From assembly GCA_963787835.1 (NCBI GenBank), contig CAWBEI010000002.1, positions 1,536,001 through 1,600,000 of the forward strand: a stretch of 64,000 nt of DNA, read 5' to 3'. Position numbers and translations under genes: made by a program. Source of the DNA: Ignavibacteriota bacterium. Lineage in GTDB: Bacteria; Bacteroidota; Ignavibacteria; Palsa-1295. How positions within the stretch are numbered: position 1 is the first letter of the stretch; each line of letters starts with the position of its first letter. Shown piece by piece: positions 1 through 64,000 of the stretch. The notes under the pieces are model-generated. The model was given only the letters and a program-made list of their open reading frames with translations, was not told the origin of the DNA and made no database searches.

Positions 1-79
1 ACGCACACGAGCGTTGCTCGCGAAGGAGGCGAGATGGAGGAATCGCAGCACAGTTATGATGAAATCGTTTGGAGGCCGA

Positions 80-904
80 TCACAGCCGATCCTTGCCGGA
101 AACCACGACCTCGTTCTTGGCTGCATCAATTGCTTTGGTGTAGCGATGGGAGATCATTATGTCGGCTGGATCAGGAGTCTCTGTTGTGGAAGCAGAAGCA
201 TCTGTTTTCACATCATGTGTTTGAGCGGAGTTCTGCGCCATCGAGTTGTCGGTAGTGCCAATCGCAGTTCTGGATGCGTGCGAGCGAGGGGTCGCTTGTT
301 TTCTTTCCGAAGAGGCGGAATACGTTGCGGGTTGAACCGCCGGGCTGGCAGATGGTTGCGTCGGGGTTAACGGACGCGTATTAACAGAAGGCTCGGATGG
401 CTGGATGCTGGCTGTTTGCCGGTCATGAGTGTTTTCCGAAAAGAGCCAGACCACACCAATGGTCAGCAAGAGCGAAAGAGCTGTCAGGCTTCCTCTAAAC
501 TGCCAACGCTTCAACTGGCGTGACATAGGAGTGGATGCGATCGCTCCACGGTCGGCGAGGAAACCGCGTGAGGTTTCTGCTTCAATAAGCGTACCGGTGG
601 GCGCCACAAGTTCTTCGGCTGCCATGGCTTCCATTATCTGTTGGATGCGCAGACGGGTTCGGTCGTCGAGATCATCGGAAAGCTGAAAACGCTTGTCTTC
701 ACGGCTTACACGGATCGCGCCGCGAACGACGAGATATTCGCGGAGAAGCATGCGTGCTTCTTCCGAGCGCGAAAGGCGGTCGAAAAGAACGGTCTCGAGT
801 TCTTTGCGAACAAGTTCGCCATCGAGATACTGGACGATAAGTTCTTCGGTCGTCGTGGTGTTAGCGCCGCCTTGGAGCGGGGTGCTTTGGTTGGTGTTCA
901 TCAT
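80..904 (-). CDS. putative transmembrane anti-sigma factor
   Basis: Directly downstream of an ECF sigma gene. N-terminal LIVQYLDGEL anti-sigma-like helical segment (no Zn-binding Cys), one TM helix (LTALSLLLTIGVVWLF), low-complexity periplasmic tail. Confidence 0.75.
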   Translation of the reverse strand: MMNTNQSTPLQGGANTTTTEELIVQYLDGELVRKELETVLFDRLSRSEEARMLLREYLVVRGAIRVSREDKRFQLSDDLDDRTRLRIQQIMEAMAAEELVAPTGTLIEAETSRGFLADRGAIASTPMSRQLKRWQFRGSLTALSLLLTIGVVWLFSENTHDRQTASIQPSEPSVNTRPLTPTQPSASPAVQPATYSASSERKQATPRSHASRTAIGTTDNSMAQNSAQTHDVKTDASASTTETPDPADIMISHRYTKAIDAAKNEVVVSGKDRL

Positions 905-937
905 TTTGATCTCACAAATAATTGAAATCTTCGGAGG

Positions 938-1933
938 TTAAACTTTTTTCTTATCTTTAGGATCCGGCTGGTTCCCATCGCCGTTGGTCTCTGCATCTCC
1001 AATAACGGGGAGAAGCATTTTGCGAAGCCGTGCTTTTGCACGGAAAATTCGAATACGAATGGTTGAAAGCGAGGCTCCCATCATCCGCCCGATCTCATCG
1101 TAGGTCAGCCCCTCATACTCACTGAGTATGAGCGCTTCGCGGAATTCATCCGGAAGCTTCGCGATTGCGGCGAGCAACAGTCCGGTTTGTTCATCCATTG
1201 ACATCCGTTCAAGGGGATCGTCATTGGAGGAAAATGCTTGCCTTACCTCATCGCTCGCTCCGTCCATGTTCACGCCGTCACCGGAGAACTCCAGCCCTTC
1301 ATTCTCGCGGAACGATCGCTTTTTTGCACTAAGGCAGGAGTGGCGTGTCACCGTGAAGATCCATGGCCTGAAATCTCCGCCATTGAAGGTGTGCCTGTAC
1401 TGAACAAGCCGAAAGAATACATCCTGGAAGGTATCCTCGACAGATTCGCGTGGAAGGCCTACACTAAAGAGTACTTGTGCACAATAGGCATAAATACTCG
1501 ATTTATAGCGTTCGTAAATAAAAAAGAAGGCTTGATCGTCGCCCTGTTGATAACGAAGAAAGAGGGCTTCGTCAGTAGGTTCTTCACCGCCTTCGATTTC
1601 CGGTCCGGCAGCGATCGGGGATCGGGGTTTCCGTTTATCAATGAACGAATGCAGCCCACCCGGGGCGTTTTTGGCTTGGGGCCGATCGTCCCGGCGCCTC
1701 ACAGCTTCATCTCTTGCGTCCGAAAGTAAGCTTGGATGACCCTCCTCAGGTTCGATAAATGGGGCTTTGTTCTCCGATGGTTCATTTCCATCTGAGGATC
1801 CCTGCATTCCAGAGGAAGATTGAGCATTCCATGAACGATCCTCCCAGGGTGGTTGTCCATCCTCGCGCTCGTCTTCCGGTTGGTCTAACCGTTCCTCTTG
1901 CATCTGCCCCAATGCGGTCTGCATGATACTCAT
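938..1933 (-). CDS. ECF-family RNA polymerase sigma factor with long acidic N-terminal extension
   Basis: Region 2 (TDEALFLRYQQGDDQAF...EDTFQDVF...FRPWIFTVTRH) and region 4 (LPDEFREALILSEYEGLTYDEIG...STIRIRIFRAK). Confidence 0.92.
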   Translation of the reverse strand: MSIMQTALGQMQEERLDQPEDEREDGQPPWEDRSWNAQSSSGMQGSSDGNEPSENKAPFIEPEEGHPSLLSDARDEAVRRRDDRPQAKNAPGGLHSFIDKRKPRSPIAAGPEIEGGEEPTDEALFLRYQQGDDQAFFFIYERYKSSIYAYCAQVLFSVGLPRESVEDTFQDVFFRLVQYRHTFNGGDFRPWIFTVTRHSCLSAKKRSFRENEGLEFSGDGVNMDGASDEVRQAFSSNDDPLERMSMDEQTGLLLAAIAKLPDEFREALILSEYEGLTYDEIGRMMGASLSTIRIRIFRAKARLRKMLLPVIGDAETNGDGNQPDPKDKKKV

Positions 1934-2373
1934 GCTATAATGATCACTCCATGCTTCGTATTCGAGAACTGTTCATATTCGAAATGAGCTCCAAATTCGA
2001 AACCTATGTTCGGCAGACGCAACCGCGCCTTCCATTGCAAGTTCATTGTACCGCTTACAGAGCGATTCCCTCGACTTCGATCCAGTGCGATATATAAATA
2101 ACTTCGCTCGCCGAAAATAATTACACCTTCATTGCAAGAAAAATACACATTTTGAGGATGTCATCGATTTTCCTTCAAAAATGCCTTTCTCAACACATAA
2201 AAAGAAGGTGTTTGTACTCTGACAGAAATTATAATCATCCCGTTCCAATTTCTAAAGGCTGTCCTATAATGGGACGAGAAAGCTTAGGGTACAATACCCA
2301 GAATCCCACACTTTTACCCATCCACTCAACATTCTGCAACATTACTATGGTATTTGTATCGCTTTGAGAACGG

Positions 2374-2392
2374 ATGTCTCAATTTGAGACAT
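2374..2392. promoter_or_regulatory. perfect 19-bp palindrome (TGT-N11-ACA), candidate Fis-type enhancer-binding-protein operator
   Basis: ATGTCTCAA-T-TTGAGACAT in the intergenic region between the divergent ECF sigma and NtrC-family genes; degenerate second copy TGTCCTATAATGGGACG at 2260-2276. Confidence 0.6.
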
Positions 2393-2541
2393 ACAGTGCA
2401 AGTCATTGTTCGATTTTGAAGATTCAGCTCTCCGCTTTTATTTGCCTGTGGAAATTCGAACTGAAGCATGAAAGATCGGGGTGAGAATTATAGTTTAGTT
2501 TTGCATGAGTAGTTACGCCATTAATTTAGTTACGCCATTTT

Positions 2542-4218
2542 ATGTTTACCACTAAGTCCCCGCAGGTGCGGGCCACTGCTAAACGGATCGTTCCCCGAAC
2601 GGAAAGCCCATTTAGTTCGCGGAAGAATGGGTCTTCTGTCAATTCAACATCCCCTACGGGAACGCCTAACCCGGTGGCGCGTTCACCATTCGGTTCCGTT
2701 CCTGATCCATCCCGGCCATTGCCTCCCCTTGGGATGGAAAATGCGGCATCGGAATATCCCGTCGCTCCGATCCTTATCGTCGATGACGAGCCGTTCGTAG
2801 CCGATCTGTTATTCCATTGGGTCAATAATGTGTGGGATTATCCCGCGATCATAGCGCGGGATGGCGAATCCGCGATCATGGCGATGCGCGAGCATCATCC
2901 TCGGATGGTGTTGCTCGATGTGCATCTGCCAGACCTAAACGGTATCGATGTCCTGCGGGCGATGAAAAGCGCCGATGAATTCCTTCCCGTGGTGATGGTA
3001 AGCGCCGAGGAAAGTATTGCAACCGCTGTTGAAGCGCTGAAGGCTGGCGGATACGATTATTTGACCAAGCCTATTAATACCGATCGCTTACAAGTTATTA
3101 TTCGCAACGCGCTCGCCACCTATAGCTATCATGAAAAGTTACGCTCCTTGCAGCGCGAGTTGAATCATCGTTATGATTTTTCAAACATTATCTCGGCCGA
3201 TCCACGGATGCATGATGTGTTTAAGCTTATGCGTAAGGCCTGTGAAAGTGAGATCACGGTTTGCATTCTTGGTGAATCCGGGACGGGTAAGGAATTAGTT
3301 GCCCGTGCGATCCACTCCAACGGACCACGGAACGATAAGCCGTTTCAGATCATCAATTGCGCTGCAATTCCACATGCGCTTCTGGAATCGGAGCTGTTCG
3401 GTCATGAAAAGGGAAGTTTTACCGGGGCTACACAACGCAAGATAGGGAAATTCGAGGCTGCTAACGGCGGCACGCTCTTTTTAGATGAGATCGGCGATAT
3501 GGATCTTATGCTTCAAGCTAAAGTGCTTCGCGCGATCCAGCAGCATGAGTTCGAGCGTGTTGGAGGTACGGAGACCATTCGAGTCGATGTTCGGATCATC
3601 TGCGCAACGAACGCCGATTTGCAGGCGGCAATTCTGGCCAGGCGATTCCGTGAGGATCTCTATTACCGGATCGCGGGGTTCCCGATCCTGCTTCCTCCGC
3701 TTCGCGAGCGTCGCGGGGACATTCTCTTACTCGCAGAAACCTTCCTTAAGCGTACAAGCGAACGGCAGGGAAAGCGTGTCAGCACGTTATCGCGTGCTTC
3801 GATGGAGGCCATGCTTTTGTATCCCTGGCCCGGAAATATTCGTGAGATCGAAAGCACGATCGAGCGCGCCGTGATCCTGGCCGATGGAGATACTATCCAC
3901 ACCCGCGATCTGCCTCTTTCTGTGCGGCAATATGGCGAGGTGGCGGAGGGCGAAGAAAAATCCGACGATATGCAGGAGTTCTTCGATCCATTCAAGAACC
4001 GCACGGTATTACCGCTCGAAGAAGTCAAGAAGATCGTGGTACATCATGCGCTCAGCGCCTGCCGTGGCAATATCAGCGAGGCAGCGCAAAAACTGGATAT
4101 CAGCCGTTCCACCATGTACCGGTTCCTCGAGATCTATCAGATCGAGACCAAGAATGGGCTTGCATTGCTCCCCACCCCGGAGCAAACCAATGGAGTGGCT
4201 GCGATGCAGGCTGCATAG
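2542..4218 (+). CDS. sigma54-dependent response regulator (NtrC/AtoC family: REC, AAA+, Fis HTH)
   Basis: ILIVDDE receiver, Walker A GESGTGKE, ESELFGHEKGSFTGA, Walker B TLFLDEIG, RFREDLYYR, WPGNIRE, C-terminal GNISEAAQKLDISRSTMY. True start may be downstream (e.g. MENAASE). Confidence 0.95.
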   Translation: MFTTKSPQVRATAKRIVPRTESPFSSRKNGSSVNSTSPTGTPNPVARSPFGSVPDPSRPLPPLGMENAASEYPVAPILIVDDEPFVADLLFHWVNNVWDYPAIIARDGESAIMAMREHHPRMVLLDVHLPDLNGIDVLRAMKSADEFLPVVMVSAEESIATAVEALKAGGYDYLTKPINTDRLQVIIRNALATYSYHEKLRSLQRELNHRYDFSNIISADPRMHDVFKLMRKACESEITVCILGESGTGKELVARAIHSNGPRNDKPFQIINCAAIPHALLESELFGHEKGSFTGATQRKIGKFEAANGGTLFLDEIGDMDLMLQAKVLRAIQQHEFERVGGTETIRVDVRIICATNADLQAAILARRFREDLYYRIAGFPILLPPLRERRGDILLLAETFLKRTSERQGKRVSTLSRASMEAMLLYPWPGNIREIESTIERAVILADGDTIHTRDLPLSVRQYGEVAEGEEKSDDMQEFFDPFKNRTVLPLEEVKKIVVHHALSACRGNISEAAQKLDISRSTMYRFLEIYQIETKNGLALLPTPEQTNGVAAMQAA

Positions 4219-4274
4219 ATACGGGCTATCGATCTATCCTCCATTCGGAACCTTTGACACCGCTGGAGGCGCGG

Positions 4275-4383
4275 CCCGTTTGTAGAACAGAACAAATCAA
4301 ATATCAAAGCTCCGTAAGAGCGACCATGAGGCCACTCCTACGGAGCTTGCTTGATTCATAAAGAATAAATATCTACAAACGGG
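4275..4383. repeat. REP-like nested inverted repeat between convergent genes
   Basis: CCCGTTTGTAGA (4275-4286) / TCTACAAACGGG (4372-4383) enclosing AAGCTCCGTA (4307-4316) / TACGGAGCTT (4339-4348). Confidence 0.7.
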
Positions 4384-4409
4384 GCGCTGCTAACGCAGCG
4401 TTCATCCTT

Positions 4410-5039
4410 CTAGCTCTGCTTCATTTTAATTCCGCAGCCGATGGCTTTCGTGTGCGCTGTTACGATCGGTTGCCCTGCCAGTAGTGCATTCACGGCGTCC
4501 GCCACATAGTACTTGGTGACCTGCGTTGCATCGTCCGCATTATCATCGATCGCGCCAACATAACGGACGATCAGCTTCCCATTCTCCTTATTCAATACGA
4601 ACACATGCGGCGTGTTGGTGGCGCCATATTCCCGGGTGATCTTCTGCGAAGCGTCATCGAGATAAGGGAAGGAATAATTACGTTCCTTTGCATACGATAC
4701 CATCTTTTCGTAAGTATCGTCAGCGTAGATACTGGGGTCGGTCGGATTGATCGCGATAACGGGATATCCCTTTGGCGCGAAGGTTGTGTTGAGTGCTGCA
4801 ATGCGGCTCTCATACAGCTTCGCGACCGGGCAGTGATTGCACGTAAAAACAACGATGAACCCCTTGGCATCCTTGAAATTAGCCAAGGAGACCATTTTGC
4901 CATCGACGTTCCTGAGATTAAAATCCTGTGCTACGTCTCCGGCCTTGTAACCGCTTGGCCCCGTGCCGAGCGGAGTAAAGCTTTGAATTCCGAGCGTGAC
5001 TGCGAGAAGAAGAGATGCGAGTATTAAGTAGTGTTTCAT
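4410..5039 (-). CDS. exported thioredoxin-family (AhpC/TSA-like) protein
   Basis: Signal peptide, FTCNHCP CxxC motif, YGATNTPHVF, YVGAIDDN, AIGCGIK. Confidence 0.9.
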   Translation of the reverse strand: MKHYLILASLLLAVTLGIQSFTPLGTGPSGYKAGDVAQDFNLRNVDGKMVSLANFKDAKGFIVVFTCNHCPVAKLYESRIAALNTTFAPKGYPVIAINPTDPSIYADDTYEKMVSYAKERNYSFPYLDDASQKITREYGATNTPHVFVLNKENGKLIVRYVGAIDDNADDATQVTKYYVADAVNALLAGQPIVTAHTKAIGCGIKMKQS

Positions 5040-5065
5040 GATAATAATAAATGGATTGAAAGACC

Positions 5066-5554
5066 CTATGGTAAAAATGGTTTCATTGTTGCTTCGAGTG
5101 AAGCATACGTGAACTCCTTTGCAAACATGGTTCGAACGTGCGTTCCATTGTTAATGACAAGTGTAGCCGGAAGATTCCCGTCCCACCCCGAATCGACGCG
5201 GTCGATCCAGGAATTGTAGTCCGTTTCATTGAGCAAAACCACCTCGTTCTTCACATGATGTTTTTGCAGGAACGGCATAAGCCGCTTCGAAAGATCCTTT
5301 CTGAAATCGAGGCTCACAAAAATGAGCTTCACTTTCTTATCCGCAACGCCAGCAGAAAAACGCTGGAACGCCGGAAATTCCTTCACGCACGGCTCGCACC
5401 ACGTCGCGAAAAAATTGAAGATGTACGTCGTATCGTTCTGGATCGACATCATATTCGATAGTTCATCGAATTTTATGATGCGTGCCTGTTGTGCGGCTGC
5501 ATTCTTTCCTGTAAATAAAAGGAGTACGCAGCAAAGCACGATAAATTTCTTCAC
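5066..5554 (-). CDS. TlpA-family thiol-disulfide oxidoreductase
   Basis: Signal peptide, NFFATWCEPCVKEFP, WDGNLPATL. Confidence 0.9.
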   Translation of the reverse strand: MKKFIVLCCVLLLFTGKNAAAQQARIIKFDELSNMMSIQNDTTYIFNFFATWCEPCVKEFPAFQRFSAGVADKKVKLIFVSLDFRKDLSKRLMPFLQKHHVKNEVVLLNETDYNSWIDRVDSGWDGNLPATLVINNGTHVRTMFAKEFTYASLEATMKPFLP

Positions 5555-5642
5555 GATGCGTAACTAATACAGAAAAGGGAGGGCGAATGTTTCCCTTACG
5601 GCGCAATAGGAGATTAATAATTATACATGGAGAAGAACGGCT

Positions 5643-6089
5643 TCAATTATCGCTGTGTGCCTTCCGACGCTTCGAGACTGAATTTGCCAGGCTTCTCTTT
5701 GCCTTTTCGCGATAATGCTTCATCAGCCCTTCTCTGTCCTTGCGCAGCCATGTCATAAAGTCCTTTGGCAGCGTATCATCATGGTATTTCGCCCCCCATT
5801 CCACGAGGTCGAGAACGATTGGCATAAGGTCGATGCCTTTTTTTGTCAGCCGGTAAACGAATTTCGATTTGTTTATAGGCGAAACAAGTTTTTTAAGAAT
5901 TTTCTCGGATTCAAGAAACCGTAGCCGGTCAGCCAGAATGTTCGTCGCGATCCCTTCTGCCGACTGGTAAAAATCCCCATAACAGGTTTTGTCAAAGAAC
6001 ATAATATCCCGGATGATGAGCAGGGTCCAATTGTCCCCCAAAATTTCAAGTGAATAATTGATCGGGCAGTCCGATTTTCGTTTTAACAT
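5643..6089 (-). CDS. HxlR-family winged-helix transcriptional regulator
   Basis: SDCPINYSLEILGDNWTLLIIRD, EGIATNILADRL, YRLTKKGIDL; N-terminal Cys typical of redox-sensing HxlR/YodB-like proteins. Confidence 0.9.
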   Translation of the reverse strand: MLKRKSDCPINYSLEILGDNWTLLIIRDIMFFDKTCYGDFYQSAEGIATNILADRLRFLESEKILKKLVSPINKSKFVYRLTKKGIDLMPIVLDLVEWGAKYHDDTLPKDFMTWLRKDREGLMKHYREKAKRSLANSVSKRRKAHSDN

Positions 6090-6142
6090 AGCTCTAAAAT
6101 AAGTATTATTGGTGAAGAACTGATTTTTTGCTCGCGAAGTTT

Positions 6143-6259
6143 ACTTGCAAAAGGCAAGTTGCTCAAAAAACGATTAATTCTTTCCTTCTTCATCGGAAAC
6201 AATGGAGGAAAAATCGAGTAGTAGTTTTTGCAATCTACTTGTAAAAAGCAAGTAGATTG
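6143..6259. promoter_or_regulatory. two ACTTG-N7-CAAGT operator palindromes between divergent hxlR and doxX
   Basis: ACTTGCAAAAGGCAAGT (6143-6159) and CAATCTACTTG-TAAAAAG-CAAGTAGATTG (6231-6259). Confidence 0.7.
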
Positions 6260-6312
6260 AATAAAGTAATAAACATACTCCATCTTCACATCAAACAGAA
6301 AGGAACGACATA

Positions 6313-6801
6313 ATGGAAATCAGCAAAATATGGCGATGGTTCGCTAATCCTCCAACCGATGCGCCGCCCGCAACCATCCTGCTTCGCCTGATGGCGGGAG
6401 GCGTGTTTTTTTTCGAGGGTATTCTGAAATTTGTGTATGTAAATCAGGGCGTCGGACGATTTACGAAACTCGGATTCTCTGTTCCGGAATTTACCGCACA
6501 TTTTGTCGGGGCGCTCGAGATCGGAGGCGGTCTCCTTTTAATGTTCGGATTATTCACAAGATTCTTTGCCTTTATATTCATCATCCAGATGATCGTGGCA
6601 ATATTATCGACAAAGATCAGCTTGTATTTGGGTACGTTCCCGCTGCCGTTGCCACCCTCGCCACCAACCGTTGGGTTTTGGGCTGTGGAGCATGAATCCC
6701 GTTCGGACGTTGCCCAGCTCCTGACCTGCGTGTTCCTGCTCATCGTGGGTTCCGGAAGATTTTCGTTAGACGCATTTTTTCATAAAGAGCGCAAGCATTA
6801 A
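6313..6801 (+). CDS. DoxX-family membrane protein
   Basis: LLRLMAGGVFFFEGILKF...NQGVGRFTKLG...EIGGGLLL...GSGRFSLDA. Confidence 0.9.
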   Translation: MEISKIWRWFANPPTDAPPATILLRLMAGGVFFFEGILKFVYVNQGVGRFTKLGFSVPEFTAHFVGALEIGGGLLLMFGLFTRFFAFIFIIQMIVAILSTKISLYLGTFPLPLPPSPPTVGFWAVEHESRSDVAQLLTCVFLLIVGSGRFSLDAFFHKERKH

Positions 6802-6817
6802 GGACTCATTTAATAAT

Positions 6818-6897
6818 TCTGAACCTGGATTCCCCGCAGGATGGTCATGCAGCGGGAATGACAATCATAAAAAACATCCCCGTAATCCAGGTTCAGA
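6818..6897. repeat. inverted repeat / REP-like element between convergent doxX and rarA, probable bidirectional terminator
   Basis: TCTGAACCTGGATT (6818-6831) / AATCCAGGTTCAGA (6884-6897) enclosing a GCGGGAATGAC REP half-site. Confidence 0.6.
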
Positions 6898-8233
6898 CCT
6901 TATATTTCTCCGGCCACAATGCTTTCAATCTATCCAAAATAGTTTTTTCGCGGCCCTGCTCGGTGGGGTGGTAGAATGTTTTGTGCGTGATACTGTCCGG
7001 CAGATAGGTCTCACCGCGCGCAAAGTGGCCTTCTTCGGAGTGGGCGTAGCGGTAGCCTTCGTGGTAACCTAATGATTTCATCAATTTGGTCGGCGCGTTG
7101 CGTAAGTGGAGCGGCACCGGCTCATTGGGATTTTCTTTCGCTTCTTCCAGTGCCGCAAAAATTCCCATATAGGATGCGTTCGATTTATTTGCCGATGCAA
7201 GATACGAAACCACCTGCCCGAAAATGATCGTCGCCTCCGGATAGCCTACAGCGCGGACGGCATCCCAACATGCCATAGCGAGCAGAAGCGCGTTGGGATC
7301 GGCATTGCCGATGTCCTCGCTGGCGAAAATGATCATGCGACGAGCGATGAACTCCAGATCCTCGCCGGACTCGATCATGCGGGCGCACCAGTAAAGCGCA
7401 GCGTTCGGGTCCGAGCCGCGCATGGACTTGATGAACGCGCTGATGATATTGTAATGCTCTTCGCCGGCTTTATCGTAGCGGGAAGCTTTTCTGCCGTACG
7501 CGGCTTCGATGGTGTCGATGGGGATAACCACCCCCCAGCCCCCTCCTACTCCGCGCATCGTGGGCGATGCCAGCTCCGTAGGAGGGGGAGTTAGTTGTAC
7601 CGCCAGTTCCAGCGCATTCAGCATTTTACGAGCATCGCCACCGGAGAGAGCGATTAGGGCGCGCCGAGCATCATCTGAAAGCGTAATATTTAAGGATCGC
7701 AGTTCTTCGTCCTGAGTGATGGCTCGGTCAAGCAATTGTTCGAGGTCTTCGCGTGATAAATTTTCCAGCACAAAAACACGTGCGCGGCTTAGGAGCGGGG
7801 AGATCACTTCGAAGGAAGGATTTTCCGTCGTTGCACCGATGAGTGTAATGTCCCCATGCTCGACAGCTCCCAACAATGCATCCTGCTGCGATTTTGAGAA
7901 CCGGTGAACTTCATCGATGAAGAGCACACTGCGATCTTTCGAAGTTTGGTTTGCTTCCTTCGCTGATTCAATTGCCTCGCGCAGATCTTTTACCCCCGCG
8001 CTGATCGCTGAAAGCGAAAAGAACGGAGCATCCACCGAATGGGCAAGAATATTTGCAAGCGTCGTTTTCCCCGAACCAGGAGGACCCCAGAAGATCATGG
8101 AATGTAATTTGCCACGCTCGATCATTACCCGGAGCGGCTTGCCAGAGCCGATAAGGGATCGCTGGCCGACAACCTCATCAAGCGTTTGTGGCCTCATCCG
8201 CTCAGCCAGTGGCGCAAAGGAATGGGCTGGCAT
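6893..8233 (-). CDS. rarA: replication-associated recombination protein A (RarA/MgsA)
   Basis: PLAERMRP, GPPGSGKTT, LFIDEVHRFSKSQQD, GATTENP, HYNIISAFIKSMRGSDP, ASEDIGNADP, VPLHLRNAPT. Start placed at MPAHSF (8233); the ORF is open to 8311. Confidence 0.96.
   Translation of the reverse strand: MPAHSFAPLAERMRPQTLDEVVGQRSLIGSGKPLRVMIERGKLHSMIFWGPPGSGKTTLANILAHSVDAPFFSLSAISAGVKDLREAIESAKEANQTSKDRSVLFIDEVHRFSKSQQDALLGAVEHGDITLIGATTENPSFEVISPLLSRARVFVLENLSREDLEQLLDRAITQDEELRSLNITLSDDARRALIALSGGDARKMLNALELAVQLTPPPTELASPTMRGVGGGWGVVIPIDTIEAAYGRKASRYDKAGEEHYNIISAFIKSMRGSDPNAALYWCARMIESGEDLEFIARRMIIFASEDIGNADPNALLLAMACWDAVRAVGYPEATIIFGQVVSYLASANKSNASYMGIFAALEEAKENPNEPVPLHLRNAPTKLMKSLGYHEGYRYAHSEEGHFARGETYLPDSITHKTFYHPTEQGREKTILDRLKALWPEKYKV
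7530..7590. repeat. palindromic repeat element inserted in frame within rarA
   Basis: Stem CCCCCTCCTAC (7539-7549) / GTAGGAGGGGG (7578-7588) with inner hairpin GCATCG-TGGG-CGATGC; translated as TPPPTELASPTMRGVGGGWGV. Confidence 0.75.
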
Positions 8234-8422
8234 GTTTGGGCTGAATGGTAATGGGTCGGCATCCGGCCGTTTGGTTGGTTTCATTCTTTTTTGTCCCGGT
8301 GCTCCATCCATTTTACCGCTCCTTATGAACCATTAAAATTGGGTCAGAAACTGAACGCCGTGATAATTGCTTTTATTCACGGTTATATACATTAAATTGT
8401 TAGAACAAACGCATCCTGCCGA

Positions 8423-11400
8423 ATGAACATACTTTACCGAACTATTTTTTTTACCGCGCTCGCCATACTTTCCTGGATTTTCCTGACTCCGATGGTTTTT
8501 GCTCAAAGCACCGGGCAGTCCGAAAAAGGGGAGATTCTCGATAAGCCCGTCACTGCGCCATCCGATTCCGGATTGTATAAGGGGATCAATGAGCTTCCCG
8601 AATCCGTGCGCCGTTCTGCGCCTTTTGCTCGTGCGCTCGATGAAATGGTCCGCCACGCAGGCCCCAGCGGTATGTATGATCCGGAAGCTCGCGTCCGCGC
8701 GTTCGAGCAATCGCAGCAGGATCTTATAAACTCGGCACCGGCACCAGCGGAAAAATCTCTTGCTCCGTCCGGGAATTTAGCAAATGGCCAGATGCATCCT
8801 CTTGCAAATGCCTGGACGAACATCGGCCTGATTGGTCCGCCCAACGACTACGTGTTCACCGCCGGCTGCACGACAACGATCGCGTTCGATCCCACAAACC
8901 CAAATGTTATGTATGCCGGAGGAACAAGCGGGGGAGTATGGAAGTCCACAGATGCTGGTGCGCATTGGGTTTCGCTGACCGATACCTGGATCCCCAATCA
9001 ATCCATTGCATCGATCGCGGTAGATCCTAAAAATCATAATACGCTCTATGTGGGAACCGGTAACGGGTTCGCCAGCATCGATGAACTTTCGGGAACTGGC
9101 CTGTATCGATCGACGGATGGTGGTGGTTCGTGGAAACATATCGGCTCTTCGACCATTCCCGGAACGGTCGTGAAAGTGTTGGTCGACCCCGTCAAGAGCA
9201 ATGTAGTGTTTGCCTCGATGTATAGTTCCGCATTAGGCGCTGCACATGGGTTGTATCGCTCTACGGATTCAGGTTCAACCTGGACGAAGGTCTATTCACC
9301 GACCACCAGTGCCGTTACCGAAGTGTGGGACATCGAGGCCGGAACGGTTGTCGGAGGTATTCCAGAATTGTACTTTGCGGAGGGGAACAATCCTAATAAT
9401 TCGGCAAGTGAATGTGGGTTGTACCGGTCTGGGAACGATGGCGCAACGTGGTCGAAGATCATCGGTAATCTCCCAGCCGGCGATAGCATTGGGAGATGTT
9501 CCATCTCGATTTCCACAGCCCATCCGGAGCGTGTGTTCGTGCTCATGGCAAATCCCGATGGCGACCTCATCAACGAATTGCGCTCGCTCTTTCGCTCGAC
9601 AGATAATGGATCAACGTGGGCTTCCATGCAGGTACCCTCAACTCTGTTTATCGGGCCGAACCCATCACCCCAGGGATGGTATGATTGCATGGTTGCAGTA
9701 AGTCCTAATTCCAGTTCTGCCGGGGATACTATTTTTATTGGTGGGATCGAAGCCTATTATAATTACAGCGACGGTAACGGATGGATCGATTATAGCGATA
9801 ATAATGCCAATAGCTGGTCATGGGAAGCTTCTCATGTGGATCATCATGCGATCGCGTTCAATCCTAAAAGCTCCCAGGTCGTCTATGATGGCTGCGATGG
9901 CGGGTTGTATTGGTCAGAGGAGACCGGACTCGTGGATTATCAGAACTTAACTACTTCCTGGCAATATCGATCCAATGAGATGGTCACGAATCGAATCTAT
10001 CACATGGGACTTGATCTTTTAGATTCAAAGACCACCTTCGTCGGCTTGCAGGATCAGGGAACCTGGCAATTAACCGATGGAACGAACTCTGTGCTCGTTG
10101 CGAGCGGGGATGGTATGCAGCCGCTTTCGTATTCCGGTAACTCCCAGATACCGTATTATGTCGAGTTGGCTGGCGGCGACATTTATGATAACAAGGGAAA
10201 CCCCTTGTTCCTTGAATTCACCGATAACTCCTATTGGGATACCCCATTCAAAATGGCAATTGTCCCCTATGATGGTATCCAGCCATATAATGTGCTTTAT
10301 GAAGGCCGGGAACATTTATGGCTTTCGACCGACGATGGCGCAGACTGGAGCATGAACGGCGCGACCTTCAACGATTATATTCATTCCATTGGGCTTTCGC
10401 ACAGTACTTCCAATCTCATCTATGTGGGAACCACTGGAGAGATCTCCGTTACCACCGATGGAGGTACAACGTGGTCATCGAAAACATCCGGGATGCCGGG
10501 CGCCTATGTTACTTCCATCGTGACCACGAATAAGAATACGGATTTTGCACTCGCAAGCTTTTATACCTACAGTGGTCACCGCGTCATGAAGACCACAAAT
10601 CAGGGAAGTACGTGGGTGGATGCTTCAGGCACAACAGGCAGCGCGCTTCCCGAGGTTGGAGTTAGCTGTGTTGCGCTCGATTCTGCCAGCCCACTTAGCA
10701 CCTGGTATGCTGCTACCGATAACGGCATTTATTACACCATGGATACAGGTTCGCATTGGTCGATCGCTGGTTCCGGAATCGGGCTTGCAGCGTGCAGCGA
10801 TGTGGAAGTGCAGGCGAACAAGACAACGATCCGCGTTGCAACCTTTGGCCGTGGGATTTGGGAAGGAAATACGGGAGTGCTTCCGATCGAACTGGCATCC
10901 TTCACGTATCAGAAACAGCAAAGCCCGCAGCCGATCGGCACCATTCTGAATTGGATCACCGATAGCGAATTAGGCACGGCGTACTTCGAGATCGATCGGA
11001 GCATCGGCGGGGCATCCTTCCAGCAGATCGCGCAGGTTCCCTCGAAAGCTTCGGGCGGGAATTCGAGTACACAGCTTAACTACAGCTTTTTTGATTCGAC
11101 GCATGCCGCAGGCGAATATATTTATCAGCTCAAGGAGGTCGATCTCGATGGCTCTGTTCATGCTTCTAATCTTGTGGAGCTGAATTGGGGAGCGAGCGGA
11201 CTCATCGTGTCGCAGAATTATCCGAATCCATTCCTCATCGGGAATCCATCGACCTCCGTGAGTATCGCGAATGAACTGCTTGGGAATCCGGCTCCATCGA
11301 ACACGATCTCTCCCTGGCCGGTAACGCGCTTCCATTATGAATTACCGAACGCGGATGTGGTGACCCTCAAGATCTACACCTCGACCGGCGAGCTTATCCG

Positions 11401-11563
11401 CACGATCCTCGACCAAGTGCAGCAACAGCCCGGCGACCCCGATGCCTTCTGGGATGGCCGCAAAGAGGATGGCTCCTATGCACCAAGCGGTACGTATTTC
11501 TATGTCATCCAAACCCAGAATTCCGGCACCGTCGTCAATAAGATGATCTTGCTGTCGAATTAG
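8423..11563 (+). CDS. secreted VPS10/BNR (Asp-box) beta-propeller protein with T9SS/FlgD-Ig C-terminal domain
   Basis: Signal peptide, repeated S-T-D-x-G-x-T-W Asp boxes, HVDHH, ATFGRGIW, LPIELASFT, YPNPF...FWDG...SGTYFY...KMILL tail. Confidence 0.88.
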   Translation: MNILYRTIFFTALAILSWIFLTPMVFAQSTGQSEKGEILDKPVTAPSDSGLYKGINELPESVRRSAPFARALDEMVRHAGPSGMYDPEARVRAFEQSQQDLINSAPAPAEKSLAPSGNLANGQMHPLANAWTNIGLIGPPNDYVFTAGCTTTIAFDPTNPNVMYAGGTSGGVWKSTDAGAHWVSLTDTWIPNQSIASIAVDPKNHNTLYVGTGNGFASIDELSGTGLYRSTDGGGSWKHIGSSTIPGTVVKVLVDPVKSNVVFASMYSSALGAAHGLYRSTDSGSTWTKVYSPTTSAVTEVWDIEAGTVVGGIPELYFAEGNNPNNSASECGLYRSGNDGATWSKIIGNLPAGDSIGRCSISISTAHPERVFVLMANPDGDLINELRSLFRSTDNGSTWASMQVPSTLFIGPNPSPQGWYDCMVAVSPNSSSAGDTIFIGGIEAYYNYSDGNGWIDYSDNNANSWSWEASHVDHHAIAFNPKSSQVVYDGCDGGLYWSEETGLVDYQNLTTSWQYRSNEMVTNRIYHMGLDLLDSKTTFVGLQDQGTWQLTDGTNSVLVASGDGMQPLSYSGNSQIPYYVELAGGDIYDNKGNPLFLEFTDNSYWDTPFKMAIVPYDGIQPYNVLYEGREHLWLSTDDGADWSMNGATFNDYIHSIGLSHSTSNLIYVGTTGEISVTTDGGTTWSSKTSGMPGAYVTSIVTTNKNTDFALASFYTYSGHRVMKTTNQGSTWVDASGTTGSALPEVGVSCVALDSASPLSTWYAATDNGIYYTMDTGSHWSIAGSGIGLAACSDVEVQANKTTIRVATFGRGIWEGNTGVLPIELASFTYQKQQSPQPIGTILNWITDSELGTAYFEIDRSIGGASFQQIAQVPSKASGGNSSTQLNYSFFDSTHAAGEYIYQLKEVDLDGSVHASNLVELNWGASGLIVSQNYPNPFLIGNPSTSVSIANELLGNPAPSNTISPWPVTRFHYELPNADVVTLKIYTSTGELIRTILDQVQQQPGDPDAFWDGRKEDGSYAPSGTYFYVIQTQNSGTVVNKMILLSN

Positions 11564-11566
11564 GGG

Positions 11567-11794
11567 TTATTCTTTTAAGAGAAGATCAGGTGTGATCTTT
11601 AGGGCCTTTGCAAGACGGGCGAGATTATCAATACCGATACTCACTTGCTCTGACTCAACTTTGCTAATATAAACGTGTGTCATTGAACAGCGAAATCCGA
11701 GGGCCTCTTGAGAGAGGTTGAGAGCTTTTCTATATTCGCGAATATTACGAGCAACAATTTTTCTTATTGGATTAACCACACACCAAACTACCAA
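11567..11794 (-). CDS. XRE-family helix-turn-helix regulator
   Basis: IVARNIREYRKALNLSQEAL...YISKVE...IGIDNLARLAKAL...LL; divergent from the 1479-aa gene. Confidence 0.88.
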   Translation of the reverse strand: MVVWCVVNPIRKIVARNIREYRKALNLSQEALGFRCSMTHVYISKVESEQVSIGIDNLARLAKALKITPDLLLKE

Positions 11795-11949
11795 ACATTA
11801 AGCCATAGGCTTTTCCCAAATTTGGTACAATGCCTTATTTTCATCGTATATTTGTATTAAGTGCTTTATGAAAAGCTCGGGCCGGGTACTTTTTTAGAAA
11901 AAACTGGTTTCATTGTAAGTCACGTCACCATGTAAAGGAGAATTGAGAG

Positions 11950-14900
11950 ATGAAAAAATCGATAAGTGTTAAGAGAATAGGTTTTGCCGTTTGCTTCACG
12001 TTACTCTTATGCTCAGGAGGAGTTCGCGCTCAGAGCTACGTCCCCGTTCCATATAATTTTGGTGTCGTCTTCGAAGCGACCGATGATTCAGCAGGAGTGG
12101 GTTTTAAGACAACCGACCTCTCAATGGACTGCCTTGCCGCAAATGGGTATGGTCAATGGACTGCTTCTTACAAAACACAAAATGCATTTGATTCCGGTAG
12201 CCCGGGCCTGTTCTTGCTGGCCAATGCGCTTCGCTCACCAGATTCAAATATAGTTACCGAACGTGTCTCGTCAACTGGAATTGTCTCGTTCAGACCGTTC
12301 GTCTATCCGGACAGTTCTGGGTATCCCGTTGATAGCACCACAACACACCGAAGTGTTGTGAAGTGTGTTGCCAACCTCAAAGGACGGGTTCGTTATGTGT
12401 GGCCACTTCAAAACCATACGGGGTTTTATATTGAGGGATTCAATGAATGTCCAGCGAACGACTCCGTAGGACTATCCGGGATCAACCTCGAATTTGCAAG
12501 TTATCCATATAATACGACATATGGTGCTTACCCGAGTCCACTCCTAGCAAAAGATGTAATCAAGCCAGCTACAGCCATCCCATTTAATACCATTCCAATG
12601 GCGTCTGGACATACGATTGTTACTAGCGCGCATGAGGCAGACCCCCGGGACTGGTTCGATATTGCTATCGACACAACATATCTATATGTTGTGTGGGAAG
12701 AGTATGATTCTACAGGACACTATAATATCTGGGAACTTAACGAGAACCTCTCCACCGGGCAATTTGGCCCCCCCATTGAGGTCGCGGCAGGGGCCAGGAG
12801 ACCCACGATCTCTGTTGATCTAAGGAAACATTTAACACCAGTTACACCTTGGCTCCCATGTTTTGATGTAGCCTATATTACGGGGCTTCTATCCACCGAT
12901 CATCTGACGTGGTACAACTATGATGGATTTAGAATCCCTGCTGCTGACACTATGGCGATGACAAAGAGTTCGGAAGACACAGCAGGAGGAACATGGTCAT
13001 ATAAGAAAGTCATGCACGCAAGAATGCTTGATGCAACATGGGAAAATATTTCGTCGTCCGACACGACTCCAAGAGCAATTTATGCAATCGTTACAGACTC
13101 TGTTAATAGTACCCATCTCGTTATGCATAAGATCAAGGGAGGCGCACAGGACGCAACGGCATATTATTGCGATGGTTCGAAAATTACTTATCACTCGTAT
13201 GGAGTTGATAACGGTAAGTTCCCAGTTATTGATAAGCCCATCCGAGCGTTTGTAAATCCTTATGATGGTGAAAATAACGATAACTTCGACGAGTACCATT
13301 GCATGTACCAACTGGCGAGAACATACACTGGTGGCTCACACAGGCCACTTATGATTATTCATGGGGCACTTGTGAATAATTCGCTGGGCCCCAAAAGGTG
13401 TCTCAACTTTACAAATGGGTATCTGACGCCAGGAACTGTATTTTTCCGCCCTGACACTTTTCACTCGTTCTATGCTGACCCTGGCTTGAATACGGATGGC
13501 GGCGACACGGATAATTATGTTGGTGCAGTAAACCAAATGGGAATTCACACCCACTGGCGCAACGGAACACAACACTACTATCTCAGAGACACTCGCATAT
13601 TTGATGAAAACATCGAGGAGAATACACTCGTCACAGAGGATGCTTTTGTTATCGATGGCACAACACATGGTGGGACTTATACGCCTACTATTCAACCTGG
13701 GAAGACAATGACATTGTGGTCTGACCGTATAAACGGCTATGGTGTAGATAACTTCCCAGGAAAATGTACCCTGTGGATCACATACTTTGAAGGTAACTTT
13801 GGGGCTAATGATGCCGCGACCAAACTAATCGTTGGGACTGGAACGGGCAATCCTGCCAAAATGGTAGTTGTGTGGAATGCGGACGTTCAATCGGATACAA
13901 GTTCTCAACAAGTAGTTATAAAACCGCTCTCATCACTAGATGCATACGGTAATTCGGACTTTGAAACGACCCTTAAAATGGAAGGCATTGGGGCAACGAT
14001 GACTGGGGGAACGTATAATTACCCTTCTGCTATTTCAAGTCCTGCATATCTTAACCTACATGGGCATAGCCTTTTCTTTCCAGCAAGTGTTTTAGCAGAT
14101 AGTAGTCTTATCACCACTGAATACGACCAGGACGCAACGTTGCTCGATAGTAGCTTTGATTTTTCAGGCCTATATGTGCCGTTTCCCAGCACCATTACGA
14201 ATTCAATAATTTTGAATAAAGACACAAGCGTCCCGGGGAGCAACATTGCCACGATTGAGATGTGGGAGACAGATTTATTACATGATACAATCTCGATTAT
14301 CAATTGTCTGATTCAGCAGGGTAGACTTGCAGTACCCGAACCTTTCTTCCAGCCTCTTCCGATTATAATATCCGGTGGGAAATTCGATAATACTCCAATT
14401 TGGGGATATTTCGTTCCTAATTCATTAACGATAGAAAACGTCTTGTTCAAGCTTACAAGCTATCCTCACAATACATTGGGTGCGGGTGCAGAAATTTTTC
14501 TCCAAAACGAAAATGGTTCATATCTCCCATACGAAACCTATAACACGACTACCATTTCCGGGTGTGATTTCGCAGAACTCCCAAATGGCTCTGACGGAAT
14601 TTTTGCTTACGATTACGCAACCGATTCCGACATTGTGCAACATCTCCAAATTAGCGGAAATTCCTTTAATGATGCCGCTTATTCTGGCCTTCTTCCCCAC
14701 GCCGCCATTGAGCTAAAACATTCCGAAGGGCTGATTGCCGATAATACTATTGAAGGTTATTTCCAATATGGCATTATCGTGTCCGGGAATAATTCCTATA
14801 CTACACTTCAAACAAAGTCCACTATTTGTTCGAATTCCATAGCGACTGGGACTATTGCTGGGATTGCAACAGATAACACTGAGGGCTACGCAGAACTCAA

Positions 14901-16389
14901 CGAAGTTCAAAAAATCACTGGAGCAGGGCATATCAGTGGCGTCAATGACAAAGGCCGGATTATTTACTCAAATTATTCTAATAATGAGGGATCGGGAATT
15001 GTGGCATCTGATTCATCGGGGGAAGGTGCTGCCGATCTAACTGGCATCCATTCAACCACTCCTGATTCCATCGATAATGCCGCATTCGATACGATTCAAC
15101 AAAACGGAGGTAATGCACAAATTAGCCTCGTGAAAGGAGCCAACATTCGGCTTGGAAATGACCATGAATTATGGTCATGGACCAATTGGTGTCAAAATAA
15201 CATTATCACGTCTTATTCTGACAATGGTTGTGATGGTGGTGTCAGCTATGTTCCATTTATCGTCGAGGATAGCGGCAAAACCAACAGTAAGCTTGGCAAC
15301 ATATCACACAATTTTTTTGACGATATTAATATTGGTTTTGTGTTACCTGAAAACCAGCCGACAGGAACTGGATGCAACGATACACTCAATCGTGGAACGC
15401 CTTCGAGTTGGCTATCTTCTTATTCGACTCCCATCGCTGCAACGGGGTTTTGCAATAGCGCCGATTCTAATGATACTACATGGCAATCTCGGCCTGATGG
15501 TGCAGTTGATTGCGGAGCACCATTGCCTTTATACAAGACCAAAAAGAAATCTCCAAAAACTCTATCATTTCTAAATTTAGACACCTCCACATGCCAATAT
15601 AAATTTTCGTTAGGGGATGCTGATGATCAAGCTGGCGAATACCTACAAGCTGTTAACGAATTAGAGTGGTATGTTGAAACCTGCTACGATTCCGGCGCAG
15701 CACAAGCATTTGGGGATTTACCCGGTGCTGTTGGCGCTATGGGAGGTGACACATCGAGATTTACCACCTTCCGAGAGTGGCTAAAGACAGTTCTTTGGCT
15801 TGGACCAATGTACCCAAATTATTATTGCAATTGTGCTCAAGATATGTATGAAAGCTACGAAGGAATTGATGCAGGCCGTAATTTGAATGCAGCTCTTGCA
15901 GTCATTAGATATTTGGACTCATCCGGCCGATGCAATTGGGATGCGGACGAAAATGAATATCTTGCCATGCGTCATCAGATATGGCTCGATACTGTAGGCG
16001 GATTACACAAAGGCGATACGACGGATTTTCCCGAAGACACAACGCTTCCTACTATTGATGATCTTGGCCTTCAAATCCTTCGCGGACCTCTTGCCGTAGT
16101 TCAGAATGTGTCTCCATCGCCGTCGGGAATTAGTGGTCTCACCGCAAGCGAAAATCCATTCGTCAAAGAGACGACGATCTCCTTTACCACAGGGGAATAT
16201 GCCTACATCAGTTTCCAGGTGTTCGATGTGCTCGGAAGAGTGCTGCAAGGGGACTATAAAGGCTCAGTCCAGTCTCCTGGCTCTTACTCCTTTACTGTCG
16301 ATGGCACAAACTGGCCTCCGGGGCCTTATTATGCTCGCATTACAACGCCTCTTGGTGAAACGAGGACAATAAAATTGGTGAAGGAATGA
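11950..16389 (+). CDS. very large secreted T9SS type-A cargo protein with probable right-handed beta-helix region
   Basis: AGGAG RBS, signal peptide ending VRAQ, I-x-x-N-x-I/F repeats (ISGCDF, ISGNSF, IADNTI, ICSNSI), CTD ENPF...FDVLGR...GPYYARI...TIKLVKE. Visibly more AT-rich than its neighbours. Confidence 0.82.
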   Translation: MKKSISVKRIGFAVCFTLLLCSGGVRAQSYVPVPYNFGVVFEATDDSAGVGFKTTDLSMDCLAANGYGQWTASYKTQNAFDSGSPGLFLLANALRSPDSNIVTERVSSTGIVSFRPFVYPDSSGYPVDSTTTHRSVVKCVANLKGRVRYVWPLQNHTGFYIEGFNECPANDSVGLSGINLEFASYPYNTTYGAYPSPLLAKDVIKPATAIPFNTIPMASGHTIVTSAHEADPRDWFDIAIDTTYLYVVWEEYDSTGHYNIWELNENLSTGQFGPPIEVAAGARRPTISVDLRKHLTPVTPWLPCFDVAYITGLLSTDHLTWYNYDGFRIPAADTMAMTKSSEDTAGGTWSYKKVMHARMLDATWENISSSDTTPRAIYAIVTDSVNSTHLVMHKIKGGAQDATAYYCDGSKITYHSYGVDNGKFPVIDKPIRAFVNPYDGENNDNFDEYHCMYQLARTYTGGSHRPLMIIHGALVNNSLGPKRCLNFTNGYLTPGTVFFRPDTFHSFYADPGLNTDGGDTDNYVGAVNQMGIHTHWRNGTQHYYLRDTRIFDENIEENTLVTEDAFVIDGTTHGGTYTPTIQPGKTMTLWSDRINGYGVDNFPGKCTLWITYFEGNFGANDAATKLIVGTGTGNPAKMVVVWNADVQSDTSSQQVVIKPLSSLDAYGNSDFETTLKMEGIGATMTGGTYNYPSAISSPAYLNLHGHSLFFPASVLADSSLITTEYDQDATLLDSSFDFSGLYVPFPSTITNSIILNKDTSVPGSNIATIEMWETDLLHDTISIINCLIQQGRLAVPEPFFQPLPIIISGGKFDNTPIWGYFVPNSLTIENVLFKLTSYPHNTLGAGAEIFLQNENGSYLPYETYNTTTISGCDFAELPNGSDGIFAYDYATDSDIVQHLQISGNSFNDAAYSGLLPHAAIELKHSEGLIADNTIEGYFQYGIIVSGNNSYTTLQTKSTICSNSIATGTIAGIATDNTEGYAELNEVQKITGAGHISGVNDKGRIIYSNYSNNEGSGIVASDSSGEGAADLTGIHSTTPDSIDNAAFDTIQQNGGNAQISLVKGANIRLGNDHELWSWTNWCQNNIITSYSDNGCDGGVSYVPFIVEDSGKTNSKLGNISHNFFDDINIGFVLPENQPTGTGCNDTLNRGTPSSWLSSYSTPIAATGFCNSADSNDTTWQSRPDGAVDCGAPLPLYKTKKKSPKTLSFLNLDTSTCQYKFSLGDADDQAGEYLQAVNELEWYVETCYDSGAAQAFGDLPGAVGAMGGDTSRFTTFREWLKTVLWLGPMYPNYYCNCAQDMYESYEGIDAGRNLNAALAVIRYLDSSGRCNWDADENEYLAMRHQIWLDTVGGLHKGDTTDFPEDTTLPTIDDLGLQILRGPLAVVQNVSPSPSGISGLTASENPFVKETTISFTTGEYAYISFQVFDVLGRVLQGDYKGSVQSPGSYSFTVDGTNWPPGPYYARITTPLGETRTIKLVKE

Positions 16390-16446
16390 GAAAAATTCAA
16401 ATTTCATGATGGGTGAGAAAATTGTCGTATATTAGTTCGTACTTTG

Positions 16447-16665
16447 ATGGGCACCTATATCAATTTTCAAGTAAGCATTGAGAATTAAGAGTAGGTGTGC
16501 ATCGCTCATTGGCAATTTGGGCGGCATAGCTTTCGTTATGAACGAGTTCTCTGTGAAGGGACTTTTATGAATACTCGTTGAAACAAATGGCGAAATTGGC
16601 TTAAAAACGAAGGGTGAAGATGAAATGTCGGGAACTCACAAAAAAGAAAAATAGCACCTATTTCT
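16447..16665 (+). ncRNA. candidate structured non-coding RNA, copy A (unknown family)
   Basis: Shares six blocks with copy B: ATGGGCACCTAT, GCTTTCGTTATGAACGAGT, ATGGCGAAA, AAACGAAGG, TCGGGAACTCACAA, GCACCTATTTCT. Preceded by TATATT (16428-16433). No conserved ORF. Confidence 0.6.
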
Positions 16666-16743
16666 TGAGGAAACACGATTTTGTCTAATAATCTTGTTCG
16701 AGCCTTCGGCTGGACCGCGCTCATTCGCAAAGGTTTCTCTATT

Positions 16744-17808
16744 TCAGTAACGGAGGGCAGGATTGGGGATCTGGCCATATTTAAATATGGCGAACGTTCC
16801 CGGAATGATGGTTGGCCTTGGGTTGGGTTTATCCTTCGTTTGAGCCGGGGCGGGGCCGAGATCGGCAGTGGTGAGATAGATGTCATGCGTGGTTGGGTCG
16901 AACCCGACATTGCGCGCGCCCTTCTTGGTTTCGAGCTTTTGTGCGAGCTTGTATTTGCCCTCGGTGGTCTCTCTCAGAATGGTAACATTTCCCTCACCAT
17001 TGGCGCTGAACGCAAGCTTGGTGAAGGGATCGAAATCCGCAGCATCGACGCCTTTGCCGATGGGGAAAGTCTGGGTGATCTTGCCATTGGTCGCATTCAT
17101 CACGATCATTTTCTGATTCGCGCATCCGGCGAAAAGGCGGTTCGAGCCACGATCCATCGTGAGTGCCGTCGGTCCGACGCCCGGCGCGAGCTTCCACACC
17201 GCTTCAACCGTGTTGGTGCTCGAGTTGATCTTTGCGATCTCGGACGTGCTTTCAATATTGACATAGACGTAGCCACGTTCATCGGAGATGGCGGATTCGG
17301 GGTTCCCATCAAGCGCAATAAGCGCGAGCGAGGCGCCGGTGCTGGCATCGAGTACTGAAATATTATTGCTACCGGCGTTCATCACAAACACATGATGGGA
17401 AGCATAGTCATAGATAATGGCATCCGGCTTTTCGCCGACTGCAATGCGCTGAATGGTGTCACGTTTCTGCAAACCGAACTCCAGCACCGTATTCGATTTT
17501 CCGCAGGAGATAAACCCATGCTTTTCGCGATCTGCAATGGCAATACCATGAGCACCTTCCGTATTTAAGATCGGTGCCATCACGGAATCGTGGTCGAGGT
17601 TATAGGTTTCGACTTGCGTGGCGTGCGCGATATATAGCGTTCGGTTTTCGGCATCGACTGTAAGAAAATCCCACCCGCCCTGACCGCCGATCGTTACTTG
17701 TTTTAAAAGCTGATAGCGTATCGAATTCTGTGCGGATACATGACCGCAACAGCACGTGATAAAAATTCCGAGCGATAGGAAAGAGAGCCTTGACGTGAGC
17801 TTATTCAT
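16744..17808 (-). CDS. YncE/YVTN-family beta-propeller protein
   Basis: Signal peptide, GGWDFLTVD, GAHGIA, GEKPDAI, GKGVDAADFDP, KGARNVGFDP, IIPGTF. Confidence 0.88.
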   Translation of the reverse strand: MNKLTSRLSFLSLGIFITCCCGHVSAQNSIRYQLLKQVTIGGQGGWDFLTVDAENRTLYIAHATQVETYNLDHDSVMAPILNTEGAHGIAIADREKHGFISCGKSNTVLEFGLQKRDTIQRIAVGEKPDAIIYDYASHHVFVMNAGSNNISVLDASTGASLALIALDGNPESAISDERGYVYVNIESTSEIAKINSSTNTVEAVWKLAPGVGPTALTMDRGSNRLFAGCANQKMIVMNATNGKITQTFPIGKGVDAADFDPFTKLAFSANGEGNVTILRETTEGKYKLAQKLETKKGARNVGFDPTTHDIYLTTADLGPAPAQTKDKPNPRPTIIPGTFAIFKYGQIPNPALRY

Positions 17809-17942
17809 TATATTTCCAAATTGTTTCTAAATCTGTCGAATGTCGGGTATCGAAGGCACGCAACAACACCATACGTTCAACTGTGAATCCTTCTGTCGCA
17901 TGGATCACAAAAAAATGGAGTGGCTGCTGGATGTAGTTCGAG

Positions 17943-19769
17943 TTATGCCGCTATCGCCATATCTTCAAAGACTCGTTCATCATAGATGATCTGTTTTGCA
18001 AGCTCCCGCCCGCGTTCGTCGATCTTGTGCAGGGGCATGATCTTCGCGGCATGCACGATAGCCATATCTAATCCTGCTTCTATCGCAAAATGTAGAAAAA
18101 CGGAATTCAGTACATGCCGCGAATGTGGGTTGAGACCGAAAGAAATGTTGGATACCCCTAAAATGGTCCTGCATCTTGGGTGCGCTTGCTTGATCATGCG
18201 AATGGCCTCGATCGTTTCGATGCCAGCCTTGCGGAATTCTTCATCGCCGGAGCCAAGCGTGAATGTGAGTGTGTCGAAGATCAGATCTTCTTCCCTCATG
18301 CCAAATTTATTGACCGAGAGATCAATGATCCGTTTTGCAATTTCAAATTTCTTCTCTCGTGTTTTTGCCATGCCGTCTTCATCAATGGTAAGTGCAATGA
18401 CCGCCGCACCATATTTCTTGCAGAGCGGCAGTACGTGTTTCATCCGCTCCTCGCCATCTTCCAAATTGATGGAGTTGACGATCGCGCGCCCAGCATAATG
18501 CTTCAGTGCCTCTTCGATGACGGGATATTCGGTGGAATCAATGACGAGCGGGACAGTCACGGCGGTGTTCATCCGTGACATTACTTCCCGCATATCGCGC
18601 ACTTCATCGCGTCCAACAAATGCCACGCATACGTCCAGCATGTGGGCGCCTTCCCGGATCTGCTCTTTTGCCATCGAAACGGCGGTGTCCCACTCCTCGG
18701 CGAGCAAAAGATCGCGGAATTTTTTCGAGCCGTTCGTATTGCATCGTTCGCCAACAATGACCGGTGCTGGATCGACGTGCATTGGCACCGATGAATAAAT
18801 GGATGCTGCCGAAGGTGTCCATTCGAATGCGCGCTGTTTCGGCGTAATGCGTTCAGCAAGATTCGCTAATCTGGCAATGTGTTCTTTCGTCGTCCCGCAG
18901 CATCCTCCAATGACAGATACGCCGAGATCACCTACGAAATGGGTCATGTATTGTTCGAGTTCATCCGGCGTAAGATGATAATGTGCCACGCCGCCGATAT
19001 TTTCAGGTAATCCGGCATTTGGCATGACGAATACCGGCAGTGGGGAAGTTTGCGTGAGAAAACGCACATTCTCCTCCATCTCTTTAGGCCCGGTTGCGCA
19101 GTTCATGCCGATGGCGGAAATGATGTCATAAGGTTCGAGCGCAGTCAGCGCAGCGCCGATCTCGGTGCCCATGAGCATCGTTCCCATTGTTTCAATAGTA
19201 ACCGATGTAATAACGGGAATCTGCGTTCGTCTATCGCGGAACAAGTCCTGGGCCGCTGCAAGCGCGGCTTTGATCTGCAGCAGATCCTGGCAGGTCTCGA
19301 TGATGAAAAGATCGGCTCCGCCATCGAGAAGGCCTGCCATTTGTTCGTAAAACGTGTCGCGCATCGCATCGAACCGAATATGTCCGAGCGAGGGAAGTTT
19401 TGTTGTTGGGCCGATAGAGCCGGCTACGAAGCGCGGTTTTGCTTTAGTTGAAAACTCATTTGCCATGCGTCTGGCGATGGCCGCGCCTTCTTTCGAAAGC
19501 TCGTATGCAATGGATTCGAGTCCATATTCTGCAAGCACGATCGAGGACGAACCAAAGGTATCCGTCTCGATAATATCCGCGCCGGCAGAGAGATAATCGC
19601 TGTGAACCCGCTCGACCGCGCTGGGTTTCGAACGGATCAAATATTCATTGCATCCCGCGAGATGTTCTCCACCAAAATCATCCGGTGTGAGATTTTGCGT
19701 TTGCAGATTCGTACCCGTGGCGCCATCGAAAACGAGGACACGGTCATGTGTTAATAGTTTTAGATCCAT
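17943..19769 (-). CDS. metH: cobalamin-dependent methionine synthase, N-terminal half only (homocysteine-binding and pterin-binding domains)
   Basis: DGATGT, GMNCATGP, PNAGLP, GGCCGTT, VGERCNTNGSKKF, NSINLEDGEER, GVSNISFG. Ends before the B12-binding DxHxxG domain. Confidence 0.92.
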   Translation of the reverse strand: MDLKLLTHDRVLVFDGATGTNLQTQNLTPDDFGGEHLAGCNEYLIRSKPSAVERVHSDYLSAGADIIETDTFGSSSIVLAEYGLESIAYELSKEGAAIARRMANEFSTKAKPRFVAGSIGPTTKLPSLGHIRFDAMRDTFYEQMAGLLDGGADLFIIETCQDLLQIKAALAAAQDLFRDRRTQIPVITSVTIETMGTMLMGTEIGAALTALEPYDIISAIGMNCATGPKEMEENVRFLTQTSPLPVFVMPNAGLPENIGGVAHYHLTPDELEQYMTHFVGDLGVSVIGGCCGTTKEHIARLANLAERITPKQRAFEWTPSAASIYSSVPMHVDPAPVIVGERCNTNGSKKFRDLLLAEEWDTAVSMAKEQIREGAHMLDVCVAFVGRDEVRDMREVMSRMNTAVTVPLVIDSTEYPVIEEALKHYAGRAIVNSINLEDGEERMKHVLPLCKKYGAAVIALTIDEDGMAKTREKKFEIAKRIIDLSVNKFGMREEDLIFDTLTFTLGSGDEEFRKAGIETIEAIRMIKQAHPRCRTILGVSNISFGLNPHSRHVLNSVFLHFAIEAGLDMAIVHAAKIMPLHKIDERGRELAKQIIYDERVFEDMAIAA

Positions 19770-19806
19770 AAAAAAGCACCTCGCCGATTTTATACCGACG
19801 AGGTGC
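19770..19806 (-). terminator. intrinsic terminator in the metH leader (riboswitch expression platform)
   Basis: Minus strand GCACCUCGUCG-GUAUAAAAU-CGGCGAGGUGC-UUUUUU immediately before the ATG at 19769. Confidence 0.75.
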
Positions 19807-19834
19807 CACTCAAAAACAACTATGAAACAGCACG

Positions 19835-19920
19835 CTTTAGCTTTTATTTAATGGGCCACCCGTATGATCGCTCATGGACATGTCCCGCGTCGCAGCAAGC
19901 TGTCGGTCAAAGCACGACGT
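19835..19920 (-). promoter_or_regulatory. SAM-II (long-loop type) riboswitch aptamer
   Basis: Minus strand CGUCGUGCUUUGACCGACAGCUUGCUGCGACG...long loop...UAAAUAAAAGCUAAAG; P1 CGUCGU/GCGACG and pseudoknot AGCUU/AAGCU; upstream of metH. Confidence 0.8.
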
Positions 19921-19952
19921 GGTTTAATAACCAGTTCGCCGTCTCAAAGATT

Positions 19953-20660
19953 TCAGTGATTGGGTGGTAGTTCAGGAGTATGTCCATTTTCGTTTAGGAC
20001 ACCAATGCAAAATCCGAGAAGAATGCCATGATCAAAACCCTCGGCAGAGAGGGTAGCATAGTAGGTGAGCCCAATTCCAAAATTATCTCCCAAAGGCATA
20101 AAAAACTCGGCCTGCAATGGAAGATCCAAATAATTGACTGTGATGTGCGGCGGGTAATTTACCTGGTAGGGATTTTCGAGGTAATGGAATCGGTGCCGTA
20201 ATCCTACGCCAACCGAACCATTCAAGAAGAAGGGCTGATACGAGCCATACCCAACAAGCACATCATATTCATCTAAACTTTCGGAATTATTGCCGCCACC
20301 ATTATAGTCTCTCACGTCAAGATACCGAAAGCGATACAGAATATTATTCTGCTGATACGTAAGATTCAGCAGTGCTGCCCAATCTTCGAATTGGTAGGGG
20401 ATTTCGCTTTCGCTTCCAAAACCTATTGTGAACCATCCAAGGTTAACAATATGCTGCTCATGCGAAAGAGTGTCTTGATGTGTAAGATACGCCTTCCAGG
20501 TGGGGTATCCAGCGTATGGACCGTGAGAAACAGTATCAGCTTTTGTTGAATCTTGCTGCGCAAAAGTGGACCGTGGGGAGATCGCGAACGTGAGCAAAAC
20601 GGCGAATACAACGAATACGAATTTCATCACTTCACTATAATCGGATGGAGTGAGAAACAT
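19953..20660 (-). CDS. hypothetical exported protein, probable outer-membrane beta-barrel
   Basis: Signal peptide (MKFVF...FAQQ), alternating aromatic/Gly strands (YDVLVGYG, LPLQAEF, FGIGLTYY). Confidence 0.6.
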   Translation of the reverse strand: MFLTPSDYSEVMKFVFVVFAVLLTFAISPRSTFAQQDSTKADTVSHGPYAGYPTWKAYLTHQDTLSHEQHIVNLGWFTIGFGSESEIPYQFEDWAALLNLTYQQNNILYRFRYLDVRDYNGGGNNSESLDEYDVLVGYGSYQPFFLNGSVGVGLRHRFHYLENPYQVNYPPHITVNYLDLPLQAEFFMPLGDNFGIGLTYYATLSAEGFDHGILLGFCIGVLNENGHTPELPPNH

Positions 20661-20680
20661 TCCCCCTGTGTTGGGGCATC

Positions 20681-21169
20681 ATGGAAATACCTCAATATGG
20701 AGCTATTTATGAGTCACCACTTGGATCGCTTCGAATTTTTGCGGGTGAACAAGGGATTTCGCACATTCAATTTTCCGGTCAGAAAGAACTGCCAGCCACA
20801 GTAGTATCGAACGCAATCGTCGAACAGTGTGTCGTCGAGCTTCACGAATACTTTGAAGGTAAACGTACCCAATTTAATGTGACTCTTACACCGGTTGGAA
20901 CGCCATTCGAGGAAAAAGTGTGGGAGACACTGATACAAGTCCCGTATGGAGAAACCTGTTCCTATCTCGAAATTGCAAACCGTATGAATAACCCCAAAGC
21001 AATTCGTGCTATTGGCCGAGCGAACGGCGCGAACCCGATCGCGATCGTAATTCCCTGCCATCGTGTGGTAGGCGCAGATGGTTCGCTTGTTGGCTATTCG
21101 GGCGAGCTTTGGCGTAAGCGCTGGCTGCTCGACCATGAAGCCAGAGTTACAGGAAGTATTTTATTATGA
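20681..21169 (+). CDS. ogt: methylated-DNA--protein-cysteine methyltransferase
   Basis: YESPLG, GTPFEEKVW, VPYGET, RAIGRANGANPI, active-site PCHRV. Confidence 0.95.
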   Translation: MEIPQYGAIYESPLGSLRIFAGEQGISHIQFSGQKELPATVVSNAIVEQCVVELHEYFEGKRTQFNVTLTPVGTPFEEKVWETLIQVPYGETCSYLEIANRMNNPKAIRAIGRANGANPIAIVIPCHRVVGADGSLVGYSGELWRKRWLLDHEARVTGSILL

Positions 21170-22857
21170 TGAATACTTCCAAAGCTGTACCAATGCCTCG
21201 TTTGTCACGAAACGTTTTCTTGTTACTGATAATCATTGTTACTGCCGCGTTGTGGTTCGGCGTTGCGGGAATCCGGTTGAATTCTGATGATTATCAGTAT
21301 CTCGCATCACTTGCGCCGATTCAGCATGTCGGAGATGTGCTCCGCCCCTTTGTATCGCCTGATGCGAACCCAAGTTTTTTTCGTCCCGTCGCAAATGTGA
21401 CGATGGTGCTTGACTTATTATTGTTCGGATGGAACGGCGCAGGATTTCATCTGACAAATCTATTCTTTCATTTTGTTGCCACGCTGCTGGTTTTCTATTT
21501 TGTTCGTGATGTGTTCAATCTGACAGAGAAAGAATCCCTGTGGGCTGCTCTCATTTTTGGCGTCATCGCATCGCACGAATATAATCTTGTGGTCGATACG
21601 GCGCGTGCGGATATGTTGGCAGCGATTTTTGTGATGCTTACGTTCCTGCTGCAAAAGCGTGGCTATCACATTTCGGCCCTCATCTCGTTCGTATTGGCAC
21701 TGCTTTCGAAGGAGATCGCCATCATGATTCTCCCATTGCTGCCGATGCTATGTTGGGAGAAGGACGATTCTAAAGGCTCAAATTTGAAACGTTCGCTCCT
21801 GCTCGTCTCGCCCTATCTTGTTATTTCGATCGGGTACTATTTTTATCATGCGCATTTTACACAGTCAATTTTTCAAAGTCAGCCATTGTCATCCGAAGGC
21901 GCTCATTCTTTTTTTGCATTTCTTCGGAATGCAGCGTACTCCACAGGTTATTTTATTCTTCCGCTGGATCTGGGCTCAGCCACGATCGTTCTTGGCCGAT
22001 ATCAAGCATTCGCATTTTCACTTGGGGTGCTGCTCCTGATCTTGCTTATGTGGGCTGTTTTTCGAAAGCACCATGACTTGGGTTCCCTTTTGCTTCCATG
22101 TGCTTTTACATGTTTTACGGGCATCGTGCTTTGCCTTACCTTCGAACGCTGGCGTCTCTATCTTCCTTCAGTGAGCCTCGTGGCAATCATCGTTCTCGTG
22201 TTCAGCCGTTTTACCACTCGAACGGTTCGTGTGTTGCTGTTAGTGATAATGATCCCCCTTGGAGCGTTTCATGTGTATCGCGCTCTTGCGGCGGAGTCCG
22301 AATGGCGCGCAAGCACAGAGCTTCGAGATAAACTGAAGGATAACCTATCGAATATTCTTGCTTACATTCCTGAGCGGCCACTCACCATTGGCATGCTTGC
22401 TGTGCCGGCAAAATTGGGAAGTGCATCCGTCATGCAGCTTGGCCAGGGAGCACTGGTCACACGTGCAGAGGCCGACCGCATCAGCCAACTTAATCGAGAA
22501 ACCGCTTCCATCGCTGGCGCGAATGTAAATTCCTGGACCGCTGTCGAAATTTATGCGCTCGATCGTTCGGAAGGTTTTCGTGGGCTTGAACACACGCGCT
22601 TGGCAAAGGATCGATTTCTCATAACGGTACCACACGTGAGTTCGATCATTCTTTACCCGGCGAGTAGTTCACGCAATGGAAATGATCGCAGGGGCCAAAG
22701 TCTTGAGGTTGGGGATTCTGTAGTCACTCCAGAATTTGTTGACATCGTGCGAGCGGTTGCGAATGGGAACGCAAAATCCATTGAAGTCCGTGTGATTGAT
22801 ACTACTGCAGCGCTCTTTTTCTTCGACAGTTCTCTCGAGTTCCACCGTATTCGCTGA
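21166..22857 (+). CDS. polytopic GT-C-fold glycosyltransferase (TMTC/PMT-like)
   Basis: First-loop SDDY, FFRPV, FHLTNLFFH, ALLSKE, ERWRLYLPS; many TM helices. Confidence 0.75.
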   Translation: MMNTSKAVPMPRLSRNVFLLLIIIVTAALWFGVAGIRLNSDDYQYLASLAPIQHVGDVLRPFVSPDANPSFFRPVANVTMVLDLLLFGWNGAGFHLTNLFFHFVATLLVFYFVRDVFNLTEKESLWAALIFGVIASHEYNLVVDTARADMLAAIFVMLTFLLQKRGYHISALISFVLALLSKEIAIMILPLLPMLCWEKDDSKGSNLKRSLLLVSPYLVISIGYYFYHAHFTQSIFQSQPLSSEGAHSFFAFLRNAAYSTGYFILPLDLGSATIVLGRYQAFAFSLGVLLLILLMWAVFRKHHDLGSLLLPCAFTCFTGIVLCLTFERWRLYLPSVSLVAIIVLVFSRFTTRTVRVLLLVIMIPLGAFHVYRALAAESEWRASTELRDKLKDNLSNILAYIPERPLTIGMLAVPAKLGSASVMQLGQGALVTRAEADRISQLNRETASIAGANVNSWTAVEIYALDRSEGFRGLEHTRLAKDRFLITVPHVSSIILYPASSSRNGNDRRGQSLEVGDSVVTPEFVDIVRAVANGNAKSIEVRVIDTTAALFFFDSSLEFHRIR

Positions 22858-22860
22858 TTC

Positions 22861-24465
22861 TCATTTTCGTGAAGTAGAGTCCGATCGTGATCGAAAGATC
22901 TGATAGCCGCCAAACGTGGTGTCATAGCAATAAGAGGAACGAAGTAAGCTATCGAAGCAGGGTAAGAAGCGCAGACAGCTTTCATAAGGATCGTTTAAAT
23001 ACACAAAATGCGTGTTTCGCGCCAGCACAATAAACCGGGGCTGCACAAGGCGAAGAGAATCCACATATTCCTTTTGCCACTTTTTTTGGTAGTCTGTGTA
23101 TGCTGGCAGTCCATCCGTGCTGGTGTTAGCTCTGAGTGCGATCGCGTTCAGAACGACATATCGTGTCGTTTGCTCATGACCGCAATGCAGAACCAAGTGT
23201 GGGTCATACGAGCAGACTTCGATCCGGCCATCCTTGTTTTCGGACCGTTGTAAATATCGGCACGAAGCTCGTTCTGCTGCGCCACCCCAATAAGGGTTCG
23301 GGAATTGCCAATCATAGGTATAGTTCCACGCGTCTTGTCCTTCTACCAATGCCAGCACAAACGCAATAGGAGATCGAGGATAATAGGTCACGAACGTACA
23401 ACCAACGAAAGAGACCAGAAACACTACGCGGCTCCGCCAGGCCGACTTAGCTCGTGCTGCCAGGAACTCGATCCCGATCGCGGGATAGGGAATTACGAAC
23501 AGAAAAAAGGGGGCGAAGTGATACGAAAAATATTTTCGCATCATAAGTGCGATCCCTAAACTTGATATCAGGATGCACCCAAAGAGCATCAATTCCCAGA
23601 ACGTTGGCATTCGACTAACCGATGCAGAGCCTTTCCTTGCCAGGAGCACGAATCCATAGATCGCGAAGGGCAAAATCAGTGCTCTTCGCCCAAGCTCTTC
23701 CAACAGGGCTATGAAACCGTTCGTGATGGGTGCATAGAGATCGAGATTCCATCGGATCGACTGAAGATAGAATTCCTCGATACCTCGTGGGAATCCTGAG
23801 ATCCAAAGAATGAACAAACCTAACGGTAGAAGGCCTGCACCTAAAAATTCCATCGCTCGCGGGATGGAATGCCAGGTAAAACTTCCCTCATTAGTGATGA
23901 GCAAGCTTATCGCCAGGATCGCCAGATAAACTATCGCAGTGGGCCTCATCATGAGATGCATACCAGCAACAAGTCCGGATGACAGAATCCACATGTGGGG
24001 CGAGAAATGTGACTCTCTTGCTCGGATCAGAAGATAGACGCTGAGAACGATGAGCATGGCTCCATAGACATCTCTTTCCGATAGCAAAAGGCTTCCCGCG
24101 CTGACATAATATCCACAATAGAGTAATGCAGCAAGTGCTGCAGTTCGAGGGCGCAACCAGCGCAGCCAGAAGCGGTACAGAAAGCCGGTAAAAAGTATTT
24201 GAACTGCACAGTCAAATAGTCGCAGTCCAAGGTCCGAGGTTCCAAACACAACCATCGAAAACCAGTGTATGTAGATGATCCCAGGGAAATCATGGATCCA
24301 GATTCCGATATACGGGATGCGCCCACTTTGATAGACTTGCAATGCCATGTTCTGCATGAGTGCATTATCATATCCTAAGGGTTTAACAATGGTCAGAACC
24401 AGCATTAAGGTGCTTAGAGTAAGCACCAGTAAGAGCGGTCGATCTCGGTAAATTGGTATTTTCAC
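22861..24465 (-). CDS. GT-C (ArnT/family-39-like) membrane glycosyltransferase
   Basis: GYDNAL...GRIPYIGIWIHDFPGI...FG...LRLFD, ERD, KYFSYHFAP; multiple TM helices. Confidence 0.75.
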   Translation of the reverse strand: MKIPIYRDRPLLLVLTLSTLMLVLTIVKPLGYDNALMQNMALQVYQSGRIPYIGIWIHDFPGIIYIHWFSMVVFGTSDLGLRLFDCAVQILFTGFLYRFWLRWLRPRTAALAALLYCGYYVSAGSLLLSERDVYGAMLIVLSVYLLIRARESHFSPHMWILSSGLVAGMHLMMRPTAIVYLAILAISLLITNEGSFTWHSIPRAMEFLGAGLLPLGLFILWISGFPRGIEEFYLQSIRWNLDLYAPITNGFIALLEELGRRALILPFAIYGFVLLARKGSASVSRMPTFWELMLFGCILISSLGIALMMRKYFSYHFAPFFLFVIPYPAIGIEFLAARAKSAWRSRVVFLVSFVGCTFVTYYPRSPIAFVLALVEGQDAWNYTYDWQFPNPYWGGAAERASCRYLQRSENKDGRIEVCSYDPHLVLHCGHEQTTRYVVLNAIALRANTSTDGLPAYTDYQKKWQKEYVDSLRLVQPRFIVLARNTHFVYLNDPYESCLRFLPCFDSLLRSSYCYDTTFGGYQIFRSRSDSTSRK

Positions 24466-24502
24466 ATGTAAAGAAACGATTGATTGTTATGTTCTGTGCA
24501 GC

Positions 24503-25333
24503 ATGTTCCAATTACAAGCCCAAAAGTCGTTAGGCCAGCATTTCCTTGTTGATCCGAAGTATCATCAGCGGATCGTCGAAGCGGTCGCACCTGTGCATGG
24601 TGATGTTGTGATCGAGATCGGCCCTGGTACCGGACTTCTGACCCGCCACTTGCTTGCCAGCCCTCTGGAAAAGCTGATCGCCTATGAACTGGATGCTCGT
24701 GCCATTCCGGAACTGCGGGAGATGTTCTTCGCTGAGGGTGATCGCTTCGAGGTAATCGAACAAGATTTTTTGGAAGTCGATCTGAGTGTATTGGCTCAGA
24801 AATACGCTCGAAAAAATCGCGTAGTAGGGAACATTCCATACTACATTACTTCGCCGATCCTTTTCAAGCTCATAGATGAGCGGGAAGCCGTGAACGATGC
24901 CGTGTTGCTTGTTCAAAAGGAGGTGGCAGACCGCTTGGTCGCTTCCCCCAGAACGAAAGCGTATGGTATTCCAAACGTCCTTGCAAACTTCTTCGGAGAG
25001 GTGAAACACCTTTTTCGTGTTCCAGCGGGAGCGTTTCGGCCTGTGCCTAAGGTCGATTCCGCAGTGGTCAGGATTGATTTTTCTCGCGATCATTTCACTC
25101 GAATTGGAACATCCAGACCTCCGGACTTCGACGATCTTGCGTTCCGAAAACTGGTTCGAGCCCTTTTTGCCATGAGAAGAAAGACGGTGCGAAATAATCT
25201 GAAAGCATTCGTTTCTTCGGAAGTAATGGAGCGATTGGAAACCAGTCCCGAAGCTCGTTTTCTCACTGCCCGAGCAGAAGAGTTTACCATTCCAGATTTT
25301 CTCGAGCTTTTTGCCGCGATCTCGGTAAACTGA
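24503..25333 (+). CDS. rsmA: 16S rRNA m6(2)A dimethyltransferase
   Basis: KSLGQHFL, EIGPGTG, GNIPYYITSPI, QKEVADRL, FRPVPKVDS, RRKT. Confidence 0.97.
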   Translation: MFQLQAQKSLGQHFLVDPKYHQRIVEAVAPVHGDVVIEIGPGTGLLTRHLLASPLEKLIAYELDARAIPELREMFFAEGDRFEVIEQDFLEVDLSVLAQKYARKNRVVGNIPYYITSPILFKLIDEREAVNDAVLLVQKEVADRLVASPRTKAYGIPNVLANFFGEVKHLFRVPAGAFRPVPKVDSAVVRIDFSRDHFTRIGTSRPPDFDDLAFRKLVRALFAMRRKTVRNNLKAFVSSEVMERLETSPEARFLTARAEEFTIPDFLELFAAISVN

Positions 25334-25399
25334 AAGCAATGACTTTCTTTTCATAATTTCCTTTTCTATAAGGAGCCGTCTGTTCCCTTCTGCTGTTAG

Positions 25400-26489
25400 G
25401 TGACCGTCATGGAATCGGAAGCCTTTACCCAAGCTGATCCTCGCGTTGGTGTTACTCGAAGGATGGCGCTTACCTCGCGCATCATTGGCGAGTTTGCGCC
25501 GCATGAGGTGCTTCTGATCTTTTTTGCTGCGTTGTTCAGCTTGATTGCCGTCGTGGCGCATGAGCGTGTTACGGAATGGCCCCAGGTGCTTGTGAACATG
25601 CTTATTGCAGTTGCGATCATTGTTACCATGAGCTTTTGGTCTGTCAGAGCAGGTACGATCGGTGTTGTAGGGCGTTGGCCTCGCCGGCTACGTTTATATT
25701 ATCTGTTTCCGGTCATTCCCATTTATTTCATGACTGCGGGGCTCATTTCACATCCGTTGCATCTGATGGATTTCGATTCCATGCTCATCGCTGCGGATCG
25801 CACCATCTTTGGCGTGAACCCCACCGTATGGCTATATGAGCATTTCCCTTCGTGGCCCTGGCTCACTGAATACCTCATGCTCTGCTACTCCGCATTCTAC
25901 TTTTTGCCACTCGGGCTGGCCATCGAGCTCTATAAACGTGCCAGAAAAAAAAGACGAGTTCGGCCATACAAACCCGTTCTTGTTCGGCGGCGCTCGAAGT
26001 GGGGATCAGCCCGAACCCGTGGAGCAGGTCGTCTTTATTATTGCGTATGGGTTTCTTCTCTCGTATCTGGGGTACATTTGTATTCCTGCGATCGGCCCGC
26101 GTTTTACGTTGCATAACTTTCTAAACCTCTCGAACGAGTTACCCGGTCTTTTTCTGACAGAGCCGCTCAGAACGCTCCTCGACCGTGGCGAAAATATTTT
26201 GCCCGGAATGTCCATGGCGACTATTCTTGCCCGTGTCACCCGCGATGCCTTCCCAAGTGGGCATACCGATGTTACCGTGCTCACGATCCTGCTTGCATTC
26301 CAATTCCGATCGCGGTTGCGATGGCCGATCACCGTTATTGGCCTATGCCTTATTTTCTCGACCGTGTATCTGCGGTATCACTATGTGGTCGATATTCTCG
26401 GCGGCCTCATCATGGCTGTGATCACACTCTACTCCTGGCAGTGGGTGCGAGAGCGCATGATAGAGATACGAGCGCGGTTCGTTCAGTGA
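25400..26489 (+). pseudogene. PAP2-family / inositolphosphoceramide-synthase-like membrane phosphotransferase, split by a +1 frameshift (possibly a sequencing error)
   Basis: N-half (25400-) and C-half (PAIGPRF, DAFPSGH, YLRYHYVVD) join if the A8 run at 25945-25952 is read as A7. Confidence 0.75.
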
Positions 26490-26498
26490 GTGTCACCG

Positions 26499-26713
26499 AG
26501 AAATAGGTGCCATTTCTTTTTCTTGTGAGTTCCCGATGCTCCTTCGTTTCCGAGCTGTTTTCGCCATTCGTTCTGGAAGAACAGCAAAATCCCTTTTCTC
26601 AAAGGACTCGTTCATAACGAAAGCGATACCCGACATCAATTTTCATTGAACATCTGCACCCCGATTCATCTTTCATCTCTCATATTTCATCTTTTCCCCG
26701 GATAGGTGCCCAT
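26499..26713 (-). ncRNA. candidate structured non-coding RNA, copy B (unknown family)
   Basis: Reverse-complement homolog of 16447-16665 with identical block order; downstream of a consensus sigma70 promoter. Confidence 0.65.
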
Positions 26714-26725
26714 AGTCTCACTCTC

Positions 26726-26754
26726 AATATACGGACTTCATTCGACAATGTCAA
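26726..26754 (-). promoter_or_regulatory. near-consensus sigma70 promoter driving ncRNA copy B
   Basis: Minus strand TTGACA (26754-26749), 17 nt, TATATT (26731-26726). Confidence 0.8.
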
Positions 26755-26898
26755 GGAATTCCAAAAGATTTTAGAATTTTTTCGTACACCCCGAAACTTT
26801 CCACCCCGCTTCCGGCAAGTTATACTTGTCGGGCGATCCGGAAGCCATACGGCATTGGAAACAGAGTATCATTGTTCACTTTTTACTTAAATTCGGCT

Positions 26899-28374
26899 AT
26901 GAAAAAGATTAGCACCATTTTTTCGTTTTTTTGCGTGCTTGTGTTGCTTGCTCTACCCAGCGCCCCTCGCGCTCAAACAATCACGATCGATTCCATGTCC
27001 GGAACCACGTTTTGTGCCGGTGATCCGCTCTCGGTAACATTCACTGCCACTGGAACATGGGGACATAAGAATGCCTTCACGCTCCAACTCTCGAACGACA
27101 GCGGAATCTTCGATAACGGATTCCAGAATATCGGATCGATAGTCGATACCGCTCCGGGCACTTTTACAATATACACTACGGCTCCTGGTGGCCTGACATT
27201 TCAGCAATTCAGTATTACCCAATACATTGATAAAGATGGCAGGGATACGCTCTATTACGCCGACACAGTCATGACAAGAATTATAGGTAACGATACTACT
27301 TTCGATACGGTAGATGCTCCGCACATAGTAGTCATTCCCGACACTGTTTACGACACCACATTACCTACGCATTATCGTGTACGCATTATGGGAGCTTTAC
27401 CGTACACCCTAAGTGCGGATAATGGCACAGACATAGTGGTTAGTCCAAGCCCAGGCATAATATCCTTCTCTTATCCTCGGCCCGGACTACCTACCCCCCT
27501 AACAGACTCTCTCTATGATGCAGTAATTGGTGCTCCGATAAATTATTATCTTAATGGTGGTTCTGGCACCACATTTTATTGGAATTACGGAGATGGGGCC
27601 GATCCAGCCACATTTACAGAGGTGAATTCTCAGCAACCCAAAACAACCTATTCAACTCCGGGGCTAAAAATGGTGACTGTCCAGGCTGTCGCATCCGGTG
27701 GGTGTTCGGTCTCCGACACAGCCTATACTTATGTGTATGATTGTACCATCCCCGTAATTCCAAATGATGCCATTGTCATTTCGAGCGATACAGCCTTGGG
27801 TGATTGGGACGATTCTTCACTCTATTACGCTTATTCTGCAATCCGAAATCGTACCTTCTGGATAAACCCCGGCGTGACGGTTTGGACCAACACCGGCGTC
27901 TTCAACAATGTTGATACCATCTTCGCCGAATCTGGGGCAAATATCTTGGGTGGGGGTAGTCAAAGCATTGTCTATCTAAAGCCCGGCGCTACCGCAAGTG
28001 ACTGCCTTGTCATCAGTGACACAGGTACAAGTCTCACGGAATGTACTGTGCTGGAATGCCCAGGACTTAGCTTCGATTATTCTCAAGCGCCACCCAACGC
28101 GATCATGGCTGCATACGAAAGCGTTGCGCCAGCCGTATCTTCGGAGCCAATTGAATTATTTCCAAATCCAACGAACGGCAACGTCACGCTGCAAAACCTT
28201 CCATTGGGTGCAAATATAATGGTGATGAATGTGCTCGGCGAGACGGTGCAAACCGAGAACGCGAGAGGGAATACGAATCTTTCACTCGATCTCTCGAATT
28301 TCGCACCCGGAACGTATTATATTCGAATTGCTTCTGGAAATAGTGTAACAACGAAGAAAATGGTGAAGGAATAA
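26899..28374 (+). CDS. secreted T9SS type-A cargo protein with PKD-like domain
   Basis: Signal peptide MKKIST...PRAQ, FYWNYGDG...TYSTPG PKD motif, CTD LFPNPTNG...NVLGE...GTYYIRI...KKMVKE. ORF is open from 26872. Confidence 0.85.
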   Translation: MKKISTIFSFFCVLVLLALPSAPRAQTITIDSMSGTTFCAGDPLSVTFTATGTWGHKNAFTLQLSNDSGIFDNGFQNIGSIVDTAPGTFTIYTTAPGGLTFQQFSITQYIDKDGRDTLYYADTVMTRIIGNDTTFDTVDAPHIVVIPDTVYDTTLPTHYRVRIMGALPYTLSADNGTDIVVSPSPGIISFSYPRPGLPTPLTDSLYDAVIGAPINYYLNGGSGTTFYWNYGDGADPATFTEVNSQQPKTTYSTPGLKMVTVQAVASGGCSVSDTAYTYVYDCTIPVIPNDAIVISSDTALGDWDDSSLYYAYSAIRNRTFWINPGVTVWTNTGVFNNVDTIFAESGANILGGGSQSIVYLKPGATASDCLVISDTGTSLTECTVLECPGLSFDYSQAPPNAIMAAYESVAPAVSSEPIELFPNPTNGNVTLQNLPLGANIMVMNVLGETVQTENARGNTNLSLDLSNFAPGTYYIRIASGNSVTTKKMVKE

Positions 28375-28410
28375 GAACCTGGATTACGCTGATTTATTTC
28401 TGATTTCGCT

Positions 28411-28450
28411 GATGAACGTTCAAGGATTATTCCTTGAGCGTTCATCCTTT
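28411..28450 (+). terminator. hairpin with short U-tract after the PKD/T9SS gene
   Basis: GATGAACGTTCAAGGA-TTAT-TCCTTGAGCGTTCATC followed by CTTTT. Confidence 0.55.
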
Positions 28451-28457
28451 TAGGAAT

Positions 28458-29510
28458 ATGCAGAAAAATTTGAAGATGTCATTGCGAGAAGGGAATTGCG
28501 TAGCGAAGCGAAGCAATTCCCGACGGAGCAATCTCCACGCCGGAGATTGCTTCGTCGGGTCGAACACCCTCCGGTCGTCCGTCCCTTCTCGCAATGACAC
28601 CTTCAAAATTCTTTTTTTGATCCTTTTGAGCGCCTTCGCAAGCTGCTCCAGCCCATCTGACCCTCCCGCAACAACCAGCAGCGGCGAAAAGCTGGAGGGA
28701 ACGGTTGCAGCGTATGCATCCGGCACGCCAATATCGCTTTCGCCAACGGGCATTCAAATTTCGATTCAGGGCACTGCGTATCAGGCGACCGCTGATACCA
28801 GCGGCCATTTCGAAATAGATAACATTCCCGCCGGAGTTTATAATATCATTTTCTGGAAACCGGGATTCGATTCGATGATCTATCCGGTGCATCATATCAT
28901 CGGCGCGGGAACCGATATTATTAACGATGCTTATTTGGTCCAGGAGTCGTCCGATTCGATCACGATGACGGGTGTGTCCTACGTATTCAATGTCAGTCAG
29001 ACGAAGATCATAACCGTTATTGACACTACGATCACGGACAGTCTCGGCAAATTTGATACAATCGTTTCTAAACGGGACTCTGAAGTGGTTATCTATGATA
29101 CTGCTGGAAATTCTAATGGAATGATACTGAGTGGAAAAGTGACAGGGCTGCTCCCGCCGGGAAATATTTATGTGTATACATCGCTGGATAGTGAATTATT
29201 TCCTACAATGTCGAGTCCGCAAAATCAGAGTATGACAGAAGACGCATGGCTTGCAACCCAGTTGAATACTGCTTCGTATCATTCCGGGTTTCAGTCACCA
29301 AAAATGATAGCGGGAGCTTTTAAGGACACACTCACAATGGATGTTGCAACGCTCATGCCATATTCTCTTTCAGCGGGACAAGTAGTGTATGTGTATGTCG
29401 TTGGGCATTCGAATGTGACGGGACTTCCTGCGCAAGGCGGAGAGTATCAGCATTTTAGCACTACGCCGTTCGGGCCTGCTGCGGTGAGGTTTACCTATGT
29501 AGTACCGTAA
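28458..29510 (+). CDS. lipoprotein with carboxypeptidase-regulatory-like (prealbumin-fold) domain
   Basis: Lipobox LLSAFASC, ISIQGT...ADTSGHFEIDNIPAGVYNI...KPGF. The N-terminus is partly encoded by a REP element. Confidence 0.78.
   Translation: MQKNLKMSLREGNCVAKRSNSRRSNLHAGDCFVGSNTLRSSVPSRNDTFKILFLILLSAFASCSSPSDPPATTSSGEKLEGTVAAYASGTPISLSPTGIQISIQGTAYQATADTSGHFEIDNIPAGVYNIIFWKPGFDSMIYPVHHIIGAGTDIINDAYLVQESSDSITMTGVSYVFNVSQTKIITVIDTTITDSLGKFDTIVSKRDSEVVIYDTAGNSNGMILSGKVTGLLPPGNIYVYTSLDSELFPTMSSPQNQSMTEDAWLATQLNTASYHSGFQSPKMIAGAFKDTLTMDVATLMPYSLSAGQVVYVYVVGHSNVTGLPAQGGEYQHFSTTPFGPAAVRFTYVVP
28477..28599. repeat. REP/REPIN element, GTCATTGCGAG family, copy 1 (inside CDS)
   Basis: TGTCATTGCGAGAAGGGA ... 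TCCCTTCTCGCAATGACA terminal inverted repeats with inner AGCAATCTCC/GGAGATTGCT; 123 bp. Confidence 0.88.
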
Positions 29511-29538
29511 GGAAGTTTATGACTATGCTTTTATTAAA

Positions 29539-29676
29539 ACGTCATTGCGAGGAGAATCGAACGACCGGAGGGAGTTCGATTCGACGAAGCAATCTCCGAA
29601 CATTCAGCCGAACCTCAACAGATTGCTTCGTCGGAATTACTCTGCTTCGCTACGTAATTCCTCCTCGCAATGACGT
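29539..29676. repeat. REP/REPIN element, GTCATTGCGAG family, copy 2
   Basis: ACGTCATTGCGAGGAG ... CTCCTCGCAATGACGT with inner CGACGAAGCAATCT/AGATTGCTTCGTCG. Confidence 0.88.
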
Positions 29677-29707
29677 GCATAATAACAAGCTATTATAACA
29701 TTTTTGC

Positions 29708-30301
29708 TTGGATAACGCGCACAAAGAGCGATTTCTTGCACTGCTGGAGCCGGTTTATCCTCGGCTTTTGCGATATGCGCTTGCCATGACACATGATCGC
29801 GAGCAAGCAAGGGATCTCGTTAGCGAGGCCATTCTTATTGCGCTCGAACGGTACGATTTCAATCGCGATGACTCGGGGTTCCCAGGTTTTCTCTACCGTA
29901 TCGTAGCGCGGACCTACAAACGCTGGCATCGCCGCGATCAGCGATTTACGGCTGTTGAAGCAAGCACGCTGGAATCGATCCTCGATCTGAACACGATGCC
30001 GGATGTCGCTGCGGAAATTGCTATTGTGATGTCCGCGCTCGATCGGCTGCCTGCAAAGATGAAGGAAGCCATCTTGCTTTTCGATATTGCCGATCTATCG
30101 CTCGAAGAAATTCGTGCGATTCAAGGCGGAACGTTAAGCGGCGTGAAAAGCCGCTTGCGACGCGGGCGCGAGATGCTGAAAAAGATGCTTGGGGTCGATC
30201 CCGAAGAAGGCATAGGCAGCAAACCGAGTCAAGATCAACTCAGTAAAAACTCGGAAAATAATATCATTCTTATGGAGGCAATAGAAAATTATGCACTCTG
30301 A
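29708..30301 (+). CDS. ECF-family RNA polymerase sigma factor
   Basis: RLLRYALAMT...ARDLVSEA...FLYRIV; LPAKMKEAILLFDIADLSLEEI...SGVKSRLRRGR. Confidence 0.92.
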   Translation: MDNAHKERFLALLEPVYPRLLRYALAMTHDREQARDLVSEAILIALERYDFNRDDSGFPGFLYRIVARTYKRWHRRDQRFTAVEASTLESILDLNTMPDVAAEIAIVMSALDRLPAKMKEAILLFDIADLSLEEIRAIQGGTLSGVKSRLRRGREMLKKMLGVDPEEGIGSKPSQDQLSKNSENNIILMEAIENYAL

Positions 30302-31351
30302 CTCATATCAAACTTATATCAAATCGCTTAACGCGACGCCCACTTATTATCCATTCGGCAAGATGCGCGAACTTGTGATGAACCACAACGCACGCCGCAG
30401 ATCGGCGTTTATTCCGTTCTTCCGCTACGCCGTGGGTTTGGGTTTGCTTGCCACACTTATCGGCGGAATCTTTTTTATCAATAATTCACCTAATAACAGC
30501 GACACTCACTCTGCGGCAACGGTGAGTTCATCAGCTATGGCATCCATAATGAATGTTTCTCCTAATACGATGGTGGTTCTTCCTGTCCCAAAGGAAATTG
30601 ATAATAACAGCATCGCTAAAAAGGAGAGCAAAGAATATACTCCGACGAACAATGAGAATCTCAATGTGAACCAAAACAATACAAATAATAAGGCCACAAC
30701 CTATGAGAACCCAACGGTTGAGCATACTGCCGAACAAACGAATGCAGAGGTTCCGCAGACTGCTTCAGCTTTGAAATACTGCCCCCTCTGTTTCTTCCAG
30801 CTTAAATCAAATATCGAACGCCAGTGAGGAGATGAGCAGAAGAGATTGGTCGGGCTTTGTGTCCGGAGGACCGATAATTTCCAGCAATAGCTTTTCTTTT
30901 AAACTCTATCTTTGGGGCTGCCGGAGTGCACTATCGGATAGCTGGCTCATCCTCTTTAGTCGCAGAATTGCGGCATACTTCTTTCGCGGTCAATCGAGCC
31001 GGACAAAATGGCGGTCTTCATGACACCACATTTATAATAGGTGGTCATTCATACACAAATACAATAGGAACCCCTTCGCAATCGCCAACAACATCAAATT
31101 CGTTCGTAAACTCGGTTGATCTCGGATACCGGTATGTCCTGGAGCCGAATGTTGCACTCTCTCCAAGCGCAGAAATCCTTGCGGGCGCGAGCACATTCGG
31201 ATTTGTTTCCGTGGAGGCTATTGGTATCGAATACCAAATTACGTCATTGCTTACACTTGATCTATCCGCGAGAGCAGAACAACTGTTTTCTTCGCAGTCT
31301 GTGCCATTAACGACATTGGGCTTTGAAGCCGGTATTGGTTTTGGGTGGTAA
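30291..31351 (+). CDS. putative anti-sigma factor with TM helix, low-complexity linker and C-terminal outer-membrane beta-barrel (two +1 frameshifts, probably sequencing errors)
   Basis: ORFs 30291-30827, 30832-31023 and 30926-31351 join into one frame by removing one A at 30774-30776 and one at 30901-30903; ends GFEAGIGFGW. Confidence 0.65.
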
Positions 31352-31387
31352 GCTTTTGCTGAAAAAGAGTGGCAACGCGCTCCTTCT

Positions 31388-32278
31388 TTACGGCGCCGTA
31401 AAATGCTTTTGCTTCGGCTTATTGGCGGCGCGGACGCTATCGCCATTTACGATGGTGTAGTCCTTCGGAATTTGGAATAGGGCGTCATCGAGCTTTTCTT
31501 CGGTGATGTCGGTAAGTTCGCCGCTCGCCATTACTTCGCCATTTACTTTGGTCTCGAATTTAACAGGTATCTTGCCGGCAATGGGCCGCATCATTCCGAA
31601 GATCTCATCGAGCCCTCCGGAGCCTTCGGTACCGCGCCCTAAAAAGGCATCGCGTACGACATCGAAGGATTTGAGCTTCGCATTATCCGAGAGCCACAGT
31701 TCGGTCTCGACTGGCCCCTTCGACGCATGGTATTCTTCGGTTTCCAGTCCGTGGATGGTTTGGGTCTTTCCGGTGGGCTGTGGCATCATGGCCATCAGGG
31801 AATCGAGGATGCCGTTATGCGCGAGTGAATCGTCGATCTTTCCGCGCGTGGAGTCAAGAGTGCGAAGGTCCAGTACCATCGCGGTGTGATTGGGCATCAG
31901 CACCGTAAGCGTGCGCGCATTACGGTCGATGATGGAGTGCATGGTGATTAGGCCACCCAACATGGACACATCGTATGCAACGACGTTCTCCCGCACATAC
32001 ATTTTAAGTCCGACGTTCGCAAAGGCTCCCATCGCGGCGGAAGAATTGCCGTCGCCGTTCCCGCTATCCATTTTGGAGAGATTACCGCCATTGCCGATCA
32101 ATTTCGCAATTCCAGGCATGTGAATGACTTCGGTGATGGTGCCTTCGTATGCGCTGGCAGGCATCTGGCTGCGCTCCGCGCAGGAGGCAAGCAGGAAGGA
32201 AAATAGGCAGGCGACGAGCAGAACAGCTTTTGTGGTTTTCATCGGAACATGGGTTTTCATCGGAGCATAGGTTTTCAC
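31388..32278 (-). CDS. lipoprotein, DUF4412/GLPGLI-like C-terminal domain
   Basis: Lipobox FLLASC, PTGKTQTIHGLETEEY...ELW...IPVK...LFQIPKDY. Confidence 0.75.
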   Translation of the reverse strand: MKTYAPMKTHVPMKTTKAVLLVACLFSFLLASCAERSQMPASAYEGTITEVIHMPGIAKLIGNGGNLSKMDSGNGDGNSSAAMGAFANVGLKMYVRENVVAYDVSMLGGLITMHSIIDRNARTLTVLMPNHTAMVLDLRTLDSTRGKIDDSLAHNGILDSLMAMMPQPTGKTQTIHGLETEEYHASKGPVETELWLSDNAKLKSFDVVRDAFLGRGTEGSGGLDEIFGMMRPIAGKIPVKFETKVNGEVMASGELTDITEEKLDDALFQIPKDYTIVNGDSVRAANKPKQKHFTAP

Positions 32279-32287
32279 CGGAACATG
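32234..32287. repeat. three tandem 18-bp repeats at the start of the DUF4412-like gene
   Basis: GGTTTTCATCGGAACATG / GGTTTTCATCGGAGCATA / GGTTTTCACCGGAACATG, encoding MKTYAP-MKTHVP-MKT. Confidence 0.85.
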
Positions 32288-32353
32288 GAGTGATTATTCA
32301 CGGTTGAAACGCCTAAACAGGAGTGATGTTTCCCTGATCTGCCGTCTCCTCTC

Positions 32354-32381
32354 TTGACTTTTGTATTTAATTTTGTATATT
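32354..32381 (+). promoter_or_regulatory. sigma70-type promoter of the ECF sigma gene at 32446
   Basis: TTGACT (32354-32359), 16 nt, TATATT (32376-32381). Confidence 0.6.
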
Positions 32382-32445
32382 GGTGACCGGAGTTATAGTT
32401 TAACAAGCAACAATCTTCTCAGAAGCGCCGGAATCTACCAAGGTC

Positions 32446-33582
32446 ATGGACTCAACTGACTTGAATTCTCCTCAATCGAGCGAAGCCGAACGTCCGGCCG
32501 AACCCGATTATCTTCGTTCCGAAGAAGACGAGCCGGTGAATGAGACTCCGACTACCCCAAACCGAGATTCCTACGAAGATATCGGTTCCCCTGCGGTGCG
32601 CAATCCATCGCGCTCGCGTCCGGATGCTTCGCTGGCGTTCCGAGGCAGAATGTCCGAGATGATGAGCAATGCGCTGTTCGAGCAAATAGCGGTCGAGCGG
32701 TCGGAAATTGCGTTCAAGGAATTCTATGATTTTCTCGCTCCAAAAGTTTATTCGGTGATCTACCGGATCTTGCGCATTGAGGACGATGCGCTCGATATTT
32801 TGCAGGAAGTATTTACGCATTTCTGGAACACCGCTCCGGAACTCTATAAACTCCATACGAATATCTCCGCATGGATACTTCTGCTGGCGCGCAACCGCGC
32901 CATTGATGAAACGCGCAGTTTCCGGTTCCAAAAGCAAAGCCACACGGAGTCCTATGATGTCCGTGACCACGAGTATATCACGGACGATACGAGTGCGCCG
33001 GATGACAAAATAACGACGGAAGGTTCAAGCCAGGAGATACGTGCTGCCTTCGAGACGCTCACGTCCGATCAGCGTAAGATCATGGAACTTGTGTTCTTCG
33101 GCGGGATGTCGATGAAGGCCGTCGCCAATAATTTGCATTTGAATCCCGGTACGGTTCGAAAATCAGTGCATGATGCGGTCAAAAAACTACGAAAAGTGCT
33201 CAAGCCCGATGATGCAACCCGGCTGAATCTGTCCCCAACCCCGAAGACACCGAAGAACCAAACTATTCCACCCCCGAAGCGTGATCGAGTGGTGAAAGTA
33301 GAAAAGAGAATAAGGGAACATACGGATCATCATGGCGAGGAACTTAACTCGGTTCCACCGTTGGAGCCGGCAGCCGAACCCCAAAAAGAAAAAGTCACAG
33401 AGACGGTGAAAGCAACATCCCGCGCGGAGGGGAAATCGCGGCGGGCACAACAACTTCACTCCATTCTCGACGACCTCATGAAAAATCGAGGCGAGATTTC
33501 AGATACAAATGAGGCAATGAGTAATTTGTCAGCAGATAGTGTTCTGGAACAACATCAGCTTGACCATCCAGATCAAGCATAG
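32446..33582 (+). CDS. ECF-family RNA polymerase sigma factor with N- and C-terminal extensions
   Basis: AFKEFYD...VYSVIYRIL...DILQEVF...WILLLARNRAID; LTSDQRKIMELVFFGG...GTVRK. Confidence 0.9.
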   Translation: MDSTDLNSPQSSEAERPAEPDYLRSEEDEPVNETPTTPNRDSYEDIGSPAVRNPSRSRPDASLAFRGRMSEMMSNALFEQIAVERSEIAFKEFYDFLAPKVYSVIYRILRIEDDALDILQEVFTHFWNTAPELYKLHTNISAWILLLARNRAIDETRSFRFQKQSHTESYDVRDHEYITDDTSAPDDKITTEGSSQEIRAAFETLTSDQRKIMELVFFGGMSMKAVANNLHLNPGTVRKSVHDAVKKLRKVLKPDDATRLNLSPTPKTPKNQTIPPPKRDRVVKVEKRIREHTDHHGEELNSVPPLEPAAEPQKEKVTETVKATSRAEGKSRRAQQLHSILDDLMKNRGEISDTNEAMSNLSADSVLEQHQLDHPDQA

Positions 33583-33644
33583 CGAAGGTTGTCTCGTGAG
33601 GCAATAGCTCACAAACGTTTGACAAGATCTTATTACATCATATC

Positions 33645-35276
33645 ATGGACCGACGAATATTTTTAAAGGGAATCCTTGCAACAGGCGCACTTTCGACAAG
33701 TGCGTTTTCACTCGCGAATCTGGACACACTGGCCGCTCGTGAGTCGCGAAGAACATGGATCGGTACTCCGTCAAAGCCCGCGAAATCGGAACAAGATCTC
33801 GCGGAAGCGCTCGTCGAGCATGCGATCTCGCTTGGTGCCACATATTGCGATGTTCGCCTTGTGCGGGTGCTCTCGCAATCGGTAAGCGCACGCGATCAAG
33901 TGGTGACGGGGCTTTCGGATTCGGAATCCTATGGCCTTGGACTGCGGGTCATCAAGAACGGCACCTGGGGTTTTTCTGCCACGCGGGATGTGGATATGGA
34001 AAATGGAAAACTTGCAGCACAGGAAGCGATCACAATGGCCGAGCATAATTCGAAGATACAAACTATTCCGCTCGATCTTGCTCCGGTCGATGCGGTGCAA
34101 GGCGAATGGAAGACTCCAATCGTGAAAAATCCATTTGAGGTGTCCTTCAAGGATCGCGCACAGTTTTTACTTGACATGCACGCACTTGGCGCATCCGTCC
34201 CGCTCAATGGCAGTAAACTCACCCTTCATTCGGACTTGCATTGTGTGCGTGAAGAGAAATACTTTGCTTCCAGCGAGGGTTCCAAAATTTGGCAGGAAGT
34301 GACCCGCATCGATCCTTCTTCCTGGGCAACCGTTGCGGATCCCACGAAAGGGGAGTTCGCATCGCGAGCATTATTCGTGTTGCCGCAAGGCCGGGGATTC
34401 GAATACGTGGAGCAATACCCCTACAAGGATGAAATAAAACAAGCCGCTGCCGAAGCTCACGAAAAAATTTCTGCAGTTTCCGTCGAGCCTGGAAAATATG
34501 ACCTGATATTACATCCTACGCATTTGTGGCTGACGATCCATGAGTCCATCGGACATCCGACGGAACTTGACCGCATCATGGGTTACGAAGCGGATTTTGC
34601 CGGCACAAGTTTTCTCACGCCGGAAAAATGGCGGAAATTTTCCTATGGATCCGAGTATATGAATATCGTTGCCGACCGCACGCAGGAAGGCGCACTGGCA
34701 ACGGTTGGCTTCGATGACGATGGGGTGGCATCGCAGTCCTATCCGCTCATCGAGCGGGGCGAGCTGGTTGCTCTGCAAACCACGCGCGAGCAAGCCAAGA
34801 TGATCGGCGAAAAAACTTCCCGCGGACAAAGTTATGCCGAAGGCTGGTGGAACACGCCATTCCAACGCATGCCGAACGTCAGTTTGCTGCCGAATCCGAA
34901 AAAGAAATCTCTCGAAGATATTATTGCCGACACCGGCAAGGGTATTCTCATTAAAGGGAACTCCAGTTATTCGATCGATCAGCAGCGCTATAATTTCCAG
35001 TTCACCGGGCAGGTTGCGTATGGCGTGCAAGATGGAAAGATCACGCACATGCTGCGCGACGTCGCTTATTATGGCAAGACGGAAAAGTTCTGGAATGCGC
35101 TCGATGCTCTTGGAGATAAAAGCGAATACATGCTCGGCGGAGCAATGTCCGATGGGAAAGGGGAGCCGATGCAGTTGAATCCGGTTTCGCATGGCTGTCC
35201 CTGCGCCCGTTTTGCGGATCAACGGGTGATCAACTCGCGCCAGCAATCTGCGAATAAGCAAAAGGGGATGGCATAA
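33645..35276 (+). CDS. tldD: TldD/PmbA-family metalloprotease with twin-arginine signal peptide
   Basis: MDRRIFLK Tat motif, YCDVR, GTWGF, HESIGH zinc motif, FDDDG, RMPN, YSIDQQRYNFQF, GKGEP...VSHGCP. Confidence 0.9.
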   Translation: MDRRIFLKGILATGALSTSAFSLANLDTLAARESRRTWIGTPSKPAKSEQDLAEALVEHAISLGATYCDVRLVRVLSQSVSARDQVVTGLSDSESYGLGLRVIKNGTWGFSATRDVDMENGKLAAQEAITMAEHNSKIQTIPLDLAPVDAVQGEWKTPIVKNPFEVSFKDRAQFLLDMHALGASVPLNGSKLTLHSDLHCVREEKYFASSEGSKIWQEVTRIDPSSWATVADPTKGEFASRALFVLPQGRGFEYVEQYPYKDEIKQAAAEAHEKISAVSVEPGKYDLILHPTHLWLTIHESIGHPTELDRIMGYEADFAGTSFLTPEKWRKFSYGSEYMNIVADRTQEGALATVGFDDDGVASQSYPLIERGELVALQTTREQAKMIGEKTSRGQSYAEGWWNTPFQRMPNVSLLPNPKKKSLEDIIADTGKGILIKGNSSYSIDQQRYNFQFTGQVAYGVQDGKITHMLRDVAYYGKTEKFWNALDALGDKSEYMLGGAMSDGKGEPMQLNPVSHGCPCARFADQRVINSRQQSANKQKGMA

Positions 35277-35363
35277 AGCTCCGATTATTGTTTACCACGG
35301 GAATTGGATTGAGTTAACCGTGGTTAATTTCGCGCTCGGTCGATTTTCCGAGCGTGGAATTGC

Positions 35364-37694
35364 ATGTCACGCGTTATCCCTTTACTTGTCGTTTCTTTAA
35401 CATTTTCACTTCCAACCGTGACGCCTGCGCAGCAGAAGAGCGTCGCGGATGTTTCGATTTACGTGTGGAATTCCGGGCACGGCAATGCGCTGGAGCTTGC
35501 ACGTGCCGCACTGTCCTATCATGGAACTTTGGCGAAGAACGGGGTTACCGATATCAGCGGCAACGTTCATTTTCGCAACGTGCCGTTCGGGACGTACCGT
35601 TTGGCGGTCGCGATGGTCGGATTTCAGCCGTTTACGGATTCTATCGTCATTCATTCGCCAATTTTTTTGGACACCGTCTCGCTAAAGGAGAACGCAGCGC
35701 AAGAAGTTGACATAAATGCCGATAGCGTTCCTTCCATTACGACGATCGATCCTTCGGGCAATCAGGTGTTTGAATCGGAGAACTATCATCCGCCTCCCTC
35801 GGCGCGCATGACGCAGCTCATTCAGCAAAATCTGATGGGTGCCGTTCGTGCTCCTACGGGTGAAGTGCATATTCGCGGCCAGCATGGGGAATATATGTAT
35901 TATGTTGACGGCGCGCCCGTGCCGCTCGGCGTGTTTGGCGGGCTGAATGAAATTGTCGATCCGACGGTCATTGAACGCGCGACCTTTCTCTCCGGCGGAT
36001 GGCCGGCGGAATATGGCGGACAAATGGCCACCGTTGTTGACATTAATACCCGAGTTCCCACCGGCAGCCTACAGGCCAATGCCACGACGTATGCCGGAGG
36101 GTATTTCCCGGATCAAAACAAGGCGAGCGTGATTAATCCCGACCATGTGATTAACTCGGATGGTCAATCGTTGAATCTGAGCGATCACGATGGGCCCTTA
36201 GGGTGGTTTATCTCAGGCTCGCGGCAGGAAACAGATCGAAGAATAGATTCCCCAACGCCAACGATCTTCCACGATCACGGGTCGGACGTGTTCCTCTTCG
36301 GCAAAGCGGATTATATTTTGTCGGATAATGATTATCTCACGCTCGACGCGAGTTACGGTAATACCGGTTCTCAAGTTCCGTATGCTCCGATCATAAGCGG
36401 CCCGCAGGATGATAACGAGAACATCACGGAGGCATTTCAAACGCTCTCGTATTTTAGAACGCTCTCAAACGAGCCGGACGCAGAATCGAACCTGCAAGAG
36501 ACGCTTTTTCTGCGCGAAGGAGGGTTGAATTACCAACCCGGCGCTAATGATTCTGCTTCATTTCTCTTTGCTTCCGATACTACAAAAGGTTATGTTATTG
36601 CCGAAACACAAAGTTTTGTGACCCTTGGCGACCGGATACGCTACGAAAAACGACTGAGCAGCGATTGGCTTACTGTAGCTGGAGGGAGTCTGAGCCTGAC
36701 TCGCGGAAGCCAGAATTTTACATCCCGGGATTCCGCAGGTCTGCCGGGGCCCGGCGCGTTATCGAATTATGTGGGATCGGAATTCGGACTGTTCGTGGAA
36801 ACCGAATGGCAGGCTGAACCGTGGTTCCGAGCAGATGCTGGCCTGAGATACGATCAGCAGATTGCGCCGGATGTCGAGTTCCAAGATCAGATAAGCCCGA
36901 GGTTAAGACTCAATTTTCTATTCGACGTAGAGAATTCGGGCTATCTTTACTATGGTCGTCTCTTCATGCCAACCGTGATCGAATCGATTCATGCGTTTGC
37001 AAGCACCACGAGTTCTACCGGCGTCCCTACACTTGCCGAGCGCGACAATTTTTACGAAGCCGTCTTCGCGCATCATTTTGGCGATGAACTCAGCGCCAAG
37101 TTAGCATATTATCTCAAGAATTCGAGTCCCGGGGTCGATGATGAAACCATCGGCAACAGCGCGGTAAAGATTCCCTTCAATCTGCAATTTGTGAGATCGC
37201 AGGGCATCGAGGCGGGCGTTTCGTATAGCCCGATTGCGTCGCCATTTTCAGGATATGTAAATTCGTCGATCAGCCATGCCTATAGTTGGGGAACTTTGAC
37301 GGGAGGGTTTCAGTCCATTCCGCAGTCGCCCGCGCCCGTCGATCGCGATCACGATCAGCGGCTTTCGGCTGTATTCTCGATGAATTATCAGCCGGGCAAT
37401 TGGTTTGCGAATGGGATGGCAATCTATGGCTCAGGACTTTCGAACGGAATTATCAATATCCCTTTTGGCACCGGACTGTTTGATTTCAACCAAGCCGGAA
37501 AGGTTACGCCCTCGTGGATCATTGACCTGTCGTGCGGCACCACCTTGCATCTTGGCGGCGGCGAAGAACTAACTCCCTCGCTTTACATCACGAACATTCT
37601 CGACTATGAGCACCTCCTCAAAGGCGCATACACCAACGGCCCGAGTTGGGAAGAACCACGCAATATTATCTTAAAGTTAGCACTGCACGTATAG
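35364..37694 (+). CDS. TonB-dependent receptor with N-terminal carboxypeptidase-regulatory-like domain
   Basis: Signal peptide, TDISG...VPFGTYRL, plug HIRG...VDG...GGWPAEYG, barrel GLRYD...SPRL, NILDYEH...PRNI. Confidence 0.88.
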   Translation: MSRVIPLLVVSLTFSLPTVTPAQQKSVADVSIYVWNSGHGNALELARAALSYHGTLAKNGVTDISGNVHFRNVPFGTYRLAVAMVGFQPFTDSIVIHSPIFLDTVSLKENAAQEVDINADSVPSITTIDPSGNQVFESENYHPPPSARMTQLIQQNLMGAVRAPTGEVHIRGQHGEYMYYVDGAPVPLGVFGGLNEIVDPTVIERATFLSGGWPAEYGGQMATVVDINTRVPTGSLQANATTYAGGYFPDQNKASVINPDHVINSDGQSLNLSDHDGPLGWFISGSRQETDRRIDSPTPTIFHDHGSDVFLFGKADYILSDNDYLTLDASYGNTGSQVPYAPIISGPQDDNENITEAFQTLSYFRTLSNEPDAESNLQETLFLREGGLNYQPGANDSASFLFASDTTKGYVIAETQSFVTLGDRIRYEKRLSSDWLTVAGGSLSLTRGSQNFTSRDSAGLPGPGALSNYVGSEFGLFVETEWQAEPWFRADAGLRYDQQIAPDVEFQDQISPRLRLNFLFDVENSGYLYYGRLFMPTVIESIHAFASTTSSTGVPTLAERDNFYEAVFAHHFGDELSAKLAYYLKNSSPGVDDETIGNSAVKIPFNLQFVRSQGIEAGVSYSPIASPFSGYVNSSISHAYSWGTLTGGFQSIPQSPAPVDRDHDQRLSAVFSMNYQPGNWFANGMAIYGSGLSNGIINIPFGTGLFDFNQAGKVTPSWIIDLSCGTTLHLGGGEELTPSLYITNILDYEHLLKGAYTNGPSWEEPRNIILKLALHV

Positions 37695-37764
37695 GAGGAA
37701 TATTTTCGTATTTTTGCACCAGCTTTGAATTCTAATCACTCATCGGACGACCCTTTCCCCGGCA

Positions 37765-39096
37765 ATGACCATCGCCATACGCTCCTTTTTTGCACTCGCG
37801 ATCATTGCGCTGGCTCAAACTGTTTGGGCGTCGTCAGATTCCACGCACTATTTTGTCACCGATACCTCGATAGCCAGTTTTCACTTCCAATTTACGACGA
37901 TATCGCAGTATCATCCCGCTTTTTATGCGGCCTATAGCGGCCAAAACAGCCTGGGTGCTAAGGCGGAGCAAGAGACTTCCGTAACCGCAACCGTGTTCTC
38001 CGGCATTCGGCTTTGGCCTGGAGCAAGTTTCTATTTCAATCCCGAAATGAGTGGAGGCAACGGTTTTTCTGGCGTAACAGGTATTGCCGGATTCACGAAC
38101 GGCGAAACTCCGCGAATTGGTACGCCCGCGTCATCGATAACGATAGCAAGAGGGTATTTGCAGCAATCGTTTGCACTTTCGAATGCGGGAAGTGAGCATC
38201 TTCCAGATGGTCAAAATCAATTAGCGCTGGACTTGCCGCGCGATCGGTTCACTGTTACGATCGGTAAATATGCTCTATCGGATCTGTTCGATAACAATAG
38301 TTACAGTCACGATCCTCGCGGGCAGTTCGAGAACTGGGCGCTGATGGAAAATGGTGCATGGGATTATCCCGCGAATACGCATGGCTATACGTATGCGCTA
38401 ACGCTCGAAGCAAAAATGGGAGATTGGTCTGCACGCGCAGGCACAGCCGCCGAGCCGACAGAAGCCAACGGCCCAACGCTCACGTATGCATCCGGCGCGC
38501 ACGGTGAAACGGTCGAGATCGAGCATCGGCATACCATCAGCGGCGATAGTGGGGTGGTCCGGCTGTTACTATTCAATAACACAGCGGATATGGGCAATTA
38601 CGATGAGGCGTTGAGTAACCCGAAATACGATACCAGCGTGGTCAATACGCGGCAATTGGGGCGCAATAAATATGGGTTTGGGCTGAATATTGAACAAGCG
38701 CTTACGCCGACTATCGGCGGATTCTTGCGTGCAAGCTGGAATGACGGCAGGAACGAAACATGGGCCTTTACCGAGATCGACCGCTCCGCATCGCTCGGAA
38801 TATCCCTCAATGGCGCACTATGGCATCGGGACAATGACGTCGTTGGTATTGCAGGTGTGGTCAATGGCCTTTCGGACGATCACCGGCGTTACTTAGAGGC
38901 TGGCGGCTATGGATTCATTATTGGCGACGGCGCACTCAATTACGCTCCCGAAGCGATTGCCGAAGTATATTACCTGATCGCGTTGACGGACGCATTTTTC
39001 CTCACGGCGGATTATCAATTCGTCGCAAATCCCGCATACAATGCCGATCGCGGCCCGGTGAATGTGCTAAGTGCGCGGGCGCATGTGCAGTTTTAA
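37765..39096 (+). CDS. OprB-like carbohydrate porin (high-affinity Mn2+ porin MnoP-like type)
   Basis: HFQFT...YSGQNSL, FNPEMSGGNG, DNNSYSHDPR.QF.NW, AWDYPANT.GY, WAFTEIDRS, DYQF..NPAYNADRGPV...RAHVQF. Confidence 0.85.
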   Translation: MTIAIRSFFALAIIALAQTVWASSDSTHYFVTDTSIASFHFQFTTISQYHPAFYAAYSGQNSLGAKAEQETSVTATVFSGIRLWPGASFYFNPEMSGGNGFSGVTGIAGFTNGETPRIGTPASSITIARGYLQQSFALSNAGSEHLPDGQNQLALDLPRDRFTVTIGKYALSDLFDNNSYSHDPRGQFENWALMENGAWDYPANTHGYTYALTLEAKMGDWSARAGTAAEPTEANGPTLTYASGAHGETVEIEHRHTISGDSGVVRLLLFNNTADMGNYDEALSNPKYDTSVVNTRQLGRNKYGFGLNIEQALTPTIGGFLRASWNDGRNETWAFTEIDRSASLGISLNGALWHRDNDVVGIAGVVNGLSDDHRRYLEAGGYGFIIGDGALNYAPEAIAEVYYLIALTDAFFLTADYQFVANPAYNADRGPVNVLSARAHVQF

Positions 39097-39143
39097 GAAA
39101 TGAAGAATCTATTCTCACGCTGAAGAGTTGAGTTGCGAAGAAT

Positions 39144-39449
39144 ATGACCATTACCTCCATCTCGAAAAACGGGAAATCCATTCGACTGACGGACGAGCGG
39201 TGGGCTCATATTACAGAGGAACATTCAGAATTGGCGGGTTTGCGAATGGAGGTCATTCAAACCATCGAGAATCCTGAGCGAATTTTGCATGGCAATGAAG
39301 GAGAATTGCTTACTCTTTGAGAAATCGAAACAGGCAAATATCTTGTTGTGGTGTTTCGGGAATTCGAGAATGATGGCTTTATTATAACCGCTTTTATTAC
39401 TCGAAGAACGGCATCCTTGAATAGGAGAACACAACTATGGCCTTCGTGA
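39144..39449 (+). pseudogene. putative RNase-type toxin of a DUF2283-associated TA pair, interrupted by an in-frame TGA
   Basis: Read by hand: MTITSISKNGKSIRLTDERWAHITEEHSEL...ELLTL*EIETGKYLVVVFREFENDGFIITAF...LWPS*. Stop at 39318-39320; not in the ORF track. Confidence 0.75.
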
Positions 39450-39664
39450 ACGTAGAAGATTATATCCATGTGCTGCCTGCTGCTCAGCATGCACCGTCTG
39501 GTTTTTTTTGGTCTTCCTATGACGTGGAAGCCGATGTGCTATACATCAATTTCAAAAAGCCCAGCCATGCTACGGACAGTGAACTAACTGACGATGACAT
39601 CATCATGCGATATGAAGACGAAACCCTGATCGGAATTACCATCCTTCACGCAAGTAAGCGATGA
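39437..39664 (+). CDS. DUF2283-domain protein (putative antitoxin)
   Basis: YDVEADVLYINF...DDIIMRY...IGITILHASKR; overlaps the 3' end of the toxin gene. Confidence 0.85.
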   Translation: MAFVNVEDYIHVLPAAQHAPSGFFWSSYDVEADVLYINFKKPSHATDSELTDDDIIMRYEDETLIGITILHASKR

Positions 39665-39705
39665 TCTCAATATTTGTCGTATTTTTGCTCTGAAATATTT
39701 TAGAA

Positions 39706-40062
39706 ATGCTAAGTAACTATATTCCCATCGCCCTCATGCTCGTGGTCGCTGCCGGATTTGGCGTGATCATGGTCAACCTCAGCAAGTGGATCGGTCCAAG
39801 GCGGCCGAACTACCAGAAGCTCTCGACCTACGAATCGGGCATGATTCCGGTAGGCACGACCCGCGAGCGTGTCTCGATCAAATATTATGTGGTCGGAATG
39901 CTCTTTATCATATTCGATATCGAGTTGGTGTTCCTCTATCCGTGGGCTGTCATTTTCAAAAGCCTCGGAGCTTATGCGCTCTGGGAAATGTTTATTTTTA
40001 TTGCGTTGCTTTTCGTCGCTTATCTCTATATTTTGAAGAAGGGTGCGCTTGAATGGGATTGA
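39706..40062 (+). CDS. nuoA: NADH-quinone oxidoreductase subunit A
   Basis: YESG, YYVVGMLFIIFDIE...PWA, KKGALEWD. Confidence 0.96.
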   Translation: MLSNYIPIALMLVVAAGFGVIMVNLSKWIGPRRPNYQKLSTYESGMIPVGTTRERVSIKYYVVGMLFIIFDIELVFLYPWAVIFKSLGAYALWEMFIFIALLFVAYLYILKKGALEWD

Positions 40063-40066
40063 CTTC

Positions 40067-40134
40067 GTAGCCGTGACCTTTAGGTCACGGTGAAATTTGT
40101 CGCTCCGCCACCGTAACCTAAAGGTTACGGCTAC
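40067..40134. repeat. GTAG-family REP doublet (REPIN)
   Basis: GTAG-CCGTGACCT-TT-AGGTCACGG ... CCGTAACCT-AA-AGGTTACGG-CTAC. Confidence 0.88.
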
Positions 40135-40147
40135 AAGAATTACAATT

Positions 40148-40729
40148 ATGGCCTTAAATGAAGCTCTGCAATCGGAAGGATTCGTAACCAGCAAGATCGA
40201 TGATCTTATCAATTGGGCGCGCAGGAATGCGGTGTGGCCGATGCCGCTGGGGATTTCTTGCTGCGCCATCGAGATGATGCATTTTGCCGGCCCTCGATAT
40301 GATGTGGCACGTTTTGGCAGCGAAGTATTTCGATTCTCGCCGCGTCAATCGGACCTGCTCATCGTTGCCGGAACGGTTACGTATAAAATGTCGAAAGTTG
40401 TTCGCAAAATTTACGACCAAATGCCAGATCCTAAATACGTGATAGCAATGGGTGTCTGCACCGTTTCTGGAGGTATTTACCGGACATATTCAGTAGTGCA
40501 GGGCATCAATCAATTTTTGCCGGTCGATCTGTATGTTGTCGGCTGCCCGCCGCGCCCGGATTCTTTGCTTAAGGGATTGATGATGATCCAGGAGAATATT
40601 AAGAACGACCGTCCCATCGCGAGAGGAACGGTCATTGGCGATCATCATCCCCAGCAACCGATTGACATTCAGCTAAATGCCATCGAAGGTCCGGCGAAGA
40701 TGCAAAAGAGCAAGCTCATCACTGTTTAA
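40148..40729 (+). CDS. nuoB: NADH-quinone oxidoreductase subunit B
   Basis: [35 protein letters not shown]. Start at MALNE; the upstream TTG lies inside the REP. Confidence 0.96.
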
Positions 40730-40748
40730 TGCTACCATTTTTATTCAT

Positions 40749-40883
40749 GTCATTGCGAGGAGAATTCAGCGACCAACGGGAGCTGGATTCGACGAAGCAA
40801 TCTCATGCAGTTTTATCTGAAAACGAACGGATTGCTTCGTCGGACAAAAGCTCCTGCGTCGCTTTCGTCCTTCTCGCAATGAC
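40749..40883. repeat. REP/REPIN element, GTCATTGCGAG family, copy 3
   Basis: GTCATTGCGAGGAG ... CTTCTCGCAATGAC with inner CGACGAAGCAATC/GATTGCTTCGTCG. Confidence 0.88.
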
Positions 40884-40885
40884 TT

Positions 40886-41398
40886 ATGTTTAAGTTTGAA
40901 GATTTAAAAGAAAAAGATCCTGACCTCCAATTTGAGAAGGTCGATATTGGCGGCGATGAAGGCGCTATCGTTCCACGCGAACAAATTCTTGGCGTTGCGC
41001 GACGCCTGAAGAGCGAATTCGGGTTTCTCCAGATGATCGACATTATCGGTCATGACCGAAATGAGAAAAAGCATCGCTTCGAAGTAACCTACGATCTCCG
41101 CAATCACAAAACGAAACAGCGCATCTTTTTGAAGGTACGCTGCGAGGAGCGCGATCCGCATGTGCCATCGCTCTGTGAAGTATGGACTGGCTGCAACTGG
41201 AACGAGCGCGAGGCGTACGATATGGTCGGTGTCATCTTCGATGGTCATCCCGATCTTCGCCGAATGTACATGCCCGAAGATTTCGAATATTTCCCCCTCC
41301 GCAAAGATTTTCCGCTTATGGGCATACCTGGTTCGATACCGCTGCCACACCACGAAGATGCTGACCCGAGATTTGAGGTCGCAAACAGAGGAGAATAG
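40886..41398 (+). CDS. nuoC: NADH-quinone oxidoreductase subunit C
   Basis: RFEVTY, WNEREAYDMVGVIFDGHPDLRR, PLRKDFPL. Confidence 0.95.
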   Translation: MFKFEDLKEKDPDLQFEKVDIGGDEGAIVPREQILGVARRLKSEFGFLQMIDIIGHDRNEKKHRFEVTYDLRNHKTKQRIFLKVRCEERDPHVPSLCEVWTGCNWNEREAYDMVGVIFDGHPDLRRMYMPEDFEYFPLRKDFPLMGIPGSIPLPHHEDADPRFEVANRGE

Positions 41399-41449
41399 AA
41401 CCTGGATCACGCGGATTAATTGGGATTACGCTGATAATTTTTATTTGAA

Positions 41450-42739
41450 ATGAGCCTGATCGACGAAGAACTAACCCTCGAACGCCCGGATACTCTGGAA
41501 GTAGCGCCACGCCAACGGATTCTCGATGCGTTGATGTCGAAGGACACGACCGTCTCGATGGATGAGGATGCGCTGGAGCATGAGATGGTGCTCAACATGG
41601 GCCCACAGCATCCCGCTACGCACGGCGTGCTTCGCGTTCTGCTACGGCTCGATGGCGAAACCGTTGTCAGAGCCGAGAGCGAACTCGGCTATCTTCATCG
41701 CGGCTACGAAAAGCTCGCGGAGAATATGACCTATCACGAGTTCATCCCGCACACCGATCGACTCGATTATATTTCGCCAGTTGCCAACAACGTCGCATAC
41801 TGCATGGCCGTCGAGAAGCTTCTGAAACTGGAACTTCCGAAACGTGGGCAGTATATTCGTGTGATCTGCTGTGAGTTAGCACGCATTTCGTCGCATTTGA
41901 TGGCGATGGGTGCGCTTGCAATGGATGTTGGGGCGCTCACGGTATTCGTATGGGCGTTGCGCGAACGCGAAAAACTTTACGATATTTTTGATGTACTGAC
42001 CGGCGTGCGCTTTACCGTCAGCTATATGCGTATTGGTGGTATGGCACAGGATATTGCCGATGATTCCATCACAATGATCCGTGCATTCCTTGATGGACTT
42101 CCTGAAGCGATCAACGAGATCGCGGCAATGCTGCACAAGAACCGCATTTTTATCGAGCGTACTTCTGGTATCGGCATTATGCCGCCGGACGAAGCGCTCG
42201 ATCTTGGCTGGACCGGCCCGAATCTTCGTGGATGCGGCATTCCGTCTGATCTTCGGCGCGATAATCCCTATCTCGTCTATAACGAACTTGATTTCGATGT
42301 CATCACGCGCACGGAGTGCGATGTGCTTGCACGATACTTATGCCGATTCGATGAAATTAGGCAATCGGCGAAGATCATTAAACAGTGTCTCGATAATCTT
42401 CCAAAAGGCGATTATTCTTCGCGCGATGCAAAGAACGTCATTCCCAAAAAAGGACAGGTCTATAGCGGGATGGAAGACTTGATCAACGATTTCATGCTCG
42501 TGAATTTTGGCCAGTCTGCTCCGGTCGGTGAAGTGTATCACGCGATCGAGGCCGCGAAAGGGGAATTAGGGTGGTATCTTGTTTCGAATGGCACGGGGTT
42601 CCCATGGCGCAGTAAGATCCGAAGCCCAAGCTTCGTAAATCTTCAGGCGCTTTCGCGCCTGCTCGAAGGCGCCATGATCTCGGATATTGTAGCCATCATC
42701 GGCTCGATCGATCCGATCATGGGTGAGGCGGATAAGTAA
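41450..42739 (+). CDS. nuoD: NADH-quinone oxidoreductase subunit D
   Basis: NMGPQHPATHGVLR, GYLHRG, DRLDY, EAAKGELG, GSIDPIMGEADK. Confidence 0.97.
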   Translation: MSLIDEELTLERPDTLEVAPRQRILDALMSKDTTVSMDEDALEHEMVLNMGPQHPATHGVLRVLLRLDGETVVRAESELGYLHRGYEKLAENMTYHEFIPHTDRLDYISPVANNVAYCMAVEKLLKLELPKRGQYIRVICCELARISSHLMAMGALAMDVGALTVFVWALREREKLYDIFDVLTGVRFTVSYMRIGGMAQDIADDSITMIRAFLDGLPEAINEIAAMLHKNRIFIERTSGIGIMPPDEALDLGWTGPNLRGCGIPSDLRRDNPYLVYNELDFDVITRTECDVLARYLCRFDEIRQSAKIIKQCLDNLPKGDYSSRDAKNVIPKKGQVYSGMEDLINDFMLVNFGQSAPVGEVYHAIEAAKGELGWYLVSNGTGFPWRSKIRSPSFVNLQALSRLLEGAMISDIVAIIGSIDPIMGEADK

Positions 42740-42751
42740 GGAAAACTGACT

Positions 42752-43366
42752 ATGAGAGTGTTCGGATGGTTCTTAAGCATCTCTCTTCTTATAGCGACAT
42801 CCATCCACGCTCAGGGCTATCATTCGCTCACTGGAGTCTATGCGATAAAAGTGGGTTCCAAACTCCGTCCGGATTTGGGCTCATTAGAAATATTGCAACT
42901 GCCTGACCATAAGATTAAATTTCATTTATCACTTAGCCGAGGCGCGCCGGATTATAATGAAGGTGAATCAGAAGACATCGTCGAACTAAATGGGAACGAC
43001 GCGATCGATTCCATAGTATATGACCATCTCTGTGTTCTTCATTTTCATTCCGGGGGTAAGTCGGTTGAGGTCGATGTTGAAGGGACTGAAGAGTGTGGGT
43101 GGGGCTATGGTGTCACAGCTGATGGTACCTATCTTAAGGCTTCCACGCAGAAACCAAGTTTTTCATATGGCAGACCAGACTATGAGGTCATAGCAAAGAA
43201 GTGTTTTTTTTACGAAGATTCCCTTCTTACAAAACCGAAGAAGTCCTATCTGTTGAAAGGGGATAAGCTGGTTGATCTTACCCATAGCCTAACACGAGTC
43301 CGTGATCAAGACAACCCAACTATTGGACTCTATACAGAAATTTACAACAAAATCATCTCACGCTGA
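42752..43366 (+). CDS. hypothetical exported protein; true C-terminus may be frameshifted (to 43416)
   Basis: Signal peptide ending IHAQ, ECGWGYGVTADGTY, KKSYLLKGD. An alternative frame continues LTYGWIAKKDL, resembling an SH3-like terminus. Confidence 0.6.
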   Translation: MRVFGWFLSISLLIATSIHAQGYHSLTGVYAIKVGSKLRPDLGSLEILQLPDHKIKFHLSLSRGAPDYNEGESEDIVELNGNDAIDSIVYDHLCVLHFHSGGKSVEVDVEGTEECGWGYGVTADGTYLKASTQKPSFSYGRPDYEVIAKKCFFYEDSLLTKPKKSYLLKGDKLVDLTHSLTRVRDQDNPTIGLYTEIYNKIISR

Positions 43367-43464
43367 CGTATGGCTGGATAGCAAAGAAAGACCTTGTGCG
43401 AATGCCGAGAAAGTAGCCCCGATTTAGGTTTGAACGAATTCCTTCCCTTTCGCTTTATACAGGG

Positions 43465-43671
43465 ATGAAGACGAAAACACGAGTACCGGAATCGCGAAAA
43501 CCTCCTCGTTCAACTACTCGGACGGCTTCCAAAACGAAAGCTGCAGGAAAAGGGCGGTCTCGGAAGGCGGAGACACCGTATGATCGGGTAAAGCATCTGT
43601 TTGGTGTCTTAAAAGATCTCCCGTCTGATCTTTTGACCAACCCAAAATATTTTGAAGATTTTGGAAAATGA
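43465..43671 (+). CDS. putative antitoxin of a PIN-domain toxin
   Basis: C-terminal LFG...DLPSDLLTNPKYFEDFGK; ATGA overlap with the PIN gene. Confidence 0.7.
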   Translation: MKTKTRVPESRKPPRSTTRTASKTKAAGKGRSRKAETPYDRVKHLFGVLKDLPSDLLTNPKYFEDFGK

Positions 43672-44093
43672 GCCGTTATCTGATCGTCGATACCGGTCCA
43701 CTCGTCGCTTCCTTAACCCCGAACGATCCGTTTTATTCCTAAGCTCGAGAACAATTCGAGACGCCCACAACAGCTTGGTTGACCTGTGATGCGGTTCTTA
43801 ATGAAGCATCTCACTTCGTTTCAAAAACTCGTGGTGGCCTTTCCGCGCTCCTCGATTTTGTAAATATAGCGCCTCTCAAGTTGCCGTTCCGATACGATGA
43901 AAATCGCGTTGAGATTCGAAAACTTATTGCTCAATATCATGATGTCCCCATATCCTTTGCCGATGCATGCCTCGTCCGCATATCAGAACTTTACCCAGAC
44001 GCGCCCATCCTCACGCTCGACAGCGATTTCCTGATCTATCGCAGAAACAAGAACGAGCGTCTGCCTGCGGTACTTCCTGACGAGCGCAGGTAA
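43668..44093 (+). pseudogene. vapC: PIN-domain (VapC) toxin interrupted by an in-frame TAA
   Basis: MSRYLIVDTGPLVA...DPFYS*AREQF...TCDAVLNEA...ISFADACLV...ILTLDSDFLIYR; stop at 43740-43742. Confidence 0.82.
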
Positions 44094-44114
44094 TTCAATC
44101 GTGTAAAACACTAC

Positions 44115-44151
44115 ACGCGACGCGAGCTTATGAAATAAGCTGCACGTCGCG
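44115..44151. terminator. hairpin between convergent genes
   Basis: CGCGACG..AGCTTAT-GAA-ATAAGCT...CGTCGCG. Confidence 0.5.
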
Positions 44152-44172
44152 CGGTGCGAAAAGAAAAGTAAA

Positions 44173-44490
44173 TTACTTTTTCTTGGCCTTCGCTTTTGGC
44201 TTTGCAGCGGCCTTCGCCGGAGCCTTCTTTGCAGGGGCTTTGGCTTTTGCCGGAGCTTTCTTGGCCGGAGCCTTCTTCGCTTGCTTGGCGCGAAGCTCGC
44301 TCCAGAAGCCTGGATAGCTCATGCCCATCTCACGCAGGCGGCGATGCACTGCGCCTTTGTGGCATTGGAGCTCAATTGCGATCTCGGCGCCGGTGGCTCC
44401 TTTTTCGCGCATGCTCTTGATGACTTTGTCTTCCGCAGGCGAAAAGGGGCGCTGCGACTGCCGGTAACCTTTATATTTTTTAGCTGCCAT
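44173..44490 (-). CDS. small basic protein: Myb/SANT-like HTH plus histone H1-like PAKK tail
   Basis: RPFSPAEDKVIKSMR..GATGAEIAIELQCHKGAVHRRL followed by AKKAPAKKAPAKAKAPAKKAPAKAAAKPKAKAKKK. Confidence 0.75.
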   Translation of the reverse strand: MAAKKYKGYRQSQRPFSPAEDKVIKSMREKGATGAEIAIELQCHKGAVHRRLREMGMSYPGFWSELRAKQAKKAPAKKAPAKAKAPAKKAPAKAAAKPKAKAKKK

Positions 44491-44514
44491 GTCTCTATGT
44501 TGGTTTATGTGACT

Positions 44515-47070
44515 TTATTCTGCGGTGATTCGCATTTTGTAGAATGACCGCCAGACGAAAAATACCGAAACGGCGAAGAACCCAGCGGCAAGAACATGGC
44601 CCAACATGGAGCCAGCATCTGCTGTGAGTTTCACCGCCAATTCGACTGCCAGCAGTCCGAAAAGTGTGGTAAACTTGATTACAGGATTGAGCGCAACCGA
44701 AGAGGTATCCTTGAAGGGATCGCCGACGGTATCACCGACGACGGTTGCGTCGTGAAGGGGAGTGCCCTTCATCTTTAATTCCACTTCGACGATCTTCTTT
44801 GCATTGTCCCAAGCGCCTCCGGCATTTGCCATGAAGATCGCCTGATAGAGTCCAAAGATCGCAATGGAAATAAGGTAACCAATAAAGAAGAACGGATCGA
44901 CGAACGCGAACGCGAGCGTCGCAAAAAACACGGTCAGGAAGATATTAAACATCCCCTTCTGAGCATACTTTGTGCAGATCTCGACAACCTTCTTGCTATC
45001 CGAGACCGAAGCTTTTTCCACGCCTTCGAGTTTGATGTTCGCCTTGATGAATTCGACCGCGCGATACGCGCCCGTTGTTACGGCCTGAATAGAAGCGCCA
45101 GTGAACCAATAGATGATCGAGCCGCCGGTGATGAGGCCAAGCACGAACGGCGCATGAAGCAAGGAAAGACTGTCCAGATGAGAGGTCAGCCCATTGGTGA
45201 GCGCCATGATGATCGAGAAGATCATCGTCGTTGCGCCGACAACGGCTGTACCGATAAGCACCGGCTTTGCAGATGCTTTGAAGGTGTTGCCTGCGCCATC
45301 GTTCTCTTCGAGCAAGTGTTTTGCGCGCTCGAAGTTGACATCCACATTAAAATCTTTTTTAAGTTCTTGCTCGATCCCTGGGATCGTTTCGATCAAAGAA
45401 AGCTCATAGACCGATTGTGCATTATCTGTTACCGGGCCGTAGGAATCGACGGCGATGGTTACCGGTCCCATGCCGAGGAAGCCGAAGGCGATGAGTCCGA
45501 AGGCGAAAACGGCGGGTGCAAGCATCAGCGGCGTTTGTGTGCCTGGAAGCATCATGCCGAGTCCGTGCATACTCACAAAGTACCCAACTGCCATCAGGAT
45601 AACCATCGAAATACCGATCCAGTATGCCGAAAAATTACCGGCTACCAAACCAGAAAGAATATTCAGTGACGGGCCACCCTCGCGCGAGGAAGATACCACT
45701 TCCTTCACGTGGCCAGAGTTCGTAGAGGTAAACACTTTCACCAATTCCGGAATAACTGCGCCCGCAAGCGTTCCGCAGGAGATAATAGTGGAGAGTTTCC
45801 ACCAAAGTGTCGTACTGCCGCCAAGTACCGGGATCATGAGGTAAGAGACAAGATAGGTCAACCCAATGGAAATGATCGACGTGTACCACACGAGCGACGT
45901 AAGCGGCGTTTCGAAATTCATGTTATCCGAATTACCGTAGCGCGCCTTGGCGATAATGTTATTCAGGAAGTAAGCGCCGGAACTGGAGATGAGCATCATC
46001 ACGCGCATGGCAAAGATCCAGACGAGAAGCTGAACCTGCACTGTTGCATCGTGAACACCAAGAAGGATGAAGGTAATGAGCGCAACTCCTGTCACGCCGT
46101 ACGTCTCGAAGCCATCGGCGGAGGGTCCAACGGAATCGCCGGCGTTATCGCCGGTGCAATCGGCAATGACGCCGGGATTGCGAGCATCGTCCTCCTTGAT
46201 CTTGAAGACGATCTTCATCAGATCGCTGCCGATGTCTGCAATTTTGGTAAAGATACCGCCCGCAATTCTCAGCGCAGCAGCGCCAAGCGATTCACCGATC
46301 GCAAATCCGATAAAACATGGCCCGGCATAATACCCCGGCACAAAAAGCAGGATAAAAAGCATGATGAGCAACTCGACCGAAATAAGCATCATCCCGACGC
46401 TCATGCCGGATTGCAGCGGGATCGAGTAGATCGGGAACGGCTTGCCGCCAAGTCCGGCAAACGCCGTACGGGAGTTTGCGTAGGTATTGACGCGAATGCC
46501 AAACCATGCCACGCCATAGCTGCCCAGCACACCGATAATGCTAAAGAGCAGGATGATCGTTACCGTCAGGCCAACAGGATGGCCTGGTGTAGGCGCCAGC
46601 GCGCCAAAATAAAGACCTATGATGACCGCGATGAAGATCCAAAGAATAGCCAAGAACTTGCCCTGCGTAATAAGGTAGGTTTTGCAGGTCTCATAGATAA
46701 GCTCAGATATCTCTCGCATGGAGCGGTGAACCGGCATATTCTTTAGTTTGCGAAGGATCGAAAGACCGAAAAGAAGGCCCAGCGCACAAAAAACGAGCCC
46801 GATCATGAGCAAATTATGTCCGTCCATGCCCATGAAGGACACCTTCGAAAGGTCAGGCAGCACCAGATTAGCCTCGCCGCCGCCTGTTTCAGCAGGCATT
46901 GCCATGGGGGCGGCGGTATGAATATGTATTGCAGAGTCCACCTGGGAGATGGTCTGTGCCCGAGCGGAACCGTTCCAAGCATCGTCGGCGATGCTTGAAA
47001 CGGCTGCTACAAGGGCAAAAACGGCAAGAAAACGAGTCAACGAGCTAAGTTTCGGTCCTAAAAAGTGCAT
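44515..47070 (-). CDS. hppA: membrane-bound cation-translocating pyrophosphatase, K+-independent H+-PPase type
   Basis: GGIFTKIADIGSDL, EDDARNP, DSYGPVTDNA, GNTFK, GGAWDNAKK, GDTVGDPFKDT. Start placed at MHFLG because a promoter box overlaps the ORF-track start. Confidence 0.93.
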   Translation of the reverse strand: MHFLGPKLSSLTRFLAVFALVAAVSSIADDAWNGSARAQTISQVDSAIHIHTAAPMAMPAETGGGEANLVLPDLSKVSFMGMDGHNLLMIGLVFCALGLLFGLSILRKLKNMPVHRSMREISELIYETCKTYLITQGKFLAILWIFIAVIIGLYFGALAPTPGHPVGLTVTIILLFSIIGVLGSYGVAWFGIRVNTYANSRTAFAGLGGKPFPIYSIPLQSGMSVGMMLISVELLIMLFILLFVPGYYAGPCFIGFAIGESLGAAALRIAGGIFTKIADIGSDLMKIVFKIKEDDARNPGVIADCTGDNAGDSVGPSADGFETYGVTGVALITFILLGVHDATVQVQLLVWIFAMRVMMLISSSGAYFLNNIIAKARYGNSDNMNFETPLTSLVWYTSIISIGLTYLVSYLMIPVLGGSTTLWWKLSTIISCGTLAGAVIPELVKVFTSTNSGHVKEVVSSSREGGPSLNILSGLVAGNFSAYWIGISMVILMAVGYFVSMHGLGMMLPGTQTPLMLAPAVFAFGLIAFGFLGMGPVTIAVDSYGPVTDNAQSVYELSLIETIPGIEQELKKDFNVDVNFERAKHLLEENDGAGNTFKASAKPVLIGTAVVGATTMIFSIIMALTNGLTSHLDSLSLLHAPFVLGLITGGSIIYWFTGASIQAVTTGAYRAVEFIKANIKLEGVEKASVSDSKKVVEICTKYAQKGMFNIFLTVFFATLAFAFVDPFFFIGYLISIAIFGLYQAIFMANAGGAWDNAKKIVEVELKMKGTPLHDATVVGDTVGDPFKDTSSVALNPVIKFTTLFGLLAVELAVKLTADAGSMLGHVLAAGFFAVSVFFVWRSFYKMRITAE

Positions 47071-47123
47071 TCTATTTTGGTTGGGTACGGGATGGAGGTT
47101 GATTGATACAAACATCAGTCCCA

Positions 47124-47133
47124 CAAAAATACG
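47124..47133 (-). promoter_or_regulatory. Bacteroidota-type TAnnTTTG promoter box
   Basis: Minus strand CGTATTTTTG upstream of hppA. The same 10-mer precedes the porin gene (~37706) and nuoA (~39678); CGTATATTTG precedes the 1479-aa gene (~11845). Confidence 0.65.
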
Positions 47134-47218
47134 GAATTTTTCCCCGGGCGGCGTAAAAAGCTAAAAATCCCAGAATGATTCCGCTTACGTGGATTTTTTA
47201 TTAAAGCGTTGGTAGGGA

Positions 47219-48262
47219 CTAATTTCCTGCATGCCTCGGAATTTCCTCTTCCATGATCGCATCCGTCTTATCGTGGGAGGGTTCGTAGCCGTACATGAGG
47301 GGATTGGCAGCGAGGAACCGCTCGGCGTCTATGGCGGCCACGCAGCCGGTTCCGGCAGCAGTTACGGCCTGGCGATACACGTGATCCTGACAATCGCCGC
47401 AGGCGAACACCCCAGGGATATTGGTGAACGAAGTCTTACCCTTCGTTTCAATATAACCGACTTCATTCATTTCGATCAGGCCACGGAACAGTTCCGTGTT
47501 CGGCGAGTGGCCGATAGCGACGAACACGCCGTTCGTCGCAACCTGCTCCGTTGCGCCGGTCTTGGTATTCCGAAGAATTGCGCCATTGACCATCTTGCGG
47601 CCTTTCTCGTCAGTGGCGCCAAGTACCTCGATGATCTCCTGATGGGTGCGCCAGTGTATCTTACCGTTAGCTTTCGCACGGTCGAGCATAATTTTCGAAG
47701 CACGGAAATCGTCGCGGCGATGCACAAGCGTTACCGAATTACAAAAATGGGTGAGGTAATTTGCTTCTTCCATCGCAGTATCGCCACCCCCTACGATCAG
47801 CACATCCTGATTCTTAAAAAAGAATCCATCGCACGTAGCGCAGGCGCTGACGCCGTAGCCCATGTAAAGTTCCTCGGATGGAATGTCCAGCAATTTAGCG
47901 CGAGCGCCGGTCGCAATGATAACAGCATCGGCATGATACTTTTTATCGCCGGCATGAACGGTGAATGGCCGCCTGGATAGATCGACGGCAGTAGCAGTCT
48001 CGAATTTACAGACAGCACCGAAACGGGTTGCCTGTCGGCGCAGAATTTCCATCATTTCCGGCCCCTGCACGCCATGCTCGAAGCCCGGATAGTTCTCGAC
48101 TTCGGTTGTGATGGTCAGCTGTCCACCGGGCTGATCGCCTTCGAGCACAACGGGAGAAAGATTGGCGCGGGCTGTATATAAAGCAGCGGTCAATCCGGCA
48201 GGACCCGAACCGATGATAAGAACCGGATGAACTTCGTGGCGATGAAGGTGTGTGTGGGGCAT
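47219..48262 (-). CDS. trxB: thioredoxin-disulfide reductase
   Basis: [34 protein letters not shown]...YRQAVTAAG. Confidence 0.97.
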
Positions 48263-48336
48263 CTATATTAATAAATCAAAGAAGAATCGTCACTATAATC
48301 ACAAAAAAAAATGTAATTCGGTTCAGTGTTGCCTCC

Positions 48337-48483
48337 TGTCATTCTGAGCGGAGCACATTTTCACAAAGCGAAAATGTGCGGAGTCGAAGAATCTCATGCA
48401 GTTCACCTCAGTGGGAAATCACAAGAGATCCTTCGACTTCGTTATTCCCTCCTTCGTCGGGAATAACTACGCTCAGGATGACA
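48337..48483. repeat. REP/REPIN element, GTCATTCTGAGCG family
   Basis: TGTCATTCTGAGCG ... CGCTCAGGATGACA with inner AGTCGAAGAATCTC/GAGATCCTTCGACT. Confidence 0.88.
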
Positions 48484-48533
48484 TCGAAATATAAATCAGG
48501 ATGAAAGTCACTTTGTAACTGTTTGAGGGCGCA

Positions 48534-49716
48534 ATGTTTAAGAACAAGGCACTCATTCCTATCGCGATCGTCGTCTTTGTCGATCTGCTTGGCTTTTCGA
48601 TCATTTTGCCGCTTCTGCCGTATTATGCACGGACGTTTAACGCATCACCTGAGATGATCGGATATCTTGTAGCCAGCTATTCGGTATGCCAGTTCATAGC
48701 ATCGCCGATCTTAGGAGGGCTGAGCTGACCGATTCGGCAGACGTCCGCTTCTCATCTATTCTCAACTTGGCTCGATGGCGGGATTTATCTTGCTTGGGAT
48801 AGCAAATTCGCTGCCGATATTATTTTTATCCCGAATCATCGATGGTATCAGTGGCGGCAATTTAACAATTGCTCAGGCGTACATTGCGGATGTGACTCCT
48901 CCGAAAGAACGGGCCGGAGCGCTGGCCATCATTGGCATTGGCTTCGGGTTGGGTTTCGTCGTCGGCCCCCCGATAGGCGGGTTGCTGGCAACGCAATTCG
49001 GATTTTCTGCGCCGGCATTCGCCGGTGCATTTTTCGCGCTTTGCAGCACCTCGTTAACGGCGTTCTATCTAAAAGAGCATCAGCACGTCCGCGATGAAAA
49101 TGCTAAGACTGGCCTGAATTATTATGTGAGGGTCATTGAATATCTTCGGGATCAAAATTTGCGAAAGCTGCTATTAACGTTCCTGTTCTTTGCATTGCCA
49201 TTCTCGCTCTATGTTTCGATGTTCTCGCTCTTTGCGATGACAGCACTTCAATTTACGACTCAGCAAGTTGGGTTATTTCTTGGGTTTGTCGGCTTGCTTG
49301 GTGTTCTTTGGCAAGGGGTGGTTATTCGGCCATTGGTGAGAAAGATCGGGGAAGTGAGATCATTGCGGATCGGGCTGATCTCCATGGTTCTCGGTTTGGT
49401 GGGGCTGGCTTTGGCACGAACTACTCTTGGGCTTGTCGCGATAGCGATCCTGTTCTCCTTTGGCACTGGCGTGACGCGCCCTACACTTTCGAGCCTTATC
49501 ACGCAGCTTGCACCACCGAAGCGCAAAGGCGGTGCATTAGGAGTATCGGCCTCGCTCGAAAGTTTTTCCCGTTCTGTCGCCCCTATTCTTGGAGGATGGA
49601 TCATCGGCGGCCTGCATCCCAATTGGATAGGCTATGTCGGCGCTATGATGGCATCGGTTGCGGTTGTTCTTGCCTTTGGAATAACGAGAGATAGTCATGA
49701 ACTGGCTCACGATTGA
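48534..49716 (+). pseudogene. TetA-like MFS efflux transporter split by a one-base insertion (possibly a sequencing error)
   Basis: Motif A GGLS|DRFGRRP is broken by an extra base at 48725-48726 (AGC T GAC); the two ORFs join otherwise. Confidence 0.8.
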
Positions 49717-49732
49717 ATCGGTTGCTTATAGC

Positions 49733-52516
49733 ATGACCAAGAAGATTACCGTTGTCCTGTTCGTCCTATCGCTCATCGCAGTGCTGCAAATGGACTGGCA
49801 ATATGAGAAGCAATATCAGCGAACACAAGGGCATCATGCTTTGATGGAAAATGGTGAGGCTCATCAATATTGGGACTATCTTCGTCTGCGAGACCCGGCG
49901 ACCGGGGAGATCCCTCGTGGCATTCACACTCGCGAGTTAGCGTTTGCTGAAACCATTGGCAACAACCGGCCAGCATTAAAGAGCCTTTCAACAATTCAAA
50001 CGACCGGGTGGCAATCTGCCGGTCCTATCAATGCCGGTGGAAGAACGCAGGCGATCGGTGTCGATGTATCGAACGAGGCGAACGTCCTCATCGCCACCGC
50101 GCAGGGCGGAGTGTTTCGGTCAACCGATAGCGGCCAATCATGGACAAGAACGACGGCTCCTGGTCAGTTGAAAGACATGAGTTCCCTCGTTCAGGATACT
50201 CGACATGGTAAGACCGGCGTTTGGTATGCCGGAACTGGAGAGCTGATCAGCACCGTCTGGCGGCGAACCTCGAACGATCTCGATGTCAATTGGCATAGTC
50301 CGGACATTGGGAATGGAATTTATAAATCCACCGACAGTGGGGTGACATGGAATGTGCTTCCTTCTACCGTTGATGCTACGCCGACCGTGCTGGATAGTGT
50401 ATTCGACGGCGTGTGGAATATCGCGGTCGATAATTCCCGGAATGATTCCGACATCGTGTATGCGGCAGGTTACGGAGCCATCATGCGGTCGAACAATGGC
50501 GGCGTTACGTGGACGCATATCTTAGGCGACCGGGTTAACTTATCTGTTGCTACCGATGTAGCCATTACATCGACCGGGATCATTTATGCCTTTCTCAGTG
50601 GGGAATCCTCGACGGATGCGACGCCTTCGCAAGCTGGGGCGTGGAGATCGACAGATGGTTTGCACTGGACGAGCATTACACCATCTGGCTGGCCAACTGC
50701 CGCTGCCAGAATGCGCATCGCGATTGCTCCTTCGAATGAAGATACCGTGTATTTTGGTGGACTATCCTCTGCCGATGGATACACGCCTACTTTATTTTTA
50801 TATGCCTACAAATCCGGCAATGGCTCCGGATCGGGCGGTGCGTGGGAAGATCGTTCCTCAAATGTTCCGGCCCCACAGAGCCAGCATGATGCCAACGGCG
50901 TAAACACCTATGGCGGTTATGCGGTAGCACTCAAGGTGCTGCCCACGGATCCGAACGTTGTATTCATGGGGGGTACAAATCTCTTCCGTTCTACCGACGG
51001 CTTTCAAACTCCCGATAACATTAGCTGGATCGGTGGATATTACGAACCTTATTTGCAGGGGGAATCAGATAGCCAGAGTTATCCGAACCACCATCCCGAT
51101 AATCATGATCTGGCATTCCGTCCCTCTAATCCTAACGTGCTTTATTCCGCGAATGATGGCGGCATTTATGTTTCCCACGATTGCCAGGACAATAATGGAA
51201 CCGCCCAGCCAATTGAATGGACGATCCTCAATTCCAACGATCCCGCGAGCATTCTTTACGCTGTTGCGATGGATCATGCCACACCCGGCGACACGACGCT
51301 CATCGGAGGCTTTCAGGATCAGGGAAGCTGGCTTGCCTACGGCGGAAATTATTGGCAGCAATACGATGGTGGTGATGGATGCAATTGTGCCATTGCCGAT
51401 CATAAGGCGGCCTATTATATGTCATCTCAGAATGGTTACATCGATCAGTGGTTTCTGGAGCCAGATTTTTCCGTGGATTCCGTGGTCGGCATTGGGTCCG
51501 GTTTTGGTGATCCTCAATTCGTTACTCCTTGGATGCTCGACCCTGCGGATAACAGCCAAATGTATTATTCGGCCGGTAATTCGATATGGAGCAATTCCAA
51601 CTTATTGGTTGATCCAGCCGGAAACTGGGGACAGATCCCAACTCCGAGCATCGCGGAGAACAACTATTTCACAGCCCTTGGCATGTCCGTGCTGCCTGCT
51701 CACCGGTTGTATTATGGAACCAGTGATGGTCATGTGTATCGCACCGATGAGGCAGATGGCACTTCGCCCTCGACATTGGAAATTACCGGTTCCAGTTTTC
51801 CGGCAGGCGCTTTTGTATCGTGCATCGCCGTTGATCCTCAGAATGCGGATAGCATTGTTGTATGTTTTTCGAATTACGATGTCATCAGTATTTTTGCTTC
51901 GAATGATGGCGGCACAACGTGGCATGATGCGAGCGGCAATCTCGAGCAAAATCCCGATGGTTCCGGGGACGGCCCATCCGTTCGCTGGGTGACGATTGTG
52001 CATCAGAAAGGCCAGACGCTGTATCTTTGTGGCACAAGCGTGGGGCTCTTCTCAACGACGGATATATCCGGCCCGAATGTGCAATGGAATCCCGAAGGTA
52101 CGGAAACGATCGGTCATGCGATCGTGGAGAGCATGGATGTGCGGCAATCCGATGGCTATGTAGCCATCGCCACGCAAGGTTCGGGAGTTTATACCACGCA
52201 TGTTTCTGCCGCACCGAGTAATGTTACCTCAGGGTCGGTGGCAACAACGGGACTTAGTATTTTCCCGAATCCTGCAACGCTTGGTAACGATAAGCAAATA
52301 ACGGTTTCGTTCTCGTTGCCGGGTAGAGAGCAGGTAAGCCTGTCTGTGCATGATGTTACCGGCAAGACGGTTCTAATAGCGCCGAATGGCAGTGAATGGC
52401 CTCCCGGTGTTAATAATATTTCCCTCGATTGCTCTACCCTTCCAACAGGTTCCTATTTTGTAGAATTACAGACGGGTGAAGCCGTTGAAACGCGGCGATT
52501 GGTGATCGAGCGGTAG
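49733..52516 (+). CDS. secreted VPS10/BNR beta-propeller protein with T9SS type-A CTD
   Basis: LRDPATGEIP, GPINAGGRT, Asp boxes, HHPDNH, ATQGSG, IFPNP...GSYFVEL...RRLVIER. ORF is open from 49697. Confidence 0.88.
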   Translation: MTKKITVVLFVLSLIAVLQMDWQYEKQYQRTQGHHALMENGEAHQYWDYLRLRDPATGEIPRGIHTRELAFAETIGNNRPALKSLSTIQTTGWQSAGPINAGGRTQAIGVDVSNEANVLIATAQGGVFRSTDSGQSWTRTTAPGQLKDMSSLVQDTRHGKTGVWYAGTGELISTVWRRTSNDLDVNWHSPDIGNGIYKSTDSGVTWNVLPSTVDATPTVLDSVFDGVWNIAVDNSRNDSDIVYAAGYGAIMRSNNGGVTWTHILGDRVNLSVATDVAITSTGIIYAFLSGESSTDATPSQAGAWRSTDGLHWTSITPSGWPTAAARMRIAIAPSNEDTVYFGGLSSADGYTPTLFLYAYKSGNGSGSGGAWEDRSSNVPAPQSQHDANGVNTYGGYAVALKVLPTDPNVVFMGGTNLFRSTDGFQTPDNISWIGGYYEPYLQGESDSQSYPNHHPDNHDLAFRPSNPNVLYSANDGGIYVSHDCQDNNGTAQPIEWTILNSNDPASILYAVAMDHATPGDTTLIGGFQDQGSWLAYGGNYWQQYDGGDGCNCAIADHKAAYYMSSQNGYIDQWFLEPDFSVDSVVGIGSGFGDPQFVTPWMLDPADNSQMYYSAGNSIWSNSNLLVDPAGNWGQIPTPSIAENNYFTALGMSVLPAHRLYYGTSDGHVYRTDEADGTSPSTLEITGSSFPAGAFVSCIAVDPQNADSIVVCFSNYDVISIFASNDGGTTWHDASGNLEQNPDGSGDGPSVRWVTIVHQKGQTLYLCGTSVGLFSTTDISGPNVQWNPEGTETIGHAIVESMDVRQSDGYVAIATQGSGVYTTHVSAAPSNVTSGSVATTGLSIFPNPATLGNDKQITVSFSLPGREQVSLSVHDVTGKTVLIAPNGSEWPPGVNNISLDCSTLPTGSYFVELQTGEAVETRRLVIER

Positions 52517-52522
52517 GGAACC

Positions 52523-54787
52523 CTATTCTTTTACGAACTGCGCACGGGACTTTCCATCGCTGATGGAATATATCCCTTGTGGAAGACCGCTCACATCGAG
52601 ATCATGTGCGCCATTTGTGCTATGCAGCCATGTCCGGCCAAGTAAATCGGTAATGGTGATGTCATTGAAGGTCGATTCAAGATGCAGGATCCCTGTTGTG
52701 GGATTTGGATAGATGGTGAGTGGATTAATTGTTTGAAAAAAGCTCAGGGTTACGCTCGCTGGTTGGGATGATGTTAATTTTCGGCGATAGAAGCCCTCAC
52801 GTGTCGTTGCAATGACGGTGTTTGAATCAGGGAACAGAAATTGGTCGAAGTATTCGTTCACATTCTTGCTCGTACCATCGTTTCCGATGCGAAGGCTATC
52901 ATTCTGCCATGTTATTCCTCCATCAGTAGTTCGAAATATCTCTGCGTTATGGGAACCGCAAAACCCAAGAGAATCGTTGAGGAACCCAACACTCGTGATA
53001 TTATTGGCATAGGCGCAGATGGAGTCGCGAATCCAGCTCTGGCCGCTGTCTGTTGTTCGAAAAACCACCCCACTATCGCAGCAAAGAAATCCATGCGATG
53101 GATCGCGAAAATAAACGCGATAGCATTTTACGAAAGCTGGTGCATTTTTGAATTCTTCCCAAGTTTTGCCGGCATTTGTGGTCTCGTGTATTCTATAGTG
53201 GAAGTCGTAATCAGGATTGTTTCCTCCGGAACCTGCTCCAATAACTGTATCGGTATATTCAATAACAGCATAGGCATTCGTCTTGTCGAATGCAGAAATA
53301 TTCAAAAGCTGGCAGTAACTGGGTGCTATTTTTTGATTCGGAAAAGGTGAGATCGTATCGAGAGGAATAGGACTGATTCTTTCCCACGTGGACCCATAAT
53401 TCGATGTATAGACGCCACCCAGCCGTCCATACATCGCGTAGGCGGCCTGGTACGACGAGGCGTAAAAATTATAATATGGGAATGAAAACGTATCGGAAAT
53501 GATTGTGCTGGCCCACGTGAGACCGCCATCGGTTGTTTTGACGGAGAAGCCGGGCAGATCGTCACCGTATAAGGCAACACCGTCGGAGCTATTCTGAAAT
53601 AGAATTCCAGTCCACGGAAACCTATTCAGTAGGCTGTATGTACCCCATGTATCGCCTCCATCGCTGGAACGAATAAATGTAGTCCCGTAGGAGCCTAGAT
53701 CCACTCCCATAAGCGTGTCCTGGAAATTAACCATATACTCCTGGGTTTCGCCATAGCAGACATTGCGATATTGCCAGTTTTCTCCTTCATTCGTGGAATA
53801 TTGGATATTCCCTAGACTTCCAATCAGGAGCGCTCCATGAGAAGGACTGTACCAGGTCCCGTTGATCAGTTCGCCGCCGCCGATAGGCGCCGTATTCCAG
53901 GTTAGACCAAGATCAGTTGAAGTCCAAGCCACGTTTTCGCCACCTGCCGCAAAGAGTGAAGTGCTCGTCATCATTTTTATTGAATTGAAGCTAACAATCA
54001 ACAAGGCTGGCATTGGCCTGTTCAGCCATGTATTTCCACCATCGGTTGTAACAAACGTATGGCCGAATTCACCATCAGCGTATCCGCCAACCATTCCTGT
54101 ATCACCATTATAAAAATCCAAACAATGTAGGAAGATCGAATCACCAGCGCCAATGTCTTGTGTTGTCCATGTTGCACCTGCATCGTTCGTTTTAGCAAAC
54201 GCGCCGCTGTCTCCACAGACAAAACCAGTGCGGGAACCTGTAAAGTAAGTGGCATAAAGGGCATGGGAGAAGAGTCGCTGTGAGTTCCAGGAATTCCCTC
54301 GATTCGTTGTTCGCCAAACGAAGCCAGAATTATCGCAAACAATTGCGGTATCACGCGAAAGATAAGCGGATCGGGTTGGATGATTCGAAATATTAGAACG
54401 CGACCACGTTACACCTCCATCCGATGTAAAAAGTACATCGCCAATCCACGAAATAAGCATTCCGTGAAGCGAATCGACAAAGTGAACATCGAGAAGCGAG
54501 AGCGTATCGTCCACGTAACGATGCTGCCACGTCACGCCAAAATCAGTGGAGACGTAAAGGAATCCGTCAGTTGTTGGCATGACGAGTGTCGTTGGCGATT
54601 GATTTGCAATTGCCGTGAAATCGACCGGGCCTATTTCTTCCCATCGTTCCGGCGATTGCGCGACGGCGGAAATCGGAAGAATAGAAATTGCGAGACCGAA
54701 AAAAATGAAGAGATGAAGTTTCAAAGTAGCCAATGTTAAAATTTCAAAATGAAATTGTTTTTGGCATACTGTGGTGCCAACTTTCAC
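52523..54787 (-). CDS. YCF48-like/BNR-repeat secreted protein with T9SS type-A CTD
   Basis: Many T-T-D-G-G-x-T-W repeats, IYPNPTTG...DLLGR...GIYSI...AQFVKE. Start codon uncertain. Confidence 0.85.
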   Translation of the reverse strand: MKVGTTVCQKQFHFEILTLATLKLHLFIFFGLAISILPISAVAQSPERWEEIGPVDFTAIANQSPTTLVMPTTDGFLYVSTDFGVTWQHRYVDDTLSLLDVHFVDSLHGMLISWIGDVLFTSDGGVTWSRSNISNHPTRSAYLSRDTAIVCDNSGFVWRTTNRGNSWNSQRLFSHALYATYFTGSRTGFVCGDSGAFAKTNDAGATWTTQDIGAGDSIFLHCLDFYNGDTGMVGGYADGEFGHTFVTTDGGNTWLNRPMPALLIVSFNSIKMMTSTSLFAAGGENVAWTSTDLGLTWNTAPIGGGELINGTWYSPSHGALLIGSLGNIQYSTNEGENWQYRNVCYGETQEYMVNFQDTLMGVDLGSYGTTFIRSSDGGDTWGTYSLLNRFPWTGILFQNSSDGVALYGDDLPGFSVKTTDGGLTWASTIISDTFSFPYYNFYASSYQAAYAMYGRLGGVYTSNYGSTWERISPIPLDTISPFPNQKIAPSYCQLLNISAFDKTNAYAVIEYTDTVIGAGSGGNNPDYDFHYRIHETTNAGKTWEEFKNAPAFVKCYRVYFRDPSHGFLCCDSGVVFRTTDSGQSWIRDSICAYANNITSVGFLNDSLGFCGSHNAEIFRTTDGGITWQNDSLRIGNDGTSKNVNEYFDQFLFPDSNTVIATTREGFYRRKLTSSQPASVTLSFFQTINPLTIYPNPTTGILHLESTFNDITITDLLGRTWLHSTNGAHDLDVSGLPQGIYSISDGKSRAQFVKE

Positions 54788-54819
54788 TACTCAATTTCTA
54801 CTCATATTCCCGAAGCAAC

Positions 54820-55290
54820 CTAATCCCACTCCACTTGCGCAACCGCATACGCAGCCACGCCCTCTTCGCGGCCAATGAAGCCCAGGCGTTCGTTCGTGGT
54901 GGCTTTTATGGAAACCCGTTTGACTTCGAGACCCACAGCTTCAGCGATTCGCTCTCGCATGTGTTCGATATGCGGGCGCAGACGCGGGGCTTCGAGCACA
55001 ACGGTGGAATCGATGTTTATGATATGCGCGCCTTCGTTTCGGAGAATGTGATGCACGCGTTTTAGCATGGCAATGGAATCCGCGCCGCGCCATTCTGTTG
55101 CGGTGTCGGGGAAGTGAAGACCAATATCGCCGAGAGAGAGCGCGCCGAGCAATGCATCCATGATCGCATGAACGAGCACATCGCCATCCGAATGCGCAAC
55201 GGTTCCGAGTCTCGATTCGAGCATGACTCCGCCTAAGACGAGGGTTTCGCCTGGAGCAAGTTCATGAACGTCGTAACCGATTCCAACCAC
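54820..55290 (-). CDS. ispF: 2-C-methyl-D-erythritol 2,4-cyclodiphosphate synthase
   Basis: GIGYDVH, HSDGDV..HA..DALLGA, GDIG.HFPDT, KATTNE.LGF.GREEG. Confidence 0.97.
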   Translation of the reverse strand: MVGIGYDVHELAPGETLVLGGVMLESRLGTVAHSDGDVLVHAIMDALLGALSLGDIGLHFPDTATEWRGADSIAMLKRVHHILRNEGAHIINIDSTVVLEAPRLRPHIEHMRERIAEAVGLEVKRVSIKATTNERLGFIGREEGVAAYAVAQVEWD

Positions 55291-55334
55291 GACTGAGATT
55301 TATGAGATTTGGGAAGGATTTATAGGATAGGATT

Positions 55335-55501
55335 TGCCATTCCGAGCGGAGCAGACCATCGCGGAGCGATGGTCTGCGGAGTCGAGGAATCTTCGGTTTT
55401 ACCAATGTGAGCTAAACTGCACGAGATCCTTCGACTCCGTTCGGCTCCGCTTCGCTCCACCAAACTCCGCTTCGCTCCACCAAACTCCGCTCAGGATGAC
55501 A
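55335..55501. repeat. REP/REPIN element, GTCATTCTGAGCG family, with internal 20-bp tandem duplication
   Basis: TGCCATTCCGAGCGGAG ... CTCCGCTCAGGATGACA; CTCCGCTTCGCTCCACCAAA twice (55445-55484). Confidence 0.88.
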
Positions 55502-55518
55502 TGTGGAGAAAATCAGTT

Positions 55519-57234
55519 TTACGCAGCTTCCGCCATCTCCTCGATGCCAAGCTCGTGGGCAGCGTAGTCCATAAGGTGGCTCATTGTAGCGGGATCGAAC
55601 GGTGACATAAGCCCGGCGCTCTTGAAAATATTGAGAATACCTTCCGTGCCACCGAGTTCGCAAAGTTTGAGGTACGTATCGAGCGCTTTCTCGTGATCTT
55701 CAGCGTCCATCATACCAAGCTGCATCGCTGCGGTCTGTGCGATAGCGTAGTCAATATAATAGAACGGAGTCTGGAAAATATGGCTCTGGGGATACCAGCG
55801 CGCATATTTGTATTCTTCCATCCCCGAAAAATCGATCCCCTTGATATAGGTATCCCAGATGCTGTTCCACGCCTGGTCGCGATGCTCTGGTGTGGCGTTC
55901 GGATATTCGTACACTCGATGCTGGAATTCATCGACGACGGCGATGTAGCACATAAGCATGACAACATCCGCAAGATGGTGACGGCGGAACTTCAGCGCAT
56001 CATCCGGTTTAAAGAACCATGAAAGATGTGGCATGCTCAGGAATTCCATTCCCATCGAATGAATTTCCGCGCCATCGCTTGTTGGCCATTGAAGATCGAC
56101 GGATTCGATCTTCTGGCTTTCCCACGCCTGGAATGCGTGTCCCATTTCATGTACGAGTGTGCCAACATCCCCCTCATCGCCGGTGGAATTGCAGAAGATC
56201 GCTACGCGCCCTTCGTCAGGCATCGAGGTGCAAAACGCTCCCGGCTGTTTGCCCTTTCGGTTCTCAAGATCGATCAGTCCTTCTTTGCGCATTCGGCTAA
56301 AATGTGCGCCCAAACGCGGGGAGATCTCATCGAACAAATGCTGCGCATTCTCAAGCTGTGTATCAACGGGAGCAATGCCCGTTGGAAGTGAAAACTGAGG
56401 GTGATAGCCTGCATCCCATGGTTTGAGCGTCGGAGTTCCAAGGGCGGCAGCTTGCTCGCGGTAAAGCCGCTCGAGCAGTGGGGTAGCATACTTGCGGATG
56501 GAGTCGCGAAACGCCTTTGCCTGCTCCGGGCCGTAATCCGTTCGCCGCATGCACAGATATCCAAGCGGAATAAAATTATCGTGGCCGAGATTTCTTCCCA
56601 TTTGGTCGCGAAGCTTGACCATTTTGTCGAATATCTCAGCGAACTCATCGTGATGTTCCAGGAACCATCCGCGATATTTCATCCATGCTTCCTTACGGAT
56701 CTCAGGATCTTCATCACTTTGTAAGCCACGCGCGCGGGAAAGCGTCATCGTTTTACCCTGGATAGTTACTTCGCCGGAACTTGCAAGCTTTTGATATTGA
56801 TCGGCGAGATCGTCCGTTTGAACTCTCAGCTTGGAATTGATCGGCGCAAGCGGCTCGACCGCTGTCATCAGCGCCTCGATAAGATAGGGTCCATAATGAT
56901 CGCCGATAGCAGCCTTGTGCTTGCTCCTTAAGAACGCTTCGAGCATCGTGGCGCTGCCTTGTTCCATGGCCGGGGTGACTTCCTCGCGAAAATATTTATC
57001 CGCAGCCGTTTTGGATTCATCGCCCATGTCTTGCGCGTGAGCATAATGGATACGGCTGCCTTCGCCCGAATAATATGCCGAAAGCGCATTCCAATCGGCA
57101 TACAATTGAAGCCACTCCTTCGATGAATTAGATGCTTCAGCGGAAGGAATTCTCGCAATAAGTTTAGCAAAGGTCTCTTCTGCAAATTCTTTGGTTAGTC
57201 TTTCAGGGCGATCCGAATAATACTTATACTGCAT
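55519..57234 (-). CDS. M3-family oligoendopeptidase (PepF-like)
   Basis: KPWD, RKGKQPGAFCT, HEMGH zinc motif, AEIHSMGME, DEFQH, HIFQTPFYYIDY. Confidence 0.93.
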   Translation of the reverse strand: MQYKYYSDRPERLTKEFAEETFAKLIARIPSAEASNSSKEWLQLYADWNALSAYYSGEGSRIHYAHAQDMGDESKTAADKYFREEVTPAMEQGSATMLEAFLRSKHKAAIGDHYGPYLIEALMTAVEPLAPINSKLRVQTDDLADQYQKLASSGEVTIQGKTMTLSRARGLQSDEDPEIRKEAWMKYRGWFLEHHDEFAEIFDKMVKLRDQMGRNLGHDNFIPLGYLCMRRTDYGPEQAKAFRDSIRKYATPLLERLYREQAAALGTPTLKPWDAGYHPQFSLPTGIAPVDTQLENAQHLFDEISPRLGAHFSRMRKEGLIDLENRKGKQPGAFCTSMPDEGRVAIFCNSTGDEGDVGTLVHEMGHAFQAWESQKIESVDLQWPTSDGAEIHSMGMEFLSMPHLSWFFKPDDALKFRRHHLADVVMLMCYIAVVDEFQHRVYEYPNATPEHRDQAWNSIWDTYIKGIDFSGMEEYKYARWYPQSHIFQTPFYYIDYAIAQTAAMQLGMMDAEDHEKALDTYLKLCELGGTEGILNIFKSAGLMSPFDPATMSHLMDYAAHELGIEEMAEAA

Positions 57235-57423
57235 GAACGAGGATTATATTGTTCTCTATGAAAATACTTGCGTTACTATTTGTTAATAACGCCCAAAAGA
57301 CCTGAAAAAGTTGAGAGTTTCCCGAACGCGCGCAACAATCAGTGCACAATGTGGGTTATGAATGTATTAATTGGAAGACAATTGCGGCAATTCCTCCGGC
57401 TTAGGGTCACACTTTTTTCTTGC

Positions 57424-59856
57424 ATGCGCTCTTTTTTTCTTGCACTCTTTCTAACCGTGCAGACCGGCATTGCGTTAGCGCAATTTTCGGGTACACCTCC
57501 TCCAGAGCGGCATTATACGATTCTCGGCATCTCGATCACCGGTAACCGTACCGGCGATGCCCAAACGATCATCAGCCAAAGCGGGCTTTATAAAGGCGAG
57601 CAGATCACGTTGCCCAGCGATGCCGTCCGTGCGGCTATCCAACAGTTATGGGAAATGCGGATCTTTTCGAAGGTTGATGTCGTCGTTGATAAACAGGTGA
57701 TCCAGTCCGACAGCTCTACCGGGTTATTTCTCAGCCTTCATGTGGAGGAACTTCCCCACATGAATAAGTACACCATCGAAGGCAATAAAGAAATAAAGAC
57801 CGCCGATATCGATAAAGCTTTTTCGCTCCGCGAAGGCGATTATGTACGTCCGTGGGACATCGATGCCGGGAAAACCAGGGTGCGTGCGCTCTATGAGAAG
57901 GACGGATATCACTTTGCAACCATCAATATTCAACAGACTCCCTCAAAAGATTCTGTGACGGGAAAGCGCGACTCTTCGAAGGTCGATCTTACGATCACGA
58001 TCAACGAGGGCAAAGAGATGATCGTCCGGCATGTTGATTTCGAGGGGAACCAACGCGTTTCTTCCGGTGACTTGCGTGGCGCGATGGATGATACCAAGGA
58101 AAAGGTCTGGTGGAATATTTTTTCCAGCGGTGATTTCGATCAGCAAAAATACGAGGCCGATAAGAAGAAAGTCCTGGACTACTATCACTCGAAAGGCTAT
58201 CGCGATGCGCAGATCCTGAGCGATTCTGTTTGGACGACCGGCGAGAATAACCTCAATATTCTTATTCAAGTCTATGAAGGGCCGCAATATTATGTGAGAA
58301 ATATCGCGGTGGTTGGCGCGGAAGTGTTCACGCCGGATGAGATCCGCGAACATCTCGGATTCCACAAGGGGGATGTGTACGATATGGTGCGCCTGGATCT
58401 GAACCTCCGTGGCCCGACACAGGATTTCACCGATGTCAGCTCGCTCTATTACGATCGTGGATATTTATCCAATATTAACAAGGAGGAAACCGTTGTCCCC
58501 GGTGACTCGATCGATATTCTTATTCGGGTACAAGAAGGCAAAGAGCATTACTGGCGCTATGTCGATATCAAGAATAATACCAAGACGAAGGATTATGTGA
58601 TACGCCGTGAACTTTTCACGCGCCCCGGAGATGCCTTTAGCCGCTCGGCGGTTATTCGATCCATGCGGCAGCTTGCGGCGCTGAATTACTTCAATCAGGA
58701 AAAACTCCAGCCGGAAGTAAATCCTGTGCCGGATGTGAGCGATGTCGATATTACCTATAATGTAGAGGAGAAATCCAGCGACACGTTCAATGCCTCCATC
58801 GGTTATGGCGGTACGCTTGGGTTTACGGGTTCGGTTGGTGTTTCCTTTAACAATTTTGACATCACCGATCCCTTACATGGCGGTGGTGGAGAAGTGGTAT
58901 CTGTTTCCGCGCAGATCGGGCAGTCGGACTATCGATCCATTTCTTTGAATTTCAGCGAGCCGTGGCTGAACCAACAGCCAACGTCGCTCGGGTTCCAGGT
59001 CTATGCGTCCAGTTCGGCTTATATCTACACCTCCGAGCAAGAAGGCGCATCGCTTTCGATCGGGCGCCGTTTCAAATGGCCGGATGACTTTTTCCGTGCC
59101 GATTGGACCATTTCCGCTTTGCGTTCGGACATTACCAGCGGCGGCGGCATCTACTCGACTGGTATTCACGACGAGACGGCGGTCCAGCAAGTTATTTCAC
59201 GTACCTCGACCGACGACCCCATCTTCCCGGGTGTTGGCTCCGAGTTTGCCTACCTGCTGCGTTTTGCATATCTTCCGATCGCTTCAATCCCGCCGAACCA
59301 GCCGGCAAACTATTATCGTAATGGTTTGACCATGAAGTTCTATACTCCGGTGCTCGATGCCGGAGGCCAGCACAAAGTGGTGCTCATGTCCTCAGCAGAC
59401 ATTGGCCAAATGGGAGGTCTCGGCGCGAACCCGTTCGTGCCGCCGACGGAGCTTTACGTGATGGGTGGCAGCGGATTGGTTACCGGTGTTTATACTATCC
59501 CGCTGCGTGGCTATCCCGATGCGCGCGTTGGCGTGCAAAGCGGTGCAGCGACGAGCAGCGTCTATGCACCCGGAGGCGATGCATACGCGCATTACGTGGC
59601 AGAGATGCGGTTGCTCGTCAGCCGCGAGCCTATTCCGATCTATCTCCTCACGTTTGCGGAGGCCGGTAATGTATGGGCCGATTTTTCCCATGCCGATCTT
59701 TTCGATCTTAAACGCTCGCTCGGTGTCGGCGCGCGCGTGCAGGTTCCCGCCGTCGGGATGATCGGGATCGACTTTGGCTATGGCTTCGATCCCATCGGGG
59801 TCTTCGGCAGCCCCAGCGGCTGGCAAACCCATTTCCAGTTCGGCAAGGGATTTTAG
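57424..59856 (+). CDS. bamA: outer membrane protein assembly factor BamA
   Basis: POTRA repeats (I.GN, GY...A.I), KTKDYVIRREL, FSEPWL, LRGY, C-terminal HFQFG. ORF is open from 57268. Confidence 0.95.
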   Translation: MRSFFLALFLTVQTGIALAQFSGTPPPERHYTILGISITGNRTGDAQTIISQSGLYKGEQITLPSDAVRAAIQQLWEMRIFSKVDVVVDKQVIQSDSSTGLFLSLHVEELPHMNKYTIEGNKEIKTADIDKAFSLREGDYVRPWDIDAGKTRVRALYEKDGYHFATINIQQTPSKDSVTGKRDSSKVDLTITINEGKEMIVRHVDFEGNQRVSSGDLRGAMDDTKEKVWWNIFSSGDFDQQKYEADKKKVLDYYHSKGYRDAQILSDSVWTTGENNLNILIQVYEGPQYYVRNIAVVGAEVFTPDEIREHLGFHKGDVYDMVRLDLNLRGPTQDFTDVSSLYYDRGYLSNINKEETVVPGDSIDILIRVQEGKEHYWRYVDIKNNTKTKDYVIRRELFTRPGDAFSRSAVIRSMRQLAALNYFNQEKLQPEVNPVPDVSDVDITYNVEEKSSDTFNASIGYGGTLGFTGSVGVSFNNFDITDPLHGGGGEVVSVSAQIGQSDYRSISLNFSEPWLNQQPTSLGFQVYASSSAYIYTSEQEGASLSIGRRFKWPDDFFRADWTISALRSDITSGGGIYSTGIHDETAVQQVISRTSTDDPIFPGVGSEFAYLLRFAYLPIASIPPNQPANYYRNGLTMKFYTPVLDAGGQHKVVLMSSADIGQMGGLGANPFVPPTELYVMGGSGLVTGVYTIPLRGYPDARVGVQSGAATSSVYAPGGDAYAHYVAEMRLLVSREPIPIYLLTFAEAGNVWADFSHADLFDLKRSLGVGARVQVPAVGMIGIDFGYGFDPIGVFGSPSGWQTHFQFGKGF

Positions 59857-59939
59857 GGATTTGAGACCGAGTCACTATATCAAGCCTCGTTGACGAAATT
59901 TTCGTCAGCGAGATCATCAAACTTTGATGGGTGATGTTT

Positions 59940-60395
59940 CTACGTTTTCCATTCAGTCGTCTTTGTTGGCAGTTCGGAATTATCTGCTTCTGGGATTTTC
60001 ATATTCTGCCGCATTCTAAATCCGAGGGTAAACCACAAATAGGCAGCGGCAATTTGTTCGAAGATTTTAAAAGTGATTTGAAACCAAGCAGACCTTCCCT
60101 GGAGAAGAGAGCCAATAAGAAACCAACAGTAAAAAATTACGATGAACAGAACTAATCCCGAGTTATGCTCGCGAAAATAGAGGGGATCAATCTTGTAAAG
60201 TTTTCACATATTTTTTATTACATCCCGTAGGATTATGATTAAGACTAATTCCATTATCAAAATTGAAACGGAAGTTGAGATCTTAATTTGCAAGAAAAAA
60301 TTGTTCGAAACTAAAAAGAAAAGGATGTACACACCAAGCCATAGAATCACTCTATTCTTTTTGACGAATGGCACGAAACCTTCACTGAATCTCAT
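59940..60395 (-). pseudogene. AT-rich membrane-protein gene with an in-frame TGA
   Basis: ORF 60395-60204 continues in frame after TGA (KLYKIDPLYFREHNSGLVLFIVIFYCWFLIG...WKT*) to TAG at 59942-59940, giving about four hydrophobic segments. Confidence 0.5.
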
Positions 60396-60404
60396 ATTGC
60401 AGAA

Positions 60405-60434
60405 ATTGGCTGAAAATATAAATTCTCAGCCAAT
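60405..60434 (-). terminator. probable terminator downstream of the Gly-rich gene
   Basis: Minus strand AUUGGCUGAGAAU-UUAU-AUUUUCAGCCAAU followed by UUCU. Confidence 0.5.
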
Positions 60435-60590
60435 GAACAGTTCTGTTCTTTAAAATATTACGGACGTGCCACAACAGGAAGCGAGGAATATGCTTCTGCT
60501 TTTTTCTTCTGCACTTCGAGTTCCGGTGGGAGGATGTCTTCGGGAGCGATCATGACCCGAGCAACGAATGTATGGTTGGCTGCGTCGGCA

Positions 60591-61850
60591 TCAATGAATC
60601 ACCAAATAATTGTATTGCACATTGGATGTTGCCGTGCCGTTGCAGTTCACCCATATCTGGAAGTAGTAGGTACCGCTTTGTGCATAGTATCCGGTGATGT
60701 GGCCGCCTTGTTGTGCTGCGGCATTTGCTGGAGTAAGAATGACGGTGGGTGCGGATGCGTAGTCATTAGCGAAGTCGATTTGCACCCATCCCTCGCCAGC
60801 TGCGGCCGTTGTGGAAAACGTAATGGTTCCAGCAACATCCGAGCCGGATACCGTTGGCTGTGGGCTCGACACAATAGGGCCGGCAAAGCCAGCCATATAG
60901 AGGCCCGCACCGCTAGAGGTAAGGACGTGCCCATTGTGATCGACGGTAAATTGACCTCCGGAACCGATTTGTGCTGAGCCCGTAGCAGTCACATCGCCCG
61001 ATTGATCGACCATAAAGGGCCATGTGGGACCAAAACCCGGCCCGATCCCAACAAGACCTGCGTTCGTGATCTTCATCCTATATGCATAGGACGCGCGGAC
61101 ATTTGGGGTTGTTAAAAAATCGATGCCTCCGCCGCTGCCGCCCGCGCCTGAAGCACCACCGTTAAGAACGATATCCCCTCCGACCCCGGTTGACGTAACG
61201 TCTCCGGATCCTCCTTGAAATTCCACATTACCTCCAGGCTGGGTTCCCACGCCAGGCCCGCCATCGACAATTGCAAATCCACCTTGCCCGTTTGGAGCGC
61301 CTCCCGTTCCACCGACAACATAAGCCCAACCCCCAATAACCCCAGGACCGGAGTTACCACCTTGCAGGTAAGCATTGCCCCCGATGTTATTTGTAGAGTT
61401 GCCCCCAGTAAGCGAGGCTGATCCGCCAGCATTTCCAGCACCCCCGCCATTCCCCGCAGTGAGAGCAAGTGCTGTTCCTACGCCCGCCCCAAAGGAAGGA
61501 GATGTAATAGTACCACTCGTTACAGAGAGCGAGTTAGCCGTTATTGCACCTGCACCGGTCGCTAACACATTCGTGTTTTCCAGCCATGCGTTTGTCCCGT
61601 TTGAGTAAAGGGTCGAGTTGGCCTTGGTGGGTGTCGGGAGTGAGAGTTCAATACCGCCCGGTACTGTGAGCGGTAGGATATAGGTGTAGGGTCCGCCGGT
61701 CAACCCCGAGGGCACTTTAACATTAACGATGTGTCCCGAGCCGTCGTCGAGCGCCAGAATTTCTGCGGCGATTCCTCGCTGCGCCCATGATTTCATGGAT
61801 GAAATGGATAGAATTCCTAAAACGGTGAAAAGAACGGCAATGCGTCTCAT
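60591..61850 (-). CDS. secreted glycine-rich fibre/adhesin-like protein
   Basis: Signal peptide ending SWAQ, repeated GG-x-hydrophobic-x-hydrophobic-x-GG units, C-terminal IDFANDYASAPTVILTPAN beta-sandwich; AGGAG RBS. Confidence 0.7.
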   Translation of the reverse strand: MRRIAVLFTVLGILSISSMKSWAQRGIAAEILALDDGSGHIVNVKVPSGLTGGPYTYILPLTVPGGIELSLPTPTKANSTLYSNGTNAWLENTNVLATGAGAITANSLSVTSGTITSPSFGAGVGTALALTAGNGGGAGNAGGSASLTGGNSTNNIGGNAYLQGGNSGPGVIGGWAYVVGGTGGAPNGQGGFAIVDGGPGVGTQPGGNVEFQGGSGDVTSTGVGGDIVLNGGASGAGGSGGGIDFLTTPNVRASYAYRMKITNAGLVGIGPGFGPTWPFMVDQSGDVTATGSAQIGSGGQFTVDHNGHVLTSSGAGLYMAGFAGPIVSSPQPTVSGSDVAGTITFSTTAAAGEGWVQIDFANDYASAPTVILTPANAAAQQGGHITGYYAQSGTYYFQIWVNCNGTATSNVQYNYLVIH

Positions 61851-62098
61851 GAAAACTGTCTCCTAAAAAATGAAAAAAGAAAATGTGTCAGATGTTAAGT
61901 GATCGAACTGGTTAGCAAACGCCAGGCAATGATTCAATACGCGATGTCAAGAATAGTTTTACTGATCATGGGGCCTCCGCCGCATCACATTATTCTTCAA
62001 TAATGATAATGTGACGGAGGTATCCCATGACCACTTCTTACCCGTATGAATGAATACGAATCACAGACTACAAACTTAAGCGATGTTGTTAAAAAACC

Positions 62099-62123
62099 TA
62101 CTACAGTAATACTACGGTAGTAC
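62099..62123. promoter_or_regulatory. 11-bp-period direct repeat, candidate LuxR-type operator
   Basis: TACTACAGTAA-TACTACGGTAG-TAC between the TPR-LuxR gene and the Gly-rich gene. Confidence 0.5.
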
Positions 62124-62136
62124 GGGGGCTCGCCCG

Positions 62137-63927
62137 TTACCCTTGTAAGATAAACACTCCCAAATTCACATCTTTTTTGAGTCTTAATTTCTTACGGATC
62201 TGCAACCGGTATGCTTCGATGGAGCGAAGAGACACACACAGCAAGTTTGCCATATCTTTGGAACCCAATCCGAGCTTGATAAGCGCGCACACCTTTAGCT
62301 CGGTAGGACTGAGCTGCGGAAATCGTTTGGCAAGATTTGCAATGACTTCCGGACTCAGAGTTTCAAGCTGCTTTTCAAATTGTTTCCATTCTTGCTCTGA
62401 CTGAGACTGCTGTTTTAGGCGCCGGGCAAGTTCATCGAGCGATTGTTTGTGTGTTTTCGCTACTTTCTTGGCAGTCTCGCCAATCTCTTTTCCTATGGAA
62501 TTAAGGAAATTAGAGTGTTGCACGATGGACATTGCCATGGTTGCCAGATGCTTTGTCTTCAGATCGAGTTCGCGCTCAATGCGTTCGTTTTCGATCTTGA
62601 GCATGGCCTCGCGCTGTTCGGCTTGTTCGCGTTCGAGTTCCAGCTTGATATGTTGGAGCCGTCGGTCTGCTTCCTGCCGGAGCAGTTCCTCATTTAATTG
62701 ATGATACTTCTCGAAGTATTCAAGAGCCTTCGAGGGTTCATTTGCTTCACGATAAATTTTGGAAAGCAACTCATAAGCATTCCGTATCACGGGTTTGGCG
62801 CCCATTGTTTGTGCGGTGGAAATCGCTTGATTGATCGACCGGATGGCGGAGGGTACATCGCTCATTCGCGACTGGATATGGCCAAGTGTTAGCATTGCGT
62901 CGGCCATTCCATCTCGTTCGTTGATCTGCTTCATCAGGGCAAGCGATGCCTGAACGGATTCGAGGGCCGCTTCGAGATGACCCTCCTGGAGTAGTACTTC
63001 GGCCAGAACTCCAAGCCCTCCTGAGTAGCCGTAGAGATCCTCCAGACCCCTTGAAATCACGAGACCTTTTTCCAGCCAAGCTCGCGCATCCTTAAGTTCG
63101 CCAAGCCGCATATGCATCGTTCCAAGGTTGAGGAAACACCACCCATACTCGGTCTTTAATCGACCGAGACGTTCATAGATTGCAAGACTCTTTTCATAAT
63201 ACTCAATGGCCTTTCGGTAATCCGGTAAGAGAGCATACACATTCCCGATATTGAGCAGCATCGTCGCGATCCCGACCTCATCACCCAAATGCTCCTTGAT
63301 GAGAAGCGCATGAAAAAGCGACTGAAGCGCCTGGTCGAAGTTTCCCTGCTCATTTTGGATCATGCTCATGCCCACCAGTGCATTCGATTCCGACTGCGGA
63401 TCGCCAACGTCCCCAGCGAGACGGAGCGCACTGGAGAAATGTTCCAATGCTTCCTGATAGTGACCTGTGCGTTTATAGATCCCAGCGATACTGGTCAAGC
63501 TTTGAAGTGCATTCCCATAATCATCAGACTCCTCTGACAAGTATTTTGATCGCTGGAACAAGACGAGCGCTTTATCATACTCGCACACGGAGGCTTCGAC
63601 GGCTCCAAGGAACAGTATCGTGCGCACAACATTCCTCCGGTCATTCAGGCGTTCTAAGAGAGGCAGTGCTTCTTCAAAATGCGCTCTTGCTTGCTCGAAT
63701 TCGTTCCGACGAAAGCAATATAAACCTTTCGAGCGCAGTAAATAGGCAAACTCCTTTCGTCCTTCGCCACGCTTCATCAATGTTCGAGCAAGAGGGAGCG
63801 CTTCGTTTATCAGTTCACTTGCTCGCTTGTGATTATTCGAAACAAGTTGTAGCGACGACTCTGCGATGAGTTTCATTCGCTCCAGCGGACTGGCGGCTTC
63901 CTCTAATTGCTGCTCAAGATCTGGCAT
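62137..63927 (-). CDS. TPR-repeat transcriptional regulator with C-terminal LuxR-type HTH
   Basis: About eight TPRs (NIGNVY...KAIEYYEKSL), coiled coil, EWKQF, FPQLSPTELKVCALIKLGLGSKDMANLL...YRLQIRKKL; no signal peptide or TM segment. Confidence 0.9.
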   Translation of the reverse strand: MPDLEQQLEEAASPLERMKLIAESSLQLVSNNHKRASELINEALPLARTLMKRGEGRKEFAYLLRSKGLYCFRRNEFEQARAHFEEALPLLERLNDRRNVVRTILFLGAVEASVCEYDKALVLFQRSKYLSEESDDYGNALQSLTSIAGIYKRTGHYQEALEHFSSALRLAGDVGDPQSESNALVGMSMIQNEQGNFDQALQSLFHALLIKEHLGDEVGIATMLLNIGNVYALLPDYRKAIEYYEKSLAIYERLGRLKTEYGWCFLNLGTMHMRLGELKDARAWLEKGLVISRGLEDLYGYSGGLGVLAEVLLQEGHLEAALESVQASLALMKQINERDGMADAMLTLGHIQSRMSDVPSAIRSINQAISTAQTMGAKPVIRNAYELLSKIYREANEPSKALEYFEKYHQLNEELLRQEADRRLQHIKLELEREQAEQREAMLKIENERIERELDLKTKHLATMAMSIVQHSNFLNSIGKEIGETAKKVAKTHKQSLDELARRLKQQSQSEQEWKQFEKQLETLSPEVIANLAKRFPQLSPTELKVCALIKLGLGSKDMANLLCVSLRSIEAYRLQIRKKLRLKKDVNLGVFILQG

Positions 63928-64000
63928 GAAGGCAGAAATGGGAAGTGGAATCCTATGGTTCCCTCAATGATGTTACGGTCTCGCTACGACCGGCAGTGAG

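Follow-up and report, generated by a model that had tools for sequence, protein, structure and literature searches.

The window, the whole 64,000-nucleotide stretch of DNA analysed here, comes from an uncultured soil bacterium (genome G000) and holds two copies, A and B, of a non-coding repeat, copy B being one of about 50 in the genome. Copy B (26491–26790, minus strand; nhmmer match C2:1562775–1562485, 223 bits, and alignments) consists of an AT-rich 5′ part, a promoter, an operator-like box, a mosaic body and a conserved 3′ end. On the minus strand, a −35 hexamer TTGACA (26749–26754), which the family alignment places in only part of the family, and a −10 hexamer TATATT (26726–26731) precede a predicted LexA box, AGTGA-N8-GCACC (26705–26722; PWM and footprinting), which overlaps the inferred start site. 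There follow four heptamers of the AAGATGA type (26666–26693), an interchangeable filler module that varies among copies; a conserved GTTCA(T/A)TGA(A/C)AA module (26640–26651), kept in the diverged versions of distant congeners; and three TTC-N5-GAA-type dyads (26570–26622, individually 26610–26622, 26595–26607 and 26570–26582). The 3′ block (26491–26536), the most conserved by column, comprises CGGGAACTC, an A-rich tract, a GCACC half-site (26503–26510) and TTTC-N5-GACA.

On the 3′ side, this block ends 1 nt short of the stop codon of a gene for a PAP2-family phosphatase (25400–26489, plus strand; Pfam PF14378), a core gene with orthologues in 5/5 congeners. Behind the promoter lies a cargo islet (26872–31351, plus strand), in which Pfam identifies T9SS-tail, CarboxypepD_reg-like and ECF-type sigma factor genes with downstream gene(s), together with REP-like hairpins. 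At its far end is a second core gene, DUF4412 (31388–32278, minus strand), which adjoins the PAP2 gene in relatives.

Copy A (16395–16673, plus strand) has its −10 at 16428–16433, a box CGTAC-N8-GCACC at 16438–16455 (PWM score 23.0 bits) and its 3′ core at 16654–16673. The islet behind it (11567–16389) contains an XRE-type HTH gene and a gene for a 1479-aa secreted-type protein. A beta-propeller-like core gene (16744–17808, minus strand) lies on its 3′ side.

Read contigs that are otherwise identical to the window, from five low-depth DNA sequencing runs that may include the source sample, have one base fewer at 25945, 30773 and 30897. The split in the PAP2 gene near 25945 and the split gene(s) at 30291–31351 are therefore likely assembly errors rather than pseudogenes. 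GC-rich REP-like hairpin repeats of two families occur in the window at 28466–28610, 29541–29674, 40749–40883, 48337–48456 and 55335–55454, and one of them overlaps the apparent start of an ORF at 28434.

Distribution and parts of the repeat family

A preliminary description of this DNA recognized two copies of the element. Instead, an anchored search of G000 finds 50 complete copies, with another three represented by the 3′ anchor alone, and an nhmmer profile gives 84 matches, part of them split or variant copies. The 3′ end was counted 48, 38, 10 and 4 times in four congeners, in a species-specific spelling. Among all species genomes searched, the exact 3′ pattern matched only three MAGs, titled Ignavibacteriota or Ignavibacteriae bacterium; it also matched 26 metagenome contigs, and the repeat had no match in viral contigs. 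Among the matches listed, distant congeners have the same layout with a diverged body, namely promoter, box, TCATTGA(A/C)AA module and often a second GGCACC. In 15 genomes of the genus, the count of −10/GCACC modules ranges from 2 to 47 per genome, with 0–2 in controls; the genomes compared are related MAGs rather than independent samples, and all of the evidence is comparative.

The TTC-N5-GAA dyad occurs 387 times in 130 copies, against 5 in shuffles, at about three per element with fixed spacing, and the dyads are likely to be protein-binding sites. Tandem dyads outside the elements, sought as the promoter of the binder's own gene, gave a single intergenic match, before an unrelated gene. 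In 37/150 copies, A and B not among them, a TGTG(G/A)ATAA word stands in place of the TTATGAATA module; this word matches the DnaA box. Variant elements (L276, L280, L282 and L311; C2:24500 and C2:739200 in G000) carry GGTGCC 15–30 nt after the 3′ GGCACC, the pair forming an outward-facing hairpin of two half-sites. In a check for a Chi-like role, no word of the element was over-represented or strand-skewed, GGCACC was under-represented (z −5) and the elements were oriented 32 leading to 22 lagging. No match to a dif pattern was found.

The same preliminary description read the arrangement as allowing an RNA with two mutually exclusive folds (a switch, or strand exchange for processing or circularisation), or a small DNA circle excised between two GCACCTAT repeats. 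Several of its observations stand. The 8-mers are at 26702–26709 and 26503–26510 (minus strand) in copy B and at 16451–16458 and 16654–16661 in copy A; the loop of copy B carries the four heptamers; the PAP2 gene converges on the copy B promoter, its stop codon (26487–26489) being 12 nt from the 3′ GGCACCTATT; and no ORF is conserved in the element. A conserved peptide was considered and rejected: an ATG or GTG follows the first dyad in 47/50 copies, and the ATG opens ORFs of 2–135 aa of no fixed frame or length. Also in favour of an RNA or circle are a sub-family with a GCACCTAT...ATAGGTGC hairpin (12/48 copies here) and the simple-repeat tail that follows the 3′ end in 31/150 copies, some of these tails being the same heptamer module as at 5′ ends.

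The single internal pairing partner on which the switch depended did not survive comparison. Copy B pairs only GGTGC by Watson–Crick, its duplex is no better than those of shuffles (p 0.13; copy A, p 0.12), and most copies lack the partner, the full 8-nt complement being present in 12/48, 0/30, 1/24 and 2/24 copies of four genome sets, the first being this genome. Nor is the terminal direct repeat conserved among additional copies: the two ends are identical in 46/130, where permutation expects 45.4, and they do not co-vary. Folding against shuffles gives z −0.18 for copy B and z −2.99 for copy A, the latter chiefly from its heptamer hairpin. RNAalifold finds no consensus base pairs in 62 copies, and covariation equals that of shuffled alignments for candidate helices (0.065 vs 0.065) and is close to it for the dyads taken as hairpins (0.019 vs 0.018). 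In Rfam the window has no match at gathering score, and only chance matches (E 1–4) fall at the two copies; the repeat matches no known family of structured ncRNA, riboswitch or ribozyme and has no conserved structure.

Excision at GCACCTAT fares similarly. Among the sites listed, 74 are filled in relatives; of these, G000 carries a full copy at 30 and a variant at 10, whereas 31 are empty, two have a stray GGCACC and one a lone core, so that at most 1/34 element-free sites keeps a core, and the empty orthologous sites of copies A and B keep none. The predicted junction of an excision circle is not in the genome, and the sole back-joint among the read contigs still has the TTTC spacer, which is also seen in the 3′ tails of the chromosome. 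Of the proposal that the 8-mers are DNA crossover cores, what finds support is that the element is a recombination site in a broader sense; the crossovers lie inside it and not at the 8-mers. The RNA switch, with strand exchange and circularisation, finds no support, and comparison already largely refutes both the switch and the circle, which we consider highly improbable.

The promoter and a predicted LexA box

The promoter noted earlier in copy B is present, TTGACA (26754–26749) and TATATT (26731–26726) being separated by 17 nt on the minus strand with 11/12 consensus matches. TATATT is exact in 119/130 copies and lies 21–22 nt before the end of GCACC in 129/130. The −35 is not general, TTG[AC] being found at 17 nt in 74/130 copies and no TTG in 48/130. 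Family-wide alignment supports the putative promoter as a conserved part of the element.

The adjoining GCACC belongs to an 18-bp palindrome, of which it forms the right half; the family consensus of this palindrome is GGTGC-N8-GCACC, which is complete upstream of recA. Degenerate forms of the palindrome precede recA in 13/16 and lexA in 11/20 family genomes and none of 24 promoters of other families, the chance expectation being about 0.3 per set. Since a palindrome upstream of lexA and recA is the standard footprint of a LexA box, GGTGC-N8-GCACC is likely to be an unreported LexA box of an uncultured Bacteroidota-related family. A canonical LexA (PF01726 and PF00717) is encoded in the window genome (C6:57595–58272) and a LexA in 27/27 family genomes; the LexA proteins of the family share a helix, SSTFG[VI]RKH, and a longer wing. 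In G036 the LexA helix is similar, yet the motif is missing.

A PWM was trained on 20 lexA/recA sites, all of them promoter sites of these two genes and three of the training genomes being rich in promoter modules; by this measure the 5′ site reaches the training minimum in 113/130 copies and the 3′ site in 0/150. The box of copy B scores 13.7 bits against a training minimum of 12.8. On these scores the two 'direct repeats' described earlier are better read as two different things, a complete predicted operator where transcription would start and, at the 3′ end, a half-site, the 5′ repeat of copy B being the right half of the predicted box plus flank.

Outside the repeat, the −10/GCACC arrangement precedes two dinB genes, recQ, ssb, a radical SAM gene, an alkylation-repair/mutS operon and lexA. 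Left half-sites are weak at several stand-alone repair genes (ssb, 7.8; recQ, 6.5; alkylation/mutS, 2.7 bits), and the recognized motif may therefore not be a simple palindrome. Taken together, the dyad before lexA and recA, the canonical LexA, the motifs at repair genes and the box scores of the elements are what a LexA regulon would be predicted to present. The Fibrobacter LexA box has a similar TGC-N8-GCA geometry. The predicted box resembles that of Geobacter, GGTT-N10-AACC, in its 18-bp length. In published descriptions, LexA boxes are likewise palindromic dyads at a fixed spacer before lexA, recA, dinB, radical SAM, ssb and recQ genes (PMC8565304, PMC7739468, PMC9578287), and the motifs given there for Bacteroidetes (GGA-N5-TCC as well as CTAA-N5-TTAG) and Balneolaeota are unlike GGTGC-N8-GCACC (PMC8565304, PMC7739468). 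The motif was not found in print, although subscription papers and supplements may hold it, and nothing was found in the literature that links a LexA-binding motif with Kapabacteria.

In G000 (L037, C6:58322–58500) and in two congeners, a variant copy of the repeat forms the leader of lexA itself, and a full copy lies ahead of lexA in metagenome contig L243. The recA leader of G020 (L085, alongside L037 and L243) has the same promoter–box–heptamer start. Four related proteins of 230–270 aa are encoded behind predicted LexA boxes in G000, at C2:5554(−), C2:9667(+), C2:1382432(−) and C2:1412359(−) (L314–L316), the first two within an inverted duplication at the start of C2. They have no Pfam match, and their Atlas look-alikes are DnaB/RecA-fold ATPase domains (0.92); on this resemblance they may be ImuA-like SOS proteins. 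The same family was considered as a partner of the repeat and set aside, having Atlas look-alikes but nothing in Pfam.

It is likely that the promoter of the repeat is repressed by LexA and switched on by DNA damage. One could then suppose that the selected function is regulatory, the elements providing either transcripts induced by damage, which read through into core genes in sense or antisense, or LexA decoys that tune the SOS response, with islets collecting behind the promoter just because that is the harmless side. The conserved position of promoter and box in nearly all copies would suit this, as would the lexA leaders just described and the distribution of sites: of 99 non-coding sites of at least 9 bits, 73 are inside elements, with a further 90 sites lying within ORFs. 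However, the downstream gene is co-directional with the promoter in 32/50 copies, about 55% being expected, so that there is no orientation preference. There is no conserved fold, and a terminator-like site follows just 7/150 copies. The simple absence of the element from 31 of the 74 sites argues against gene-specific regulation. The number of modules also varies, from 2 to 47, across the genus. We regard a primarily regulatory function as improbable.

Polarity, turnover of cargo and a proposed route of entry

The repeat separates accessory genes, behind its promoter, from core genes in front. GC content is lower on the promoter side in 48/50 copies (0.465 vs 0.515, p 2e-9), a dip that spans about 4 kb, and GC3 of the flanking gene is lower there in 47/50 (0.448 vs 0.590 on the 3′ side). 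At 60 loci of two congeners (40/48 and 20/38 of their element sites), the upstream gene lacks and the downstream gene has an orthologue in G000 in 40 cases, with three of the reverse, 14 with both and three with neither. Among the matches listed, G001, G003 and G012 have the same trend (19 vs 5 among 40 modules, part of which are plain SOS promoters). Polarity is absent from the REP-like repeats (10/25 and 54/114) and weak in heptamer runs (21/31) and variant copies (17/25). NCBIfam names T9SS-tail proteins, Cas9, IS1595, RAYT (REP-associated transposase) and many unnamed products upstream, and rplJ, rplM, rplO, rplA, thrS, mdh, recN, kbl and pstC downstream.

Comparison with relatives reveals gain, loss and exchange at these junctions. 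The islet of copy B is missing between PAP2 and DUF4412 in 5/5 congeners, and in 4/5 the element is missing as well, PAP2 abutting DUF4412; at this site G014 has a variant element with hairpin repeats alone and no cargo genes. At the copy A junction both islet and element are missing in 4/5 congeners, and the fifth has a different context. In L236, an element next to another core gene has behind it four relatives of the copy B cargo genes (51–78% aa identity). Cas9 is directly behind an element in four genomes (C2:1212089 in G000; L151, L166 and L307), each time with a different downstream core gene. The sole reverse transcriptase matches of G002 (L261) and G006 (L262) are both interrupted by a stop codon and belong to cargo, being located 1.6 and 3.2 kb, respectively, from an element on its promoter side.

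Within the element, the identities of promoter, 5′ module and middle are nearly uncorrelated among 48 copies (rho −0.01 to 0.07). Where the same cargo is found at different sites (n=8 pairs), the promoter (0.74 vs 0.61) and 5′ module (0.62 vs 0.47) are more alike, and the middle and 3′ flank are not shared; where the cargo has changed at the same site (43 pairs), all segments are more alike than background. Core blocks flank 35 loci on either side; synteny is broken at 17 of these, and 7/17 breaks lead to an element in the same orientation within 10 kb, where 9% is expected. These patterns suggest that crossovers fall inside the mosaic element. The N5 of the 3′ end was considered as a recombinase coupling sequence and rejected: its identity at 18 orthologous site pairs is 0.69, while the host bases next to it reach 0.84 and unrelated pairs 0.46, and it changes only mildly faster than the host bases.

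Traces of insertion are found at the promoter. In L117, a 2960-bp IS1595-family element with 23-bp terminal inverted repeats lies within the promoter of a relative's copy, and its insertion has duplicated 8 bp holding the −10 box, one copy on each side. Relics of the 5′ half of the promoter, in the same orientation, give seven matches upstream and none downstream of the 50 copies here, a small count in which three of the seven come from one duplicated event; in relatives there are 10 matches, including two mis-cut real promoters and one duplicate. Some relics break within the −10 box or immediately ahead of it; others do so some 10 nt higher up and then run into heptamers. The far ends of the copy A and B islets carry no relic. 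Strong hairpins lie 5′ of 20/48 copies and 3′ of 8/48.

Our favoured reading, to which we give an even chance, is that the repeat acts as an SOS-promoter landing pad and recombination anchor for gene islets, by way of homologous recombination and resident transposases. The element would settle in an intergenic gap, initially without cargo. DNA would then enter at the AT-rich promoter through resident transposases (IS1595, REP-associated Y1); alternatively, incoming DNA would pair with a resident copy via RecA, its far end being joined illegitimately or through another repeat. An intact promoter would be kept or restored beside the body. Polarity would follow, since DNA entering at the promoter ends up behind it, and cargo would be confined to the 5′ side because it comes in at the −10 box or immediately ahead of it, while the intact promoter stays next to the body. 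Recombination from copy to copy could carry cargo and promoter to other sites, breaking synteny. After DNA damage, release of LexA would open the promoter at the very time of RecA and SSB induction, so linking the capture of genes to stress. Copy number, mosaicism, polarity, presence and absence, swapping of cargo, insertions that split the promoter and the box before SOS genes are directly supported by comparison. In further favour of this reading, a ComEC-type gene is present in 5/5 genomes and a VirD4-type gene in 0/15. Against a landing pad, an element lies at one edge in just 18/49 low-GC3 islets, and the model gives no account of the dyads or the 3′ half-site.

The 3′ end of the repeat raises another possibility: a non-autonomous mobile unit with a single end, of which the repeat would be the conserved terminus (att-, ori- or oriT-like). 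A candidate enzyme (a resident Y1/RAYT HUH transposase, XerCD or the protein of a visiting element) would bind the dyads, cut at the 3′ end and, under SOS control, take upstream DNA of varying length with it. The element has a sharp 3′ boundary after TTTC-N5-G[AC][AC]A, and at four independent sites exactly 12 nt separate its end from the convergent gene's stop codon, the shortest distance seen; sites with this spacing are window 26491, C2:1211730, C2:583680 and C4:85761 in G000, and L120 and L236. The spacing and the sharp end suit an enzyme-defined end better than plain homologous recombination and, with the dyads at their fixed spacing, keep the one-ended reading alive. Further points in its favour are the one-sided cargo, with an element at both edges in 0/49 of the same low-GC3 islets, and the location of 4/9 Y1 loci within 2.5 kb of a copy on its promoter side, Y1 transposases being plentiful.

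On the other hand, no shared partner enzyme was found among the tyrosine recombinases, IS110, RT and VirD4 searched. G002, 97% complete and with 48 copies, has just two tyrosine recombinases and no IS110 match, and the two that are shared look like XerC and XerD. The third integrase of G000 has no homologue in G002 or G009 and is patchy (4/14 congeners), and G000 has no RT. An IS91-type Y2 transposase search was uninformative, giving 0/5 genomes with the control genomes likewise blank. Across 138 loci there is no target-site duplication, 5- to 9-bp upstream repeats being at permutation level, and neither a direct nor an inverted repeat was found at the far end of islets. The 3′ part does not move along with cargo, L233/L243 being the exception, and the viral contigs are again without the repeat. 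We consider the one-ended unit rather unlikely, though it is compatible with the landing-pad reading and could possibly be the step that founds new sites.

Relation to known systems

Short, multi-copy, modular intergenic repeats that are homogenized within species include Correia elements, BOX and STAR repeats and MITEs. Unlike these, the present repeat has no terminal inverted repeats or target duplication, a strongly one-sided link to acquired genes and a promoter that is predicted to be operator-controlled. The tests for a MITE or insertion sequence gave no terminal inverted repeats within the element, no upstream excess of inverted 3′ ends (6 up vs 20 down) and no target-site duplication. 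For an att-type excision element, the ends are identical at chance level and no cognate integrase was found among the tyrosine recombinases. Correia elements affect the expression of neighbouring genes (PMC1797815).

For neisseriae, it has been proposed that the mosaic intergenic NIME/dRS3 repeats and minimal mobile elements help neighbouring genes to be exchanged, through homologous recombination or with the aid of a recombinase (PMC1797815). Those repeats are likewise dispersed, mosaic, syntenic and dynamic between strains, with alternative cargo at the same locus (PMC1797815). Mosaic syntenic repeats beside variable DNA are found here too, but the consensus lacks the 20-bp dRS3 inverted repeats that flank RS spacers, and the copies form no arrays; they are single polar units with a built-in promoter and a predicted LexA box, their cargo is one-sided, and it consists of whole foreign genes rather than alleles.

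Islets that have the element at one end and are free of repeats at their far end would be explained by the single homologous anchor and ragged far end of homology-facilitated illegitimate recombination (PMC2884548). In that process any shared sequence is the anchor (PMC2884548), whereas the anchor proposed here is a multi-copy element dedicated to the task, its promoter under regulation. Integrons also couple gene capture and shuffling to the SOS response, as is predicted here, and accrete cargo on one fixed side of a platform (PMC3323433, PMC9578287). In contrast to integrons, there is no integron integrase (IntI next to attI was not found) and there are no attC hairpins, cargo lies in both orientations (the upstream gene being co-directional in 26/50 copies and divergent in 24/50) with the promoter facing away from it, and some 50 separate platforms replace one array. 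By analogy, the repeat would work most like NIME/dRS3 and minimal mobile elements, with a logic like that of SOS-controlled integrons, though it lacks the features that define either, and may be regarded as a variant of the interspersed repeats that promote gene exchange. A polar, operator-gated design of this kind was not found in the literature searched on repeats, LexA boxes and islands.

An open question is how small gene islets come to occupy fixed hot spots of the chromosome when no integrase is involved. The hot spots here are marked by one repeat with readable polarity, so that the route of entry is directly testable. A more far-reaching reading, which we put forward tentatively and rate as rather unlikely, is distributed, integrase-free gene capture, in which dozens of LexA-gated promoters open after damage and lead foreign DNA, including surface proteins, Cas9, and defence and toxin–antitoxin genes, to one safe side, while also forming the main LexA sink; such a system would be a dispersed functional analogue of the integron. 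A repeat that likely contains about three quarters of the non-coding LexA sites of the genome would also be a rare bacterial case of a repeat spreading the site of a regulator. For this uncultured Bacteroidota-related family, the box itself is likely to be a new SOS box.
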